A stretch of DNA of 64,000 bases, taken from IMG/VR virus record IMGVR_UViG_3300032217_000845, positions 1 to 64,000 of that record; one strand, given 5' to 3'. Made by a program: the position numbers and the translations under genes. The number at the start of each line of letters is the position of its first letter. Within the stretch, counting starts at the first letter, position 1. The DNA is from a virus. Shown one piece after another: positions 1 through 64,000 of the stretch. The notes below the pieces were generated by a model that ran no database searches, was not told where the DNA came from, and saw only the letters and a program-made list of their open reading frames with translations.

Positions 1-1
1 C

Positions 2-418
2 ATTACAACAGTACCTTCTGCAGCAACAACTGGCGGAGGTACCCTATTTGTTGATGCAGGTGCTCTAAAGTATCGCGGAACATCTGGTTCTAATGCGACA
101 ATCGTAAATGCTAATGGAACTATTACTGCTCCTTCAGAGTCTATTAAAGTTGCTGCTAACCGTACAACATCAACCACTGGAACTACTGCGTTAACAGATA
201 ATGATAGTGAAACATTTGCTATAACTTTCCCTGTAGGAAGATTCTCTGTTTCACCAGCTGTAACAGCTTCTACTAGCTCAGTAAGATATGTAGCAGCTGT
301 TAATAGCGTTTCAACAGCTGGATTTACTTTATCTGTAAGAAACGTTTCTGGTGCTACAGGAACAACATATTTATATCACTGGCACGCAATAGAAATTATT
401 GCAGGAATGGGTAGCTAA
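2..418 (+). CDS. C-terminal part of a tail-fibre/receptor-binding-like protein (5' truncated)
   Basis: Open frame from the window start, read by hand (ITTVPSAATTGGG...TFPVGRFSVSPAV...YHWHAIEIIAGMGS*); T/S/G-rich, with a C-terminus typical of fibre tips; TAA at 416-418. Confidence 0.65.
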   Translation: MTTVPSAATTGGGTLFVDAGALKYRGTSGSNATIVNANGTITAPSESIKVAANRTTSTTGTTALTDNDSETFAITFPVGRFSVSPAVTASTSSVRYVAAVNSVSTAGFTLSVRNVSGATGTTYLYHWHAIEIIAGMGS

Positions 419-549
419 TGGCAATTATATTAATTTGTGAAACAGAGCAATGCGGGAATGCAAATATCCCCATTACTTTTGAAGGAACTGCTGACCGCTA
501 TATATGTGGTGTATGTATGAATGAGATAACTAATAAGGTTGAACAATAA
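418..549 (+). CDS. small Cys-rich protein (43 aa)
   Basis: TAATG overlap with the upstream stop; MAIILICETEQC...YICGVC; below the ORF-track cutoff. Confidence 0.55.
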   Translation: MAIILICETEQCGNANIPITFEGTADRYICGVCMNEITNKVEQ

Positions 550-680
550 TGTTAATCATTCTGCCATCGCTAGATGAAGAGAACAATCAGATATACATAG
601 TTATCAACAAGATAACAAAGAAGACAGTAGCTACCTTTACTGACTACGAGTCAGCAAGGTCTTACCTACTCGGAAAGTAA
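549..680 (+). CDS. small hypothetical protein (43 aa)
   Basis: TAATG coupling; MLIILPSLDEENNQIYIVINK...SARSYLLGK. Confidence 0.45.
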   Translation: MLIILPSLDEENNQIYIVINKITKKTVATFTDYESARSYLLGK

Positions 681-1193
681 GTCTTTCTTAGCTTTAGCTT
701 TAGCTCTAGCTGCTTTCACTTTTGCCTGGTCCTTCTTCGCCTTAATCATTCGTTCTGCACGCTGAGCATGATACGCATCAACAGCGTTTGCACTAGTACG
801 ACTTTGCCATTCAAAGCTGCACTCAGTGCACTCAACCATACGCATAGTTGCCCAGCGTCCGCCATTTGGTCTGTTGACTATCTTAGTGATTAGGTCAGCT
901 GTACCTGTATTACATCCAGGACACTTAGGGAATCGCTTACGACGAATCTCTTGCCCTTCCCAGTTTACTGAGAGGGTGCGTCTAATCTCGTCTTCATCTA
1001 GACCGCCCCATACACCGTTTATTTGCTTGTTCTCTAAGGCCCACTTTGCACACTCTTTTCGGACTGGGCACACATCGCACATTAGCTTTGCTGAGAATAT
1101 GTCGTTGTTCTTGTTTGAGAAAAATAGATTTACTTTGTCTCTGTTTGCTGGTTTTGCACATTCGGAATCCTCGTGCCATTCTTGACTTATCAC
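666..1193 (-). CDS. whiB: WhiB-family transcription factor with C-terminal zinc ribbon and basic tail
   Basis: C-x(n)-CDVCPVRKEC and GVWGG signature; extra CPGC...CTEC. Confidence 0.9.
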   Translation of the reverse strand: MISQEWHEDSECAKPANRDKVNLFFSNKNNDIFSAKLMCDVCPVRKECAKWALENKQINGVWGGLDEDEIRRTLSVNWEGQEIRRKRFPKCPGCNTGTADLITKIVNRPNGGRWATMRMVECTECSFEWQSRTSANAVDAYHAQRAERMIKAKKDQAKVKAARAKAKAKKDLLSE

Positions 1194-1537
1194 GGGTACT
1201 GTATTTCTACATAGGTTACTTCTATGACTTCATCTACTTCGCTACCTTCTAGAGTAGACCCGTCGTCAGCACAAACTGTTAGGTATATGTCTCCACCAAC
1301 GGGGCCAGCATACCCCTGCTCTATAATGCCAGCATCTATGAGTTGAAACGCCTGAGCCAAAGATGATACAACACCTTCACGCTGTAGAGAGGATGCTAGA
1401 GCACGCCTAACAACTTCTATCTCCAGGTCGACATGTTTTTCAGTGTAAAAAACTAGGGAGGAGTCACCAAAGTTATAGTGGTAGCCGTAGCCTTCCCACT
1501 CTGACCAGAGTGACTCGCCTTTTCTTAAATCCTTCAT
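1190..1537 (-). CDS. hypothetical protein
   Basis: 115-aa ORF overlapping the whiB start by 4 nt. Confidence 0.7.
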   Translation of the reverse strand: MKDLRKGESLWSEWEGYGYHYNFGDSSLVFYTEKHVDLEIEVVRRALASSLQREGVVSSLAQAFQLIDAGIIEQGYAGPVGGDIYLTVCADDGSTLEGSEVDEVIEVTYVEIQYP

Positions 1538-1598
1538 ATAAAAGATTTTAGCTTGTTTAGTTACCTTTTGTTTGAATACTACCCGTGGATTTCAAAAA

Positions 1599-2087
1599 TC
1601 ATACAGGCCAGATATATTCGTAAGTTTCTGGTCTTTTTCCGGTGTCTTCTGGCCATTTAAACTGGGAGTACCATTCGTACTCTTTACTGAGTAGAGCTAG
1701 GCGATGACTAGATGCAATATTTCTAAAGCTAGAAAGGTTTGAAAGCCATTTAGGATTGGTTGACGCGTCCTCAAGTAACCCTAGCTCAATTGCACGCATG
1801 ATAGTTGCCTTGGCTTTGTCGCCAATAGTTGACTTAAAGCCACGACGCTTCCACTCGTCAACCATTGCCTGAATGTAACGGTAAAGAGCGTATTCGTGAC
1901 CACGCCACATCTTTACAGCCGGATGGTTTACCCAGCCTTTTGGTATACGGTGGTCCCCTTGAGGGTCAAGCTCGAGCAGAGTCATAAGAATCTGCCAGCC
2001 TTCTAAGGCTTGCTTGTTGAGACGCTTATTATCAAGCACCTTGGCAATGTGTTCAAAGCTATCTGTTACGGGTACGAATGTTTGCAT
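1599..2087 (-). CDS. pyrimidine-dimer DNA glycosylase/endonuclease V-like protein (MSMEG_6728-like)
   Basis: MQTF...LDNKRLNKQALE, HPAVKMWRG, SHRLALL..K, YIWP motifs. Confidence 0.8.
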   Translation of the reverse strand: MQTFVPVTDSFEHIAKVLDNKRLNKQALEGWQILMTLLELDPQGDHRIPKGWVNHPAVKMWRGHEYALYRYIQAMVDEWKRRGFKSTIGDKAKATIMRAIELGLLEDASTNPKWLSNLSSFRNIASSHRLALLSKEYEWYSQFKWPEDTGKRPETYEYIWPV

Positions 2088-2105
2088 ATCTAGACCCTAC
2101 TGTAG

Positions 2106-2330
2106 TTATTTGTGGTTGTCAAGTCCAAAAGTGACAAAGTTTGCTTTGACTTTGCTATGAGCAGTTATCTCGTATTTGCCATCATTGAGCTCTACTTTGA
2201 GCTCTGTGTCGACCTTGTCCGCTACCTCACTTGGTTCAATTCCTAGGAATCTGCTGATGTAGTTGATTGTAGCTTCGCAGGCTGACTCGTAGTCTGTGGC
2301 GATGAACTTTAGTTCAAACGATGTACGCAT
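2106..2330 (-). CDS. hypothetical protein
   Basis: 74-aa ORF, translationally coupled in the operon. Confidence 0.65.
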   Translation of the reverse strand: MRTSFELKFIATDYESACEATINYISRFLGIEPSEVADKVDTELKVELNDGKYEITAHSKVKANFVTFGLDNHK

Positions 2331-2758
2331 TATCGAATTCGCTTTTCTAGCTTGTCTGGAGAGTAGTGAACTCCAGAAAGAACCGGCTGCTTGTTGTCAG
2401 TAATGTTTACAATAATGTCTCCGTAGCGGATTCCAGTAACTTTTCCACGACGTCCGTTGTGCATAGTTCCTGACGTATCGCCAAATGCGTCAGTCTTTAC
2501 TCGCACCTCATCGCCGACAACGATATGCCCTGGCATAGCCTGTACCCAAACTTCATCAGCATTTGGCTTAGGGTCTGACAATGATTGGTTGAGTGCTAAC
2601 TTGCTAAACATTTCGGCAGCTTCCTTAGCCATTCCCGCTGAAAGCTTGCTATCATCTGCCCAGACTTCTAGCAGTTTTAGAATCATGTTTCCTGAGCCAA
2701 CCTTTACTTTGGCGTCTTGCATTTGCTGGCGTACCCATTCAAAGTTTACTTCTGGCAT
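2330..2758 (-). CDS. hypothetical protein with SH3/KOW-like C-terminus
   Basis: VGDEVRVK...GRRGKVTGI...IIV pattern; operon context. Confidence 0.6.
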   Translation of the reverse strand: MPEVNFEWVRQQMQDAKVKVGSGNMILKLLEVWADDSKLSAGMAKEAAEMFSKLALNQSLSDPKPNADEVWVQAMPGHIVVGDEVRVKTDAFGDTSGTMHNGRRGKVTGIRYGDIIVNITDNKQPVLSGVHYSPDKLEKRIR

Positions 2759-2760
2759 TT

Positions 2761-3780
2761 TTAGCTCCTTGTTATTTGTGTTAGTAGTGTTTGTAGTGTT
2801 TCTAGTGATTCTTCCCTATCAGGGATGGCTGAAATGTAGTCTTCTCTTTGCTGTACAGCAAGCATAAATCGGTCCTTAATTGGCAAGTCTTCGATGAAAG
2901 ATGGCAATAATGACCAGCTTGACGAGATTGAAGATGACTCACGCCACTCAGTTGCTACAGGGGTTAGAGTGTTCATAGCTTGGATGTACGATGGTGACCA
3001 CCAAGTACCTCCAATTCGGTCTTGAGGGGCCACTAGAAGCCCTACAGAGGCTCTTAAGGTGTCCATAGCTTCTTGGTCTGTTTCCTTCTTAGAAGCCTTT
3101 AGAGGCTTAATAGGAATAGATGTATTGTCCGCAATTCTCTTTGCCCACTTGGTTTTAGGGTTGCTGACGGCCCAGTGGGTGGACACTCTTTCAACCTCTG
3201 AACGCTCTGGGTTTAGTAGCAATACGTCAAAGTTTAGACCAACTACGCTACTACTTGCGCCACTTGGTAGATGCTCGCTAACTGACTCGTCTGATTTCCA
3301 AGGAAGCCCTGGATAGACAGTTGTTGGCCATGTTTCCGTAAGTAGAAGTTCGCAAGCGTGGAGCATCTTGTCTAAGTTCTTGGGTTCTTTAGCTAGTAAG
3401 TACTCACTGCGTTTGTTGTAGAAAGGCTTAACTAGACTTTGGATGTCGCTAAGTACAGACTTTAAACTTGACTTAATTAGCCAGTGCTGAGGGTTATCTA
3501 CTACTAAGTGTAGTTTTGAAGACGTGTAAAGCTCCTCGATGAGGCTAAGGGCTCCGTATGCTTGATTTGCACTTAGGCTAGTTGGCGAAACTAGCCCTAC
3601 AAATACTGCATCAAATTCTTCTAGGTCTTTAGATGTCCAAAGAATATTTGGACGAGACCAGACAACATTGTGTCCAGCCTCGGAGAGAGCACGGTCTAGA
3701 ACACCAAAGAAGCCTAGATTTGCTTGGTGAGCTTTTTTAGAGGTGTGACCTGAAGTCATACCAGTTAGAAGTACTTTCAT
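2761..3780 (-). CDS. putative GT-B-fold glycosyltransferase (possibly DNA-modifying)
   Basis: MKVLLTG...ALSEAGHNV...EFDAVFVG start and YIQAM.TLTPV end resemble GT-B enzymes; located in the replication operon. Confidence 0.5.
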   Translation of the reverse strand: MKVLLTGMTSGHTSKKAHQANLGFFGVLDRALSEAGHNVVWSRPNILWTSKDLEEFDAVFVGLVSPTSLSANQAYGALSLIEELYTSSKLHLVVDNPQHWLIKSSLKSVLSDIQSLVKPFYNKRSEYLLAKEPKNLDKMLHACELLLTETWPTTVYPGLPWKSDESVSEHLPSGASSSVVGLNFDVLLLNPERSEVERVSTHWAVSNPKTKWAKRIADNTSIPIKPLKASKKETDQEAMDTLRASVGLLVAPQDRIGGTWWSPSYIQAMNTLTPVATEWRESSSISSSWSLLPSFIEDLPIKDRFMLAVQQREDYISAIPDREESLETLQTLLTQITRS

Positions 3781-3838
3781 AGTTTCCTATACGTAGAGGA
3801 GAGAGGCACTACTAGAGTGCCCCCCTCTACTACATGAT

Positions 3839-4363
3839 TTAGAACGGTGCGTCAGTTGCAGCAATAGGTGCTGCAGGGGCTGGAGCAGGGGCTGGAGCTG
3901 GAGCAGGAGCAGGAGCAGCAACCTGAGAGGCTGGAGCTGATACTGTAGCATCGGTAGAAGCCGAGACGTAGTACATCTTAATCTCGTTCTTCTTGTTACC
4001 CTGCCAAATGCGGGAACCAACCTGGCCACGGAAAGTGCGGCCGATTAGAGCCTGTTCAATCTGTGCGTTTGATGGGTTCTGGTCAAAGTATGCGCGATTC
4101 AGGCCAAGTGCAGCCATCTTCTTAAAGAACATACCTAGTGCTGCTGAAGAGTCTGGAGAGACAACTAGGTTGTCCCAAACTAGACGCTTTGCGTGTGGAC
4201 CAGCCTGGACCTCGGTCTTTAGCGAGAACATAGTCTTGCCTGACTGAGATACTTTAGCTGTAGCTTCAACGACCTTTAGGTCAAAGTCGCCGTCTGGTAG
4301 TGGCTCGTAATTGTTTACTTCGCCTGCCTCTTTTACGAGGTCGCTCCAATTTAGTGAGCTCAT
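3839..4363 (-). CDS. DUF669-type single-stranded DNA-binding protein
   Basis: YEPLPDG.F.LKV, SGK.M, VWDNL; Ala/Pro linker and acidic/aromatic ...DAPF tail. Confidence 0.75.
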   Translation of the reverse strand: MSSLNWSDLVKEAGEVNNYEPLPDGDFDLKVVEATAKVSQSGKTMFSLKTEVQAGPHAKRLVWDNLVVSPDSSAALGMFFKKMAALGLNRAYFDQNPSNAQIEQALIGRTFRGQVGSRIWQGNKKNEIKMYYVSASTDATVSAPASQVAAPAPAPAPAPAPAPAAPIAATDAPF

Positions 4364-4368
4364 AGGGG

Positions 4369-5136
4369 TTAGCCTACTTTCTTTGTTGTAGTGGATTTTG
4401 CCTTCTCGCCGAAGACCATGTCGAGCATACGTTCAATACCTAAATCGCCCTGCTCGACAACTTTGCCGAGACGACCTTGGACACGCTCACCAGCTTCATA
4501 TTCTGGTGTGCGTTCCACATACATACGACGGACCTTATATGGTGGCTGCATCGGGTCAGGGTTGGGTACCTGCTCCACGGTGATAGCACCAAGGATGTCG
4601 TAGAAATATGGAGCCTGAATTGCTAGCTGACCCTGTAGGTAGGGACGGTATACGCCATCCTGACCCTTACGGGACATAGCAGTCAGAACGATAGCCTCTA
4701 GAGGCTGTGTTGGGTGCATTGTAAGGTCACGGAGGTCACGAAGTAGTGCACCCATGTGACGAAGTAGTTCGCCCCACTGTTGCATCTTCATTTGCTCTGT
4801 ACCAGCAATGTTGTCCATGCACTTAACCTGTAACTCAGAAATTGAGTCAATGATTAAGGACTTGAACTGGTGTTTGCCGCTCTGAAGCCATTGGAATGCC
4901 TTCATAACGACGTCGTAGTCACGAACTTGTACTACAACTGTATCCCAGGTGCCATCGGCCACTGGTGGCTCTTCGCGTACTGGGTCCCAATACCTTACGT
5001 TGATTGGTAGGAAGCGGTGGCCTCCCTCAACGTCTAGCATTAGACGTGGGTATGGTGCTGTGACAGCAAAGGTGGATTTACCGACCTTTGACTCTCCATG
5101 GACCATGATTGTCAAACTACGTTGTACGTCAGACAT
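4369..5136 (-). CDS. Sak4-like AAA_24 ATPase (phage recombinase)
   Basis: Walker A GESKVGKS, LDVEGG, IIDSISE; adjacent to SSB and nuclease. Confidence 0.8.
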   Translation of the reverse strand: MSDVQRSLTIMVHGESKVGKSTFAVTAPYPRLMLDVEGGHRFLPINVRYWDPVREEPPVADGTWDTVVVQVRDYDVVMKAFQWLQSGKHQFKSLIIDSISELQVKCMDNIAGTEQMKMQQWGELLRHMGALLRDLRDLTMHPTQPLEAIVLTAMSRKGQDGVYRPYLQGQLAIQAPYFYDILGAITVEQVPNPDPMQPPYKVRRMYVERTPEYEAGERVQGRLGKVVEQGDLGIERMLDMVFGEKAKSTTTKKVG

Positions 5137-6083
5137 TATTCATTTCCTTTTTTCTCTTCGGTGGTTCCGTAATAATCGTAAGGGTTTCCAGCCACAAACG
5201 AATCTCTGATTGCTGCTTCTGCAGCACTTCCGTCATCCATTAAAGGGCAGACGGAGAAGAATGGACACTTCCACTTACAGTCACGACTTGGGCGTGGGTA
5301 CGCAACCAACTGGTGACTCACTCCCTCGTCTAGAGCCTTGCGGACGTTAAGCATGTCTCCAACAGCGCCCTGAAGTCTTTGCCAGAAATTACGCAGTGCG
5401 TAGATGTTGTGGCGCACTTCAATCTGCTGGTAGAAAGGTGGCTTTGCATTAGCAGTACGCTTTACTTTCTTGAGCATAGTAAAGATACCACCGTCAGAAC
5501 GCTCGCCGTCCTTGTTCTGAGCAGCTTCAAGAGTCATGTATGTAAGAATTTGCTCATTCATGTGAGCGGTAGAGCCAAACTCAGTGAACGAACCACCAAC
5601 AGTCTTGAAGTCACGGAACATGCGGGCACCGTCAGACTTGCGACGAACACGCATGTCCAACTTACCCTGAAGTTCAACGGCTCCATCAAACATTGGCATA
5701 GAGATAATCTCTTCGTTTGAGATACGCTCTAGCTCCATGTCGATGCCCTCGTCTTCTACCCATTCAAGGTAGCCAGCGAGCATGATATGACCGAGTTCTG
5801 CTTCGGCTTCTAGGTCTGATGTATCGCGGTAGTCGTCCATCAAAATCTTGCGGTCTTTAGCTACGAGTTCAGAGTGAACTTCTAGTAGGTCAAGAGTCAT
5901 GTCTGAAGAGTAGTACTGGTCCATTGCTTCGTGGATACGAGAACCAAGTGCAAGTGCTCCAGTAAAATCTTTCATCTTAGGCTGAAGACGTAGGTAGTAG
6001 CTGAAGTACCATCTACGACGGCAGTCCTTGAATGTTTGAATCTCTGAGTTAGAGATTCTTAGTGGGGGTTGTTGTTCTGTCAT
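5136..6083 (-). CDS. PD-(D/E)XK RecB/Cas4-like exonuclease
   Basis: ISNSEIQTFKDCRRRW, GSRIH, GKLD...DFKT, C-terminal CKWKCPFFSVC. Confidence 0.85.
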   Translation of the reverse strand: MTEQQPPLRISNSEIQTFKDCRRRWYFSYYLRLQPKMKDFTGALALGSRIHEAMDQYYSSDMTLDLLEVHSELVAKDRKILMDDYRDTSDLEAEAELGHIMLAGYLEWVEDEGIDMELERISNEEIISMPMFDGAVELQGKLDMRVRRKSDGARMFRDFKTVGGSFTEFGSTAHMNEQILTYMTLEAAQNKDGERSDGGIFTMLKKVKRTANAKPPFYQQIEVRHNIYALRNFWQRLQGAVGDMLNVRKALDEGVSHQLVAYPRPSRDCKWKCPFFSVCPLMDDGSAAEAAIRDSFVAGNPYDYYGTTEEKKGNE

Positions 6084-6090
6084 TGTTAAA

Positions 6091-7917
6091 TTACTTTACT
6101 TTCTCTGAGCGAAGCATGTCAAGTAGTTTCGCTTTATCGCGCACAACTTGTTCAAAGTTGTCTGCCTTGGTATCGAGAGCCTGAATTACACGCTCTTCGA
6201 TTGTGTCCTCGGTCACATAGTCAGTAATGAGAATCGAATCGTGAATCTCAGAACCAATGCGGTGAACTCGGTCCAGTGCCTGCTTGTAGTCAACAAGAGA
6301 CCATGGTCGTTGTAGCATAACAAGTCTGCGAGCGGTTGTCAAGGTGACACCAACTCCACCAGCCTGTGCAGTGAATAGAATCCACTTGATACGTCCAGCT
6401 TGGAAGTCGTCAATAGCTTGCTGACGCTGGTCTTCGTCCTGAGCACCAGTAATTAGACCATGCTCAATTCCAGCCTTAGTCATGCGGGCACTCAGTAATT
6501 CAATCAACTGGCGAGACACGGCACATACTGCTACCGAGTCGTCTCCAAAGTCACCGTTATCAATGTCATCCATCAGAGCATCAACCTTACAGGATGGGTC
6601 TGACAAAAGAATCTTTTCTTCGCCAGTAACTTCATCTACAGTTACATCGGCATACGAGCTGGCTAGTTGAAGTAGACGCAATGTCTGAGTTAGAGGGTTT
6701 GGAGCAACGATGATGTCACTCAAACCTTCTTCAGCAGTTTCTTTGCTGAGCATGGCAATCATGTTGTCACGCATCTGCTCGTAAGCTTTCTTCTGCTTAA
6801 CGGACATCTCAACATCACGACGGTCAGTAATAACTTCTGGTAGCCAAGGCAGTACTCGCTGCTTTAGCATTCTACGCATACGAGGGTGGATAGCAGAGTA
6901 GAACTCTTCTTCCATGTGAGGCTTGACACCAAGAACCATCATTCCGCCAAACGCATTCAACATAATGTTGACCATGCGGTCAATCCACTTGGTTTTGCTA
7001 GGCCACTCTTCTGGAGAAATCCAGTGCAAGATAGCCCACATGTCAACAACATTGTTTGCAATAGGTGTCCCAGTGAGAGCAAAGCGAATATCCGCATCTC
7101 CACTGGCAGCCCAGAGTGCTCGGCTCTGCTTAGACTTAGGGTCTTTTGAGCGATGCATCTCGTCGGCTACAACAGCTTTGAAATCGATAGTGTTTAGTTC
7201 ACGCTGGTGTACTTCACATCTGGTAGGCGTTACACGAGTATCGTGACCACCGCAGTTGGCACATCGGGATAGAGCGATTGAGCCATAAGGTGCAAGCTTG
7301 GAATGAGTGCGTAGTGACTCCCAGTTAATTACATAAACATTTGCTGGGTGCTCAAACTGTGCGCGACGCTGAGTAGCAGTTCCTTTGATAACCTGAACAT
7401 CAATTCCAGGCCACCACTTCTCAAACTCACGCTTCCAGTTTTTCTTCAAAGTGTTAGGGCAGACAATAAGAGCAGGGAAGACATCTTCGTCCTTGTCATG
7501 CAGAAGTTTTAGAGCGCGGATAGCCTGGGCAGTCTTACCTAGTCCAGGTTCATCGGCTAGCAATGCACGACGGGCAGTTGCTAAGAACTCTACCCCTGCA
7601 CGCTGGTGCGGGAATAGGTCGTCATTGCCGACATAGTCGTCTGGCATTATTTCTAGGTCACGAAGATGGTTAGATGGCACGATGCGGTTGGTACGCTCGT
7701 TAGCCGCCCATATAGCTAAGTTTGGACCAATCTCTAGACTATCTTTGAAAGTAGAGCGGAGTGCTAGGCAAGTAGCCCATGAAGTTGGGATACGCCAAAT
7801 CTGCTCTCTAGCAGACCAAGAGGCACCGGGGATGCTCTTACAAAGCTCCTTGAGACGCCACTCGGCGTTGATAATGATGTGTTTACCCGAATCATCGAGT
7901 TCTACATTTACAGGCAC
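6091..7917 (-). CDS. SNF2-family (SF2) helicase
   Basis: LADEPGLGKT, DEMH, LTGTP, GGVGVTLT, QALDRVHRIG. Confidence 0.92.
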   Translation of the reverse strand: MPVNVELDDSGKHIIINAEWRLKELCKSIPGASWSAREQIWRIPTSWATCLALRSTFKDSLEIGPNLAIWAANERTNRIVPSNHLRDLEIMPDDYVGNDDLFPHQRAGVEFLATARRALLADEPGLGKTAQAIRALKLLHDKDEDVFPALIVCPNTLKKNWKREFEKWWPGIDVQVIKGTATQRRAQFEHPANVYVINWESLRTHSKLAPYGSIALSRCANCGGHDTRVTPTRCEVHQRELNTIDFKAVVADEMHRSKDPKSKQSRALWAASGDADIRFALTGTPIANNVVDMWAILHWISPEEWPSKTKWIDRMVNIMLNAFGGMMVLGVKPHMEEEFYSAIHPRMRRMLKQRVLPWLPEVITDRRDVEMSVKQKKAYEQMRDNMIAMLSKETAEEGLSDIIVAPNPLTQTLRLLQLASSYADVTVDEVTGEEKILLSDPSCKVDALMDDIDNGDFGDDSVAVCAVSRQLIELLSARMTKAGIEHGLITGAQDEDQRQQAIDDFQAGRIKWILFTAQAGGVGVTLTTARRLVMLQRPWSLVDYKQALDRVHRIGSEIHDSILITDYVTEDTIEERVIQALDTKADNFEQVVRDKAKLLDMLRSEKVK

Positions 7918-7993
7918 TAATGCCTTCCTTTCGTCTCTACATACATACTAGCACAAAAAAGTTTGGTTTGTTGCGTTTTTTGCTAATATTTTT

Positions 7994-8461
7994 TTAATTC
8001 AGTAATTTCACAGGTTTCCAACCAGACTTCACTAACCTTAGCAGACCGTGTCTGATTGCGTCAAGTGCGTGTCCTTCGCCACCTTTGTGCCAGTACCCGA
8101 GCTTCTTTAACTTCTCATTTGTAAACATTGCTTTAGCATCAGCAGGAGATTGGAAGTAGATGTCATCAGGAGCAACTCCAATATCCATAAGACACTGCTT
8201 AAGAATGCCAATCTGCTCAAGTGAGTACGGTGCCTGAGTGTTACGTACAGTCTGAGCATTGATGGTGAATCGTTCGCACACAATCTCGATAGGGATGGAA
8301 CGCATCATAGCGTCAGCCAGTGCTTCACGAATTGGACGTGCGTACTCTTCTTGCTGGTATTCCCCAGACCAAATAATTTCTGGCTCTGAGCCATCGATGT
8401 ACGCAAATAATGCAATACCACTGGCTTTGCCGGGGTCTACAGAAAGGACAAGTTTAGACAT
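7994..8461 (-). CDS. RuvC-like Holliday junction resolvase
   Basis: LSVDPGKASG, VCE, HALDAIRH. Confidence 0.75.
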   Translation of the reverse strand: MSKLVLSVDPGKASGIALFAYIDGSEPEIIWSGEYQQEEYARPIREALADAMMRSIPIEIVCERFTINAQTVRNTQAPYSLEQIGILKQCLMDIGVAPDDIYFQSPADAKAMFTNEKLKKLGYWHKGGEGHALDAIRHGLLRLVKSGWKPVKLLN

Positions 8462-10274
8462 ACTTTGCTCCCCAATTTTCTAGTGGGCCGTCAACATCAG
8501 CAGTAAGAGGTACTGCCCAACCTTCGCGTGTAGTCATGCACTCACGGACAATACGTTGAATCTCTTCTGCATCTTCTCGTGGTGCGTTGAGCACAATCTC
8601 GTCATGCACTGGGACAATCAAAAGCTCTGTAAGGTCTGCTTGGTCAAGTTTGATTAGGTTCGACTTGAACACCTCGGCGGCACCACCTTGAATTAGGTAG
8701 TTGACCAAAGTGTAAACACGGTCTTCATCACAAGGTAAGCGGCGACCAGTCCAAGTATTTACATAGCCTTGACCCTCTGCTTTAAGGCGACGCATTCCGA
8801 TGTCTTCTACTTTCTTCTGGAACAAAGCCATTCCAGGGAATCGCTCGTCAAAAGCATTTGATACGGAACGCATCTGGTCTTCTGGCACACCTGCGGTAAG
8901 AGCTTGCTTAGCAACACCTGCACCATATAGACGTCCATAAACTACACCTTTAATTAGACCACGACGTTTATCGGACTTCTGCATCGTTGGGTCTTGGTAA
9001 ATCTCGCGGCCAATCTCTGTGAACGGGTCAGAACCAGTTGCATCAGCAAGGTTGAATAGGTTGATTAAATTTTCATCCTGAGACATAGAAGAGAACATGC
9101 GGAACTCAACTTGGTCGAGGTCGGAAGTGATAATTACGTGGTCATCGTCTTTAGGCAAGAACGCACGGCGCACTGTGTCGTCACCTTTTGGAAGAGTTTG
9201 TAGTGCTGGGTTTTGGATAGACATACGACCGGTTCGGGCACCAAGAGTCTTTACAGACGGGTGCACGAATCCATTTACGTTGTCATTGATGAAGTTAGAG
9301 AAGTAGGTAGACGCAAGTTTGTCTGCCTTACGCTGCTTGAGTGCGGTGGATGCAAGTTCTTGAACCTGCGGTGAGCCGTCTCGAACTAAAAGCTTTAGCT
9401 GGTCTGCGGATGCAGACTTGGCACCGCTTGGTGTGGTCTCAGTAATTACCGCACCTAGTGCTTCAAACTGACGAACTAGTTGAGCGTTGCTAGTGATAGA
9501 CAAGCCACTGTAGTTAGCTTTTGCCCAGTCTTTAACTTGCTCTGTGTACTGCACTAGTTCGTCATACTTCTTCTTTGAGTAGTCAAGGTCTAGACGAGCT
9601 CCATTGAGTTCCATGCGGGTAACAATGCGACGGGTGTTCATCTCAAGTTCGTAAGCACGAGAGTATGGCTGACCGGGTCCGCACTTTTCCCAGAACATCT
9701 CCCATAGACGCATAGTAAGAATTGGGTCGAGGGCACCATATGCCCAGTAAGGCTGATAGTTGATGGGGACTGTCCCCCAAGTCCAGCCATTCTTGACAAG
9801 TCCTTCGTCAAGCTGTCCTTGTAGAGCAGCAGCCTGGGGGTCCACATACTGTGAGGTGAGTCGCTTTAGTGCTCCTGAACCTAGCGGGTCAATCAGGTGA
9901 GCCATAATCATGGTGTCGTGAGCACGCTCCCATGGCATTTTCCAGCGGGACTGGACATCAAACCAACGAGCTTCGAATGCGATGTTGTGGCAGACTAGTG
10001 GACCATCAAACTTATCCATTGCTTCATAAAAAACACCATTCCATTCGTCCCATGGAATTGACCAACCAGTTTGACCATCGCCAACTTGAACTAGACGCAT
10101 GCGTCCATGCCAAGGAGATAATGCGTCTTCACGCTTACCACCTGGAAGTTCTCCAGTTTCGATGTCAACTGCAATTGCATTGTGAGGGCGGCGTTCGCCC
10201 AGCCAATTGATAAATTGTTGTGCTTGGTCTACGCTATCCACCAGCTCTAGTCTGATGTCGCCAAGTCCGGTCAT
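8454..10274 (-). CDS. polA: family A DNA polymerase with 3'-5' exonuclease domain
   Basis: DIET, HNIAFE, YGALD exonuclease motifs; TGRMS, motif A DLDQVEFR, motif B KGVVYGRLYG, motif C VHDE. Confidence 0.95.
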   Translation of the reverse strand: MTGLGDIRLELVDSVDQAQQFINWLGERRPHNAIAVDIETGELPGGKREDALSPWHGRMRLVQVGDGQTGWSIPWDEWNGVFYEAMDKFDGPLVCHNIAFEARWFDVQSRWKMPWERAHDTMIMAHLIDPLGSGALKRLTSQYVDPQAAALQGQLDEGLVKNGWTWGTVPINYQPYWAYGALDPILTMRLWEMFWEKCGPGQPYSRAYELEMNTRRIVTRMELNGARLDLDYSKKKYDELVQYTEQVKDWAKANYSGLSITSNAQLVRQFEALGAVITETTPSGAKSASADQLKLLVRDGSPQVQELASTALKQRKADKLASTYFSNFINDNVNGFVHPSVKTLGARTGRMSIQNPALQTLPKGDDTVRRAFLPKDDDHVIITSDLDQVEFRMFSSMSQDENLINLFNLADATGSDPFTEIGREIYQDPTMQKSDKRRGLIKGVVYGRLYGAGVAKQALTAGVPEDQMRSVSNAFDERFPGMALFQKKVEDIGMRRLKAEGQGYVNTWTGRRLPCDEDRVYTLVNYLIQGGAAEVFKSNLIKLDQADLTELLIVPVHDEIVLNAPREDAEEIQRIVRECMTTREGWAVPLTADVDGPLENWGAKYV

Positions 10275-10354
10275 CTATGTCCTTAGTGTCATTGTGTTTT
10301 TTGTACTCTATCAGAACTCTGTTCTGAATGCAACTCTGCTTAGCTACTGCATGT

Positions 10355-10825
10355 TTACGGAATAATCTCAAACTTGTAGATTTCTGAAATCTTTTCATCA
10401 TGCTTGGATGCCTCTTCAAGTAGACGTTGAGCAACATTAGTTAAGTAACGAGCACCGCCATCGTCATACTTATAAAGAGCGTCTAAGACCGCGGTTGGCT
10501 CGTCGCTAACCTGAGCCCAGTATCTGTGCTTCTCTGGAAACACTAGCTCTGCTTCTTGAGTAGGCTTGCATTCTTCGCATGGCAAAGCATCCTTGTGCAG
10601 CTCTTCAAAACTTATCTCAGTAAGGCTGTATCTCTTAACTAGTACGCAGCTTGAGCCGTGAAATACTAGAGATACACCAATTCTAGAAAGTATGTATGAG
10701 CCACTCTCGGTGCGATAAAGTTCAAACTCAATCCATCGGGTTGAGCCCTTACGCCATGACGAAGACTTGCCTAGTAACTTTCCGTTAAATTGGAGTGTCC
10801 TCGCTCCATCTTTAACTTCAATCAC
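10355..10825 (-). CDS. hypothetical protein
   Basis: 156-aa ORF overlapping the upstream gene. Confidence 0.7.
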   Translation of the reverse strand: MIEVKDGARTLQFNGKLLGKSSSWRKGSTRWIEFELYRTESGSYILSRIGVSLVFHGSSCVLVKRYSLTEISFEELHKDALPCEECKPTQEAELVFPEKHRYWAQVSDEPTAVLDALYKYDDGGARYLTNVAQRLLEEASKHDEKISEIYKFEIIP

Positions 10826-11016
10826 TTTTGGTCCTTGGCGTCCTTGTCCTTGGTAGCAGTTAGCTTGTCTAGTTCGGCCTGCAGCAATTCGTTACGCTGA
10901 CGCTCTAGGTTTAAAGCAGCTTCTAGCTCTGCATTTAAGCTGACTGAGCGTGATAACTGCTCTCTGGTAATCTGTAGAACTGCGGTTACATACTCTACGT
11001 TTTGTGTCTCTGACAT
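10822..11016 (-). CDS. small coiled-coil protein
   Basis: Heptad L/E-rich sequence; AGGAGAG RBS upstream. Confidence 0.7.
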   Translation of the reverse strand: MSETQNVEYVTAVLQITREQLSRSVSLNAELEAALNLERQRNELLQAELDKLTATKDKDAKDQK

Positions 11017-11057
11017 TTGTCTCTCCTGTTTATTGGGGTATATCTATGATACACCTA

Positions 11058-11477
11058 TTACTTGTAGCCCATTCGATTTTTGATATCGGTGGTGCTGATT
11101 CCCTCTGTGTAAGGGACATATATTAAGCCTATACCACGTTTGTCAAGCCAATCTTGAGTAAACCCCATTTGTAGGTAGTAATCTTTCCTGGCCCAGTCGG
11201 AGCCGATGATTATGTAATCTGGATGAACCATCTCGATTGCTATCTTGGAATCAGTCCCGCCTACATTTGGCACTACCTGGTCTACCCAGCGGCATGCTAG
11301 TAAAGCTTCTTTACGTTCTTCATAGCTTAGGATTGGCGGTCTACCTTTATAAGATTCGATAAACTCGTCAGTATTTAGGGCTACTACCACTATTCCAATC
11401 TCGGCAGCACGCTTTAGAAGCCTGTAGTGGCCTTTGTGTGGGAGGTCGAAAGTTCCTCCTGTGTAGACTATTGGCAC
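11058..11477 (-). CDS. TagD/RfaE-like cytidylyltransferase
   Basis: GGTFDLPHKGH (HxGH), GSDW, YTEGISTT. Confidence 0.9.
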   Translation of the reverse strand: MPIVYTGGTFDLPHKGHYRLLKRAAEIGIVVVALNTDEFIESYKGRPPILSYEERKEALLACRWVDQVVPNVGGTDSKIAIEMVHPDYIIIGSDWARKDYYLQMGFTQDWLDKRGIGLIYVPYTEGISTTDIKNRMGYK

Positions 11478-12295
11478 TAGATATCCAACTCTTCTATGCT
11501 AGATGCGTTTAGGTATATGCTCAAAGGCTCTACTTTTTCTGGACTATTAGTTCGTACTTTTTGAAAAAACGCGTTATACACGTGTCGAGCTTGACGAGGG
11601 TCCGAGCCTTTTAGAAAAATATAATCAGCAAAAGCGTCCATAACTTTTGCTCCTTCTTTATTTCCGTCTGTATTGTAGCTACTTCCTACTACTGTTGTAA
11701 CTGGGAAGTTTAAGTCTTTATAGACTTTTTTATTACTAAGAATTGCCCATGTGCAGTAGACAACGTCAATAGAGTGTCCAGAATGCATTGTATCAAAGTT
11801 CATAATCCCTTTTGCGAGCATCCACTCATAAAAACCTAAAACTTGAAGAGCAAGTTCTCGCCTCAGCATAACTATGGTTCCGTCAATATGGATGCTTAAA
11901 TGAAGATTGCTGTGCTTACTTGACTCCATTATTGAGGTAGTTCTAGAATCAGGTCCTGTCCAGATTAGGTTTGGTCCAAGCACCCAAATATTATTATCCT
12001 GCTCCATTAGCTCGGTCAGTCTATTGGTCATTTCGGCGTGACTATCTGTAAACGCATCTCCTGCGTTGAACGAAAAGAGTAGATGGTCTGTATTTTTGAA
12101 GTCTTTGAGTGCGTTGTAAAAGTGTCCGTAGTATCTAACTTTCTCTGCTACTACCCAGTTGCGTCTCTCCTCTGGATTGCTAGTAACGTCAAAAGCAAGA
12201 AAGTCTAGTCCAGCCTTTGTAAGTTGTCTATCAATTTCTACAGAGTTGTGAAGCATTTCGTCCCAGGCTACGAAGTAGGTTTTGCTAGTTGCCAC
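11477..12295 (-). CDS. hypothetical protein, possibly a GT-A-like glycosyltransferase
   Basis: Coupled to the cytidylyltransferase; weak GT-like layout. Confidence 0.45.
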   Translation of the reverse strand: MATSKTYFVAWDEMLHNSVEIDRQLTKAGLDFLAFDVTSNPEERRNWVVAEKVRYYGHFYNALKDFKNTDHLLFSFNAGDAFTDSHAEMTNRLTELMEQDNNIWVLGPNLIWTGPDSRTTSIMESSKHSNLHLSIHIDGTIVMLRRELALQVLGFYEWMLAKGIMNFDTMHSGHSIDVVYCTWAILSNKKVYKDLNFPVTTVVGSSYNTDGNKEGAKVMDAFADYIFLKGSDPRQARHVYNAFFQKVRTNSPEKVEPLSIYLNASSIEELDI

Positions 12296-13491
12296 TACAA
12301 CCTCACTGGGAGAACGCTTAAGTGCTCTCTTGGGTCGAAACTACCGCCAATGACCATTGTTAAGAGGCCAGGTTTTGATTCCATACCTGCACGGTCGCGG
12401 AACCATTCGCTTCCAGGGTCAGTGGTCGGAGCCTGTACCCAGAATCGCTGACTGATATCCATGCACTTAAAGTTGTGGAAATGCCCAGATACCCAGACGT
12501 CTGCGTTACCTAAAGCTGTCTGTCCAGCAGCCTGATTTGCTAGGTACTTTAGCGGGTCACGAGATTGGTGTCCGTGGAATAGTCCAAGCATGCAGCCGTC
12601 AATGTCTACAGTTAAAGTTTGATGTCCCGATGCTGGGTAGCGAAACTCGATGTGTTGCAGTGCCGGGTTCTCTGCACAGGCATCTTGAACTGCTGAGGCA
12701 ATCTCAACATTCCATCCGTCTGCTGGGTCAGCGGCAACTTGACGAGTTACCTCGTCGTGGTTTCCGTTAATTACTGGAACTATCATGCGTTCGGCTAGAG
12801 GAGCAAAAGCTTTAATCTGTGCCATGAGCAGTCGACGTGCAACACGCACCTGTTCAGTGAGTCCAAGGTCAGATGATGCTTGGCCTTGTAGACGTCCACC
12901 CTGTGACACGATTCCTTCTACGTGGTCGCCTGGAAGCCCTAAAACAAGTCCACCAATAGATAAGCCTTGTTTGACTAGCATCTTCTGACGTTCTACGGCT
13001 GCTTCAGTAAGATGCAGGATGCGGGCTACTGATTGCTCGGTGCCTTGACCGTTTGCCTTCTTACCAATCTGCTGGTCGCTAGGGAATACTGCGTAAGAAC
13101 CATCTCCAGTTGCAGCTTTTAATCCACGCTCTGGACGCCACTTCTTAATCTCGTCTACGAGCTTTTCTGCATCTAAGCGGTCAGCAAGTGCAACTTTTGC
13201 TGGTACAACATTGACTCGAAGGGACTCAAGATATTCGCCATCATACTTCTGCCACTTACCTCTACGTACCGATGTAACTTCCCAGTCGTCTGGATTCAAG
13301 TCAAAGTCAACTAGAATCTGACGAGCGTCTTGAGGCTGCCCTGGGGTATGTGGTTCAGAAATAATAAAACCACCAGAAAGGTCATCAACATCCATACGTG
13401 GACGCCAAGATTCTGGTGTGTTTAGGTTTTTGATGTCTGACCCGGATTTACCCGGGCTGACTAACTTGTCAAACTTATCTGAGAGGCTCAT
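12295..13491 (-). CDS. metallophosphoesterase/Mre11-like nuclease
   Basis: SDQQIG, GDHVEG, GNHD, FHGH, GHFH motifs. Confidence 0.85.
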   Translation of the reverse strand: MSLSDKFDKLVSPGKSGSDIKNLNTPESWRPRMDVDDLSGGFIISEPHTPGQPQDARQILVDFDLNPDDWEVTSVRRGKWQKYDGEYLESLRVNVVPAKVALADRLDAEKLVDEIKKWRPERGLKAATGDGSYAVFPSDQQIGKKANGQGTEQSVARILHLTEAAVERQKMLVKQGLSIGGLVLGLPGDHVEGIVSQGGRLQGQASSDLGLTEQVRVARRLLMAQIKAFAPLAERMIVPVINGNHDEVTRQVAADPADGWNVEIASAVQDACAENPALQHIEFRYPASGHQTLTVDIDGCMLGLFHGHQSRDPLKYLANQAAGQTALGNADVWVSGHFHNFKCMDISQRFWVQAPTTDPGSEWFRDRAGMESKPGLLTMVIGGSFDPREHLSVLPVRL

Positions 13492-13790
13492 TCGCTAGTC
13501 TTTCTGCTGCAGCCGCACTCGGCTCTACGGTGTCGGTCTACTGCACTATTAGATGTGTCAAAACCCTCTTCGCGAAGAACTCTGGCAATAGTTGCGTTGT
13601 TCAAACGATTAGGGGTATCTTCGGGCGTGTCAAGCATCTCTTTGAGAGCTTTTCGGTCATCTTCGGAAAGTTGAGTGCCGTGGATGATTGAGCCAATTTT
13701 GCACAGTGATGCGCGTTTAGGTGCATTGCTAGCTTCTGCTAGCTTGTCTGCAAGCGACATAACGTTCCTTTCGTACTTCGTCTTTGTCAT
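13488..13790 (-). CDS. hypothetical protein (HTH-like with C-terminal HRRxxCxC)
   Basis: IARVLREEG...AVDRHRRAECGC; real start probably the second Met, after a GAAAGGAA RBS. Confidence 0.65.
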   Translation of the reverse strand: MTKTKYERNVMSLADKLAEASNAPKRASLCKIGSIIHGTQLSEDDRKALKEMLDTPEDTPNRLNNATIARVLREEGFDTSNSAVDRHRRAECGCSRKTSE

Positions 13791-13829
13791 TTGTAATTCT
13801 ACTACAGCTAGTTGCTATTTGTGTCTTAT

Positions 13830-14192
13830 CTAACTAGCTTTTTTTCTAACTCTTTTTTTTGGCATCACTGACACTGATTGTTCTGTTTCATCAACATACA
13901 CAAAAGTTGGGTTATTTGCAATTAAAATCTGCTTGATAAACTTGACTTCAGTTGACGTTTCTTTAGCCATTTCTGATGTTTGATGCACTCGGTCGGCTAG
14001 CGAGCTGCCTCCATTTGGCCAGAGCTGATGCTCGACTCGGTCCAATCTGTCCGAGATAGTGCGACCCTTTTCGTCTAAACCAATCGAGTTGCTGATTGTT
14101 CGTGCTAGTCTATACACAGCAATAATGCCACCAATGATTACACCTAACGCGGTGATTACTGCTGCAGTGGTAAAAATAATGTCTATAGGCAT
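13830..14192 (-). CDS. single-pass membrane protein (holin-associated type)
   Basis: N-terminal TM helix, then LWPNGGSSLAD and a basic tail. Confidence 0.6.
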   Translation of the reverse strand: MPIDIIFTTAAVITALGVIIGGIIAVYRLARTISNSIGLDEKGRTISDRLDRVEHQLWPNGGSSLADRVHQTSEMAKETSTEVKFIKQILIANNPTFVYVDETEQSVSVMPKKRVRKKAS

Positions 14193-14388
14193 CGGTTATA
14201 CTGGTATCTCTGGTAGGAGCAATTAGGTTTGCTTCTATAATTCTACCCTAGTAGGGTCGCCCTGATTCGGCAGGTTGTTAGGTCAACCACTCTCGGTCAG
14301 TTTGTGCTTTTGCACACAAAATTGTCGTTTCAACTTGCAATCGGTTTACTTTCGTGTATGCTGATGCCAGTAGATTTTAGGAGAGAAC

Positions 14389-16995
14389 ATGTCGGACTGG
14401 GACTCATCGGGTAACGGAAGATTAGCTAAAGGTGCCGCTTGGTATGCCTCTAAAGGGTGGAGAGTATTGCCATGCCACGGTGTTGCCGAGGGTGGACGAT
14501 GCACATGTAGTCAGCCTCACGGTGAGCCTAAAGATGTGGGTAAGCACCCAGCTATTCGTGAGTGGAATATCAACGCCACTTCTGATTTGTCGACTGTTGC
14601 TGGCTGGTGGGAACGCAATCCTGACTATAACGTTGGTGTTTTTTGTGGACCATCTGGATTCCTTGTAATCGATGTTGACCCTCGCTCTGACGGCCTTGAA
14701 TCATTTGAAAAGTTTGAAGAGCTTCTAGATGGCTCACTTCCTGCAACTGTTGAAGCCGAAACTGGCGAGTACATGCACAAGGGAGTAATTGTTCGTGGAC
14801 GTCACCTCTACTTTAAGTGTGACCCTGAAGAGCAGTTTGTCGGTAACCTCATCAAAAACGGCCTTAAGGGTATTGACATCAAGCACAACGGGTATGTGCT
14901 TATTGCTCCTAGCCGACACTTTTCTGGTACTTCTTATGACTGGAAGCCAGGTCACGCTCCTTGGGAAATGGAGATGGCAGATGCTCCAGAAGAACTTCTA
15001 CAAGCAATCCGTAAGAAGACTCGCCGTGGTACTGGTACTAGTTATGGCGAAGGCAGCTGGGAATGGCTAGGAGAACTGGATTTCAAGGGTGAAAAAGTTG
15101 ACATTCAGAACATGCTTGAAGAGGGCATTAATGAGGGGTCTCGTGCAGTAGACGTTTACAAGCTTGCATGTGCTTTAGCTAACAAGTTTGGTACAAGTCC
15201 TGAATCACAGATGATGATTGAGACAATGATGATTCGTTTCAACCATGAAAAGGTTCGTCCTCCGATGGAACTTGAGGGGCAGAACTCGCTTCTTATGCAC
15301 ACTCGTCGTGCCATTGAGTTTGTAGCTAACAATCCTAAGAGCAATAGACTTTGGCCTGGAATTGACGACTGGGAAAAGGGTCGTCAATGGGCTCAAGATA
15401 TCTCTAGTCCTGAGGTCCAGGCTCAGATTGCTGGTTCAGTGTCTTCTATTCCTAATGTTGTTGGCAATACAATTACTAACCTTGTTGAGTCTGGTATGTC
15501 TTTAGAAGAGGCTACTAGCAACGACAACATTGACATTCCTGATGACCCTGACTCGCTAGATGAATCTAAGGGCGGTCGTCCCGGATTCCGCTCGCTAACT
15601 GATATGGGTAATGGTCGTCGTCTAGTAGATGCTTATGGTTCTGCAATTCGATACACTCCTGGCCTTGGTTGGTTTCGCTGGGATGGTAACTACTGGAAGC
15701 CAGACCTAGAAAGCCTGGAACTGCAAGAGATTGCAAAGAACGTTGCTACTGTTATTGCTGCTGAAGTTAGCAATCACGATGACCAAGATAAGAAGACTGA
15801 AATCTTGAAGTGGGCATATCAGACTAAGTCCAATAGCCGAATCAAGAACATGACTGTCAGTGCCAATTCTGACAAGAGAATCCTTGTCGGTGTTGACCAG
15901 TGGGATAGTGATGACAACTTACTTGGTGTTCAGAATGGTGTTATTGACCTCAAGACTGGCGAACTACTAAAGGGTCAGCCAAACCTATACATTACTCGTC
16001 GTGCGCCAGTTGCTTACACTGCTGGTATTCGTAACCCACGCTGGGAGCAGTTCATTGACTTTGCTACTGGTGGAGATAAAGAACTTCAGGACTGGCTACA
16101 GCGTGCTGTTGGCTACACACTCACAGGTAAGAAAAACCACGACCTTATGTTTCTGGTCTATGGTCCTCCGGGCTCTGGTAAGAACACTTTTGTTGAAGCA
16201 ATCGTTAAAGCACTTGGCACTCAGCAATATTCTTGGCCACTTGACTCTAGCGTTCTTGCTGCTGGAGACGGAGCGGCTAACCGCTCTGATGAATACCACT
16301 GGGCTCAGTTGCGTGGTCGTCGCATGGTTTGGGTTGACGAGCTCCCAGAGTCCGAGCGTCTCAAGGAGAACTCGGTCAAGAAGTTGACTGGTTCATCTGA
16401 AATCTCGGCGCGTTCTCCAGGTGAACAGCCATTTACTTTCCAGGCTCAGGCGAAGTTGTGGGTAACTACTAACCACCGTCCTACTATTACTGATGACGCT
16501 ATGTGGCGTCGTCTACGCCCAATCCCACTTGGTAATGTTCCAGAAAAACCAGACCCAGATTTGAAGGCTTATCTATTTGACCCTGAGGGCGGGCTTCCTT
16601 CGGTATTGGCGTGGGCTGTAGAGGGTGCTATCAAGTACCTAAACTCAAGTGCAAAAGACCCGCTAGCTATGTGTACAGCAGTTGCAGAGGCAGCCTCTGT
16701 ATATCGTAAGAATGAAGACCGTATTGGACTATTTCTTGAGGAAGAGACTGCAGTGTCTGAGGGCACTTCTCTTGGAGTCAAGGCCCTTTACACTATTTAC
16801 AAAATGTGGACTGAAGAACGTGGAGAACGCTCCCTATCTCAGACCAACTTCCAGCGTCGTTTAGCGGACCGTGGAGTCAAGATTGAGGGTCAGGGTTCTC
16901 GTGCCATGATTATCGGTCGTATTATGGTTCCCCGTGCTGTTCCTAGTTCTGAGGTTGACTGGGGTACTGCGACACGCTTTGCTAAGAATTTTTAA
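14389..16995 (+). CDS. bifunctional primase-polymerase fused to D5/P4-type SF3 helicase
   Basis: Prim-Pol N-terminus (VLPCH, KHP, VIDVD, GRHLYF, GYVLIAPS); D5_N (TDMGNGRRL); Walker A GPPGSGKNT. Confidence 0.93.
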   Translation: MSDWDSSGNGRLAKGAAWYASKGWRVLPCHGVAEGGRCTCSQPHGEPKDVGKHPAIREWNINATSDLSTVAGWWERNPDYNVGVFCGPSGFLVIDVDPRSDGLESFEKFEELLDGSLPATVEAETGEYMHKGVIVRGRHLYFKCDPEEQFVGNLIKNGLKGIDIKHNGYVLIAPSRHFSGTSYDWKPGHAPWEMEMADAPEELLQAIRKKTRRGTGTSYGEGSWEWLGELDFKGEKVDIQNMLEEGINEGSRAVDVYKLACALANKFGTSPESQMMIETMMIRFNHEKVRPPMELEGQNSLLMHTRRAIEFVANNPKSNRLWPGIDDWEKGRQWAQDISSPEVQAQIAGSVSSIPNVVGNTITNLVESGMSLEEATSNDNIDIPDDPDSLDESKGGRPGFRSLTDMGNGRRLVDAYGSAIRYTPGLGWFRWDGNYWKPDLESLELQEIAKNVATVIAAEVSNHDDQDKKTEILKWAYQTKSNSRIKNMTVSANSDKRILVGVDQWDSDDNLLGVQNGVIDLKTGELLKGQPNLYITRRAPVAYTAGIRNPRWEQFIDFATGGDKELQDWLQRAVGYTLTGKKNHDLMFLVYGPPGSGKNTFVEAIVKALGTQQYSWPLDSSVLAAGDGAANRSDEYHWAQLRGRRMVWVDELPESERLKENSVKKLTGSSEISARSPGEQPFTFQAQAKLWVTTNHRPTITDDAMWRRLRPIPLGNVPEKPDPDLKAYLFDPEGGLPSVLAWAVEGAIKYLNSSAKDPLAMCTAVAEAASVYRKNEDRIGLFLEEETAVSEGTSLGVKALYTIYKMWTEERGERSLSQTNFQRRLADRGVKIEGQGSRAMIIGRIMVPRAVPSSEVDWGTATRFAKNF

Positions 16996-17122
16996 AAACA
17001 CGTCTTCTAAACTGGATTAGACTAAGACATGCTATAGAATACAAGTGTGCACTCTGGGGAGAGGCACAAATGGGGGTTGGTTGTCCCAGCTTCCAACCCC
17101 CTACTAAATACCTAGGAGAGTT

Positions 17123-17926
17123 ATGAAAATTTGCATCGCAACCCCGATGTATGGCGGAAACGCTAAAAGTATGTATGTTGCATCCCTGATTGAGCTTCTA
17201 AATACATTGGCTACAAACGGTCATCAAGTATTTCAGACTGTAATCACCAATGAAAGCTTGATTACCAGAGCTAGAAACTCTCTTGTTCACGAGTTTCTAA
17301 AGTCAGATGCTGATGCAATCCTTTTCATAGATGCAGACCATGGATTTATTGCTGAGAACATTCTTCGCATGGTTGAGTCTGGTAAAGATTTGATTGGCGG
17401 CATATACCCGATGAAGGCTATCAACTGGGGAAATGTTCGCAAAGCTGCCTTAGCTGGTAAAGAAAATCTAGAAGACTACGCTGGCTATTTTGCTGTCAAC
17501 TTTTTAAGTGAGGCTCAGACGTTTCAATATTACGAGCCGTTCAAAGTTCGTGACGTTGGTACTGGGATGATGTTTATCACTCGTAAAGTGTTTGAAGACT
17601 TAAAGCCTGTATGCAAACAGTACAGAAATAACTCAATTAACAATGGCAAGATTGAAGATGCCTACATTACCGAGTATTTTACAACAATGATTGACCCAGA
17701 TGGTGATGTTCTTTTATCTGAAGACTATGCATTCTGTTATATGTGGCGTCAACTTGGTAATGATGTGTATGCTGCCCCTTGGGTAAGGTTGACCCATGCT
17801 GGTGATTACAACTTTGCTGGCAGCTTCTTGAGCATGTTAGAAGCTAACGAGTGGTCAGATGTACCTAATTCTGTTCCAGTAGATTCTTCACCGTCGTCGG
17901 ATACCACTTCCGAAGATTCTGAGTAG
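17123..17926 (+). CDS. GT-A-like glycosyltransferase
   Basis: IATPMYGG, ESLITRARN, FIDAD (DxD), GTGMMFI, LSEDYAFC. Confidence 0.8.
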   Translation: MKICIATPMYGGNAKSMYVASLIELLNTLATNGHQVFQTVITNESLITRARNSLVHEFLKSDADAILFIDADHGFIAENILRMVESGKDLIGGIYPMKAINWGNVRKAALAGKENLEDYAGYFAVNFLSEAQTFQYYEPFKVRDVGTGMMFITRKVFEDLKPVCKQYRNNSINNGKIEDAYITEYFTTMIDPDGDVLLSEDYAFCYMWRQLGNDVYAAPWVRLTHAGDYNFAGSFLSMLEANEWSDVPNSVPVDSSPSSDTTSEDSE

Positions 17927-18524
17927 GAATCTCGTCACGGTTTAGACCATCGGCAATTGTTTTAAACGAAGCCCCTGAAGCTCTTTCAGACAGAACTCTC
18001 TGTTTGATTTCTTCAGGGGTTTTGTTCTTTGGTCCCATGTCTACGCCCCAAACGATGCCGCGAGCTCTGCGGTCTTTGTGGACATCACGTTGACGCTCAG
18101 CGATAATTCCACGCTCCATCTCCGCCAGGGCAGACATGATTGTCACAACAAAGCGACCTTGATAGCTGGAGGTGTCTAGGTTTAGGTCTAGCATCACAAG
18201 ACGCCAACCATTCTTATTAGCTCGGTCTACTATGCTCAAGAAGTCTTGAGTGGAGCGAGCTAGGCGGTCGATGCGGGTAACAAAAAGAGCCTGTGCTTCA
18301 CCAGCATCTAAACGCTTCAAAGTTTCTGTGAGTGCTGGTCGTCCAGAGATAGATTTACCAGAACGGCCTTCTTCACGAACTAGTTCTATCTCGGTAAATC
18401 CAGCTAGCTCGGCTGCTTGTTGAAGCTGTCGCTCTTGTACGTCAAGGGATACGCCATCGTTCACCTGCAGCTGTGTAGATACACGGGCATACAGTAGGGC
18501 TAATCCAAGGTCTTCAGTAATCAC
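17865..18524 (-). CDS. serine recombinase (resolvase/invertase family)
   Basis: YARVST, SGK, RPAL, RIDRLARS, AEMERGII; C-terminal HTH. Confidence 0.93.
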   Translation of the reverse strand: MITEDLGLALLYARVSTQLQVNDGVSLDVQERQLQQAAELAGFTEIELVREEGRSGKSISGRPALTETLKRLDAGEAQALFVTRIDRLARSTQDFLSIVDRANKNGWRLVMLDLNLDTSSYQGRFVVTIMSALAEMERGIIAERQRDVHKDRRARGIVWGVDMGPKNKTPEEIKQRVLSERASGASFKTIADGLNRDEIPTQNLRKWYPTTVKNLLEQN

Positions 18525-18531
18525 TTACTAA

Positions 18532-19425
18532 TTATAGTTTGTGTAGCAAGTCCCCTACTCGGGCCTCTAACCCTCGAATGGTGTTGGAGTTATCAATGAC
18601 TTTGTCAAACTGATAATCGTTTAAAGCATGCTCTGACGCGTGGTCATTTGCTGCTTCTACTCCAGGTCTGAGTACACGCCACACTTTGCCTCCTAGTTTT
18701 CTGACTGCATCCGCCTCGTTAGGGTATCTTACATCAGAGAACACTGCTTTGGCTCCGTCTGGAATCTGTTTAATTGCGGCATTTACCCAAAAGTCGCTGC
18801 CGAACATTTCTCTACCAACTTCTGTCCCAAATCGTTGAAGCAGTCCTCTTACGTCTGGGCTTCTCTCTTTGATGCCGTCCCAGCCGTAAACATCTATACC
18901 CACTCTGAGTGCAGTGTTAGTGATTTCGTTTACAGTAATTCTAGGGTTGAGTCGGTACATTGCTTCTTTCATAGGAGCAGCAAACGACATTTTTGTATAG
19001 CCGTGCGACTCTACTAAGTAATCAGCAACAGTATCTTTACCTGACCTTGCCCAGCCTGCTAGACCAATACAAGTTATTCTAGGCTGTAGTTTTCCGTCTC
19101 TAAGTATTAGTAGTGGTATTCCTAGTGCTTCTGCAACTTGAACTTCGAGCGAAGCACCTTTACTGCTCTTCCAATTTGGCAGTACACATACAGCATCGGA
19201 TAGACAAAGATTAGATAAATCACGCCGCATATAAGAAGACCAAGTAGCCCCATTATTACGAGCGGATATTGCATTTTGTATGGCAGTTTCGAGATTAGCA
19301 CCGTCATTAGTGGCTGGGTTGAGCGTCTCATGTCTTAGTTCCTTTAACTGTTCTTCGGCCTCAAAAAATGCTGGAAAGTTCCAGTCTTCATATCCGGACA
19401 TTGGTCCAGCGATGTAAATCTTCAT
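18532..19425 (-). CDS. DUF4406/nucleoside-deoxyribosyltransferase-like domain fused to a deoxynucleoside monophosphate kinase
   Basis: IYIAGPMSG...W..SKGASLE, then GWARSGKDT, R.LLQ.FGTE.GR, SDVRYPNE, HASE. Confidence 0.85.
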   Translation of the reverse strand: MKIYIAGPMSGYEDWNFPAFFEAEEQLKELRHETLNPATNDGANLETAIQNAISARNNGATWSSYMRRDLSNLCLSDAVCVLPNWKSSKGASLEVQVAEALGIPLLILRDGKLQPRITCIGLAGWARSGKDTVADYLVESHGYTKMSFAAPMKEAMYRLNPRITVNEITNTALRVGIDVYGWDGIKERSPDVRGLLQRFGTEVGREMFGSDFWVNAAIKQIPDGAKAVFSDVRYPNEADAVRKLGGKVWRVLRPGVEAANDHASEHALNDYQFDKVIDNSNTIRGLEARVGDLLHKL

Positions 19426-19724
19426 AGGTCTTCCTCCGATAGGTCGTTGATGTCAATCTCCATGCCTGCTTCTAAATCTTCCATGCGAGTTGCCAGAATA
19501 GCAATATCATACCCGTCCTCGTAGCCAGACACGTATGCTTCCATTTCTTCCTTAGATGCTTCTCGAACAATGAAGTCTATCCCATTAATACCATTCACGG
19601 CTTCAGCGGGTGATGCGGCACCTACATAGGCGTAGTCTTCATCTACTCCTTTTTCTAGGTCAATGTGCTTCCAGTCAACTCGATAAAATTTGTTCTCTTC
19701 GGTGGGCTCTTTGTCGTAATCCAT
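19422..19724 (-). CDS. acidic hypothetical protein
   Basis: 100-aa ORF; TAGGAT -10 box a few nt before the ATG (leaderless). Confidence 0.7.
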   Translation of the reverse strand: MDYDKEPTEENKFYRVDWKHIDLEKGVDEDYAYVGAASPAEAVNGINGIDFIVREASKEEMEAYVSGYEDGYDIAILATRMEDLEAGMEIDINDLSEEDL

Positions 19725-19750
19725 ATCTAAATCCTATACCCAGATAAAGT

Positions 19751-19779
19751 AAAAAGCCACCCGATTGGATGGCTTTTTT
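19751..19779. terminator. bidirectional-type intrinsic terminator hairpin
   Basis: AAAAAGCCA...TGGCTTTTTT. Confidence 0.55.
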
Positions 19780-19821
19780 GTATTCCAGGCTCGCAGTACT
19801 GGATTAATACGGGTTTAGTCT

Positions 19822-20049
19822 ATGGCTCAGATAGGGTCTTGTCAAGCCATGGGATACTTGACTTACAACTTAAAAACGAAGGATGTCATGGCTAGAAGAG
19901 AAGATGACCCTAATGTGTGCAAAATATGCTTAGAGATGTTTGTAGTCCCATCGCTAGCTCGATGCTGCGAGTTGAAACATGACGGAGTTGTGTTTGTGAG
20001 GCCAGAGTATAAACCTCGTCCAGGTCAAAGACCTAAGAAAGAAGACTAG
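19822..20049 (+). CDS. small Cys-containing protein
   Basis: CKIC..MFVVPSLARCCE.KH; probable start at the internal MARR. Confidence 0.55.
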   Translation: MAQIGSCQAMGYLTYNLKTKDVMARREDDPNVCKICLEMFVVPSLARCCELKHDGVVFVRPEYKPRPGQRPKKED

Positions 20050-20192
20050 GCTGAAAGGTTGTCAACTTGCTGCTGCAATGCTTCAACTTTTGCAACAAGC
20101 AGAGTAATAGCTTCGCAAGCTTTTGCCAATGAGTCTGGGTTGATGTAACCATTTTCTTCCCATTCGGTTAGTAGTTGCTTAATCTCTTCCAT
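20046..20192 (-). CDS. small coiled-coil protein downstream of the fibre genes (possible trimerisation chaperone)
   Basis: MEEIKQLLTEW...LVAKVEALQQQVDNLSA, read by hand; below the track cutoff. Confidence 0.55.
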   Translation of the reverse strand: MEEIKQLLTEWEENGYINPDSLAKACEAITLLVAKVEALQQQVDNLSA

Positions 20193-20201
20193 TATTTATC
20201 C

Positions 20202-22058
20202 TTATGCCCAGGCGCTTCCAACGTTAGTAACAGTTCCGTTACCAATAGGTCTAATAAAGATATATGAGCCTGCAGCTGCAATAAATGTATAGTCAGCTTC
20301 CACTCCAGTAGATGTGGCTGCTGGAGCAATCTCTACGCTACCTGTACCAGTTACACGGATGATACCTTTTACGTTATAGATTGAATATCTAGAAGTACCT
20401 GCGGTAGTAGCAGCAAGAACAGTGACAGTGGCGTTGTTGATATTTCTAAGAGTAGTTGGGGTTGATGCAGTAGCAAGGCTTGTTGTGTTGGTTGCAAGTG
20501 AGATTTGTTGATAGATAGTTGTAGTAGGTGACCCAGATACTGTAGTCAATAAGAATGAGTGGCTCTTTGCAAGGGCGCTTGTTCCAACAGCAGTAACGCT
20601 TGTATAAACGTTTAGTTCGAACTCGTAGGTTGTTCCAGCAATAAGTGTCAGACCAGTTGTAGCGCTTCCAAAAATAGGTTTTGCAGTAGCAGTGGCTGAG
20701 AAGTCGGCAGCGTAACTTCCATCAGAAACATAGTAGTAAGAAGCAACGTCGACTGCTCTACCAGTGGTGGCGTTAGGGGTTGAGTAGAAAGCTATTCCAT
20801 CAAATTCTCTTGCACCAACAGCTGGCGTAGTTAAAAGTGCAGGGCTAGTGTTTCCAAAGTATAGCGGTGCAGTGTTTGCTGTAGCAGTTCCAGAGCGAAG
20901 CGTTAGAGAGCCAGCTGTTATGCGGCCATAGAGGTTTAATAGCGTAGTATCTAGTGTTGCCGAGGCACCAATGTTTACAGTACTTGTTCCGCTAATAGAA
21001 GTGGCGGCTGCAATGTTTATAGTTTGGGCTGAAGAATTAGATAAGGCAGTAGAGCCAATGTTAATTGTTCTAGTATTTCCACTCAGTACGCTGTTACCAA
21101 TATTTGCAGTACTTGAGCCGTTATTGGCAATATATACTGTTGAGCCACCTCCTTGACCAATGCTTATTGATGCGCTAGAAGCAGTGCTAATAGTTAATGA
21201 TGTGGCTGCTCCAGCAAAGTTAACTGTTGTTGCTACTGTGTTTAGCAAATCAAATGATGTAGAACTGGTTATTAAGCTAGTTGTTACGTTAGGACTGGTA
21301 AGTACTGGACTGGTTGCAAATACAAGAGAGCCTGACCCAGTTTCATCAGAAATAACTCCTAACAACTGAGCAGAAGTTGTTGCTGCAAATTGAGCAAGTG
21401 TTCCTGAGGTAAGACCTAGACCTGTGGTCGGGTGAACGTGGTCTGCACGAGCAGCTGTAGTTGCCGTACCTACTGCAGCAGTACCATCGGCACTAGGGGT
21501 AGTTGAGCTTAGTCCAGTGATGCTATTAAAAGAGGTTGCTGAAACTGTTCCAGGGAAAGATGTGTTTCCAGAACCATCAAGTAGTGTTGCGGTTCTAGCA
21601 ATTGTTGTAAATACGCCAGTGTACTGTCTTACATAAATTGGCTCGGTGCCGTCATCGGCGGTTGCAAGTTCTACATAACCAGCGTTAGTGGCAGTTCCAC
21701 CAACAAGGATTCTGAACTGGTCATTATCGGCCATGTTTCCACGTACTAGTTCAGTGGTGCTAGTTCCTGTTACTGTACCAACTACCGATGATGCAGTACC
21801 GATTAAGTTAGTTCCAGCAGTTGCTCCACCGCCAGTAATGTCGATGTAGTAGCCACGAGCAGTTCCTCCTTGCTCGAAGAAACGAAGTTTATTTTGATAG
21901 ACATCAATAGTAACGCCACCAGAAATTGTTGTATTAGTTACAGCATTAGCAAGGAAGATTTCTCCACCCTCATCGCCAGCAGAAGCGTTGACGTTAAGTT
22001 TTCCTGTTGTAGAGATATCCCCTTCTACAGATACAGGGGTTTTAAACGAGCGAGCCAT
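20202..22058 (-). CDS. tail-fibre-like protein
   Basis: T/G/S/A-rich; AARADHVHP and DETGSGSLVFATSP fibre repeats; beta-helix-like INIG repeats. Confidence 0.75.
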   Translation of the reverse strand: MARSFKTPVSVEGDISTTGKLNVNASAGDEGGEIFLANAVTNTTISGGVTIDVYQNKLRFFEQGGTARGYYIDITGGGATAGTNLIGTASSVVGTVTGTSTTELVRGNMADNDQFRILVGGTATNAGYVELATADDGTEPIYVRQYTGVFTTIARTATLLDGSGNTSFPGTVSATSFNSITGLSSTTPSADGTAAVGTATTAARADHVHPTTGLGLTSGTLAQFAATTSAQLLGVISDETGSGSLVFATSPVLTSPNVTTSLITSSTSFDLLNTVATTVNFAGAATSLTISTASSASISIGQGGGSTVYIANNGSSTANIGNSVLSGNTRTINIGSTALSNSSAQTINIAAATSISGTSTVNIGASATLDTTLLNLYGRITAGSLTLRSGTATANTAPLYFGNTSPALLTTPAVGAREFDGIAFYSTPNATTGRAVDVASYYYVSDGSYAADFSATATAKPIFGSATTGLTLIAGTTYEFELNVYTSVTAVGTSALAKSHSFLLTTVSGSPTTTIYQQISLATNTTSLATASTPTTLRNINNATVTVLAATTAGTSRYSIYNVKGIIRVTGTGSVEIAPAATSTGVEADYTFIAAAGSYIFIRPIGNGTVTNVGSAWA

Positions 22059-22078
22059 AAGCTAATCCTATCACTCTA

Positions 22079-24370
22079 CTAGCCAATAACGACTACGCGG
22101 TACTCACTGCCTGTTAATGATGCTGAGTTGAAAGTAAGAGTTACTACAGAAGTGCTTGTAGCCACAACATCTACGTCTACTAGAGCATCTGTAGAAGTTT
22201 GGTATACAGCAACATGTACGTCTTTAGTTCCAAGGCTGTGAGTTACAGTCCATGTAATTACACCAGAAGCTGCGGTTAGAGCACCGTTTGATACTGCATA
22301 CTTCTTTGTGTAAGTTCCGGTGTCTTGTACAAGCTGTCCGCCAGTGCTTAGCTTTACAAAGCCTGATGTACCTACTGTAGGAAGTTTTACAGTTCCTGAA
22401 ATTGTAGTTATAGAATCGATTACACCAGTTGCACCAATACCAATTGTAGTACCGCTACCACCTGAGTTAGTTCCAATATTAATTGTTTGACTTGCGGTGT
22501 TGCTCATACCAGCAGCACCAATAGCAATTGTTCTAGTTTGAGTGCTGGTCATAGCACCTGTACCGACATTTATGGTGCCTAGGATGTCTGTACCTATGTT
22601 TAGCGTGGTAGCTGTTCCTACTATAAAGTCGAAGGAAGTGCTTGAGGTAGTAATGCTAGTAGTTACGTTAGGGCTAGTCATTGACTGAACACCAGTAAAT
22701 GTCTGGGCCGCGTCGATTCTAGCAATAGTTGCGCTAGTGCTAGGGAACGTCATTGTAGTTGAGTCAGTACCAGCAAGAGTTAAGGTGTTGCTTACAGTAA
22801 GAGTCTTTAGGTTGGCAATTGTTAATGTTGCACCAGACGCTGGCTGAGTAATTGCAACTCTGTTGATGCTTGTAGCAGTAGCTACTCCAAGAGATGGTGT
22901 AGTAAAGGAAGGGCTTACTAGTGGGGCATAGTCAGCAATTGTTGCATAAGCACCAGTACCTAGAGTTCCACCTCCACCAATAGCAAGTGTTGAACCGTCA
23001 GTAGCAGTAAGTGTAACTGTATTGCTTACTGTAAGAGTCTTGCTTGTGGTTCCACCAGCAACAGTAAATCCTGTAGCGGCTGCAGTCAAGCTAAGACCGT
23101 TGTAAGTCTTAGTAGTAAGTGCTTGGCTGCTAGCTAAATCTACAAGAGTAACAGTTCCAGCAGGGAGAGTGGCGTTAGTAGTTCCTGATACAGTCAGCGT
23201 TGTAGCATATGCACCTGCGGTAGTTAGGTTTCCACCTAGGGTAATGGTTTTACCAGAGTTTGCTACACCAGTTCCACCATATAGACCTGGAATAACGTTG
23301 GCAGACCAGGTACCAGTGGTGACATTGCCTAGAGTAACTATAGTTGTCTGACCTGCGTATGTTGAGGCAATATCGACAGTATCGGAGCCTACAGTAATAC
23401 GGTCAGTTGTACCTCCTACGTTTAGGGTGTTACCAGTTTTGGTAAGACCAGTACCAGCGGTAACTTGACCAAGACCAGTGAACTGAGTGAATGTAAGGGC
23501 AGTAGTTCCAACAGTTACTGTACCGTTGTTAGTAAGTACAAATCCGGAGTCTGCGTTATCTGTACCTTCCTCAACAAAGACTGCAAAAGCAGCTGATATT
23601 TCTGTTGCTGTGTCTGCATCAACTGCACGAGTAGGTGCTCCTGTTGCATTTACGGTATAAATACCGTTTTCTGAACCAGTAGTTTGGTCCTTAATAAGAA
23701 TGCGGTTTCCAGTAGCAAGCGTTACACCGTCAACAACGGAGCCATTAGCGTATGCCGAGGCTAGAGTTCCATTAGCAGTAGTGGCTGCACGAACAGATGC
23801 TTTCCAGTCGATTCCCTGTGCTGTTGAGTCAACGTATAGCTTGGTTGCTGCGTCTGAATCTGCTGTAGGAGTTCCAACGTTAGTAATCTTGTTGCCACCC
23901 ATAGACACGGTTTGTGTGGCAGCAATTGTCAAACCATTCAATATACCAACGGAAGTTAGAGATGATGAGACAACAGTTGCATTAAGTACTGTGTGAGTAA
24001 GAGTTCCAGCATTAGCGGTAACCGTAATCGCGGCAGAACCGTCAAAGTTAGTGCCGTTGATTGCACGAGGGGTTTGAAGAACAGTTGCATTGGCTGCAGT
24101 TCCCGTAAGGGTTGCGGTAATTGTGTTAGCGGCAAAGTTACCGTTTGCGTCACGAAGGACGATTGTTGATGCACCATTTGCTGTGGCCGGAGTACCTGTT
24201 GTAACTGCCAACCACGATGCGCCGTTCCAGAATTTTAGAGTTAGACCAGCGGTACTATAGTAGACTTGACCCTGGGCTGGGGATGCCGGGTCGCTTGCTA
24301 GATTCTGAATAGTGGCATTTTGCAACTCATTCTTGTTGAGGTCAATCGGTGTTAGAAATTTACGTGCCAT
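22079..24370 (-). CDS. tail-fibre-like protein
   Basis: DAATKLYVD, WKASVRAATT, RILIKDQTTGSENGIY, THSLGTKDV fibre motifs. Confidence 0.8.
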   Translation of the reverse strand: MARKFLTPIDLNKNELQNATIQNLASDPASPAQGQVYYSTAGLTLKFWNGASWLAVTTGTPATANGASTIVLRDANGNFAANTITATLTGTAANATVLQTPRAINGTNFDGSAAITVTANAGTLTHTVLNATVVSSSLTSVGILNGLTIAATQTVSMGGNKITNVGTPTADSDAATKLYVDSTAQGIDWKASVRAATTANGTLASAYANGSVVDGVTLATGNRILIKDQTTGSENGIYTVNATGAPTRAVDADTATEISAAFAVFVEEGTDNADSGFVLTNNGTVTVGTTALTFTQFTGLGQVTAGTGLTKTGNTLNVGGTTDRITVGSDTVDIASTYAGQTTIVTLGNVTTGTWSANVIPGLYGGTGVANSGKTITLGGNLTTAGAYATTLTVSGTTNATLPAGTVTLVDLASSQALTTKTYNGLSLTAAATGFTVAGGTTSKTLTVSNTVTLTATDGSTLAIGGGGTLGTGAYATIADYAPLVSPSFTTPSLGVATATSINRVAITQPASGATLTIANLKTLTVSNTLTLAGTDSTTMTFPSTSATIARIDAAQTFTGVQSMTSPNVTTSITTSSTSFDFIVGTATTLNIGTDILGTINVGTGAMTSTQTRTIAIGAAGMSNTASQTINIGTNSGGSGTTIGIGATGVIDSITTISGTVKLPTVGTSGFVKLSTGGQLVQDTGTYTKKYAVSNGALTAASGVITWTVTHSLGTKDVHVAVYQTSTDALVDVDVVATSTSVVTLTFNSASLTGSEYRVVVIG

Positions 24371-24381
24371 TTTCTAGTTTC

Positions 24382-24813
24382 CTATGTTAAGTAAGCGTAT
24401 CCGCTTAGAGCTTGAGAGATTGTAATAGTTATCTGATTAAGTGAATTGAAAGCTATATCTCCTTCAATTATGGTTCCAGCTGAATCAGTCATCACAACGT
24501 TTGGGTAAAAACCTAAATTGTGCGTAATTACCCAACTCAATGATACCGCATTCTGAGTATGGGTATAAGAGATAGTCTGTGAAGGACCGGCTGGTCCTTG
24601 GGGTCCTGTAGGTCCGGCTGGGCCAGCGGCTCCGGTTGGTCCCGCGGGTCCTGTGCTTCCTGCTGAACCTGTGGCTCCGGGTGGCCCTGGAATTCCTTGA
24701 GGCCCCCCCTGAGAAATCTCAATCTTAGTAATTTGCTCTTGAACAACAATCTTGTTCTGGTCGCGTTTATCGACTACTACTCTATTGGGTGTGTCATTAG
24801 TCTCTAGTGCCAT
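24382..24813 (-). CDS. collagen-like (Gly-X-Y) virion protein
   Basis: Gly-X-Y run (GPQGIPGPPGATG...) followed by W.ITHNLG.YP. Confidence 0.8.
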   Translation of the reverse strand: MALETNDTPNRVVVDKRDQNKIVVQEQITKIEISQGGPQGIPGPPGATGSAGSTGPAGPTGAAGPAGPTGPQGPAGPSQTISYTHTQNAVSLSWVITHNLGFYPNVVMTDSAGTIIEGDIAFNSLNQITITISQALSGYAYLT

Positions 24814-25184
24814 TAGCGAGTTACCTCTGCCTTAACTACGAAGTTACCTTCAATAAGACGGTCAACAACACCCCCGCCAGACACTATCTCTAGGTCATAA
24901 ACATAGATGGCTGGCACTAGGTTTGCTGTATCAGCAGCTGAAATGGTGAGGGTAATCTGGCCTTTGGTTGCAGCATTGCTGCCTAGGGTGATTCTAGAGT
25001 TGGCGGTAGTCAGCGTGATAATAGTAGTATTAGCTGCAACATTGCTACGAACATGCATTCTGGCACTAAATCCAGTTAAGTCGTAGGCGTTGTTAGCTGA
25101 ATCCTTCCAGGTGATAGTGCGGCTAAAGGTAGCACCCTGGTTGCATGTAAAGTTGTGAATGCCTGTAGGTCCACAGCAGCTCAT
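24813..25184 (-). CDS. fibre connector/baseplate-like virion protein
   Basis: QGATF...YDLTGFSARM.VR...YVYDLEI...RLIEGNFVV pattern. Confidence 0.65.
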   Translation of the reverse strand: MSCCGPTGIHNFTCNQGATFSRTITWKDSANNAYDLTGFSARMHVRSNVAANTTIITLTTANSRITLGSNAATKGQITLTISAADTANLVPAIYVYDLEIVSGGGVVDRLIEGNFVVKAEVTR

Positions 25185-25305
25185 GTTGCCTCGTTTCGGG
25201 GGGAGAGTAATCTCTTCTAGTTTACAACAGTATTGGCATTCTAATACTAGATAGCCAGGTGTATAGTGGATTTAGACATATACCGAGAAGACTTAGAGGG
25301 CTACT

Positions 25306-26304
25306 TTGATTTCTAGAACTATTCAGACTAAATACCCTAAGATTTCTGACTGGGGCGGTCAGACTAAGAAGTTTATGCAGCTTATGGACCCTGATGATAA
25401 ACGTTGGTCTGCATTCAACCCGTCTATTGGCTATTCGCCAGAGGTTGGCTATGCCATGACTATTCGTTCCAGTAACTATGTACTGAACAAGACTTCAGGA
25501 ACTGTAGACGTTACTGATGGCGGATTTGTAAAAAGTAAGGTATGGTTTGCGGACTTGGACCAAGACACTCTTGAAGTTACTGCGGTCCGTCAGATTCAGT
25601 TTGCCTACGACGAGTACCCACTTGTTCGTGGGATTGAGGACGCTAAGCTGTTCTGGCGTAATGGTTCTTGGTACTTCTCTGGAATTATGCTTGAAAGAGA
25701 GCACACAACCACTTGTCGAGTCTGCCTATATCAGTATGACCACGTAAACAACATTGCAACGCTAGTTAAGAAGTGGGAAGGTCCGGATATCTTTAGACCT
25801 GAAAAAAACTGGATGTTTTCCTACAATGAGAACCCTCACTTTGATGCTATCTACGGTGCTACTGGCATAGTCAAAAATGACAAGTTAATTGCAGAGTTTT
25901 TGAATGAGAAAAGTCTTGGAGGACTGAGAGGCAATACTAATCTTTGGGAACTAGAAGATGGCACCTATCTTGCACTAATGCACACTCTGTACTTAAAGAC
26001 AAGTACTTACTATGACCCTAGAACATTCGGCAATGCCACTGCTCAGCAAAGGCGTTACAGTCATCAGTTTGTAAAAATAAACCAGTACGGAAGCTTAATA
26101 GAGCTGTCTGAGGAATTTATCTTTGATGAATTGAACATTGAGTTTGCTGCTGGACTAGTTGAGAAAGATGGAAATTACATCATTACTTATGGTGCCAGAG
26201 ACGTTACGGCGCACATGGCAACGATTCCCGTAGAAGAAGTACATAAACGTCTGGCACCAATAGGAAATCTAGATGTCAACATGTATGTTCAACCTATGAA
26301 TTAA
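25306..26304 (+). CDS. five-bladed beta-propeller glycoside hydrolase/phosphorylase-like protein
   Basis: FNPSI, GIEDAKLF, EKNWM, LRG, IEFAAGL, ITYG..D. Confidence 0.7.
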   Translation: MISRTIQTKYPKISDWGGQTKKFMQLMDPDDKRWSAFNPSIGYSPEVGYAMTIRSSNYVLNKTSGTVDVTDGGFVKSKVWFADLDQDTLEVTAVRQIQFAYDEYPLVRGIEDAKLFWRNGSWYFSGIMLEREHTTTCRVCLYQYDHVNNIATLVKKWEGPDIFRPEKNWMFSYNENPHFDAIYGATGIVKNDKLIAEFLNEKSLGGLRGNTNLWELEDGTYLALMHTLYLKTSTYYDPRTFGNATAQQRRYSHQFVKINQYGSLIELSEEFIFDELNIEFAAGLVEKDGNYIITYGARDVTAHMATIPVEEVHKRLAPIGNLDVNMYVQPMN

Positions 26305-26305
26305 T

Positions 26306-26539
26306 ATGACTAATTTAGATGTTTTAGACAAAGAAGAAACTGATACCACTGATAGCAGTGATGAAGAGCAATTTGCTCATTACGCTGAATCCTCTGAAGT
26401 AACAGAGGGGTATATTATGGGAACTCCCGTAATAGCTCTCTGTGGAAAAATTTTTGTTCCCTCTAGAGACCCCAAGAAACTTAGGGTCTGCCCGATTTGC
26501 AAACAAGTTGTAGAGGCACTATTCTTGAACCACGAGTAA
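26306..26539 (+). CDS. DUF3039-like actinobacterial protein
   Basis: FAHY...G.PVIALCGKIFVPSRDP..L.VCP.CK. Confidence 0.8.
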   Translation: MTNLDVLDKEETDTTDSSDEEQFAHYAESSEVTEGYIMGTPVIALCGKIFVPSRDPKKLRVCPICKQVVEALFLNHE

Positions 26540-26611
26540 TACTCGACCTTTCAAGGTGGATGTATACTTGTAAAACATCAATAACTCCCCCTAAAGAAGG
26601 TATAACTACAT

Positions 26612-28645
26612 ATGTTCTCATTTAAACTAAATGAAGAGTTCGTGGCGGAGTACAAGCAAAAAGAATCACCTTTCGGATACAAAGATGCCGCTGGCAACTC
26701 TGTAGGCGAAATAACTTTCTTGCGCACGTACTCACGCAAAAAAGAAGACGGAACTAAGGAAACTTGGTCTGAAGTATGTGAGCGTGTGACTAATGGCACA
26801 TACTCAATCCAGAAGGACCACGCTAAGCAGAACCGCTTACCATGGTCAGATGCTAAGGCTGCTGCCTCAGCTAAGGAGTTCTTTGACTCCCTGTTCAATC
26901 TAAAGTGGTCTCCTCCAGGTCGTGGACTCTGGGTTATGGGAACCAACATTGTAAACGTTCAGAAGAACTCGGCTGCTCTGCAGAACTGCGCTTTTGTGTC
27001 TACTTTAGAAATGACTAAGGCAAACCCTGGTAAGCCTTTTGCGTTCCTTATGGAAGCATCGATGCTCGGTGTTGGTGTTGGGTTCGATGACAAGGGTGCA
27101 GATAAGAACTTTGAAATTTACACTCCAGGGGCTGCTCAGACCTACGTTATCCCAGATACCCGCGAAGGTTGGCAGGAGAGCACCGTTGCTCTAATTAACT
27201 CATACCTAAAAGCAGACCAAGCAAGCATTGAGTTTGACTACAGCGAGATTCGTCCTTATGGTGCAACTATTGCAACCTTTGGTGGAACTGCTTCAGGCCC
27301 AGACCCGTTGGTTGCACTACACGACAAGATTCGTGAAATCTTCAGTGGACGTGCTGGTCAGCTTTTGACTACTGTTGATATTGCTGACATTGGTAACCTA
27401 ATCGGTCGCTGTGTCGTATCTGGAAACGTTCGTCGTTCAGCTGAGCTACTAATCGGTCGTATTGATGATGACAACTTCTTGAACCTCAAGAATATTGAGC
27501 AGTTCCCTGCTCGTAACTCTTATGACTCTGAAAATCCTGGCTGGGGCTGGATGTCAAACAACTCGGTCATGGTAAACGTTGGAACTGACTTCTCAAAGAT
27601 TATTGACGGAATCATCCGCAACGGTGAGCCCGGAGTTATCTGGGAAGACGTATCTAAGGCTTACGGTCGTCTAGGTGACCCAATCAACAACAAGGACCAC
27701 CGAATCATGGGCTATAACCCTTGTGCAGAGCAGTCACTAGAGAGCTACGAAATGTGTACTCTTGTTGAGACTTACCTAAACCGTCACGAAAGCAAGGAAG
27801 ACTACCTTCGCACTTTGAAGTTTGCCTACCTTTACGCTAAAACTGTAACTCTTCTTCCTACACACTGGGAGGAGACAAACGCAATCATGCAGCGTAACCG
27901 CCGTATTGGAACCTCGATGTCTGGTATTGCTAACTTTGCTGACCGTAAGGGTCTGCCAGAGCTACGTACTTGGATGGACGAAGGCTATGCGGTTGTCAAG
28001 AAGTATGACGTTACATACTCAGAGTGGTTAGGTATCCGTGAGTCAATCAAGACCACGACTGTCAAGCCATCGGGTACTGTATCTATTCTTGCTGGAGAGT
28101 CTCCGGGCGTTCACTGGACTCCGGGTGGTAAGTTCTTCAACCGTGCAATCCGTTTTGGAAATGATGACCCTATGTTGGCATTGTTCAAGATGGCTAACTA
28201 CACAGTTGAACCAGACGTATCTAACCCAGACCACACAACGGTTGTCTACTTCCCAATCAAGTCAGATGCGGAACGTGCAGAGCGCGATGTAACTATCTTT
28301 GAGAAGATGGCACTGGCTGCAACTGCTCAGCGTTACTGGTCAGATAACTCTGTATCTGTGACAATCTCGTTTGACCCTGATACAGAAGCACAGCACGTTG
28401 AGTCTGTATTGCACATGTACGATGGTCAGCTAAAGACTGTGTCATTCTTGCCGTCAGGCAACATGACCTATCCTCAGATGCCGTACACACAGATTACAGA
28501 GGAAGAGTACAACGAGTCAGTATCTAAGTTGTTCCCTATCTCTCTTGACGGCATCTACCAAGGTCTCGGAGTCGAGGCTGTTGGAGAGGCTTATTGCGTG
28601 ACAGACGCCTGTGAAATTAAGTTGATTGTAGAGAACCAGAAGTAA
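26612..28645 (+). CDS. nrdJ: class II (adenosylcobalamin-dependent, monomeric RTPR-type) ribonucleotide reductase
   Basis: RTYSR, PPGRGLW, NCAF, GNVRRSA, NPCAEQ, VKPSGT, C-terminal CVTDAC; no beta-subunit gene nearby. Confidence 0.93.
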   Translation: MFSFKLNEEFVAEYKQKESPFGYKDAAGNSVGEITFLRTYSRKKEDGTKETWSEVCERVTNGTYSIQKDHAKQNRLPWSDAKAAASAKEFFDSLFNLKWSPPGRGLWVMGTNIVNVQKNSAALQNCAFVSTLEMTKANPGKPFAFLMEASMLGVGVGFDDKGADKNFEIYTPGAAQTYVIPDTREGWQESTVALINSYLKADQASIEFDYSEIRPYGATIATFGGTASGPDPLVALHDKIREIFSGRAGQLLTTVDIADIGNLIGRCVVSGNVRRSAELLIGRIDDDNFLNLKNIEQFPARNSYDSENPGWGWMSNNSVMVNVGTDFSKIIDGIIRNGEPGVIWEDVSKAYGRLGDPINNKDHRIMGYNPCAEQSLESYEMCTLVETYLNRHESKEDYLRTLKFAYLYAKTVTLLPTHWEETNAIMQRNRRIGTSMSGIANFADRKGLPELRTWMDEGYAVVKKYDVTYSEWLGIRESIKTTTVKPSGTVSILAGESPGVHWTPGGKFFNRAIRFGNDDPMLALFKMANYTVEPDVSNPDHTTVVYFPIKSDAERAERDVTIFEKMALAATAQRYWSDNSVSVTISFDPDTEAQHVESVLHMYDGQLKTVSFLPSGNMTYPQMPYTQITEEEYNESVSKLFPISLDGIYQGLGVEAVGEAYCVTDACEIKLIVENQK

Positions 28646-28863
28646 TGGTAACCGTATACAGCAACCCAAACTGCACTGCGTGTGAGCAGACTAAGCGATT
28701 CCTTACTGTAAAAGGCGTTGTCTTTGAGTCCAAGATGATTTCAGAAAGCCCTGAAGTCTTTGCTCTGATTGAGGAGAAAGGCTACACGGCTGCCCCTGTC
28801 GTAGTTGTCGGAGACGACAGCTGGTCTGGATTCCGTCTAGAGAAGCTAAGCACTTTAATTTAG
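28645..28863 (+). CDS. nrdH: NrdH-like glutaredoxin
   Basis: CTAC, APVV, WSGFR. Confidence 0.9.
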   Translation: MVTVYSNPNCTACEQTKRFLTVKGVVFESKMISESPEVFALIEEKGYTAAPVVVVGDDSWSGFRLEKLSTLI

Positions 28864-28882
28864 TAACCCTAGTAGCCACTGA

Positions 28883-28912
28883 GAGCCCCTTCTTCGGAAG
28901 GGGTTTTCTTTC
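28883..28912 (+). terminator. intrinsic terminator
   Basis: AGCCCCTTC-TTCG-GAAGGGGTT followed by a T-rich tail. Confidence 0.85.
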
Positions 28913-28931
28913 ATCCTATAGAATTGAACGT

Positions 28932-29126
28932 ATGCCTACATACAAATACAAGTGCTCCAATGACGCTGAGCATACTCAAACCGATACTCGTTCTATCACA
29001 GCTCCTGAGCCAGAGGACTTGATTTGCGCTGAAGAGGGTTGCGGAGGTACAATGAATAAAGTATTTGGAGCCCCTAACATCGAGTTCAAAGGTGGAGGGT
29101 GGAGTACCAAAGAAACTTGGCGATAA
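28932..29126 (+). CDS. FmdB-like zinc-ribbon protein
   Basis: MPTYKYKC...C..C...FKGGGW. Confidence 0.8.
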   Translation: MPTYKYKCSNDAEHTQTDTRSITAPEPEDLICAEEGCGGTMNKVFGAPNIEFKGGGWSTKETWR

Positions 29127-29141
29127 CTATATAGGAGCGAC

Positions 29142-29456
29142 ATGAACGACATCTTCCCGAAGGACTATCCAGACTTCCAGGAATTTGGAGACCCTCCTTG
29201 TGCAGAGTCGTTCCCAGATGCGTTCTTTCCGGAGGACGCTCCCGAAGGTAGCTTGAGTAAACGAGGCACCTACCTTTATGAAAGAGAAGCTAAGACTATC
29301 TGTAGCTCCTGCCCGTACATGCGTGCATGTCTAGAGTACGCCCTAAAGAATCCTGATTTGATGGGTATTTGGGGTGGCAGTAACGATAGAGAGCGAAAAG
29401 CCCTCAGGAAAGGCATTCGAATTACCCTATCTATGCCTCCTAGTCGTAATCGATAA
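29142..29456 (+). CDS. whiB: WhiB-family transcription factor (second copy)
   Basis: C...PDAFFP...AKTICSSCPY...CLEYAL...GIWGG. Confidence 0.92.
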   Translation: MNDIFPKDYPDFQEFGDPPCAESFPDAFFPEDAPEGSLSKRGTYLYEREAKTICSSCPYMRACLEYALKNPDLMGIWGGSNDRERKALRKGIRITLSMPPSRNR

Positions 29457-29480
29457 ATTGCGGTAGAATAGAAGTAGCTC

Positions 29481-29807
29481 TTGGGAGAGAGGGTCATTAA
29501 CCCTACTACTCTTTTGGGAGAAAACATGAACATTGCAAAAATGATTTTCAAGCGTACAATTGCGCTTGTAATCCTAAAAGTCAGTGCTGTTCTTGCTGCT
29601 GGTTCTATCGGTGGCGTTGAGCTTTGGCAGTCAGCCCTAATCGCAGCCTTTGTTGGAATTATGGAAGTTGCAGAATCGCTAGCTCGTGCTTACGTTGTTG
29701 ACGGAGTTCTAGACGAAGAAGAAATCAATGTTGCATTTGCTTCTTCAGCTGAAGCGGCTCTATCTGACACAAAGAAAAACAAAGTTTCTGACGACTCTGG
29801 TCTATAG
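29481..29807 (+). CDS. membrane protein (holin-like)
   Basis: Two hydrophobic helices; probable start at MNIAK after GGGAGA. Confidence 0.6.
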   Translation: MGERVINPTTLLGENMNIAKMIFKRTIALVILKVSAVLAAGSIGGVELWQSALIAAFVGIMEVAESLARAYVVDGVLDEEEINVAFASSAEAALSDTKKNKVSDDSGL

Positions 29808-29929
29808 TAACTAACTGACAGGTCCCTCCAAGTGATTGGGGGGATTTGTTGTTTTTGGTTTAGAGTTGTGTTAGCCTATCTTTGCTGCAACCCCGTGTGG
29901 GTGCGGAGCATTAATATTGGAGGAGCATC

Positions 29930-30163
29930 ATGGATTTTGAAGAGTGGCTTAAGTTTGGATTTGACCAAGGTTGGTGTGGTCCAGCAGTTTGCTATACGCA
30001 CGATGGGCTACCTACAACTCAGGCAGAAGACGAAGAGTTTGAAATGGGTGACCCATGCATTCATATTCTGCGTCTTTACGATGATGCTGAAGTAAAGCAA
30101 GCAGTTCAGGAAAACCACTCTCCGTCAGTGTGGCGTGCTACAAATAATGGAATTGATGTATAA
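29930..30163 (+). CDS. hypothetical protein
   Basis: GGAGGAG RBS; GWCGPAVCYTHDGLP. Confidence 0.7.
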   Translation: MDFEEWLKFGFDQGWCGPAVCYTHDGLPTTQAEDEEFEMGDPCIHILRLYDDAEVKQAVQENHSPSVWRATNNGIDV

Positions 30164-30174
30164 TAGGAGTTATT

Positions 30175-30309
30175 ATGGCAAAAGGTAAGAGTGGCGCAAA
30201 GGCAGTACCAGAGGTAAAAAGTTCTGGTAGACAAAATGGTAAGGCGTCTAAAAAGCGTCCTAAGGTTTTTGATAAAGAAAAGCGTAAGCTAGTAACAAAA
30301 CAAAACTAA
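30175..30309 (+). CDS. small basic protein (44 aa)
   Basis: AGGAG RBS; MAKGKSGAKAVPEVKSSGRQNGKASKKRPKVFDKEKRKLVTKQN. Confidence 0.6.
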   Translation: MAKGKSGAKAVPEVKSSGRQNGKASKKRPKVFDKEKRKLVTKQN

Positions 30310-30320
30310 ATAGTGAACAA

Positions 30321-30615
30321 GGGGATGACTGGTTTCGACAGTTGTCTTGATGTTAGTGAAGCAAGCAGAGATGACAGTATCTCTTGAATCTGTCAAAACA
30401 ATAAATGCTAATACATCTGCATACGCTCTAGCCGCGTGATTTAATCGCAACGCTTCGGCCCCTGACAAAGCACTAGTTCTAGGTGGGCAGTCAGGTTTTA
30501 AATAAGTAGAACAACCCCCTGCATTACCATTGCATTACCGTGGTTGGTAGAACCTAAGCTTGTAGAAGAATAACTGAATGTCCGCTGGACCGGGGTTCGA
30601 TTCCCCGCATCTCCA
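30321..30615 (+). ncRNA. ssrA: tmRNA; tag peptide (A)ANTSAYALAA
   Basis: 5' GGGGATG..GG.TTCGAC pairs with 3' CATCTCC-A with a G3:U wobble; T-arm CGGGG-TTCGATT-CCCCG; ATAAAT|GCT resume context; tag at 30407-30439 ends YALAA*. Confidence 0.95.
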
Positions 30616-30673
30616 CGCTTGTAGACAAAGGAGCGTAAAGCGGTCTACCCGTCCTAGGCAACGGAATCTTCAA

Positions 30674-30745
30674 GGACTGGCGTAGCCAAGGTGCTACGAG
30701 TCGATTCGGTAAGTAGTAGTCGGTAGTGCAAATCTACACAGTCCA
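30674..30745 (+). ncRNA. non-canonical tRNA-like RNA (72 nt)
   Basis: GGACTG/CAGTCC-A acceptor-like stem, CGTAGC/GCTACG arm, CGATT/AGTCG arm with an 11-nt loop, GTAG-TGCAAAT-CTAC T-like arm. Confidence 0.6.
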
Positions 30746-30750
30746 CTAAA

Positions 30751-30870
30751 GGCTCTTTACTGCTGAGTCCACAAGACCAACCAGCAGAGCGAAAGCTTGA
30801 GACGACTCGAAAGAGTGGGAACCTCTGGAACCAAGGTCCAAACTTGGGAAAAGTCAGTACTAGGTCTTCC
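30751..30870 (+). ncRNA. putative structured RNA between the tRNA-like element and tRNA-Asn
   Basis: Two GAAA-tetraloop hairpins, a CCAAG/CTTGG hairpin, and long-range TACTG/CAGTA and AAGACC/GGTCTT pairings. Confidence 0.5.
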
Positions 30871-30872
30871 AA

Positions 30873-30944
30873 TGACCATTAGCTCAACGGCAGAGCAGAG
30901 AGCTGTTAACTCTAAGGTTCCTGGTTCGAATCCAGGATGGTCAG
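30873..30944 (+). tRNA. tRNA-Asn (GTT)
   Basis: TGACCAT/ATGGTCA acceptor stem, GCTC/GAGC D-arm, CT-GTT-AA loop, GGTTCGAATCC T-arm; no encoded CCA. Confidence 0.95.
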
Positions 30945-31016
30945 CAAATAAACTTGACATCTTGATTCATGTGTGCTAGCTTTTCCTTACACGTTAAATA
31001 CGTAGGAAGGAACGAC

Positions 31017-31244
31017 ATGGCGACACACGCTAAGGAGCTAAAAGAGCTCATAAAACAGGCCCAGAAGCAGGGCTGGATAATCACCCCAAATAACAAGAAC
31101 CACTACAAGTGGACTTCCCCTAGCGGAGCATTTTTCTTCTCTGCAGGAACACCCTCTGACTGGAGGGCACTAAAGTACATTGTGCAGTATCTTAGGAAGT
31201 ATGGGTTTGATGACCCGTCTAAGAAATCGAAGGGTAGTAAGTAA
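31017..31244 (+). CDS. HicA-like mRNA interferase fold protein
   Basis: ELIKQAQKQGW....NHYKW.SPSG...TPSD.RA...LRKYG; AGGAAGG RBS; no HicB neighbour. Confidence 0.65.
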   Translation: MATHAKELKELIKQAQKQGWIITPNNKNHYKWTSPSGAFFFSAGTPSDWRALKYIVQYLRKYGFDDPSKKSKGSK

Positions 31245-31429
31245 TGGGTATTGACGCATATGACTACGGAATCAAAGACGGTATAGCTGCTGAACGCAAG
31301 CGTATCCGTGATTGGGTTGAGAGCAACAGACGTGCTTTTGAGCTGGACGATGATGTATTTATCTATCGTGACAGCTTCGGCTCCGAAGACCTGTTGAGGT
31401 TTATTGATAGTGGGGAGCAACCAGAATGA
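31244..31429 (+). CDS. hypothetical protein
   Basis: TAATG coupled; AAERKRI motif. Confidence 0.6.
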   Translation: MGIDAYDYGIKDGIAAERKRIRDWVESNRRAFELDDDVFIYRDSFGSEDLLRFIDSGEQPE

Positions 31430-31578
31430 GTACACCTGTAAAGATTGCATGGGCACTATTTGCTGCTGCTTTAATCTGGATTGGGGCTGCTAGTGGTCAG
31501 GGTCCAACTAACTGCTGGGACCAGTACCAGACCGAAGATGAAGCCATCATGCATTGCGAGAATCACGATGACAACTGA
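31426..31578 (+). CDS. small secreted/membrane protein (50 aa)
   Basis: ATGA overlap; MSTPVKIAWALFAAALIWIG...NCWDQY...HCE, read by hand. Confidence 0.55.
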   Translation: MSTPVKIAWALFAAALIWIGAASGQGPTNCWDQYQTEDEAIMHCENHDDN

Positions 31579-31711
31579 AGAAATCGTCCTTAGAGTCTTT
31601 TTGACTTATTTAGCTATCTTTGGTATATTCAATCTAGGTGGTCTTATCTACCTTAGGCTGTTCGTAGCTAAGAAAGAAAAAACCCCTGTAACTAGGCGTA
31701 CTAAAGCCTGA
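31568..31711 (+). CDS. small membrane protein
   Basis: MTTEEIVLRVFLTYLAIFGIFNLGGLIYL plus a basic tail. Confidence 0.5.
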   Translation: MTTEEIVLRVFLTYLAIFGIFNLGGLIYLRLFVAKKEKTPVTRRTKA

Positions 31712-31883
31712 CGTTGTATAAACTTAGGTTTAAAGTTATACAGGAGACTGTCCGATATATTGTGTACGAAGTTAGTACCTTAGTCAAGTAAAAGGAGACA
31801 TAGCATGACAGAGCCCAAAAAAGACTATGACCGCATAATTAAAGAGATTCGCTTAGATAGGGATATGAAAAAGAAGCGTCTAT

Positions 31884-32159
31884 TTGAGCAAGCCAAACGA
31901 GCCCGTAAGAATAAAACCGTCGCCGCAAGTAAGGAAGAAACGAATGAGTAAACCAAATAGTGCTGCTCGTAATACCATGAGTAAGCTTGAACGCCAATGT
32001 TATGACTGGGGATTTGAAGATGCTGAGGAACGCATCATCAAATTGCTAGAGGAACTCAAAGAGTTTTGGTCAGAAAAAATGACTCTTGAATATGGCGAAG
32101 CAACAATGATTAATGTAGATGAAGCAATTGCTCTTATTAAAGGAGAAACCAATGTCTGA
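31884..32159 (+). CDS. hypothetical protein
   Basis: EEERIIKLLE...AIALIKGE; start uncertain. Confidence 0.6.
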   Translation: MSKPNEPVRIKPSPQVRKKRMSKPNSAARNTMSKLERQCYDWGFEDAEERIIKLLEELKEFWSEKMTLEYGEATMINVDEAIALIKGETNV

Positions 32160-32291
32160 TGGATGGACATGTGCAATCTGCAACACCCGACTAAGCACCA
32201 ATAGCAACAGTGCCCACAGTGTAGCTTTTGACCTGGAGATTATCTCTCACGCTAAGGGTCACGAATGTACCTGTGCTGATGGTGCTGATAA

Positions 32292-32543
32292 GTGCTTGCG
32301 ATGCGAGCTGATGAACCAATGAGAGAGTACGAGCTTGACTGTATCCATGGGGTAGGTCACTCTGCTGGGCTACATGGCTGTGACGGCTGCTGTTTACATC
32401 TTACTAAGGCACTTGCTGATAGGGAGATTAGGGCACAGGCTTTGCTGGCTGCTGCTTACATGATTGGCTCTAAGGGAATGCCAAATGACGCTATTATCGA
32501 TATGGCGGAGAAGTTCGTCAAATACATTAAGGAAGGTGCCTAA
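32292..32543 (+). CDS. hypothetical Cys/His-rich protein
   Basis: CIHGVGH...HGCDGCC; real start probably MREYE. Confidence 0.6.
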   Translation: MLAMRADEPMREYELDCIHGVGHSAGLHGCDGCCLHLTKALADREIRAQALLAAAYMIGSKGMPNDAIIDMAEKFVKYIKEGA

Positions 32544-32692
32544 TGGAACCTGAAAACGTCGACGCCAGTATTGATGCTTTACTAGAGCGAATTGAGTTGG
32601 TAGGTGTTGAATTAGAGGTCCTAAGAGAACGTACTGCTTCTCTGAGTGATAGACTGACTTTGCTACAAATGGAAGTAAATGAAGACTTCTAG
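32543..32692 (+). CDS. small coiled-coil protein (49 aa)
   Basis: TAATG coupling; MEPENVDASIDALLERIEL...NEDF. Confidence 0.5.
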   Translation: MEPENVDASIDALLERIELVGVELEVLRERTASLSDRLTLLQMEVNEDF

Positions 32693-32791
32693 CTACAAAG
32701 GATACCCTTGTCGAAAGCATGGGATAAGATTTAAAGGAAGTTACTGCCCTAGGTGTTATAAAGAACGCCGACAAGCAGAAACCTCTAATTT

Positions 32792-32863
32792 GCCCCGATA
32801 GCTCAACGGTAGAGCACCGCTCTTGTAAAGCGGGGGTTGTGGTCTCGGAATCCACTCGGGGCT
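32792..32863 (+). tRNA. tRNA-Thr (TGT) with atypical T-arm
   Basis: GCCCCGA/TCGGGGC acceptor stem, GCTC/GAGC D-arm, CCGCT-CT-TGT-AA-AGCGG; T-arm GTGG-TCTCGGAAT-CCAC. Confidence 0.85.
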
Positions 32864-32888
32864 CTCAAAAACAAACATAGGAGAAATA

Positions 32889-33104
32889 ATGGAAGACCTA
32901 ACGACAATGGTAGGTAAGCACGTAACAATCTGGTGGAACTCCACTGCGTATAGAAACGTGAAGGCAGAAGACCTACTAGTACCTATAAGTCATGGTTATG
33001 GTGTTGTAGAGAACGAGAATAACTTTGGTATCTCTATCCACAATGAGAATGACCAGCATGTGTTTATTCCGTGGAACGCAATTGCTTCGATTACATTTAA
33101 CTAA
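32889..33104 (+). CDS. hypothetical protein (Sm-like fold possible)
   Basis: AGGAG RBS; VFIPWNAIASI end. Confidence 0.65.
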   Translation: MEDLTTMVGKHVTIWWNSTAYRNVKAEDLLVPISHGYGVVENENNFGISIHNENDQHVFIPWNAIASITFN

Positions 33105-33201
33105 TTAAGGTATAATAAGTTTAGATACGCCAATTGGGTATCTATAAATCAGCTGGTCTTCGGACAGCGAAGACTGGCACAAATCACGTCTAAGGAGTGA
33201 A

Positions 33202-33702
33202 ATGAGCAATACAAATAACTGGCCTAAAAACCCGTACCCAGAAAAAGATGGTCCCTGGTCAAACCTAAAGAAACCAGAACCAAAGGTTCTAACTATTCAG
33301 GACCTCTTCCCACGCATTGAGCGTTGGGGAATCGGATGGAGCCCCGTGCTTCAGACCCTCAAAACAATCTCGGATATCAAGCCGACCTACCCGCCGTATG
33401 ACATTATCCGCAAGGAAGATGACTATACAATCGTGGTGGCTGTTGCTGGTATCAAGAAGCATGAGCTTCAGATTACTCTTGATGGTCAGAGCCTTATCGT
33501 CGCCGCAGGTACTGATACATCAGAAGAACTTGTAGGTGAGGTAGTCCACCATGGAATTGCACAGCGGGACTTCAAACTAACCTTTGCGCTCGCAGAGCAT
33601 GTAGTTGTAAAGTCTGCTGGACTGGAGGATGGGCTTCTTACTATCAAGTTGAAGCTTGAGCTTCCAAAGCACTTGGAGCCTAAGACAATCAAGATTGACT
33701 AA
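33202..33702 (+). CDS. Hsp20/alpha-crystallin small heat-shock protein
   Basis: YPPYDI, AVAG, HHGIAQRDF..TF.LAE, A.LEDGLL.I.L. Confidence 0.92.
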   Translation: MSNTNNWPKNPYPEKDGPWSNLKKPEPKVLTIQDLFPRIERWGIGWSPVLQTLKTISDIKPTYPPYDIIRKEDDYTIVVAVAGIKKHELQITLDGQSLIVAAGTDTSEELVGEVVHHGIAQRDFKLTFALAEHVVVKSAGLEDGLLTIKLKLELPKHLEPKTIKID

Positions 33703-33712
33703 TAGCTCTTTG

Positions 33713-33742
33713 AAGACCCCTCGCTTAGGCGGGGGGTTTTCT
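33713..33742 (+). terminator. intrinsic terminator
   Basis: GACCCCTCGC...GCGGGGGGTTTT. Confidence 0.75.
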
Positions 33743-33756
33743 ATTAGGATTGATAT

Positions 33757-34473
33757 ATGACTAAATCCGTTTCCGTCGACGCCGCTATTGTTGTACCCTG
33801 GAGACCAGCAGAGGGTAGAGAGCAGTCATTTGATACTGCTTGGAGATACAACAATAAGGAGTTTGCTGACTTCAAGGTTTACTTCTCGGACAGTGTGGGG
33901 GAAAGATTTAATGTATCTGAGGCTAGAAACCGTGGCTGTCTTCAGGCAATCAAAGATGGTTACAAGACACTAGTAGTCATGGATGCTGACACTATCTTTA
34001 TCAAAGAAGGTGTACTAAAAGCCATCAATGAAGTTAGTACAAAGCATATAGTCAGCTATATCTATACCCACCACTTAGTGGTTGAGGAGCGAGATTCGTA
34101 CTTACTAAGTATTGGTGCTTCTTCTCCAGATGAATTGGCAGAAAGTAATACTTTTGAAGGACATGTTGGTAGTGGCTGGGCAATGTCTAGTGAGATGTTC
34201 TTAGAGATGGGTGGTTGGGACGAGAACTTTCAAGGTTGGGGATGGGAAGACAATGCGTTCCAGAAGGCATATGAACTTCTATTTAGTAGTGAGATGTCCA
34301 GAGCTCCTGGAACCTGTTACAGTCTTTGGCATCCTAAAAGGGATAGTAACAACACAGAGGATAATCGTCTAAGATATGAAAAACTATACAATCAACCTAG
34401 AAATAGTGTAGACATGGTGCGTTCACTCTTGCGTGGCAACATGGTACATCGTTTGAATAGTGATGTAGGATAA
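33757..34473 (+). CDS. GT-A glycosyltransferase (GT2/GT7-C-like)
   Basis: VVPWR, ARN.G, MDAD, GGWDENFQGWGWED, LWH. Confidence 0.88.
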   Translation: MTKSVSVDAAIVVPWRPAEGREQSFDTAWRYNNKEFADFKVYFSDSVGERFNVSEARNRGCLQAIKDGYKTLVVMDADTIFIKEGVLKAINEVSTKHIVSYIYTHHLVVEERDSYLLSIGASSPDELAESNTFEGHVGSGWAMSSEMFLEMGGWDENFQGWGWEDNAFQKAYELLFSSEMSRAPGTCYSLWHPKRDSNNTEDNRLRYEKLYNQPRNSVDMVRSLLRGNMVHRLNSDVG

Positions 34474-34477
34474 GAGT

Positions 34478-34729
34478 ATGAATGAGTATGGCGTTGTACA
34501 GCTGGGAGAGTATCTAGTATCTGTCCCTGGTGCAATCCTGTACCTAATTAGTACCTTCTTAGGTGGGCTACTTGCTTGGGGTATTGCTTCAAATAGCAAG
34601 GTGTTGCACCTGAAGACAAAGGTGTTGCACTTCAGACTAACTAAGTTTCTTGTCTTTGGACTACTGTTTGTGTCAGCAATAACATTACTTTGGATTCAGT
34701 TAGGAGTTTGGTTCTATGTCAAAGCGTGA
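34478..34729 (+). CDS. membrane protein
   Basis: Two hydrophobic helices. Confidence 0.6.
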   Translation: MNEYGVVQLGEYLVSVPGAILYLISTFLGGLLAWGIASNSKVLHLKTKVLHFRLTKFLVFGLLFVSAITLLWIQLGVWFYVKA

Positions 34730-34889
34730 TGTTTGGACTGCCTTGTTTATCTACTTTATTTTGGGTGAGATTCTTTGGACAATTATCTCTATGTCGTTCC
34801 CTTGGCAGGTTTGGCTACTCGGTCAACCTGTTCTTGTCGCCGCAAGTATGGTTATCGTCGGTGCCACTATGGGAGGTAGAGACAAGTGA
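34716..34889 (+). CDS. small membrane protein (57 aa)
   Basis: AGGAG RBS; MSKRDVWTALFIYFILGEILW...; GTGA overlap with the next gene. Confidence 0.55.
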   Translation: MSKRDVWTALFIYFILGEILWTIISMSFPWQVWLLGQPVLVAASMVIVGATMGGRDK

Positions 34890-35233
34890 AGATTCCAACA
34901 ATGCCTATGGAAATCAAGATTGGTACTCAAGTATTCAGAGTAGTAACTCGTGACTCTAAAGAAGATGGAATGCTAAACGAGGGGTCATATGGCTATACTA
35001 TGGACTCGTCTTCGTTGATTGTCATCGACGCCAGTATTTCTAAAGCCAAGCAACGAGTGACCTTTGTGCACGAGATGCTACATGCAATCCAGATGACTTT
35101 TGGCGGCGCAACTAAGCCAAGCAAAGATGCTGACTTTGAAGAGTGGGAGCACTACTTCATCGGTACTTATGAAGAGGCTCTGCTTATTGTTCTGAAAGAG
35201 AATCCAGAAGTAGCGAAGTATCTGACTGCATGA
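34886..35233 (+). CDS. HExxH metallopeptidase-like protein (ImmA/IrrE-like)
   Basis: TFVHEMLHAI...EEWE. Confidence 0.7.
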   Translation: MKIPTMPMEIKIGTQVFRVVTRDSKEDGMLNEGSYGYTMDSSSLIVIDASISKAKQRVTFVHEMLHAIQMTFGGATKPSKDADFEEWEHYFIGTYEEALLIVLKENPEVAKYLTA

Positions 35234-36072
35234 TATTCCACGGCAACGCTGTGGAGTTTATGCGTCAGTTAGAAGATAACTCCGTACAGCTTATTTGGAC
35301 AGACCCTCCGTTTGGAACGGACATGGTTCAGCAGATTGACTCTACTGGTAAGAAGTATCGGGACCTTTCCGTCGACGCAGTTATTGTTCTAATGAAAGAA
35401 GTAGCAAATGAAAGTCTTAGAGTTCTATCTGATGATGGGGTTCTTGCTGTTTGTCTCGATTATCGGGCGGTCCATCAGGTTTATTGCACGCTCTTGGAAG
35501 CGGGGCTTACGCCGCAAGGCGAGATTATTTGGACGTTTGGCTTAGGTCGAGGAGCAACTAAGTGGTGGGCAAATAAGCACAACACTATCCTTCTATTCAG
35601 TAAGACTGGAACGCCTTTCTTCGACGCCAGTAAGGTTCCTATGGTTGAAAGAAAGTGGCCAAAGAAGGGGTATGAGGGGGCTAAGAAGGTGTCGTCTGTT
35701 TGGGATATAACGCTGTCAAATACACATCCTGAAAGAGTTGGCTACCCTAATCAGAAACCATTAGACCTCATAAAGCCTTTCATAGAAGTACACACCCGCG
35801 AGGGTGATTTAGTTATAGACCCGTTTGGTGGGTCTGGTAGTACTGCTAAAGCTGCTCAATTGCTTGGGCGCAGGTATGCAACTGCTGACACGAACTCGGT
35901 GGCAATTGATACAATGAAAGAGAGACTTGGTAGTGATGCATTCGTTGTTTGCGAGTGTTGTGTACTAAGATATTCAGTGGAGCCACCGCTAAAGTGTGGT
36001 CGCGGGTGTAGACCTTGTGGTAGTTGTATAGCAGAGAAAGAAGTTAGAAGTGCGAGAAAAACAGATTCGTAA
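35230..36072 (+). CDS. N4-cytosine/N6-adenine DNA methyltransferase (beta class)
   Basis: TDPPF catalytic motif precedes P.QKP and DPFGGSGST. Confidence 0.9.
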   Translation: MIFHGNAVEFMRQLEDNSVQLIWTDPPFGTDMVQQIDSTGKKYRDLSVDAVIVLMKEVANESLRVLSDDGVLAVCLDYRAVHQVYCTLLEAGLTPQGEIIWTFGLGRGATKWWANKHNTILLFSKTGTPFFDASKVPMVERKWPKKGYEGAKKVSSVWDITLSNTHPERVGYPNQKPLDLIKPFIEVHTREGDLVIDPFGGSGSTAKAAQLLGRRYATADTNSVAIDTMKERLGSDAFVVCECCVLRYSVEPPLKCGRGCRPCGSCIAEKEVRSARKTDS

Positions 36073-36328
36073 GCTGCAGAAGGACCGTCATCTCGCTGAG
36101 ATTGCTTTTACTCTTCTACGTAACCCAACCTTCAAGAACCTCACTCGCTCAGAGCGTCACAAGATGGCAAAGCTTATTTACAAGGCTGAGCTACTTGAGA
36201 TGGAACTGAAAAGCAAAGACCTTAGTAAAACGCTTGCTGCGTTCCAAGACATCATTAATCAAGTTGAATCTCAGATGATTGAGGGCCTTGATGACGATGA
36301 GGATGATGACCCTTTCTTTAATAGATAG
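36050..36328 (+). CDS. hypothetical protein
   Basis: 92-aa ORF with acidic C-terminus. Confidence 0.6.
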   Translation: MREKQIRKLQKDRHLAEIAFTLLRNPTFKNLTRSERHKMAKLIYKAELLEMELKSKDLSKTLAAFQDIINQVESQMIEGLDDDEDDDPFFNR

Positions 36329-36341
36329 TCAGCGTTTTGTG

Positions 36342-36463
36342 TTGACACCTCCCTAAAATTTGATACACTTATAAGTGCAATAGTTGTTTGTTGTTCAACG
36401 TTGTGTATTTCCTTTCTACTAAGTGAACCCCTCTAAGCTGCAAAGCTTAGGGGGGTTTTTCTT
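36342..36463 (+). ncRNA. candidate small RNA unit: promoter, ~85-nt ORF-less transcript, terminator
   Basis: TTGACA (36342)-16 nt-TACACT (36364); U-rich body containing TGTATTTCCTTTC; hairpin 36426-36457 with a T tract. Confidence 0.5.
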
Positions 36464-36577
36464 ATGTCAAAATAAAGAGAACCCCCCAACCGCGAGGTGG
36501 AGGGTTTCTTTCTAGGGGCTTTGTATTACGCGTTATGAGACTGTCAATGAGCGAACGCCTTTATGCCTTATCTAGCT

Positions 36578-37708
36578 TTACTTAGCCTTGTGAGCCAAAA
36601 TCCATTTCAATGGGTCAATTAACTGGTTGTATGCAGCCATGTGACCGTTTTGTTTCTTTGACATTCCCATGTGGAGATGGGCCCCGGTACTTGCGCTACC
36701 GGATGGGCTAGTAGCTTTAGAGCCACCGACCTTACCAATAATCTGACCTAGCTTAACCATGTCACCCTTTTTGACAGTAGCTGAGCTACCTGACTTTGGA
36801 GCCTTAGGGTTAGTAGGTGCGAGGTGGCAGTACTGAGTGAATACCTTATCTAGTGGGTTGTAGATTTCAACTACCCATCCAAGAACGTCAGTCCAAAAAA
36901 CGTTACTAACTTTACCAGCACAAACTGCAGGGATTGGGCTCTGGTCTTTTGGAGACCAGTCCTGACCACGGTGAGGGTGCGAACGGTAAGGAGCCATGTT
37001 GCCAAACTCATCGTTGCGAAGCTTAGGGTTGAATGGTTCCTTGTAGACGTTTGCAGGAACAGCTTTTACAACTGGCTTTGCAGCTACTGGCTCTACTGAA
37101 GCTACTGCAACAACTGGAGCCTTCTTCTCTACTGGAGCTACAGGTTCGTGAGCTGCAACTGGAGCAGTAGGTGCTTCTGCAGGAGTTGGGTTTGGAGCTT
37201 CAGCAACAACTGCTTCGGCTGCAATTACAGTCTTGATAAACTTCATTGGGTCAACAAAGCCTTTACCATCAGCAGACCATACATAAGTCTTACCAGCACA
37301 GATTTCAAAGTGTAGGTGCTTGCCAGTGACATCACCAGTTGCTCCCATCTTTCCTAGAACTGTTCCAGCAGTTACCTTCTGACCAACTTTCACTTGTAGT
37401 GAGTCCTTGACCATGTGAGCGTAAAGAGAGACATACTGCTTGCCATTGATTGTGTGAAGAATCTGAACATAGTAACCAAAGCCACCTAGTGAACCGTCAG
37501 CTTTCTTGCTCTTGCTTGGACCAGCAAAGACAACCTTGCCATCGTGGAATGCCTCGATGTAGATTACGTTTGCTGCACCCCATAGGTCGACACCATTGTG
37601 GTGCTTACGCTTAGTAGGGTCAGTTGGGTGCTGACGCCAGCCGAATGGACTGGTTACTTTGTATTCTTTGCCAACGACGCCGTCGATTGGGTATTGTGTT
37701 TTTGCCAT
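36578..37708 (-). CDS. endolysin with two M23 peptidase domains
   Basis: HNGVD...YAHM...HLHFE and HRGQD...YCHL...HLHMG, separated by a P/A/V linker. Confidence 0.9.
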   Translation of the reverse strand: MAKTQYPIDGVVGKEYKVTSPFGWRQHPTDPTKRKHHNGVDLWGAANVIYIEAFHDGKVVFAGPSKSKKADGSLGGFGYYVQILHTINGKQYVSLYAHMVKDSLQVKVGQKVTAGTVLGKMGATGDVTGKHLHFEICAGKTYVWSADGKGFVDPMKFIKTVIAAEAVVAEAPNPTPAEAPTAPVAAHEPVAPVEKKAPVVAVASVEPVAAKPVVKAVPANVYKEPFNPKLRNDEFGNMAPYRSHPHRGQDWSPKDQSPIPAVCAGKVSNVFWTDVLGWVVEIYNPLDKVFTQYCHLAPTNPKAPKSGSSATVKKGDMVKLGQIIGKVGGSKATSPSGSASTGAHLHMGMSKKQNGHMAAYNQLIDPLKWILAHKAK

Positions 37709-39078
37709 TATTTATCCTCTGTTATAGGGCCGCCAACAACCCAGGCAGAGCAGGTTCTTGAGGCGGCACATTTGAAATCGAATGCTTCACAGTAGCCCAG
37801 CTCGGCCGTGTCGATAGCATCCCATGCATTTTGCTGACCAGAATCTCCAGCAGCAAGGCCGCCTTCAATACAGTCCAACATCTTTGGTGTACGAATGAAC
37901 ATTACGCAAGTTCCGCAAACACTCTTCTTTGCTTCTGCAATTGTTACGCTCCAACGGTCAGCCTTTTCTTTCCAGAATGGAGTGTTAGGTTCGTTTGGAT
38001 TTAGTGGTCCGTACTTGGCAGTTTCAATTGCTTTCTCACGATTAGCAAGGTTTACAGCAATATCTTGAGTTGCAGGAGGACACTCTTCGGTGTTGGCTGC
38101 TGCAAGAAGAGATGCAATTATTGGTGAGAAGTTAGAAGCTTCGCTGGAGCGTGGGTGCATTCTTGGAAGCAGGTCGTTGTCAGAAACGTATTTAGGGTTG
38201 TTAGGCTTACCTGACTTTACAAGTTTCAAGAAAGCGTTTACTCGACCCATGGCCCAAGAGTTTCTGTTTTGGTCTGGTCGATGGGAAGTTGAGAATGCAC
38301 CTGCTCCACGACGATAAACCGCTTTAAGTTTTGCTAGTGTGACCTTGCGTCCTGCTGGTGCTTTCTCGTTGTGCTCGGCAACTTTGTTTTCCAGAGACTT
38401 AATAATTGCTGCTGTAAAGTCGACGCCCTTACCTGTATCAGCAGAGCCTGCTTTGTTCTTGTCAGAGCCTTTGACTTGGTCTTTCTTTGGTGCTGGTTTA
38501 GAGCCAGCAGTAGCAACTAGTGGACCTCTGTATAGCTTTGCCATAATGTCGCTTTGACCACCACCAACTTTGTGTGCACAGCGGTGGTGTCCGTCTACTA
38601 ATTTGTAGCCTTCGTCATCTAGATAAACAGTGATTAGCTTTGTGTTGTCGCCAGCACCCTGCATCTTGATTGGGTCTAGGTAGTCTTGAGTCGGGATTAG
38701 GTCACTAATCTTTACAGACTCTTCAGTGTAGTTGTCACCCATGGCAGCAACCTTTTCCTTGAGCTGGTCTTGAATTAGATTAGGAGCCTTAGAGAACACC
38801 TTATCTGGAGTAACTGTGCCATCTGGTAGAACAGCGAAGCGACATAGGCCGCCTTCTTCTGTTTCGTGAGAGATGATGTCGCAACCGTTTGGTGCGTTCC
38901 AGAACACGCAGTTGCCACACTTCACGCCAATAGCAGCGTTCTCTGCGTTCTTCTCAGCGGAGTCATAGCCTGCCCAAACTCCGGTATTATCTTCATTGAA
39001 CTTGCCATGTCTATTAACGATGACGCGCAGAGCGTTCGCTAGGTCGCGCTCTTCGGGTACAAGATTATCATTAGACAT
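37708..39078 (-). CDS. multidomain protein: Cys-rich domain, ParB/Srx-like domain, VYRRG domain, Cys-rich domain
   Basis: CGNCVFW..C..C; LIPTQD...LVDGHHR; LKAVYRRGAGAF...WAMGRVNAF; CGTC...GYC...KC...TC. Confidence 0.65.
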   Translation of the reverse strand: MSNDNLVPEERDLANALRVIVNRHGKFNEDNTGVWAGYDSAEKNAENAAIGVKCGNCVFWNAPNGCDIISHETEEGGLCRFAVLPDGTVTPDKVFSKAPNLIQDQLKEKVAAMGDNYTEESVKISDLIPTQDYLDPIKMQGAGDNTKLITVYLDDEGYKLVDGHHRCAHKVGGGQSDIMAKLYRGPLVATAGSKPAPKKDQVKGSDKNKAGSADTGKGVDFTAAIIKSLENKVAEHNEKAPAGRKVTLAKLKAVYRRGAGAFSTSHRPDQNRNSWAMGRVNAFLKLVKSGKPNNPKYVSDNDLLPRMHPRSSEASNFSPIIASLLAAANTEECPPATQDIAVNLANREKAIETAKYGPLNPNEPNTPFWKEKADRWSVTIAEAKKSVCGTCVMFIRTPKMLDCIEGGLAAGDSGQQNAWDAIDTAELGYCEAFDFKCAASRTCSAWVVGGPITEDK

Positions 39079-39098
39079 AGGTATATTTTACCGCTTAG

Positions 39099-39302
39099 CT
39101 ACTTGACTGATTCGAGCTGGCTGATTGCGTAGTTATGACGGTACTCTTTAATAAATCCTTCTTGGTAGGCTCTGCAGACGTCCATGTTGTAAATGCGACC
39201 CTTGTCCTTAATATACTCACGCCAAGACTCTAAAGCCATTTGGCTTAGGTCTTTATGCTTAGGGCTATAGAAATGCTTTAAATAAGTAATGTAACGTTTC
39301 AT
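39099..39302 (-). CDS. hypothetical protein
   Basis: 67-aa ORF, TAATG coupled. Confidence 0.55.
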   Translation of the reverse strand: MKRYITYLKHFYSPKHKDLSQMALESWREYIKDKGRIYNMDVCRAYQEGFIKEYRHNYAISQLESVK

Positions 39303-39532
39303 TACTTCTTCTCGGCCTTCTTCTTCTTAGTAACTGGCTTCTCTTCTTCCTCTTCTGGCTTCTCGTAACGCATAGGGAAGGTTACAACCCAGATACCTAG
39401 GGTAATTAGGATAAGGTTTCCAGTTAGGTCCTTAGCAGAGCCTTCTAGTACTAGCCAAGCTACAGCCATACCTAGTAGTGTCCACGCTTGGTCGATGATG
39501 TCTTTAAGTAGTCCTTTTAGGAAGTTTTTCAT
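39302..39532 (-). CDS. two-TM membrane protein
   Basis: DQAWTLLGMAVAWLVLEG...; charged tail. Confidence 0.7.
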   Translation of the reverse strand: MKNFLKGLLKDIIDQAWTLLGMAVAWLVLEGSAKDLTGNLILITLGIWVVTFPMRYEKPEEEEEKPVTKKKKAEKK

Positions 39533-39534
39533 TA

Positions 39535-42500
39535 TTACTGCTTTCTTCTTGATGAGCCAGAACCAGATGAGGAACTGGAAGCTGATGAGGATGCAGCACT
39601 GGCGGCGGCACCCGCGGCTGCTTGGATAGCTGCTCCTGTAGCAACAACTGTTGCAACGACTACCTTCTTGGATTCTTCACGAACCTTTGGAGACATGTCG
39701 GCACCTGCGTTGCCAAAGAAGTTGATAAGTTCTGCAGCTGCTGCAAGACCAGGGATAGCTGCTAGCTCAGGGCTTAGTTCGATGTCATCTTGCTCGGCAG
39801 CAAGGTAAAGAGCGTCCAACGCTTGCTGGTACTCTGGGCTCCCTGCTTCTGCTGTTTCAAATGTTTCAAGAGCGGCTGCAACTAGTTGCTCTGCTTGAGC
39901 CTCGGTAAGTTCAGTCGGGTCTACAGCGTCAAGGTTTACTTCCATCAGGTTCTCGGCAGATAGTTCAGCTGGGATTTCTTTAGAGCCTTTTTCTTCTGGA
40001 GCAGGAGGTTCTTCATTAGCAATAGTTTCGATGCTGTTGAACTCGATAGAGGTAGGTAGTTCGGTGTTCTGGACTTCTAGCATTGAAGATGAGTAAGAGG
40101 TCAAAGATTCTGAAACGGTCTCATCTGCAACTTCCTTAATTGAAAGATTGGCTGCAGTTACTTTCTGAGCAGAAGCTAGCGACGCACTTATTGTAGTTAG
40201 TTCAGATTCCTTAGTAGTAACTTGAGCTTGAGAGGCTGTAACTTCTGATGAGGCAACATCTACTGATTGTTGAGAAGTTGTCAAAATGTCAGTGGCTGCC
40301 AGTAAGGTTGCTTCGGCAGAAGCCTTAGTTGAAATTGCAGTTCCTAAATCAGAAGCTGCTGAGTCCTTGGCTGTCTGTGCTGAAGTCTTGGCTGCTAATT
40401 TGCTTGACTTGTCTGATGTAGCAGTAGCTAGATTGCTAGTTGCTGTCTCGTGCTTTGTTGTAGCAGTATCTACATTGGTAGATGCTGTCTGGTAATTAGT
40501 GACTGCTTCGTCATAGTTATCTTGAGCAACGGTGAACGCAGCAACGGATGAGTTGTAGGTAGATGTTGATGAGTTGTGTGCAGCGATAGCTGAGTTCAGA
40601 TTAGTAGTAGCTTCCTCCTTCGCTGCAAGTAAAGTTGCTACTGCTTGTGTCTGCTGCTCTTGTTGAGAAGTTAGAGCAACGATTAAGTTGGAAGCTTGAG
40701 TCTTCTGATTGTTTAGAGTTCCGACTGTTTCCCAGATGGAATCTCTGTTGATTAGTGCTGCGTCGTAGTCTGCTTGTGCTTGCTGTACTTCAGGATAGGC
40801 AGCATTGAGAGTTGTTGCTGAATCAATAACTGCGTAGTATCCAGCTGTTGACTGTTGAGCCGCTGCTTGCTGAGATGCTTGGGCCGATGTCCAGTCAGAG
40901 TTAGCAGTAGTGTAAGCATCAAGGGCAGCGTTATAGTTTGCCTGTGCTTCTTGAAGTGCTGGAAGTAGAGCAGGGTCATTGATAAGAGGAGCCACTTGAT
41001 TAGGGATAACCTCTGTGACATAGTAGGTCTCAGTAGTATAAGTGGTCACCTCTTCGTAGGTAGTAGTGGTTGTTGTAGTTGTACCTAAGTTAGCTGCTGG
41101 AACAAGTTGGTAGCCTGTCTGTGGGGTGTAGTAGTAAAGCCAGACTGCTGCTCCGCCGCCATTCTCGTAATAGTAGAGAGTGATTGAGTGAGTAGAGCCT
41201 GCCTCGAAATAAACAGGTACAGATGTAGAACCGCCTCCACCCTTGTCATACCAGTCGCTAATAATTTGAACTCCGTCAATTAGAAGGATTGTTCCGTCGT
41301 CTGCTGGAGAGTAGAACTGGTAGTTGCCAGAGGTTGGGAATGAGATGTTTCCAGTAAAGCGAACGATTACATCCTCTGAGCGTCCTGAGCCTAGGACTTG
41401 CCCCCCTCCCCATTGGAAGTTAATGTTTGGAACTATGGTTGTATAGAAAGGTCTCTCTGTTGCTGTTGGAAGCGGTGGAGCATTGTTATAGCCTTGACGG
41501 TTGAATACGTCAGCGGTTAGACCTCCAGTAAGAGTTGTCACATTTCTTGCAACTGTTTCAGTGTGTGCAACCTGTCTAGTGTAGGCAACTTGCCAAGTCG
41601 CTGGTGTCCACGAAGGGTCGGAGATTAGTTCATTGTCATAGTTCCATTGTGCTTGGCTTAGTGCGTTCTGAGCTAAATCTAATGTGCTTTGTGCTTGATA
41701 GAAGGCAGACTGTTTTTCTATGTAGTTGTTGTAGGCAACATCGTACTCAGCTAGATACTTGTTGTAGGCAGTGACTACCTGAGTGTAGTTTGCTTGAGCA
41801 TTGGTGAGGGCTGCTTGCTTAGTATAAAGATTAGAGGTGCTTGAGCCTAGCTCGGAGTTTGCTTGGTAGAAGTTGCCCCAGGCTGTATCTAGTGGAGCAA
41901 GGGTAGCTTCGTAAGAATCCTGAGCAGCCGTGAGTTGTGCGTTGGTGTTATCTAGGGCATCAACACTTGAGTTGTAATCAGAAGCTGCTTGGCTGAAGGT
42001 GAGCTGAGCAGCGGTCTTAGTAGCAAGTGCTAAGTCTAAGTTGGTGGTGGCTTCAGCAAGATTGGTTTCGGCCGTTACCAAATCGTTATAATTGACTTCT
42101 CTACTTTGATGCGAAGTTGACAGGATGAGCTCTGCGTTTGCTAGTTCCTGCTGAAGGGTTGACTTTAAGTTAGATGCATTGTTATAAGCAATAACCGCTA
42201 AGTCGTAGTTGTCCTTGGCAATACTTAGAAGTTCAACCGCTGTTGTGTGGTCATTGGTTGCAGTTGTTAAGTTGTTGGTGGCAGTGGTTAAGGTAGCCTG
42301 AGCATCTTCTTTAGCTGTCTGAGCAGTTGCTAGGTTTGATGAGGCTGCAGTTAAGGTGGCAGTCTTATTAGTAAGTATAAGTTGGAGAGCGTCGTACTCT
42401 GCCTGAGTTAAGGTCTTCTGACTAGTTAGGGCAGTCTCGGAGTCGATGGCAGTATTGTATTTAGCAAGAGCGGTAGCAAGAGTTTGGGTTGCCTCTTGGT

Positions 42501-42942
42501 ATTGGGAGTAGGCGGTCTTGGCTGTTGCTAGCTTAGAGGTGTAGGAATCAACCTTTGCCTGGGCTGCGTCAATACGAGTCTGAAGCTCCACGGCATTGGC
42601 TGGATTTTTAGGAAGTATGTTCTTTAGCGTTGCTAGTTGACTTTTGGCAGATGATAGATTAGACTCTAAGATATTGATGTCCGCTAAAGAAGGAGTTTCA
42701 GATGACCATTTCGTTTGTAGGTTTCGACCTAGGAAGCTATTTGATTGGTTTAGCAACCCCGTTTGTAATCGCGATTGTGATTGCAACGGTGAAGTTTGTC
42801 CGTGACCAACGCCGCCGCTAGACGCGAAAGCAGACTCTGCCATACAAATTGGTAGGCTAACAAGAAGGGCCGCAGTGAATAACTGTGGTCCTTTCTTTAT
42901 GATGCTTCGGTGCTCTCCCTCACCCTTTTTAGGGTGTAGCAC
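39535..42942 (-). CDS. large exported coiled-coil protein with a central PA14 carbohydrate-binding domain
   Basis: Signal-peptide-like N-terminus (AFA), long A/T/Q heptads, INFQWG...ADDG...YYENGGGA (PA14), hydrophobic C-terminus; start uncertain. Confidence 0.75.
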   Translation of the reverse strand: MLHPKKGEGEHRSIIKKGPQLFTAALLVSLPICMAESAFASSGGVGHGQTSPLQSQSRLQTGLLNQSNSFLGRNLQTKWSSETPSLADINILESNLSSAKSQLATLKNILPKNPANAVELQTRIDAAQAKVDSYTSKLATAKTAYSQYQEATQTLATALAKYNTAIDSETALTSQKTLTQAEYDALQLILTNKTATLTAASSNLATAQTAKEDAQATLTTATNNLTTATNDHTTAVELLSIAKDNYDLAVIAYNNASNLKSTLQQELANAELILSTSHQSREVNYNDLVTAETNLAEATTNLDLALATKTAAQLTFSQAASDYNSSVDALDNTNAQLTAAQDSYEATLAPLDTAWGNFYQANSELGSSTSNLYTKQAALTNAQANYTQVVTAYNKYLAEYDVAYNNYIEKQSAFYQAQSTLDLAQNALSQAQWNYDNELISDPSWTPATWQVAYTRQVAHTETVARNVTTLTGGLTADVFNRQGYNNAPPLPTATERPFYTTIVPNINFQWGGGQVLGSGRSEDVIVRFTGNISFPTSGNYQFYSPADDGTILLIDGVQIISDWYDKGGGGSTSVPVYFEAGSTHSITLYYYENGGGAAVWLYYYTPQTGYQLVPAANLGTTTTTTTTYEEVTTYTTETYYVTEVIPNQVAPLINDPALLPALQEAQANYNAALDAYTTANSDWTSAQASQQAAAQQSTAGYYAVIDSATTLNAAYPEVQQAQADYDAALINRDSIWETVGTLNNQKTQASNLIVALTSQQEQQTQAVATLLAAKEEATTNLNSAIAAHNSSTSTYNSSVAAFTVAQDNYDEAVTNYQTASTNVDTATTKHETATSNLATATSDKSSKLAAKTSAQTAKDSAASDLGTAISTKASAEATLLAATDILTTSQQSVDVASSEVTASQAQVTTKESELTTISASLASAQKVTAANLSIKEVADETVSESLTSYSSSMLEVQNTELPTSIEFNSIETIANEEPPAPEEKGSKEIPAELSAENLMEVNLDAVDPTELTEAQAEQLVAAALETFETAEAGSPEYQQALDALYLAAEQDDIELSPELAAIPGLAAAAELINFFGNAGADMSPKVREESKKVVVATVVATGAAIQAAAGAAASAASSSASSSSSGSGSSRRKQ

Positions 42943-42948
42943 TTAGGC

Positions 42949-43164
42949 TTACTCTTTCTCTTCTGGTTCTCCCCAGACATAGACTTGAGTGGTCTTCATT
43001 AGGTCAAGTACATCTCGGGTCAGTGCCTCAACCGCTAGCAGAATGTCAGCTTTCGCATCTGGATTATTAGGGGGCTCGAGTTCAAAATGTACTTCTTGAA
43101 CAACTTCTTGACACAGTTGGAGGCGCTCAAGGGCTCTCTCAAGTGGGTCTCTGTTGTCTTCCAT
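42949..43164 (-). CDS. hypothetical protein
   Basis: TATAAT a few nt before the ATG (leaderless). Confidence 0.65.
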   Translation of the reverse strand: MEDNRDPLERALERLQLCQEVVQEVHFELEPPNNPDAKADILLAVEALTRDVLDLMKTTQVYVWGEPEEKE

Positions 43165-43423
43165 GGTTTAATTATAAGGCCGAAACGTAATTCTGAATTG
43201 CCTGTTTATAAGGGTTTTAAGGGGTTGAAGTATACCATACTGAGGGTGTAGACTAACATAGTTTAGTATAATAAGTCAAGGAAATATGGATAGGTTTAGG
43301 AGAGGTTGTGGAAAAGATACTAGCAAGAAATAATGAGTTTGACTATGCAAAAGGTGCTAATGACTCTTTGTATGTATTAGCACTGAAGTTGGAGTTTCTC
43401 TATGAAAAACGTGCTAGTATGTC

Positions 43424-43586
43424 AACTAATATATACAGAACAACAGAATCAACTTATAAACCCCTACGTGTATGTACATACGATATTGGAGTAGTAGTAA
43501 ACCCAGTTGGTTCTGTTGTTCTGTTATATAAGTTCTTTCTGTTAGTATTGGTGGATGGATTTGACAAAACTCACTTGACAAAACTT
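43424..43586. repeat. AT-rich inverted-repeat region at the transcription divergence point (origin/terminus candidate)
   Basis: 20-bp inverted repeat 43435-43454/43505-43524 (1 mismatch), perfect palindrome GTATGTACATAC 43470-43481, direct repeat TTGACAAAACT x2. Confidence 0.6.
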
Positions 43587-43643
43587 TTTAGAAAAAGCCG
43601 AAAAGAACTTGCACAAGCGGAACAAAAGAGATAGGATGCACTT

Positions 43644-44096
43644 ATGGAAGAAAACGCAATGTCCTTCTTCGACTTCACAGAAGATGAAGCAGAGAAGGCT
43701 CTAAACAATATCGAAATGCTGAGTGGTCGTAAAGATGGTCGTATCTGTCTTTGTGGTCACTCCAACGGAAGACACTCACTGGTCAACGGCATCTTGAGCT
43801 GCCAAGCAGCCAAACAGTACTGCCCATGTAAGAGTCTCCGTCTAGTGGTTGAGTGCTCAAACACCCGACCATTCCTACGCAAGACTTCTGGAGCAGGACC
43901 ACTTCATGCACTAAGTCAAGGTATCTCCTCTGCCATCAAAGCAGGCTACGAGATTAAGTGGCTAGTTGAGATGGAATGTGACAAGTGCCACAAGTCCGTC
44001 CCAGTCAGTCCAGTCCCAGTTAGCCAACGTGGTGTTGAGATGGATGAAGCAACTGGGTACGATGCTTTATTGTGTCGCGATTGTAGGACTGCCTAA
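43644..44096 (+). CDS. Cys-rich zinc-binding protein
   Basis: CLCGH...H, C..CPC, CDKC, CRDC. Confidence 0.7.
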   Translation: MEENAMSFFDFTEDEAEKALNNIEMLSGRKDGRICLCGHSNGRHSLVNGILSCQAAKQYCPCKSLRLVVECSNTRPFLRKTSGAGPLHALSQGISSAIKAGYEIKWLVEMECDKCHKSVPVSPVPVSQRGVEMDEATGYDALLCRDCRTA

Positions 44097-44626
44097 TGAC
44101 TCCAGCAAAAGCATGCACTGCTGTCTATATCAATCAAGCCCGAGATGCACATAATCCAGGCGGTCCAGCCAACACCATCATGGTGAAGAATCTAGACGAG
44201 CACAAAGACAAGATACACGAACTGTTCTCTGAGGGTCTAATTAAACTAGACGAGATTAGAGTCTTAACTAGTTGGAGTCTCGGCAATCACATCTTTGGTG
44301 GAAAAGATTACATCCAGTTCACGTTCTATTGCTACTACACAATTAGAGCATCAGACCAAGTGAACATCGATGAACTTGTGGCAAAGGCTATTACCAAACT
44401 ACCTGAGTTAAATCTAGGACTGACCCACCACATCACACATTACAGCGATGAACTTAGTGGTGAAGGATTGCTAGGACCTTGCAAGAGATGTCAGGGTAGT
44501 GGAAACTTAACTAGTTACAGCTCATATCGAGCAGACGTAGAATATGATTGCCCAGACTGCGGCGGTCATGGAAAGAAGCTAAATGTTGAAACTGATGAAC
44601 AACAAACAAGTATCTCTATGGCTTAA
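44096..44626 (+). CDS. hypothetical protein with a DnaJ-type zinc finger
   Basis: CKRCQGSG...CPDCGGHG. Confidence 0.7.
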   Translation: MTPAKACTAVYINQARDAHNPGGPANTIMVKNLDEHKDKIHELFSEGLIKLDEIRVLTSWSLGNHIFGGKDYIQFTFYCYYTIRASDQVNIDELVAKAITKLPELNLGLTHHITHYSDELSGEGLLGPCKRCQGSGNLTSYSSYRADVEYDCPDCGGHGKKLNVETDEQQTSISMA

Positions 44627-44864
44627 TGGTCAGTTCTTAAATCTTTACTCACACAAGACACTCCCGACCGAGTCAGTAGTAGAGATGACAAAAAGAATGA
44701 CTCAATACTTCCAAGGTGATGCCACCAGAGAAGACCTGAAGAATGCAAGAGTAAGTCTCATGTCTGAAGCATTAGTTGACCAAGATGACTCCGATACACT
44801 ACTGTCCCTATCTGAGGCAGATGTTGACTTAGCCTACACACTTTGGGTACTTGGCAATGGCTAA
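44583..44864 (+). CDS. hypothetical protein
   Basis: ORF in operon; start uncertain. Confidence 0.55.
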   Translation: MLKLMNNKQVSLWLNGQFLNLYSHKTLPTESVVEMTKRMTQYFQGDATREDLKNARVSLMSEALVDQDDSDTLLSLSEADVDLAYTLWVLGNG

Positions 44865-45156
44865 AGCATCTGCTCAACCAGATAGGTCTTCTACTACTAC
44901 CGTTACATCGATAGTTAGAATGCAACCATGCGGTTGGTGCAACACCGGAGACCACAAGACTTGTAAGCACGAAATACGCTATTATGAGAAACTGTGGATT
45001 TGCGGTTGTGAATGCAATAAAGATTGGATACCCTCAACCGAGAGGTCTAATAATGAAAACAAGGAGAACCATGAAGAGACTGTGGAACAGGTTGTTCAAG
45101 AAGAACAGCAAGTCCAAGAACCTGAAACCCCCGAAGGCACTGAAGAAGCTAGTTGA
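44851..45156 (+). CDS. Cys-rich hypothetical protein
   Basis: CGWC.TG.H..C...W.CGCEC. Confidence 0.6.
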   Translation: MAMAKASAQPDRSSTTTVTSIVRMQPCGWCNTGDHKTCKHEIRYYEKLWICGCECNKDWIPSTERSNNENKENHEETVEQVVQEEQQVQEPETPEGTEEAS

Positions 45157-45364
45157 TAGCATCGAACGTGACGACAAGGGTAGATGGGTAATCCCTACAG
45201 AGGGAACCAAACTTCCTAGAGACTTTACAGAAGAACTGAAAAGGTTAAAGGAAGACTTAAACAAGGCAACTGAAATTGCTGTACAGGTAACTGTAAAGAA
45301 ACCAGCACCTAAGAAGCCAGCACCAAAAAAGGCAACACCTAAAAAGAAAGACACTAATGAATAA
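45071..45364 (+). CDS. basic protein with KKPAP repeats
   Basis: AGGAGA RBS; histone-like KKPAPKKPAPKK tail. Confidence 0.55.
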   Translation: MKRLWNRLFKKNSKSKNLKPPKALKKLVDSIERDDKGRWVIPTEGTKLPRDFTEELKRLKEDLNKATEIAVQVTVKKPAPKKPAPKKATPKKKDTNE

Positions 45365-45689
45365 AGCAGCACTAGAGTCCTACCTAAGAAATCTATTAGG
45401 TCAGGCAATCGGAGCAGTTGTAATCGTTGGACAGACTTCGGGAATCGTATCCCCAGTCGACTTCGGCGTAGCAGAGTGGCTACTTGTAGCTAACGCTTTG
45501 TGGGCATCTGCAATCCCAACCCTCCTTCGTTGGGTAAACAAGAAGGACCCAGCATTTGGTCGAGTAGCCGAAGTAGTTGCAAAGGAAGTTAGCACTAAGC
45601 TAGTCACCGAAGCAGCAAAGGCAAAGGCTGTAAAGCCAGCTACTAAGCCAGTTGCAAAGAAGCCAACCCCTAAGAAGCCAAAGGCTTAA
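45357..45689 (+). CDS. holin-like membrane protein
   Basis: SYLR...two TM helices...LLRWVNKKDPAFG; basic tail. Confidence 0.65.
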   Translation: MNKAALESYLRNLLGQAIGAVVIVGQTSGIVSPVDFGVAEWLLVANALWASAIPTLLRWVNKKDPAFGRVAEVVAKEVSTKLVTEAAKAKAVKPATKPVAKKPTPKKPKA

Positions 45690-46143
45690 ATTGGATTTGG
45701 TGGCTCCAAGAAAAGCAGCCGAGGAGTTCGGAGTAACTTCTGGGATGATTTGGTATTGGCTGAAGAAGGGTCGCATTAACCGCTACCCAATTGAAGGCAA
45801 TACCAGAAACTATCTTGTGAGCTTGACCGAGGTGTGGGAGGCTATCGAATGGAAATCAAACCTAATCGATAGTCACCCTAACCTTGTCACACGGAAAGAA
45901 GCGGCAAGTCTAATCGGAGTAGTCGAGAAAGAAATCTCCTACTATGTCAAGATGGGTTATCTAAAGCCCCACTACATCTTTGGCAACGGCAAGCATTACT
46001 TAGTGGAGCGAGAAGAAGTTTTAAAGCAACCGAAACGGATTGCTGATATGTACTCTGCACCTGAACGGAAGCAGAAGTTGAGAGAGCTAGCCTTATCTCA
46101 ACCGCGTCAAGGCAAAGCCTTCGCAAAACGCCAAACCGACTAA
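45652..46143 (+). CDS. tandem MerR/excisionase-type HTH protein
   Basis: AAEEFGVT..MI.YW.KKGRI and TRKEAASLIGV...ISYYVKMGYL. Confidence 0.75.
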   Translation: MQRSQPLRSQRLKLDLVAPRKAAEEFGVTSGMIWYWLKKGRINRYPIEGNTRNYLVSLTEVWEAIEWKSNLIDSHPNLVTRKEAASLIGVVEKEISYYVKMGYLKPHYIFGNGKHYLVEREEVLKQPKRIADMYSAPERKQKLRELALSQPRQGKAFAKRQTD

Positions 46144-46200
46144 GTCCCATTTTGGGACCCCCACCTGTTAGTCTTGTATCAAGACTAGAACCGAGACAGC

Positions 46201-46449
46201 GTGGAAAAAGAAAAAGCAATCAAGATAAACTACGCCGCTGAATTAGCGGGGGTGTCGCAGAAGACTATCTACAACTGGATTAGCAACGGATACCTGCGTA
46301 TGTATCACCCTGGATTTGTCTTGTTTTCTGAAGTGCGGCGAGCACAGATAGTCATAAATAATCTTAAATCAGAGCAGTCTCGTAACCGAGTTAAGGTATC
46401 AAACCGAGACAATCTTGGACGCTTTACTACCAATCAGCAAACCGATTAG
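46201..46449 (+). CDS. MerR/excisionase-type HTH protein
   Basis: AAELAGVSQKTIYNWISNGYL. Confidence 0.75.
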   Translation: MEKEKAIKINYAAELAGVSQKTIYNWISNGYLRMYHPGFVLFSEVRRAQIVINNLKSEQSRNRVKVSNRDNLGRFTTNQQTD

Positions 46450-46691
46450 TATGCTACATTATGAAATGTTGTTTATGAATGGAGAAAAGGTAGCCGTCGC
46501 CCTCTCCACACGCAAAAAATCGTCTCGAGAAAATTACTGTACACTACGATTTGTACAACCGATTAAGAAAGAGTAACCTTACCAGCCATGATAAACTTGA
46601 TACGAAGGCACCTTCGTCACAAGTCCTCTCCCCAGCTGGCGAAGGTGTCTTCTTTACTTCGGACCACTAATACGAAGTTAAGGCCAACCGG

Positions 46692-47627
46692 ATGACCGAC
46701 TCAGAACTCATCAATGTTTTTAACCCAACCGGCGAGCAAGAAGAACGCGCCGAATATGTAATCGACGAACCGCTAGACCTACGTCCTGACCTGACCCTCA
46801 TCGGATTAGAAGAAGTTGACAAAGGTGTATGTGAGGATACATTTGAGAACCGACAAGTCTTGCGGCGAGCAAAGCTAAACTGGGACCCTGTCTACTCAAC
46901 CAACGGAATCCCAACGGGTCTCATTAGGGCCCGCTCCCAACAAAGTACTATCGAGCGTCGTATCCTCTCACTTAGTGAGAAGAAGCCAATCATGGTTGAC
47001 CCTGACAACCGCAACTCTGATTACCTAACCGGCCTGGACTTAGTAGCTGAGGAGAAGACCGACTACCTGGTACCGCCTTGGGTTATCGGAGCTACCCGAC
47101 TTTGGATTAAGGAACAAAACGAAGGCGGCCCGCGCAGCGAAAAGCGCAAGCCGCTAGCATTGCCGCACCGCTGTCGTCAGATTAAAGACGACACCATCCG
47201 ATGTATGCTATGGTCCAGCGGACGTCCGAATGATGACGGCTTGTGCCGCATCCATCTTCGTAGTACGAAACATAAGACTAGTGATGACATCGAACGGGCC
47301 CGCACTAAGTTGCAGCAAGCTGCACCGTATGCAGTTGACATGCTTGAAGACTTGATGGAGAACGCTGAGTCAGAACCGGTTAAGCTCAAAGCAGCAACCG
47401 AGATACTTGACCGAGCCGGCGTGCGCGGAGGAATAGAAATTGATTCAACCGTCAACATCGACTTGAGACCTGCGGCTAGCATCATCAGTGAGCGCCTTAA
47501 CCGCTTAGCCTCAGGGGCTATCGAAGCTGCAGGTAAGCTAGCCGCTGCAGGTGTTAGAGTAGAGACCGAGCAAGATATGATTGAAGCTGAAGTTGTTGAA
47601 GACAACGGCCAGGAAGAAGAGCGTTGA
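46692..47627 (+). CDS. hypothetical protein, terminase-small-subunit-like C-terminus
   Basis: C..C..C..H cluster, then AVDMLEDLM...VKLKAATEILDRAG and an IEAEVVE tail. Confidence 0.45.
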   Translation: MTDSELINVFNPTGEQEERAEYVIDEPLDLRPDLTLIGLEEVDKGVCEDTFENRQVLRRAKLNWDPVYSTNGIPTGLIRARSQQSTIERRILSLSEKKPIMVDPDNRNSDYLTGLDLVAEEKTDYLVPPWVIGATRLWIKEQNEGGPRSEKRKPLALPHRCRQIKDDTIRCMLWSSGRPNDDGLCRIHLRSTKHKTSDDIERARTKLQQAAPYAVDMLEDLMENAESEPVKLKAATEILDRAGVRGGIEIDSTVNIDLRPAASIISERLNRLASGAIEAAGKLAAAGVRVETEQDMIEAEVVEDNGQEEER

Positions 47628-47809
47628 GCAACATCGAATTTATAATCGAGGCGGCCCGCCTTCACTACGCCAATGTCACCTCTGACATACAGAACGCCAG
47701 TACCCGCCTCGAGCACATGAGATTAACCGCTCTAGCTCAGGAAGCTAAGAACCTGGTAACGGAGCTGGAGAACTTCGCATTAACCGATGAGCAGCGAGCA
47801 GCGAGCTGA
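47624..47809 (+). CDS. hypothetical protein
   Basis: 61-aa helical ORF overlapping the upstream stop. Confidence 0.5.
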   Translation: MSNIEFIIEAARLHYANVTSDIQNASTRLEHMRLTALAQEAKNLVTELENFALTDEQRAAS

Positions 47810-47841
47810 AGAGCTCAGCCGCAGAGAGTAACTTCACATTA

Positions 47842-48693
47842 ATGTTTCGAAATGACAAACCGGCCAGGGCCCAGGAATTCATCCAGGCAGCAAAGAACTA
47901 CTTAGGCTACGTAGCGGGACCGATGCTGCGGAACCAGTTCGGCGAGCGCGTAGGGTATAATTCACAACCGTGGGCTGGAGCATTCATTGACGTCGTTGCA
48001 CGTGAGTGCGGCCTGCAGTTACCATCTTGCGTTCAAACCGCATCCGGGCTAGCTGAGCTCATCAACAACGGATTAGTACGAAGTCGACCGCTGCCTGGGG
48101 ACCTGGTCTTTTTTGCCTTCTCCTCCGAAAACGCGGCGAGCGCTTTTGCAATGCCGCATGTTGGGATAGTCATCGATACACGTGAGTACAAGTCAACGGG
48201 TAGATTCCTTACCATCGAAGGTAACGTACGGCCAGCTAATGCAAAGTATGGCCAGGATACCGACGGCGTGCACCAACGGGTCCGCTACCAGGGAGACGTA
48301 CTTGCGTACATTCGTCCGAAGTTCAACGGCAGCCGCAGCGGCCTGCATCCGGTTCAACTTCTCATTAAGGTTATTGCGAAGCTGAGCTCGAAGACGGCCC
48401 GCCTGGAAGCAACCGCTCTTGAAGAAGCGGCCCGCGTACCTAAGGACGTGTCAACCGCTGCGCTGAAGCCAGGTCTACGTAACCGCTCCATCGAAGTGGT
48501 GCAGCTAGCACTGGGTGTAACCGTTAATCTGAAGTCAGCGACGCCAGGTACCTGGGATGCTGCAACCGCGAACGCCTTCGCTAGGTATCAACGTCGCATC
48601 GGATATGTTGGAACCGCTGCCAGTGGTAACGTTGACCGAGTCACGCTACAGAGACTGGCCGCTGAAACCGGACTCTTCCAGGTAACTGATTAA
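47842..48693 (+). CDS. CHAP-like domain plus peptidoglycan-binding domain protein
   Basis: PWAGAF, PGDLVFF, HVGIV, TIEGN; C-terminal LKPG...VQLAL...G.WD..T..A..YQ. Confidence 0.75.
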   Translation: MFRNDKPARAQEFIQAAKNYLGYVAGPMLRNQFGERVGYNSQPWAGAFIDVVARECGLQLPSCVQTASGLAELINNGLVRSRPLPGDLVFFAFSSENAASAFAMPHVGIVIDTREYKSTGRFLTIEGNVRPANAKYGQDTDGVHQRVRYQGDVLAYIRPKFNGSRSGLHPVQLLIKVIAKLSSKTARLEATALEEAARVPKDVSTAALKPGLRNRSIEVVQLALGVTVNLKSATPGTWDAATANAFARYQRRIGYVGTAASGNVDRVTLQRLAAETGLFQVTD

Positions 48694-48858
48694 TCCGAAG
48701 TTAATGCGAAGCTGAAGCTCGAGCTCCGGCCGCCGGCTGAACTTCGCACTAAGGATGAGAAGTTCTCCTCTTTTCTTTTTCCGACTCGCCGTCAAACCGA
48801 CTTGACATAATCTGCAGTGGTTGCTATAGTGAATCCATCACAACCGAAAGGAACCACA

Positions 48859-49059
48859 ATGCCTAAGTACTTCATAAGATTCGATGTTCGCGAAGACTGG
48901 AAGGGCACCTTTGATGCCGACAATCTTGAGCACGCCAAGGAACTAGTTCGCCAGTTAGCCGAAGATGAGATTGGCACGGATGAACTTCCAAACTTCGATG
49001 ACCGCAACATGGGGATTTCCATCGAGGTCTACGAGGACAGTCTTGAGGAACTACCGTAA
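48859..49059 (+). CDS. acidic hypothetical protein
   Basis: TTGACA-17-TATAGT promoter at 48802 and GAAAGGA RBS. Confidence 0.65.
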   Translation: MPKYFIRFDVREDWKGTFDADNLEHAKELVRQLAEDEIGTDELPNFDDRNMGISIEVYEDSLEELP

Positions 49060-49370
49060 TGTGCTACGCATGCGATGACTTTGAATTCGAGGAACCGTGC
49101 CCAACCAAGTTCCCAGGATGCCAAGGTAACTGTTACGGCTTCGACTGCGCGGCATGCTCAGCGAACACGCTTCACCTGGACGAGTACTACATGGTAACCG
49201 ATGAGGTTTGGGAAGCGGCCTGGCCTCAGGACCGCGGCATGCTTTGCATCGGATGCCTTGAGTCGAAGTTGGGAAGGACCTTAACCGCTGCTGATTTCAC
49301 GGATGCCCCAGTCAATGACGGAGTCTTCGGCCAGTCCGAACGGCTAGCGGCCCGCTTGGCCGCGGAGTAA
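49059..49370 (+). CDS. Cys-rich hypothetical protein
   Basis: YYMV.DEVW...LCIGCLE.KLGR.L...DF. Confidence 0.7.
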   Translation: MCYACDDFEFEEPCPTKFPGCQGNCYGFDCAACSANTLHLDEYYMVTDEVWEAAWPQDRGMLCIGCLESKLGRTLTAADFTDAPVNDGVFGQSERLAARLAAE

Positions 49371-49449
49371 CTTCGTACTAACGGCTTGCCTGGAAGACGG
49401 CGAGCGCCTTCCCCAAATCACTATCTCGAACAACGGGTATGCTAACCGT

Positions 49450-49767
49450 ATGAGACACATCGAGATTCACGTAATCGAAACCGAGTTAGACGCGGCAAGC
49501 GCAGTTGCATGCGGCCTGCTCTCTGACCCGTTCTTCGTAACCGTCTGTGCTGACTGCGGAGATGACGTTGGGGGACTCGACATCTTTGAACCGTACTGCC
49601 TAGTACTCGATGAGGTAACCGAGTGGTACCTGTGTACTTACTGCGCTGAACCTGTAACCGACCCAGACACTGTCGACTCCGACTACTACTCACTCGTTGA
49701 GGAAGAACTAACCGACCCTGACGAAGATGACGAAGATGACGGACGCTTTGTAGTTATAGATGACTAG
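49450..49767 (+). CDS. acidic zinc-finger-like protein
   Basis: CADC...CTYC; D/E-rich tail. Confidence 0.6.
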   Translation: MRHIEIHVIETELDAASAVACGLLSDPFFVTVCADCGDDVGGLDIFEPYCLVLDEVTEWYLCTYCAEPVTDPDTVDSDYYSLVEEELTDPDEDDEDDGRFVVIDD

Positions 49768-49822
49768 TTGTAAATCCCGTTTCGTAGCAGTGCCTTCCAC
49801 CGACTTCTAACTACTAATAAGA

Positions 49823-49851
49823 AGTATAGCACTCGACCGACATAAAGTCAA
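49823..49851 (-). promoter_or_regulatory. leftward sigma-A-type promoter
   Basis: Minus strand reads TTGACT-17 nt-TATACT with an extended TG. Confidence 0.65.
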
Positions 49852-50015
49852 ACACTTAGATACTTCTAAATAGAGAAGACATACTTTTAGAAAAAACGAA
49901 TACAAGCGACTAAGACCCTCTACGGAAAAAACGAATACAACTAAACTCATCAGCCGACACTCTGATTAGTAATAAGAAGTTGCTAAATGTCCGAGGGTGT
50001 GCTACTCTCTCTGGT

Positions 50016-50579
50016 ATGGAAATCACAACACTAACTAGACACGAATACACCACAGAACGAGTTGCCAAGCACACAGGCAGTTTGGAGGGTTGCTATGACG
50101 ACTTCCACGTTGGCGAAGTCAATGGCGTAGTTATCTACATAGGAACTGACTACGCTGGCACGATTGACCCTGCCAAGAACCCTTTGAGGTTCTCGGACTA
50201 CTCTGCGAAAGAGATGAAAGGCTTTCAGGAGTATTGGGGACATTGGGACGCTATCAACAAGCACCTCCACAACAAGACCACAAAACCGGGCTGGGGTCTT
50301 ATCAACCTAGTTGTCTATGGCTTTGTAAATGGCATACAGATTGGCGACCCTACAAATGTTCTACACGCTGTTCCAACAGGTTTCACGCCAGAGGCAAACA
50401 GGATAGACGCAGGGGAACTTGTCTGGGTAGAGGTAGAACAGGCTGTAATGGATTGGCTCAACTATCCAGATAGCCAGCCAACACTTCACGCAATAGCAGA
50501 GGCAAAGCGTAAGGAGGCTGTTGCTCTATTCACAGCGAGCCTAGACCTAATCCAGCCTCTCGCCACGCTGATAAAATAA
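50016..50579 (+). CDS. hypothetical early protein (leaderless)
   Basis: TTGCTA-17-TACTCT promoter ends 7 nt before the ATG at 50016. Confidence 0.7.
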   Translation: MEITTLTRHEYTTERVAKHTGSLEGCYDDFHVGEVNGVVIYIGTDYAGTIDPAKNPLRFSDYSAKEMKGFQEYWGHWDAINKHLHNKTTKPGWGLINLVVYGFVNGIQIGDPTNVLHAVPTGFTPEANRIDAGELVWVEVEQAVMDWLNYPDSQPTLHAIAEAKRKEAVALFTASLDLIQPLATLIK

Positions 50580-50674
50580 ATCAGAAATGAACTTGACAAC
50601 TTCGCATTAGTAGTGTAAAGTCGTCAGTAGTTGGAAACCTCCAACGCACAAACTCCGAAAGGACGGAAATACAA

Positions 50675-51154
50675 ATGGCAACAGGAACTATCGTTGGCAA
50701 GGGACTTTACTTAGAGTTCGTTCCAACAGACACCACCACTCCTAGCACTAAGGTAATGCAGGTGCTATTCACACCAGAGGGTATTGACGAGGCTGGCAAC
50801 TATGTTCAGTTCTCAATGCACTCTCGCACTATCTCTGAAACTTCACCTCGCAAACAATGGAGGATTACGAAGTGTGGCACAGAGAATAAAGAGTTGCTTT
50901 CACTTGGCTCTGTTGGACAGGTCAAGGCACAGGAACTCGCTGTCCAAATGGTAGAACGCTTTGAGAAATCACTAGAACGAGCAGTTATGCCAGACAAGAC
51001 AAATCCAACTTGGAAACTTCGGTCTAAGCCAATCGCTGTGGAAATCACTTCCTTTGACTTGTCTGAAATCACAGATTGGAAAACCCCTCTGCCAGCACTA
51101 CGCAGAATACAGAAATGTCGTGTAGCACTTGACTTCCCCGAGAAGTTAGTGTAA
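50675..51154 (+). CDS. hypothetical early protein
   Basis: Own promoter (TTGACA-17-TAAAGT) and GAAAGGACGG RBS. Confidence 0.75.
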   Translation: MATGTIVGKGLYLEFVPTDTTTPSTKVMQVLFTPEGIDEAGNYVQFSMHSRTISETSPRKQWRITKCGTENKELLSLGSVGQVKAQELAVQMVERFEKSLERAVMPDKTNPTWKLRSKPIAVEITSFDLSEITDWKTPLPALRRIQKCRVALDFPEKLV

Positions 51155-51189
51155 GGTCAATACTACAAACCGATAAGGACGGAAAACAA

Positions 51190-52212
51190 ATGACTACAAT
51201 CGCACCAAGCACCACTCCAACTACCGAGTTGGACGACATCTATCCAGACCTTGCTAAACTTGTGTATGGAGTTGCTATTCAGACACTAGACGCTGGCTCT
51301 GTGCCAGCAGGTCTTGATAGCCTACTTCCTACTGCTGGTCGTGCTAACCTCCGAGCAAAGGGAGGCGACACCACCACTAGCAAGAAAGCAAAGGTAGAAC
51401 TATTGGCAGAACCAATCACAGGTGCTACCACCTACACCAGACCAAATGGTCGTGAGTATTATGCTCGTCAATGGGGCGAACACTCTGACGTGGAAGTCTG
51501 TCGCAAGGCTCGGGATAACAAGCAGTTTATCCTACTATACGGAAATCCTGGCTGTGGTAAGACAGCACTCGTTGAGGCTAGTTTCGGGGACGACCTATAC
51601 ACCATTATTGGAACAGGCGATACAGAGGTTGGCGACTTCCTCGGTGGCTATGTCCAAACTCCAAGTGGAGGCTTTGAGTGGATTGACGGAGTTCTAACCC
51701 GAGCAGTTGAGGAGGGCAAAGTCCTCCTGATTGACGAGGTTGGTCTGATTGACCCGAAAGTTATGTCGCTGGTCTATGGACTAATGGACGGCAGAGATGA
51801 ACTCGTCATTACCTCCAATCCAGAACGAGGCACTATCAAAGCCAAGCAGGGGTTCTATGTAATCTGTGCGACTAACCCTAACGCTGTTGGAGTTCGTCTA
51901 TCAGAGGCTCTGCTATCTCGCTGTGTTATTCAGGCTGAAATGACTACTGATTGGTCGCTTGCCAAGAAGTTAGGTGTGCCAGCCTCGGCTACCACGCTTG
52001 CTCAAAACCTGTCTAAGAAACAACTAGCAGGTGAAGTATCTTGGTCGCCACAGTTCCGAGAGTTGGAGGCGTTTAGGGACTTGTCCAAGACCTTTGGAAC
52101 TAAGTGGGCAGTTGCCAACCTAATCGCAACAGCACCCGAAATGGATAGACCTGTCGTGATAGATGTGGCTACCCGAGTATTCGGTGAGGATTGCCGACCA
52201 GCCAAGATTTAG
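51190..52212 (+). CDS. MoxR/CbbQ/CobS-like AAA+ ATPase
   Basis: GNPGCGKT, W.DG.L..A, LLIDE, ATNP, LSEALLSR. Confidence 0.9.
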   Translation: MTTIAPSTTPTTELDDIYPDLAKLVYGVAIQTLDAGSVPAGLDSLLPTAGRANLRAKGGDTTTSKKAKVELLAEPITGATTYTRPNGREYYARQWGEHSDVEVCRKARDNKQFILLYGNPGCGKTALVEASFGDDLYTIIGTGDTEVGDFLGGYVQTPSGGFEWIDGVLTRAVEEGKVLLIDEVGLIDPKVMSLVYGLMDGRDELVITSNPERGTIKAKQGFYVICATNPNAVGVRLSEALLSRCVIQAEMTTDWSLAKKLGVPASATTLAQNLSKKQLAGEVSWSPQFRELEAFRDLSKTFGTKWAVANLIATAPEMDRPVVIDVATRVFGEDCRPAKI

Positions 52213-52338
52213 CACTCCGTCCTGTGCTAATAGGGGGAGGTCAAAGAAGTTGCGAAATGGACTTGACTTCCCCCGACAACTCTGCTACTATCTTACTAGG
52301 TCAGAAACGCTGACCAGAAAATCAGGAAGGATTTTCTA

Positions 52339-54147
52339 ATGGGACACTATTCCAGACTAGCAACACGCACCAGCACCACGCCTCCTGCTTGGCTCAAAAC
52401 CTGCTCGCAGATTGGCACACTCGCTAACACTTGGGCTAATCGTGGCGACCTCGCTGTCTATGGTGGTGAGGACGCAGGTATGGGTGAGGCTCTCGCTTGC
52501 TTTATTCACAGCACAGCAGAGATTGAGGTCAATCTACCAATCGCTTTCGGTAAGGCAACCACGCCTGAAATGGTGGGCGACCTAACAGAACGCTACAACC
52601 AATACGAGTTCCCCGAGGCAACAGGCGTAATCCTCCACGAGGCGTTTCACGCTAGATACTCGGAGTGGAACTACGAACTTATGGACGCTGAAACTAAGAC
52701 AGAGCCAAAGGTTCGGGACGCTTTTATGTTGTTGGAGGAAAGTCGTATTGAGGGGCTGGCTGTCTATCACTTCCCCGAGAACGCATTATTCCTACGAGCC
52801 TCCTCAATGGGGCTGTCTTTCGCAGAGGCAGAAACCTCTATGGAAAAGATGTCTAAGACAGGTGCTTTCGCACACCTCGCAGGTCTGACCCTTGCCAGAG
52901 TTTCGGCAGGTGTCCTTGACGAGTTTGATGTCGCTGGTATCTACAACAGAGTTGCCGAGGTCTTGGGCGAGAAGTGCCTGAAAACTTTGGAGGCTATCTG
53001 GGTAGAGTTCCAGACACTAGACAACACGCTAAACGCTGACCTACTTCGTGGGATTGACCTTGCTCGTAAATGGATAGAGGCTATCAAGGAACGAGCAGAG
53101 GAACGAGGCGAACCAGCAGAACCAGAGTTCGGTGAGGGTATTCCTATTCCACAGGAACTAGCAGAGGCTCTGTCCGAGATTATGGAGGCTCTGGGTGAGG
53201 CTATGGAGGAAACCAAGTCTGCCACAGCAGAGGCTCTGGGTGAGCAACAGCAGGACGAGAACCTGAAAGAGGAAATCAAGGAACGCCAATCCAAAGCCAA
53301 TACCAAAGAGGAACGCAAGGCAGAGGCAGACAGGGTGTTCTCGCACAACTCCACTCTCGGTCAATCTGGTAGCAGTTCCCGATTGGAAAGCACTCGTCCC
53401 CCGAAAGGTGAGGAACGAGCAGGGGCAGTAAAGTTGGCACAGATGTTAGAGAAAGCCAAGTATGTAGAGAGGTCTGCCACAGAGATAGCAACCACTATTC
53501 CACAGGGTCGCCTACGCACTCGGGCTGTCGTCCAAAAGAAAGCGTTGGAGGCTAAGGGCATTAGGTCTGACCTCCCGACTTGGAGGGCTACCAAGCACAA
53601 GCACACCACAGACCCTATCTTGTCTATCGGTGTAATGGTAGATGTATCTGGCTCTATGGGTTCGGCTATGAACCCTATGGCGAGTATGGCTTGGATTTTA
53701 TCCGAGGCTGGTCGCAGAGTTCAGGCTAGAACTGCTATGGTCTATTATGGCTCGGGTGTCTTTCCAACTCTCAAAGTTGGACAGCACTTGGAGGAGGTCA
53801 AGGTCTGGACAGCACCAGACGGAACAGAGGAGTTTGGTCAGGCTTACAAAGCACTTGACGGAGTTCTCGGTCTGACTTATGCCGAGGGCGTGAAGTTGCT
53901 CGTAATCGTATCTGACGGACACTACCGACCAGACCAAGAGAAACAAGTGGTCAAGGCTCTCGCAGAGTGCGACAAGGCTGGCGTGGGAGTTCTCTGGATT
54001 ACACCTGCCGAGTGCCGAGGTGGAAACACCAGCCTCATTAGTGGGACAAATGCCACGCACCTAAACATTACGGACACAGCCTCAATCGCAACTGCTATCG
54101 GCAGGTCGGCAACCGAGGCTCTGACTAAGATTGGAGGGCGAGTGTAA
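52339..54147 (+). CDS. VWA-domain protein with an N-terminal HExxH domain (CobT-like partner)
   Basis: HEAFH, LEESRIE; MIDAS DVSGSM, T, VSDG. Confidence 0.88.
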   Translation: MGHYSRLATRTSTTPPAWLKTCSQIGTLANTWANRGDLAVYGGEDAGMGEALACFIHSTAEIEVNLPIAFGKATTPEMVGDLTERYNQYEFPEATGVILHEAFHARYSEWNYELMDAETKTEPKVRDAFMLLEESRIEGLAVYHFPENALFLRASSMGLSFAEAETSMEKMSKTGAFAHLAGLTLARVSAGVLDEFDVAGIYNRVAEVLGEKCLKTLEAIWVEFQTLDNTLNADLLRGIDLARKWIEAIKERAEERGEPAEPEFGEGIPIPQELAEALSEIMEALGEAMEETKSATAEALGEQQQDENLKEEIKERQSKANTKEERKAEADRVFSHNSTLGQSGSSSRLESTRPPKGEERAGAVKLAQMLEKAKYVERSATEIATTIPQGRLRTRAVVQKKALEAKGIRSDLPTWRATKHKHTTDPILSIGVMVDVSGSMGSAMNPMASMAWILSEAGRRVQARTAMVYYGSGVFPTLKVGQHLEEVKVWTAPDGTEEFGQAYKALDGVLGLTYAEGVKLLVIVSDGHYRPDQEKQVVKALAECDKAGVGVLWITPAECRGGNTSLISGTNATHLNITDTASIATAIGRSATEALTKIGGRV

Positions 54148-54237
54148 TCGGCTCGCCTCCACAAGAACCCGATAGGGATTGAGCAACCGAGGAGTTTCCG
54201 TCCCCTTTCACCTCAACTGCTCTCGCTATTGGTAGAG

Positions 54238-54273
54238 AACCCCTGACAACTTCCCCTTTGGTCAGGGGTTTTC
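54238..54273 (+). terminator. intrinsic terminator with a C/U-rich loop
   Basis: AACCCCTGAC / GTCAGGGGTT followed by TT. Confidence 0.75.
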
Positions 54274-54470
54274 GCTTACCCTGACCGACACACAATGTGT
54301 CCAGCAAAAGCATCTCTGCTGGAACTTCGTATCAACTAATCCGAAGTCAGCCTGAGCTGCCGAGATGGTCGCCTTGTATTCGTTTTTTCCAAACCGACAC
54401 GCCTCCTCGCCTACTTGACAACTTCGTATTAGTTATGGTAAGGTCGTAGTATCAACCGAAAGGGAAACAA

Positions 54471-54767
54471 ATGGACGACAGAGAAATAGCAACTAACGCA
54501 TTAGTCCTACTAGGGGCAACTGCCGAGGGCTGTGCCGAGAATGGATTGGCTAATCCAATCCTGTATCAAAGTTTGGAACTAGCAATAGAACTAGCAGAAC
54601 ACCTAGACGAACCTGACCTAGTAGTGCTACTCAAATCAGCGTTGATTGGAGTGGGCGAGGGGATTGAGGAAACTATGGCTATCGTCAAACAAATCAAATC
54701 GCAGTTTGACTTTATGAACACAAGCGAGTATAATCAGGACACGACACCTAACAAGGAGGACAACTAA
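54471..54767 (+). CDS. hypothetical protein
   Basis: Promoter and GAAAGGG RBS. Confidence 0.7.
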   Translation: MDDREIATNALVLLGATAEGCAENGLANPILYQSLELAIELAEHLDEPDLVVLLKSALIGVGEGIEETMAIVKQIKSQFDFMNTSEYNQDTTPNKEDN

Positions 54768-55663
54768 TGCCAAACTGGGTCTATACATCTATGGCAGTAT
54801 CAGGTAAGAAAGACGACCTGCTCGCCTTTGCTAAGAAAGCCAGCCAGCAACACGAAACTCTATGGCTCACCGAGAGGTGGAAACGCAACGAGGACGGCAC
54901 GAACACCGAAGTCCCCGAGGAGGAACGCAAGATTGAGAAAGAACTATCTCCACCAAGTCCTATCTCGTTCTGGAACTTCTTAGCACCAACAGAGGAGGAA
55001 CTGCCTTACTACTTTGGACACGCAACCAAGCCAGAGGACGAGGCTGACCCTGACGCAACTTCCGAGGAACGACTAGCAAAGGCTCTGTTGTTTGAGGGCT
55101 CGGGCTGGTATGATTGGAATGTTCGCAACTGGGGCTGTAAGTGGGACGCCAATGACGAGGAACTGGACACCGACCTAGACACGCTACAACCACACGATAG
55201 CCTGTCGTATCGTTTCTCTACGGCTTGGTCTCCTGCCGAGGGCGTGTTTCGTGCTATGACCGAACAGCACCCCGAACTATCCTTTGAGTTCTCTTGCGAG
55301 GAGGAACAGGGCTGGGGCGTGGTCTATGACGGCGAGAACGGCTCGCTATCTGTGGCTGACGAGTGGGAGATACCGAACAGCCACGCTGACTATGTGGCGA
55401 GGGATAACGAGGACGGCTGTGCCTGTGCGAGAGATGACGACCAAGAGGATTGGTATTCCGATTGTCCTAGACCGAGTGTTGAGGTTGTCGTAGTGGTAGA
55501 ACACCGATACAAGATTACAGCACCGACCATAGCCGAGGCTTGGGAACTTGCTCTCAACGGCAACCCTGCTGACCTGACGGCAAGCCTGATAGAGGGCGAG
55601 ACTACTGCCTTTGTGATAGGCGAGGACGGCAAGCGTATCTACCCGACCTTAGAGAACGCATAA
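54767..55663 (+). CDS. YubB/DUF1281-like ferredoxin-fold protein
   Basis: MPNW, WYDWNVRNWGCKWDA, FSTAWSP, HPELSF...EE.G. Confidence 0.75.
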   Translation: MPNWVYTSMAVSGKKDDLLAFAKKASQQHETLWLTERWKRNEDGTNTEVPEEERKIEKELSPPSPISFWNFLAPTEEELPYYFGHATKPEDEADPDATSEERLAKALLFEGSGWYDWNVRNWGCKWDANDEELDTDLDTLQPHDSLSYRFSTAWSPAEGVFRAMTEQHPELSFEFSCEEEQGWGVVYDGENGSLSVADEWEIPNSHADYVARDNEDGCACARDDDQEDWYSDCPRPSVEVVVVVEHRYKITAPTIAEAWELALNGNPADLTASLIEGETTAFVIGEDGKRIYPTLENA

Positions 55664-55707
55664 CGGCTCGCCTTGACTAATCAGACGGATTGGTGTAGGG
55701 TAGCCTT

Positions 55708-55941
55708 ATGAGCAAGAACGCAACCGAGGAGTTTGTAGATGTCCTGATTACTTGGGACACCGAGCAAACCGATACAGATGAAGTCGTAGTAGCAATCGGG
55801 GACGGGTCGGTAGTCTATGACGAGGACTTCGCCTTTGACCCCCGAGTGTATTTCTACTTTGATAACCGAGAGCAGTTTGAGTTAGCAAAGACCAAAATAA
55901 TAGAGGACATAAACTTCCAAATCCTACGGGTTTTGGACTAG
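55708..55941 (+). CDS. acidic hypothetical protein (leaderless)
   Basis: TTGACT-17-TAGGGT just upstream; D..VYFYF motif. Confidence 0.65.
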   Translation: MSKNATEEFVDVLITWDTEQTDTDEVVVAIGDGSVVYDEDFAFDPRVYFYFDNREQFELAKTKIIEDINFQILRVLD

Positions 55942-55958
55942 CAAGAAACGGAGTAAAA

Positions 55959-56192
55959 GTGCCAAAGACAAAGCAGATAGATACTTGGGAGTGGTTCATA
56001 GAACGCTACCAAGAACTCGGCTACAAATCACTAAATCAGTTTGCTATCGCAGAGGGCTTTCAGAAGTCCAGCCTTAGCAGATACTTCCACAAGCAAAGAC
56101 AAATGCCAGCAGATACCTTGGTGGCTGTTTGCCTTGCTCTCAAAGTCAAGCCAGAGGATTTGCTGGTTGCTCTGAACGAGTGGAAACGCTAG
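55959..56192 (+). CDS. XRE/Cro-like HTH protein
   Basis: SLNQFA...FQKSSLSRYF...L..VC.AL.V.PEDL. Confidence 0.8.
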   Translation: MPKTKQIDTWEWFIERYQELGYKSLNQFAIAEGFQKSSLSRYFHKQRQMPADTLVAVCLALKVKPEDLLVALNEWKR

Positions 56193-56428
56193 ACCAACCC
56201 CGATAGGGAAACACCTGAGCAAGTGTTCTAAACTGCTCGCCACAATCTGCCTCCGTTTGTATTCGTTTTTTCCTCGGACTTGCGAAATGTCGGAGGCTGT
56301 GATACACTCGCTAATGTGAAGTTCTCCGATAGGACGACACACCAGAGCAAATGAACTTGACAAAGTTTCGTAAGTCTGGTAAGTTCTAAATGTAAAGCCC
56401 AATGATACTAAGTAGATAAGGAAATCAA

Positions 56429-56806
56429 ATGGCAACTACAAAGAGCACCACCACTAAGGGACAGGTTATCCTGACCACCACCAATGAGCCAGAGGTTCGC
56501 CTCTCGGCAAAGGGACAGAAAGCAGTTCGGGAACTCCGAGACGCACACAACTTGGAAAAGCAAGTTGCCGAAATCGTCAAGGCTAGCAGAGATGTTATCC
56601 TCAACGAACTAGGGAACGAGCAGACCAAGTTTGGAACAGACGCAAAGGGTAAGCGTCTGGTCAAAATCCACCTCATTACCCCGAAAGACCCAACACGCTA
56701 CAACACAGCAGAGTTGGTAGCGTTCCTCGCAAAGACACAGCCAGAGGTTCTGGAAATGTTTAGAGCAGAGGACGCAAAGGCGACCACCCGAGTTCTTACT
56801 CTCTAA
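56429..56806 (+). CDS. hypothetical protein
   Basis: Tandem promoters and TAAGGA RBS; followed by a terminator. Confidence 0.7.
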   Translation: MATTKSTTTKGQVILTTTNEPEVRLSAKGQKAVRELRDAHNLEKQVAEIVKASRDVILNELGNEQTKFGTDAKGKRLVKIHLITPKDPTRYNTAELVAFLAKTQPEVLEMFRAEDAKATTRVLTL

Positions 56807-56825
56807 CGAGAGTAAGCCAGAAAAG

Positions 56826-56866
56826 CCCCGACAGACAGTTATCCCCTTTCACTCTGTCGGGGTTTT
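56826..56866 (+). terminator. intrinsic terminator with a C/U-rich loop
   Basis: CCCCGACAGA / TCTGTCGGGG followed by TTTT. Confidence 0.8.
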
Positions 56867-56986
56867 CGCCTATCTGGTTTTGGCTCGTTTGTATTCGTTT
56901 TTTCCTCGCATCTAAAATCTTCGGGTTTGACAACGACACACTAATACGAAGTTGTAAATGTCAGAGGTTTATGGTAGAGTGCTGGT

Positions 56987-57436
56987 ATGGACAAAAGACA
57001 AACTAACAACTGCGAAATCTGTGGCGAGTTATTTACTGACCTACCACTTGACGAGGAGTGTTCTTGCTCAAAGAGAAAGGACGCTGCTTTCTATGTCAAT
57101 AGTGATGGTGGCGAGTTCGTGTGGAACCCTAAACTCAATGAGGACGAGGGAGAGAAACACGAATACTATGTTGTGCGTAATGGGGAAATGCGTATCAAGG
57201 CGACAGATGGCAAGGGTAGAGATTATGTCCTACGCTACACAGAGGACTTAGAGGCTTTCGGTATCACGACAGACGAGCAACTTTACGAGGCAAGCACAGA
57301 CGAGGAAAACTTCTATTGGGATATGAACTCTTGGTTTGAGGTCTGCTGTGATTTTGACGAGGCTTACTCTGATGTCTTTGACGACCTTGACAGAGCCATA
57401 GCAGAGGCAGTAAGATTACGAAAGGAAGGACACTAA
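56987..57436 (+). CDS. acidic hypothetical protein (leaderless)
   Basis: TTGTAA-17-TAGAGT ends 6 nt before the ATG. Confidence 0.7.
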   Translation: MDKRQTNNCEICGELFTDLPLDEECSCSKRKDAAFYVNSDGGEFVWNPKLNEDEGEKHEYYVVRNGEMRIKATDGKGRDYVLRYTEDLEAFGITTDEQLYEASTDEENFYWDMNSWFEVCCDFDEAYSDVFDDLDRAIAEAVRLRKEGH

Positions 57437-57723
57437 TGAAACTACGAATAGCGTTTGGCGACACTCTTAGAGAGATACGACAAGACCAACACAGAACTCT
57501 TAGAGAGGTGTCTGTAAAGTCTGGCGTGGCACTTGGCTATGTATCGGAAGTAGAGAGAGGGCAGAAAGAGGCTTCATCGGAAGTCTTGGAAAGCCTGACC
57601 AACACGCTTGGCGTGTCTATGGCTGACTTCCTAATCCTTACAGCGTTGCGTCTAGGTGCTGTCGCTGTCCCCGACACAGCAGAAACCCTACTTGACGAAT
57701 ACACCGACCTTGTGGTAAGATAA
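57436..57723 (+). CDS. clgR: ClgR-like XRE transcriptional regulator
   Basis: GDTLR..R..Q.RTLREVS....VALGY.SEVERGQKEASSE.L, the actinobacterial ClgR signature. Confidence 0.8.
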   Translation: MKLRIAFGDTLREIRQDQHRTLREVSVKSGVALGYVSEVERGQKEASSEVLESLTNTLGVSMADFLILTALRLGAVAVPDTAETLLDEYTDLVVR

Positions 57724-57742
57724 GGGAAAGGAAAGGACGACA

Positions 57743-57952
57743 ATGAGCAGACAAGTTTATTTTGTAATCGGTGTTGATTTAGACGACAAAACAGTTTTCA
57801 TAGATGACGGCACATTTACGGCTCGCTTTGGTAAAGACGAGCAGGTATGGGACACCGATAAACAAGAGTGGCGAGAATACGAGGGCGAGGAACAAGAGGA
57901 ATACGACCTCGCCTTAGAAATCCTCAACACCGAGAAGTTGAGGGACGACTAA
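57743..57952 (+). CDS. acidic hypothetical protein
   Basis: Strong RBS; 69 aa. Confidence 0.7.
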   Translation: MSRQVYFVIGVDLDDKTVFIDDGTFTARFGKDEQVWDTDKQEWREYEGEEQEEYDLALEILNTEKLRDD

Positions 57953-58257
57953 TGGAATACGACCTATACTCACCCGAGAGGAACTTCTCGGCTATCCCTG
58001 ACCTGAAACTTGTAAAGATTACAGGGGACGACAGGGACAGAAGTATTCACTTCCTCTGGCGAGGCGATAGACAATGGCTCGCTATGAGTAAGGATAATCC
58101 TTACGAGGATAACTGCTGGCTTGTAGTCAAGACCGACTACACAGACGAGTTTCAGGAGTTTCTTGACGAGGAACTCTCTGGCTACGATAGCCTAGAAAGC
58201 ACCTTTGAGTTATCGGACATTATTCCAACCGAATACTCAATAGAGTTTGATAACTAA
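57952..58257 (+). CDS. acidic hypothetical protein
   Basis: TAATG coupling; start at MEYDL. Confidence 0.65.
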   Translation: MEYDLYSPERNFSAIPDLKLVKITGDDRDRSIHFLWRGDRQWLAMSKDNPYEDNCWLVVKTDYTDEFQEFLDEELSGYDSLESTFELSDIIPTEYSIEFDN

Positions 58258-58266
58258 ATAGACTTG

Positions 58267-58525
58267 CTTGATACACGCTGAACCATTTTGGTGCGTGGGC
58301 AGAACTAACTACCTGCCTATTATCAAGGAAACCGAGTGAAATCTCGCTAAACTACGGACAACACGCTCGGTGGTGAATACGCCTCTGGTGGAAGTAGCAG
58401 GTCGGGTCTAGAACTGACCAAGAGTTTATTCTCAATGCGAAATAGCACAATGACGCAAAGTAGCCCCTTGTGTGTTCGTCCGAACCTAAGACCAGATAGC
58501 CATAACGCTTTCTGGTCTTTCTCTT
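58267..58525 (+). ncRNA. candidate large structured RNA followed by a terminator
   Basis: Nested helices CTTGATA/TATCAAG, CACGC/GCGTG, GGCAG/CTGCC, CGGACAACAC/GTGTT-C-GTCCG, GGTCGG/CTGACC; terminator AAGACCAGA/TCTGGTCTT. Confidence 0.6.
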
Positions 58526-58673
58526 TTTGGTGAGGTGTTGTATTCGTTTTTTCTCTACGCCTACTGTGGAAAGAGGGAACTTCGCATTAGTGTTTCGTTC
58601 TTGACAAATGTCAGAGGAGTATGCTAGTATCACTATGTAGTCAGAAAGTCTGACACAGAAAGGGTCTAGTCCT

Positions 58674-59159
58674 ATGGGATTGGATATGTATTTAGAGGCT
58701 CGCAAGTATGTAAGTGGATACTCTCACAGACCTATTGACGAGCAGAACGAGTATGAGGAAGTGCTGAACTCGGTAGGTATGTCAAGAACAGACCTAACAG
58801 CAGAGGCAAGTCCTTTCGCTAATGTAAGTATAAATGTTGCTTATTGGCGTAAGGCTAATCAGATACACGCTTGGTTCATCAACAACTACGCCAAAGATGG
58901 TGTAGATGATTGTAGCCCTGTCCATCTTGGCGAGAGATACCACCTTAGTATTCTAAGAAACCTCTGCCAAGAGGTCATTGACGACCACAGCAAAGCAGAG
59001 GAACTTCTGCCTGTTTCATCTGGCTTCTTCTTTGGGTCAGACGAGTATGGCGAATACTACTTCCAAGACTTAGAGAACACCATTGAGCAGTTGGATAAGT
59101 TGCTCTCTAATCCTAAGTTTGCTGAGGGCTGGGACTTCATCTACCAAGCAAGTTGGTAG
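58674..59159 (+). CDS. conserved phage hypothetical protein
   Basis: MGLDMYL, YWRKANQIHAWF, LLP..SGFFFG...Y.EYY, YQASW. Confidence 0.8.
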   Translation: MGLDMYLEARKYVSGYSHRPIDEQNEYEEVLNSVGMSRTDLTAEASPFANVSINVAYWRKANQIHAWFINNYAKDGVDDCSPVHLGERYHLSILRNLCQEVIDDHSKAEELLPVSSGFFFGSDEYGEYYFQDLENTIEQLDKLLSNPKFAEGWDFIYQASW

Positions 59160-59336
59160 CCACAAACTAAGCACGACCCCTTAGCACACGCTAGGGGGTT
59201 TTGCTTTACCTGTTTGCTGGCGAGGTGTATTCGTTTTTTCAGACGACACGGCACGGCACGGGAACTTGACTAAACAAATGAACTATGATACTATGTAGAT
59301 ACAACGGGCGAACAGGAAGTAGCCTGAAAGGGATAA

Positions 59337-59708
59337 ATGGAAACTACAACTATTACGGGTCTGGTAGCAACCACACCACGACACCTAGTATCAGCAGACG
59401 GCTTGCCGATTACTTCTTTCCGATTGGCGAGCAGTAATCGCAGGTTTGACCGAGCCACTATGGAGTGGGTGGACGGCGAGACTAATTGGTATACGATTAC
59501 CTCTTTCCGCACACTCGCAATCAACACCGCTACATCTATCAGCAAGGGCGACCGCATTGTTGTATCAGGCACACTTCGTATTCGTGATTGGGACAACGGC
59601 GAACGGGTAGGAACTAGCGTTGAGTTAGAGGCGAGCAACATTGGACACGACTTAGCGTGGGGGACTACCACCTTTGTCCGAACCGTTCATAAAGCAGACA
59701 CCGAATAA
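59337..59708 (+). CDS. ssb: single-stranded DNA-binding protein, actinobacterial type, without acidic tail
   Basis: TITGLVAT.P, FRLAS..RRFDR...WVDG.TNWYTI..FR.LA, KGDR.VV.G.LR.RDW, IGHDL.WGT. Confidence 0.9.
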   Translation: METTTITGLVATTPRHLVSADGLPITSFRLASSNRRFDRATMEWVDGETNWYTITSFRTLAINTATSISKGDRIVVSGTLRIRDWDNGERVGTSVELEASNIGHDLAWGTTTFVRTVHKADTE

Positions 59709-59885
59709 CCGAACGGCTCGCCTAACGGCGTGGGATTGGCAAGCCTAACGGCTTGCCTTTCTGCGTTTGACGGCAAGCCTATTGGCGAGCAGACGGCAAG
59801 CCTAACGGGTGTGTCAGGCTTGACAAAGACCGACCGCTATGGTAGGCTAGCAGAGCAGACAACCCTGCCAACCGATAGGACAGAA

Positions 59886-60128
59886 ATGACAACCGCACTA
59901 CCCGAACTAACCGAGATGACCACCAAGACCGACCAACCGATAGTCGCACTCTACAACCGAGACGACAGACTAACGGGTATCGTAAATGGCTGGAAAGTCG
60001 CTGACGGAGTAATGGAAATGGACGAGAGTATCAAGCGAGCAGTAGCGACTAGCGAACTGACTATGGCTGAACTCGTTGAGATTGACCAGAGTATCGCCAG
60101 ACTTCGCAACTTGCGTGGAACTCTCTAA
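59886..60128 (+). CDS. hypothetical protein
   Basis: TTGACA-17-TAGGCT promoter at 59820 and AGGA RBS place the start at 59886. Confidence 0.65.
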   Translation: MTTALPELTEMTTKTDQPIVALYNRDDRLTGIVNGWKVADGVMEMDESIKRAVATSELTMAELVEIDQSIARLRNLRGTL

Positions 60129-60304
60129 ACAAAACTAGCCAAGTGGAAACACTTGGTTTTAGTTTTAGCCCGAAGTGTATTCGTTTTTTCCCTGCGTAAA
60201 TTTTGCTGAAAATAAAATCCTAAATGAGTTTGATTTTGTCGGGAGTATGTGGTAGGGTATAAATGTAGTCAGAAATACTGATTATCCAATCACTCTGAAA
60301 GGGT

Positions 60305-60667
60305 GTGGTAAAAGTGGAAACACTAAACCAAGTAGTAATAACAAAGTCGGTCAATGGCGTAGAAGTTGCCACGCTATCTGAACTAGGGATTTTGCTAGGC
60401 GTAAAGCCAAGCACTATCTTTGTCTGGATAGATAAATACAAGAACTTCCCTAAGCCTGTTGCCGAAATCAAAGGTGCTGGTCGTAATGGGCGTTCTCGCT
60501 TGTTCCCGATTGACGCTGTTCAGGTGTGGCACAAGAAACACATTACGACACGCAAGGCTAACGAATGGACAGGTATTCTTTCCAAGTTGAGCCAAATCTC
60601 AAAGGCTAGTCCTGCCACTTACAAAATCATTCTGGAAATGATTGACGAAGCGTCAGGTCGCAAGTAG
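60305..60667 (+). CDS. AlpA/excisionase-like HTH protein
   Basis: LSELG.LLGV.PSTI.VW....NFPKP...LF....V..W. Confidence 0.75.
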   Translation: MVKVETLNQVVITKSVNGVEVATLSELGILLGVKPSTIFVWIDKYKNFPKPVAEIKGAGRNGRSRLFPIDAVQVWHKKHITTRKANEWTGILSKLSQISKASPATYKIILEMIDEASGRK

Positions 60668-60847
60668 CCACACGACACTAGACTTACCCCCTGCTAATCA
60701 CAGGGGGTTTTCTGGTTTTGGGACACGACTAGTTTGTATTCGTTTTTTCCATCACGACACACTTCGCACTAACACGCTTGACTTTATTTAGAAACTATGC
60801 GATAATAGAGATGTTGTCGGGAAAGGCTCGGCACGGAAAGGGATAAA

Positions 60848-61171
60848 GTGGGCGACAGGTCTGCGATTATCATTGAGAGTGAAAGGTTCATCACGCCTAT
60901 CACGCTATACGGACACTGGTCGGGCAGGAACAACCTTGCTGCTGTGGCTAGTGTGTTGGAAACTACGGACAGGGTTGGCGACCCGTCTTATCTCACGGCT
61001 CAACTGTTTTACAAGTTTGCTGTGGAACTTGGCAAGTATGACGGAAATCTGTCTTTCGGTATTGACGCTTTCGGTGGGACACCACAGGAAATAAATGCGA
61101 CTATGGACACCGATACGATTGTCGTAAATGCCGATAATGGAACTTGGCGTTGGGCGATACCCGTAGAGTAA
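60848..61171 (+). CDS. conserved phage hypothetical protein
   Basis: MGDRS.I, LY.HW.G, R.GDPSYL. Confidence 0.75.
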   Translation: MGDRSAIIIESERFITPITLYGHWSGRNNLAAVASVLETTDRVGDPSYLTAQLFYKFAVELGKYDGNLSFGIDAFGGTPQEINATMDTDTIVVNADNGTWRWAIPVE

Positions 61172-61187
61172 TCTTTATACGAACGCA

Positions 61188-61224
61188 GGTTAGCACTCAC
61201 GCAACACGAGTGCTAACCTCTTTT
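61188..61224 (+). terminator. intrinsic terminator
   Basis: AGGTTAGCACTC / GAGTGCTAACCT followed by a T-rich tail. Confidence 0.8.
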
Positions 61225-61384
61225 CGTTTTTGCTTAGGTAGAAGTTGTATTCGTTTTTTCCGGCAGCGACAGATAACTTCGCATTAGCGACACGAAGTTA
61301 GACAGACTTGCGTTTGTCGCTAGTGTGTGATACAATGAAGTTATTACACAGGCGAGAAACCTAAGTATCGCTGAAAGGGAAACA

Positions 61385-61807
61385 ATGACAGAAATAGAAA
61401 CAGAGATACAAACTCTCACGGCAGAGTTGGATAGCGATTGTTCTTGCGAGGACTATGACGAGGACACAGACACAAGCAAGCCTAGTGAAAGTTGCTTCGG
61501 AGATTGTTGGACAGAAAGTAAAGACGACTTTACTGAACACTTGCTCAAACCTTACCTTGTTGTAAAGGGTTGGAAAATGGACACGCCTATCAAGGTTGCT
61601 TCATCACGAATGACTTGGCAAGGCATTAGAGGTTGGGCATACACTACGCCTGAACGCTTGGTTGATACGCTTACTCTCAATGGAGATTTTCGCCTAGTGT
61701 TTGAGTTTGACGGAAACGACCTAACTGCTATTCGCTATTCTCACGACGAGCCAATGGGAACAGGTAAGTTTGAGATTGAGTTGTCTGACGAAAGCGACGA
61801 CGACTAA
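61385..61807 (+). CDS. conserved phage hypothetical protein
   Basis: Promoter and GAAAGGG RBS; M.W.GI.G, YSHDEPMG. Confidence 0.75.
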   Translation: MTEIETEIQTLTAELDSDCSCEDYDEDTDTSKPSESCFGDCWTESKDDFTEHLLKPYLVVKGWKMDTPIKVASSRMTWQGIRGWAYTTPERLVDTLTLNGDFRLVFEFDGNDLTAIRYSHDEPMGTGKFEIELSDESDDD

Positions 61808-62018
61808 ACACGACACGAGAAAGGTCGCTGACTTCGGTTGGCGACTTTTTTTGTATCTGCCGATTACGGAGTTGTATTCGTTTTTTCCTCACCCCTGCCG
61901 AACACGACTTCCCTGTTATCTATTTGTTATAAAACTTTCTACACTTCGGGAATAAATGAACTTGACTTTTAGTTATACTCTATGTAATAATGTAGTTATG
62001 GACAACGAAAGGGAAACA

Positions 62019-62546
62019 ATGAACAACTACGAGAAGTCATACAGCAACGAGCCGTTTCTAAATGGTGCGTTAGACATACCTATTTGGAGTGAAATACTGC
62101 CGAACTTTTGGCTAGGTGGAACTGCCGATAACGATTGTGTTGGCGATAAGCACTTTCAGTTTGATAGGCAGGACATCTCTATCAAGCCTAGAAACTTTGA
62201 TAGCGTTTATACTTTCTACGCTTACGCTAACCCTGTTGATTGGCTAGTTAGAGAGTTTAGGTTTGGCTACTTTGATAGTGGCGAAACTGACTTTGACTTA
62301 GACGAGTTTAGGCGTATTGCTCTAATGGCTCACGCTGATTGGAAGCGTGGCGAGAGAGTGCTAATGCGTTGCCAAGCAGGTCTAAACAGGTCAAGCCTAT
62401 TCTTTGCCTTAGTGCTTATGATTGACGGCTACACGGCACAAGAAGCGATTGACTTGATACGAGAGAAGCGACACGATAAGTGTCTATTCAATCCTCACTT
62501 CGTAGCGTGGTTGCTCAAACAAGACTTAGAGTTTTGGCGAGCATAA
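62019..62546 (+). CDS. dual-specificity/tyrosine phosphatase family protein
   Basis: SEILPNFWLGG, CX5R loop CQAGLNRS, AIDLIREKR, FNP.F. Confidence 0.88.
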   Translation: MNNYEKSYSNEPFLNGALDIPIWSEILPNFWLGGTADNDCVGDKHFQFDRQDISIKPRNFDSVYTFYAYANPVDWLVREFRFGYFDSGETDFDLDEFRRIALMAHADWKRGERVLMRCQAGLNRSSLFFALVLMIDGYTAQEAIDLIREKRHDKCLFNPHFVAWLLKQDLEFWRA

Positions 62547-62738
62547 ACTCACGCTAAGAAAACCTAACCCCCGTGAAAACTCACGGGGGATTTTCTTAGT
62601 GCGAAGTTGCGAAGGTGTATTCGTTTTTTCCTTACTCTACAAACACGGTGGAAGTATTACTTGCGTAAATCCATAAGGTATGGTAAGATAGTTAGGTAGT
62701 CAGAAAGTCTGGCACAATAGAAATCCTGAAAGGGAACA

Positions 62739-63062
62739 ATGCTAAAAATGGAAATAAATGGGACAGAAGTAGTTAGTCCTATGGAAATCGCAAGTCGCTT
62801 CGGAGTTAGTTTGCCTGCTGTTTATGTCTGGGCAAGGCGTTCGGATTTTCCGACACCACTACTAACGACAGGTGGCTCACAACGACCACGCCACATTTAC
62901 TCGGCTACCGAGATTGAGGCTTGGGTCGCTGAACACCTTGACGCTAAGGGTGGCAGGGGCAAGGCTCATCTAATCGGGCGTAGAGTTCTAGGGCTGGCAA
63001 CATCTAACCCTGAAATCTACAAGCAGATTGAGCAGTTGCTAGAAAGCACCGACACCGAATAA
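62739..63062 (+). CDS. AlpA/excisionase-like HTH protein (paralog of 60305)
   Basis: EIASRFGVS..AV.VW.RR.DFP.P...Y...EI.AW. Confidence 0.78.
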   Translation: MLKMEINGTEVVSPMEIASRFGVSLPAVYVWARRSDFPTPLLTTGGSQRPRHIYSATEIEAWVAEHLDAKGGRGKAHLIGRRVLGLATSNPEIYKQIEQLLESTDTE

Positions 63063-63257
63063 GGCTCTGAAAGAAACACGCTTACCCGAAAGGGTAGGCG
63101 TTTTCTTTTTTTGCTAATGCGAAGTTAGCCGAGTGTATTCGTTTTTTCCTTACACGCTGTCTAGCACGACACGCTAATAGTATGAACTTGCTTTTGTCGG
63201 TAGTATTTGGTATAATAGTTATGTAGTCAGAAAGACTGATTACAGAAAGGGAAACAA

Positions 63258-63572
63258 ATGGAAATCGCTTTACTAGGTTTCTTAGGTGTTGTATCGCTTA
63301 TGACTATCGGTGCTTTCTTGGTCGTAGTCTTGTGTGCGTTTATCATCTACAAGATAGACCCGACTTATGACGAGTTTGGTTTCTGGGGAAACTTCCGTAT
63401 GGAACTCTCCACTATCCTTGCTGGCAAGTTTGGCTACGAAGTATCACGACAAGAATACAAACAGGCTTACGACTTAGGTGTCAAAATGAGCGACAGAACT
63501 CTACAAGGTAGCAAGAACAGACACCCTGCCAACAATGATGGTAAGTTGCCTTACGAACTCTACAAATACTAA
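63258..63572 (+). CDS. membrane protein
   Basis: Long N-terminal hydrophobic segment; RHPA motif. Confidence 0.7.
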   Translation: MEIALLGFLGVVSLMTIGAFLVVVLCAFIIYKIDPTYDEFGFWGNFRMELSTILAGKFGYEVSRQEYKQAYDLGVKMSDRTLQGSKNRHPANNDGKLPYELYKY

Positions 63573-63788
63573 GTAGAACTCACCGAGAGATTACCCCGTA
63601 GAGATACGGGGTTTTCTTTTACCCTGTGGGCTGGGAGTTGTATTCGTTTTTTCTATACCACTAATACGAAAGATAACAACTTGATAACAACACGATACAA
63701 AGATAGTAAATGGGCTTGTATTGTCATTAGATAGGAGTATAATCATAGGTATAGGAAAGTTTCCAAAGGGGAAACTGAAAGGGACAAA

Positions 63789-64000
63789 ATGACACTAGTA
63801 GCAGATACCAAGATTGGCACAGCAGTAGAAACCAAGATTGGCACAGCCGAGTTGAGTGCTGGTAGAGAACGCAAGAACTTCTACAAAGACGGAACTAGGG
63901 TTGCTCACATAGACAGGATTTACGCACCGAGCAGAGTGTTTATTGACTTGGGCGAGAGTGTCTGGGAACACCTGAACAACAGACACAATAGGGATTGGCA
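63789..64000 (+). CDS. hypothetical protein (3' truncated)
   Basis: TATAAT and GAAAGGG RBS; MTLVADTKIGTAVETKIGTA..., open to the window end. Confidence 0.65.
   Translation, partial: MTLVADTKIGTAVETKIGTAELSAGRERKNFYKDGTRVAHIDRIYAPSRVFIDLGESVWEHLNNRHNRDW

Follow-up and report, generated by a model that had tools for sequence, protein, structure and literature searches.

The question raised by this locus is what is housed in a gap of 416 bp between two genes of a phage genome, set within a run of small genes on the + strand. The window, that is the whole stretch of 64,000 nucleotides analysed, comprises the first 64 kb of a virus record 125.8 kb long, and the gap and the genes on either side of it are as follows.

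57436–57723, + strand: HTH protein (ClgR-like, PF01381), assigned by profile match
57743–57952, + strand: 69-aa ORF (p69), between the HTH gene and the 100-aa ORF
57955–58257, + strand: 100-aa ORF (p100), whose stop codon is the TAA at 58255
gap of 416 bp between the 100-aa ORF and the phrog_7971 gene: houses the RNA element
58674–59159, + strand: phrog_7971 protein (p161), first gene 3' of the RNA
59337–59708, + strand: SSB, second gene 3' of the RNA

A sequence-only reading of the window had described this gap as a multi-branched RNA of two domains followed by a terminator, ending the transcription unit that contains the ClgR-like gene. The position of the element is as described: in the window no promoter of the RNA's own was found, and the RNA is transcribed as the last part of the HTH operon. 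A promoter-like site (58601–58630, TTGACA-18-TAGTAT with TG) lies between the RNA and the next gene. The surroundings are those of a conserved block with the order AAA5 ATPase, vWA protein, Api92-like, RecE-like, p149, HTH, p161 and SSB, in which the SSB and RecE-like genes represent replication and recombination functions close to the RNA. Homologues of the window SSB in sequenced phages (625 records) are found exclusively in actinobacterial phages, all at less than 60% identity, and are distributed by host mainly over Mycobacterium (218), Arthrobacter (151) and Microbacterium (122). The runs that contain the phage DNA come from 16 studies, mostly labelled as freshwater.

Several other features of the region were observed. 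At 51190–54147 of the window a MoxR-type AAA5 ATPase is paired with a 602-aa protein that has a vWA domain at its C-terminus; the pair is conserved and stands first in the early block of almost every relative, whether or not the RNA is present. Strains that are otherwise near-identical differ by an indel of the 69-aa gene: a DNA contig (X5) skips 57735–57942 (208 bases), the region of this gene, and in the related locus L240 (related loci are given here as L numbers) there is no p69 match between the HTH gene and p100. A full-length tmRNA (30321–30618, 115.5 bits) and two tRNA genes (30873–30944 and 32792–32863) were located with Rfam models. Finally, GTATTCGTTTTTTC at 58540–53 is one copy of a recurrent 14-mer, present 14 times in the window and 41 times in the genome, and is outside the RNA element; it is invariant and at many cassettes stands between terminator and next promoter, and the variants in relatives end in ..CATTTTTTC or ..TATTTTTT.

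The + strand of 58246–58528 is predicted by RNAfold to fold with a minimum free energy of −93.1 kcal/mol, compared with −72.5 ± 4.9 kcal/mol in 200 dinucleotide shuffles (z −4.19); none of the 200 shuffles was as stable. Every helix that had been drawn by eye is present in the sequence at its position, and the two-domain, multi-branched fold is reproduced by both RNAfold and RNAalifold. Its parts are listed below.

58246–58263, + strand: 5' leader TTTGATAACTAAATAGAC, upstream of P1
58264–58273, + strand: 5' strand of P1, TTGCTTGATA, its third position in an odd G.G pair
58274–58297, + strand: P1a hairpin (CACGC, 3-nt bulge TGA, ACCA, loop, TGGT, GCGTG)
58298–58317, + strand: P1b hairpin (GGCAG, 10-nt loop, CTGCC)
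58321–58330, + strand: 3' strand of P1, TATCAAGGAA, pairing with 58264–58273
58331–58354, + strand: joiner AC, hairpin P2 and linker, CTAAACTA; P2 is CGAG TGAAAT CTCG at 58333–46
58355–58482, + strand: domain 2, closed by stem S
58355–66 / 58470–82, + strand: closing stem S, CGGACAACAC (58355–64) with GTGTT-C-GTCCG (58472–82)
58372–74 / 58463–65, + strand: helix H1 of domain 2, GGT with GCC
58375–80 opposite 58458–62, + strand: module 1 of domain 2, GAATAC opposite AAGTA
58388–90 / 58446–48, + strand: helix H3 of domain 2, GTG with CAC
58392–96 opposite 58439–45, + strand: module 2 of domain 2, AAGTA opposite GAAATAG
58397–99 / 58436–38, + strand: helix H4 of domain 2, GCA with TGC
58400–05 / 58414–19, + strand: hairpin Y of domain 2, GGTCGG with CTGACC, loop GTCTAGAA
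58407–58412, + strand: TCTAGA in the apical loop of hairpin Y, sole 6-nt palindrome in the RNA
58422–33, + strand: small hairpin of domain 2, GAG with CTC
58488–58528, + strand: 3' hairpin, AAGACCAGA ... TCTGGTCTT, with inner AGC/GCT stem and T-rich tail, intrinsic-terminator-like

P1 consists of CTTGATA (58267–73) paired with TATCAAG (58321–27) and can be extended to 58264–73 with 58321–30. Enforcing the short helices H1, H3 and H4 costs nothing in the window (−42.6 kcal/mol, equal to the minimum free energy). The terminator that had been proposed after domain 2 is seen as a stem (58488–58519) followed by the T-run TCTCTTTTT; it is terminator-like in form and is absent from a simple terminator scan, in which the loop limit is 8 nt. 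L119 and L173 have a common alternative apical sequence in this hairpin and different outer stems.

The leader contains TGA (58248), TAA (58255, the stop of the 100-aa ORF) and TAG (58259), three stop codons in three different frames, and because of this translation would be expected to halt before the fold whichever frame arrives there. The letters AACTAAAT and A.AC of the leader are kept throughout the family. Upstream ORFs stop at the leader TAA in the window, L240, L186, L002 and L119, and the same letters are non-coding in L165, L155, L149 and L188. As a separate observation, the 100-aa protein terminates within the leader (..EFDN, then stop), and its homologue in L165 (3464–3871), where the RNA is elsewhere, has 135 aa and continues beyond the same ..VEFE.. 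point; to judge from this pair, insertion of the RNA cassette seems to have truncated the 100-aa gene.

The absence of a credible ORF from the gap was borne out. The only + strand ORF of at least 30 aa within the element is one of 32 aa (58435–58533), and the window and L186 differ by single-base indels throughout the element, which shows that it is not coding. In L165, L155, L149 and L188 the element is free-standing between two genes, again with no + strand ORF of at least 30 aa. A promoter scan of L188 gave a site (TTGACA-17-TAGTAT with TG, 10/12) that ends about 28 nt before the core; in L165 and L309 the same scan gave no site ahead of the RNA, and one was seen by eye (TTGACA, 17 nt, TAGTCT or TAGCCT). 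In most other members, as in the window, the RNA starts at a stop codon. The element is also covered by contigs from three RNA-library (metatranscriptome) runs of three studies, with spans of 58284–58418, 58285–58481 and 58277–58465; the last has a depth of 56 and runs into adapter letters, and thus derives from a short fragment. Such contigs give neither strand, ends nor level, and such libraries may contain DNA, so this coverage is support rather than proof; the uncovered flanking genes in X19 and X20 were excluded from the evidence. Taken with the comparative data below, we consider it very probable that 58246–58528 (+ strand) is a genuine structured RNA gene.

Relatives of the element could not be recovered by simple similarity: blastn against 50,697 GenBank phage records gave no match, nor did blastn and nhmmer against the first 87 related loci. 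Loci were fetched through the neighbouring proteins, and inspection by eye showed L002 and L003 to have a gap in the corresponding position, its ends sharing words with the window (..ACTAAATAGACTTGC.. and ..GGAAACCGA, hairpin, TCGCTAAA..). Of the stretches picked out by word scans of viral contigs, 3 of 53 and 12 of 45 contained genuine members, and a metagenome word scan revealed the RNA in at least six loci among the 120 stretches listed. The covariance model R1 added L307 and the divergent L407, and scoring with R2 added four more. The family consists of at least 18 distinct sequences from 22 IMG/VR contigs (besides this record) and at least six metagenome loci: nine from two motif scans of viral contigs, three from the metagenome scan, one found with R1 near SSB genes, one near Api92-like genes, and four from two later motif scans scored with R2. 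The members are found on contigs of related, uncultured freshwater phages. Length across the family is 250–400 nt, the window copy being about 270–280 nt.

The conserved core comprises the leader (AACUAAAU..A.AC), P1, a 2-nt joiner, hairpin P2 and the linker UCGCUAAAC, in which UCGCUAAA is invariant; CCGA and TCGCTAAA are identical in all 18 sequences. P1 has 10 bp with one odd pair and encloses an insert of 45–115 nt whose branches vary by clade. The invariant columns are located in single-stranded joints outside P1, and the P1 interior is the least conserved part of the RNA. P1a is retained in groups A and B, and a group B counterpart of P1b (GGGTT/AACCC) occupies the same place. In L149 (2823–2983) and L188, P1a is duplicated with two additional hairpins between the copies, and domain 1 is enlarged from 96 to 160–161 nt. 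L119 has hardly any of domain 2, which leaves the core and the 3' hairpin as the minimal unit.

In the 18-sequence alignment, 216 of 216 cells in the P1 and P2 core are standard pairs, with changes on both sides in 6 of the 12 pairs, and 43 cells are doubly changed compared with 11.7 ± 2.9 in shuffles (0 of 500 shuffles reached 43). When partners were slid by 1–3 columns, merely 31.5–48.4% of cells paired. This alignment was fitted to the model and is biased to structure; the MAFFT alignment A1 gave the same pairs, the MAFFT alignments A2 and A3 misplaced P1 or domain 2 and were excluded from the counts, and the count is based on related sequences. By helix, the eight counted pairs of P1 are paired in 144 of 144 cells and five of them are changed on both sides; the four pairs of P2 are paired in 72 of 72 cells, the fourth being C-G in 12 sequences and G-C in 6. 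At the odd pair of P1, 12 sequences have G.G, five have U-A and one has C.A. Outside the core, the window and L186 are distinguished by compensatory changes at three pairs of stem S, one of hairpin Y and one of P2; H2 in group B is AGAA/UUCU or AGUU/AACU, and H3 is variously GUG/CAC, GAU/AUC or UGG/CCA. Stem S differs in sequence clade by clade at the same place, and in other clades often doubles as the terminator stem.

With regard to strand, the core helices contain eight G.U or U.G cells and no A.C cell, as fits an RNA of the + strand. The G.U pairs of hairpin Y are at different positions in the window and L186, and a T-rich tail is present 3' of the last stem on the + strand only. Folding energy is not striking in every member and does not by itself separate the strands: the − strand of the element gives a z of −2.66, and in the 12 members tested the + strand z ranged from −1.5 to −5.8 and was better than that of the − strand in just eight.

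The internal loops of domain 2 appear to be built from a familiar part. The bulged-G (sarcin-ricin or loop E) module has the consensus AGUA opposite GAA, each directly beside the same Watson–Crick helix, and the AGUA/GAA internal loops fit this consensus: the seven members of groups A and B all have GCA(G) after AGUA (ACAG in L155 and L165) and GAA after (C)UGC. A second AGUA/GAA copy flanks H1 (GGU or UGC with GCC or GCA). Domain 2 in groups A and B thus matches two bulged-G-like modules by sequence, the other clades being not clear in this respect.

Comparison with known families gave no counterpart. Rfam 15 returned three matches in the window (the tmRNA and the two tRNAs), none in the element; at E values up to 10 a single 17-nt match appeared (E 5; 11.6 bits, where the gathering score is 45), and in five relatives, at E up to 1, three matches were found, none at the RNA. 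ARAGORN found no tRNA or tmRNA gene in 58100–58700. That the earlier reading recognized no known riboswitch or ribozyme agrees with these searches, and the designation of a new phage non-coding RNA stands on compensatory changes in 18 relatives, presence in RNA libraries and the lack of an Rfam match. The outcomes named with that reading as speaking against it (homologues that do not covary, a fold no more stable than shuffles, a match to a known family) did not occur. A number of particular candidates were rejected. A bacterial Y RNA is not indicated, as no TROVE (Ro60) match was found in the 125.8-kb record, in a search that matched the control genomes, and the 5' and 3' ends are not joined in a conserved stem. 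Nor is the nearby vWA protein a suitable partner for a Y RNA, its sole profile match being VWA_CoxE, with no TROVE domain; it teams with the MoxR-type ATPase, also in relatives without the RNA. A retron, DGR or group II intron RNA was set aside on the basis that the record contains no RVT_1 (reverse transcriptase) match. No fit was seen by eye to a CRISPR-repeat mimic, an HDV-like or hammerhead layout, a k-turn or an RNase P substrate. Pairing with the genome-wide 14-mer was rejected as GAATAC is not rare (47 occurrences, about 31 expected) and the matches are at non-homologous places, and the 12 reverse-complement 11-mers found in the phage, compared with about 8.5 expected by rough arithmetic, give no signal of antisense targets. 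No description of the RNA was found by full-text search of the literature; one survey (PMC10690425) may include a fragment of it in its supplementary alignments. The family is new to Rfam and to the literature searched, that survey having been compared through its description of the candidates.

The RNA is an accessory cassette whose position varies between relatives. It follows an Api92-like gene in five members and the HTH operon in eight, and in clade D it precedes a p100-like gene. The RNA is followed directly by SSB in L119, L170 and L407, and by p161 and then SSB in the window, L186, L002 and L003; elsewhere the next gene is p149-like (L165, L149 and L188), RecE-like (L155) or another gene (L173). 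Only 11 of 58 SSB-anchored loci contain the RNA, an R2 search of 100 further related loci gave no match, and in L313 and L324 the block is kept with no room for the RNA; being missing from most relatives, it is dispensable. Cellular copies were not found in the genomes searched: 185,579 species genomes gave 40 motif matches, all of 26.9 bits or less with R1, where the 13 members known at that stage scored at least 84.5 bits, and 151 genomes sampled from the phylum of G001, a record titled Thermoleophilia, gave no match.

Of particular interest are the six-letter palindromes of the RNA, since they occur in an early arm that is almost palindrome-free: 24 are present in 49850–80000 where 471 are expected, which makes them about 20 times rarer. 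The comparison covered the window from 49850 to 64000, the record to 80000, and L309, L165, L305, L188, L173, L306 and L318. Tolerated palindromes differ between relatives, and the word in each RNA is of the kind that its own genome tolerates; TTAA, for instance, is absent from the window's arm, L173, L306, L318 and L240, and occurs 57–73 times in group B loci. A six-letter self-complementary word is carried by 14 of the 18 RNAs, ten of which have exactly one, and is absent from clade D (4 of 18). In groups A and B the word lies in the 8–9 nt apical loop of the homologous hairpin Y and reads UCUAGA in group A and GUUAAC (GTTAAC in DNA) in group B, a difference of two double changes with self-complementarity kept; hairpin Y and its palindromic loop together form a 20-bp near-palindrome. 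Other clades have the word in different domains: UCUAGA is in or at the edge of a domain 1 hairpin loop in L119, L173 and L307 and half within a stem in L170, ACUAGU is in a 14-nt apical loop in L002 and L003 (a fold made by eye that the script did not flag), and L407 also has ACUAGU. Between 50 and 70% of mononucleotide shuffles also give a hairpin of this kind, which makes that test uninformative, and the loop argument rests instead on the local rarity of palindromes; rough arithmetic from local densities puts the chance of a word in both Y loops at about 1 in 10,000 or rarer. A six-letter self-complementary loop is unable to pair within itself, and it suggests, by analogy, loop–loop pairing of two copies of the RNA. 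The kissing-loop dimerization hairpins of retroviruses are similar in having an 8–9 nt loop with a 6-nt self-complementary word and purine flanks, and in that the word varies by lineage and stays self-complementary, as do UCUAGA, GUUAAC and ACUAGU here. They differ in that they belong to a viral genome rather than to a phage non-coding RNA, whose dimer is a prediction and four of whose 18 members have no such word.

It is interesting to consider what such an RNA might do; the sequence-only reading had suggested a decoy, a scaffold or a ribozyme. With moderate confidence, we favour the explanation that this is a stand-alone, trans-acting structured RNA that is made early in infection and is carried by only some relatives. 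It would act in trans as a folded particle, being neither a message nor a switch for the neighbouring gene, and its working site would be the single-stranded joints that are conserved at the base of P1 and P2. Produced early in infection, it would bind or sequester a factor, most likely one of the host, and in most members it would pair with a second copy through the self-complementary hairpin loop. The combined picture of a dimeric decoy is tentative, and we would sooner expect it to prove wrong than right. More doubtful again is its fullest version, a self-assembling RNA particle in which a loop-paired dimer displays two AGUA/GAA platforms and the joints and serves as an early decoy or trap; the host factor might then be, for example, a nuclease of a defence system or a component of the machinery for translation or RNA handling.

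Several other explanations were weighed. One, which we regard as unlikely, is that the element is a cis-acting module at the 3' end of a message, stopping ribosomes, ending transcription and shielding the upstream message from 3' exonucleases, with no job in trans. A stop codon is indeed found at, or immediately before, the start of the RNA in the window, L240, L186, L002, L003, L119, L173, L307, L407 and clade D, the leader has its stops in three frames, and there is a terminator-like hairpin of the RNA's own. However, L165, L155, L149 and L188 have no upstream ORF in the unit, and L188 has a promoter ahead of the RNA; moreover, a multi-domain fold of 250–400 nt with invariant joints far exceeds what a terminator needs. 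The other cassettes of the same genome do without the RNA, the apical sequence of the 3' hairpin occurs only once in the window, and the core motifs GGAAACCGA and TCGCTAAA are each found in their own context only here. We think it still less likely that a riboswitch-like or protein-sensing attenuator is present, with domain 1 as sensor and the stem and T-run setting read-through into p161 and SSB. A junction-type architecture followed by a terminator stem, and the occurrence of SSB (L119, L170 and L407) or p161 and SSB (window, L186, L002 and L003) as the next genes, would be in keeping with such a device, but the P1 interior, where a ligand pocket would be expected, is the variable part and the invariant letters are outside it, the promoter-like site at 58601–58630 separates the RNA from the next gene, and the gene downstream varies (p149-like, RecE-like, p100-like or other).

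An element acting at the level of DNA (an origin, operator array or recombination site), in which inverted repeats merely resemble RNA helices, appears very improbable. In its favour are the nearness of the SSB and RecE-like genes, the position of the cassette among the early genes, which varies by relative, and the near-palindrome of DNA formed by hairpin Y with its loop; against it, the helix sequences covary rather than stay conserved, the core helices include G.U cells and no A.C, the G.U pairs of hairpin Y break DNA symmetry and not RNA pairing, the T-run is on one strand only, and the element is present in RNA libraries. To a self-cleaving or otherwise catalytic RNA, for example one that releases itself from the upstream message by cleavage at the conserved leader, we give a similarly slight chance. 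Invariant nucleotides in the strands that join helices are a property of small ribozymes, the RNA often lies directly 3' of an ORF, and two RNA runs have contigs with ends at 58284 and 58285, a weak hint; against this, those ends fall within the P1a hairpin and not in the leader, no Rfam ribozyme family matched at E up to 10, and the HDV-like and hammerhead layouts did not fit by eye.

A trans-acting structured RNA of this type can be compared with the few known from phages. The prohead RNA of phi29 is made from an early promoter, has an essential branched domain and a dispensable second domain, keeps its structure where the sequence has changed, and works as an oligomer; the RNA described here is likewise a phage RNA, encoded among early genes, with a branched core, a dispensable domain, and divergent sequence with kept structure. 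To our knowledge, prohead RNA is limited to phi29-like phages, where it is essential. In contrast, the present RNA is missing from most close relatives and so cannot be a required part of the packaging machine. GOLLD and ROOL are large ornate RNAs of phages and prophages, described in PMC12286853 as being of unknown function and without a known protein partner; GOLLD was first found in lake and marine metagenomes, its expression increases during phage lysis, and GOLLD, ROOL and OLE form homo-oligomers (PMC12286853). The present family resembles GOLLD and ROOL, as that account portrays them, in coming from lake phages, in having a conserved core beside a less conserved domain, and in a possible self-pairing loop, by which oligomerization is here inferred. 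It differs in having no match to their Rfam models, in its length of 250–400 nt (659 nt for the ROOL studied and more than 800 nt for many GOLLD RNAs in that account), and in its location among early genes, away from the tRNA genes at 30.9 and 32.8 kb. A survey of intergenic regions in IMG/VR 3.0 reported 8495 novel structured RNA candidates by covariation, with lengths of 29–151 nt (PMC10690425); as described there, these come from the same data source and rely on the same type of evidence, and are shorter than the present RNA.

Phage-borne ornate RNAs such as GOLLD and ROOL rank with the most poorly understood of large RNAs; only a handful of families are known, none with an assigned function in the account of PMC12286853. 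The family described here offers a compact invariant core, recognizable building blocks and a testable pairing loop, at a size (250–400 nt) that suits chemical probing, native gels and cryo-EM. Its location is the early arm of abundant lake phages, a region free of restriction sites in which genes for takeover and counter-defence are expected, and its patchy presence and movement between cassettes indicate an accessory device rather than a housekeeping one. If an RNA decoy or RNA-only assembly proves to be true, the repertoire of phage strategies would be wider than now recognized, with this family as a tractable model; it would represent an RNA-only device for takeover or counter-defence, smaller than GOLLD and ROOL and unrelated to both.
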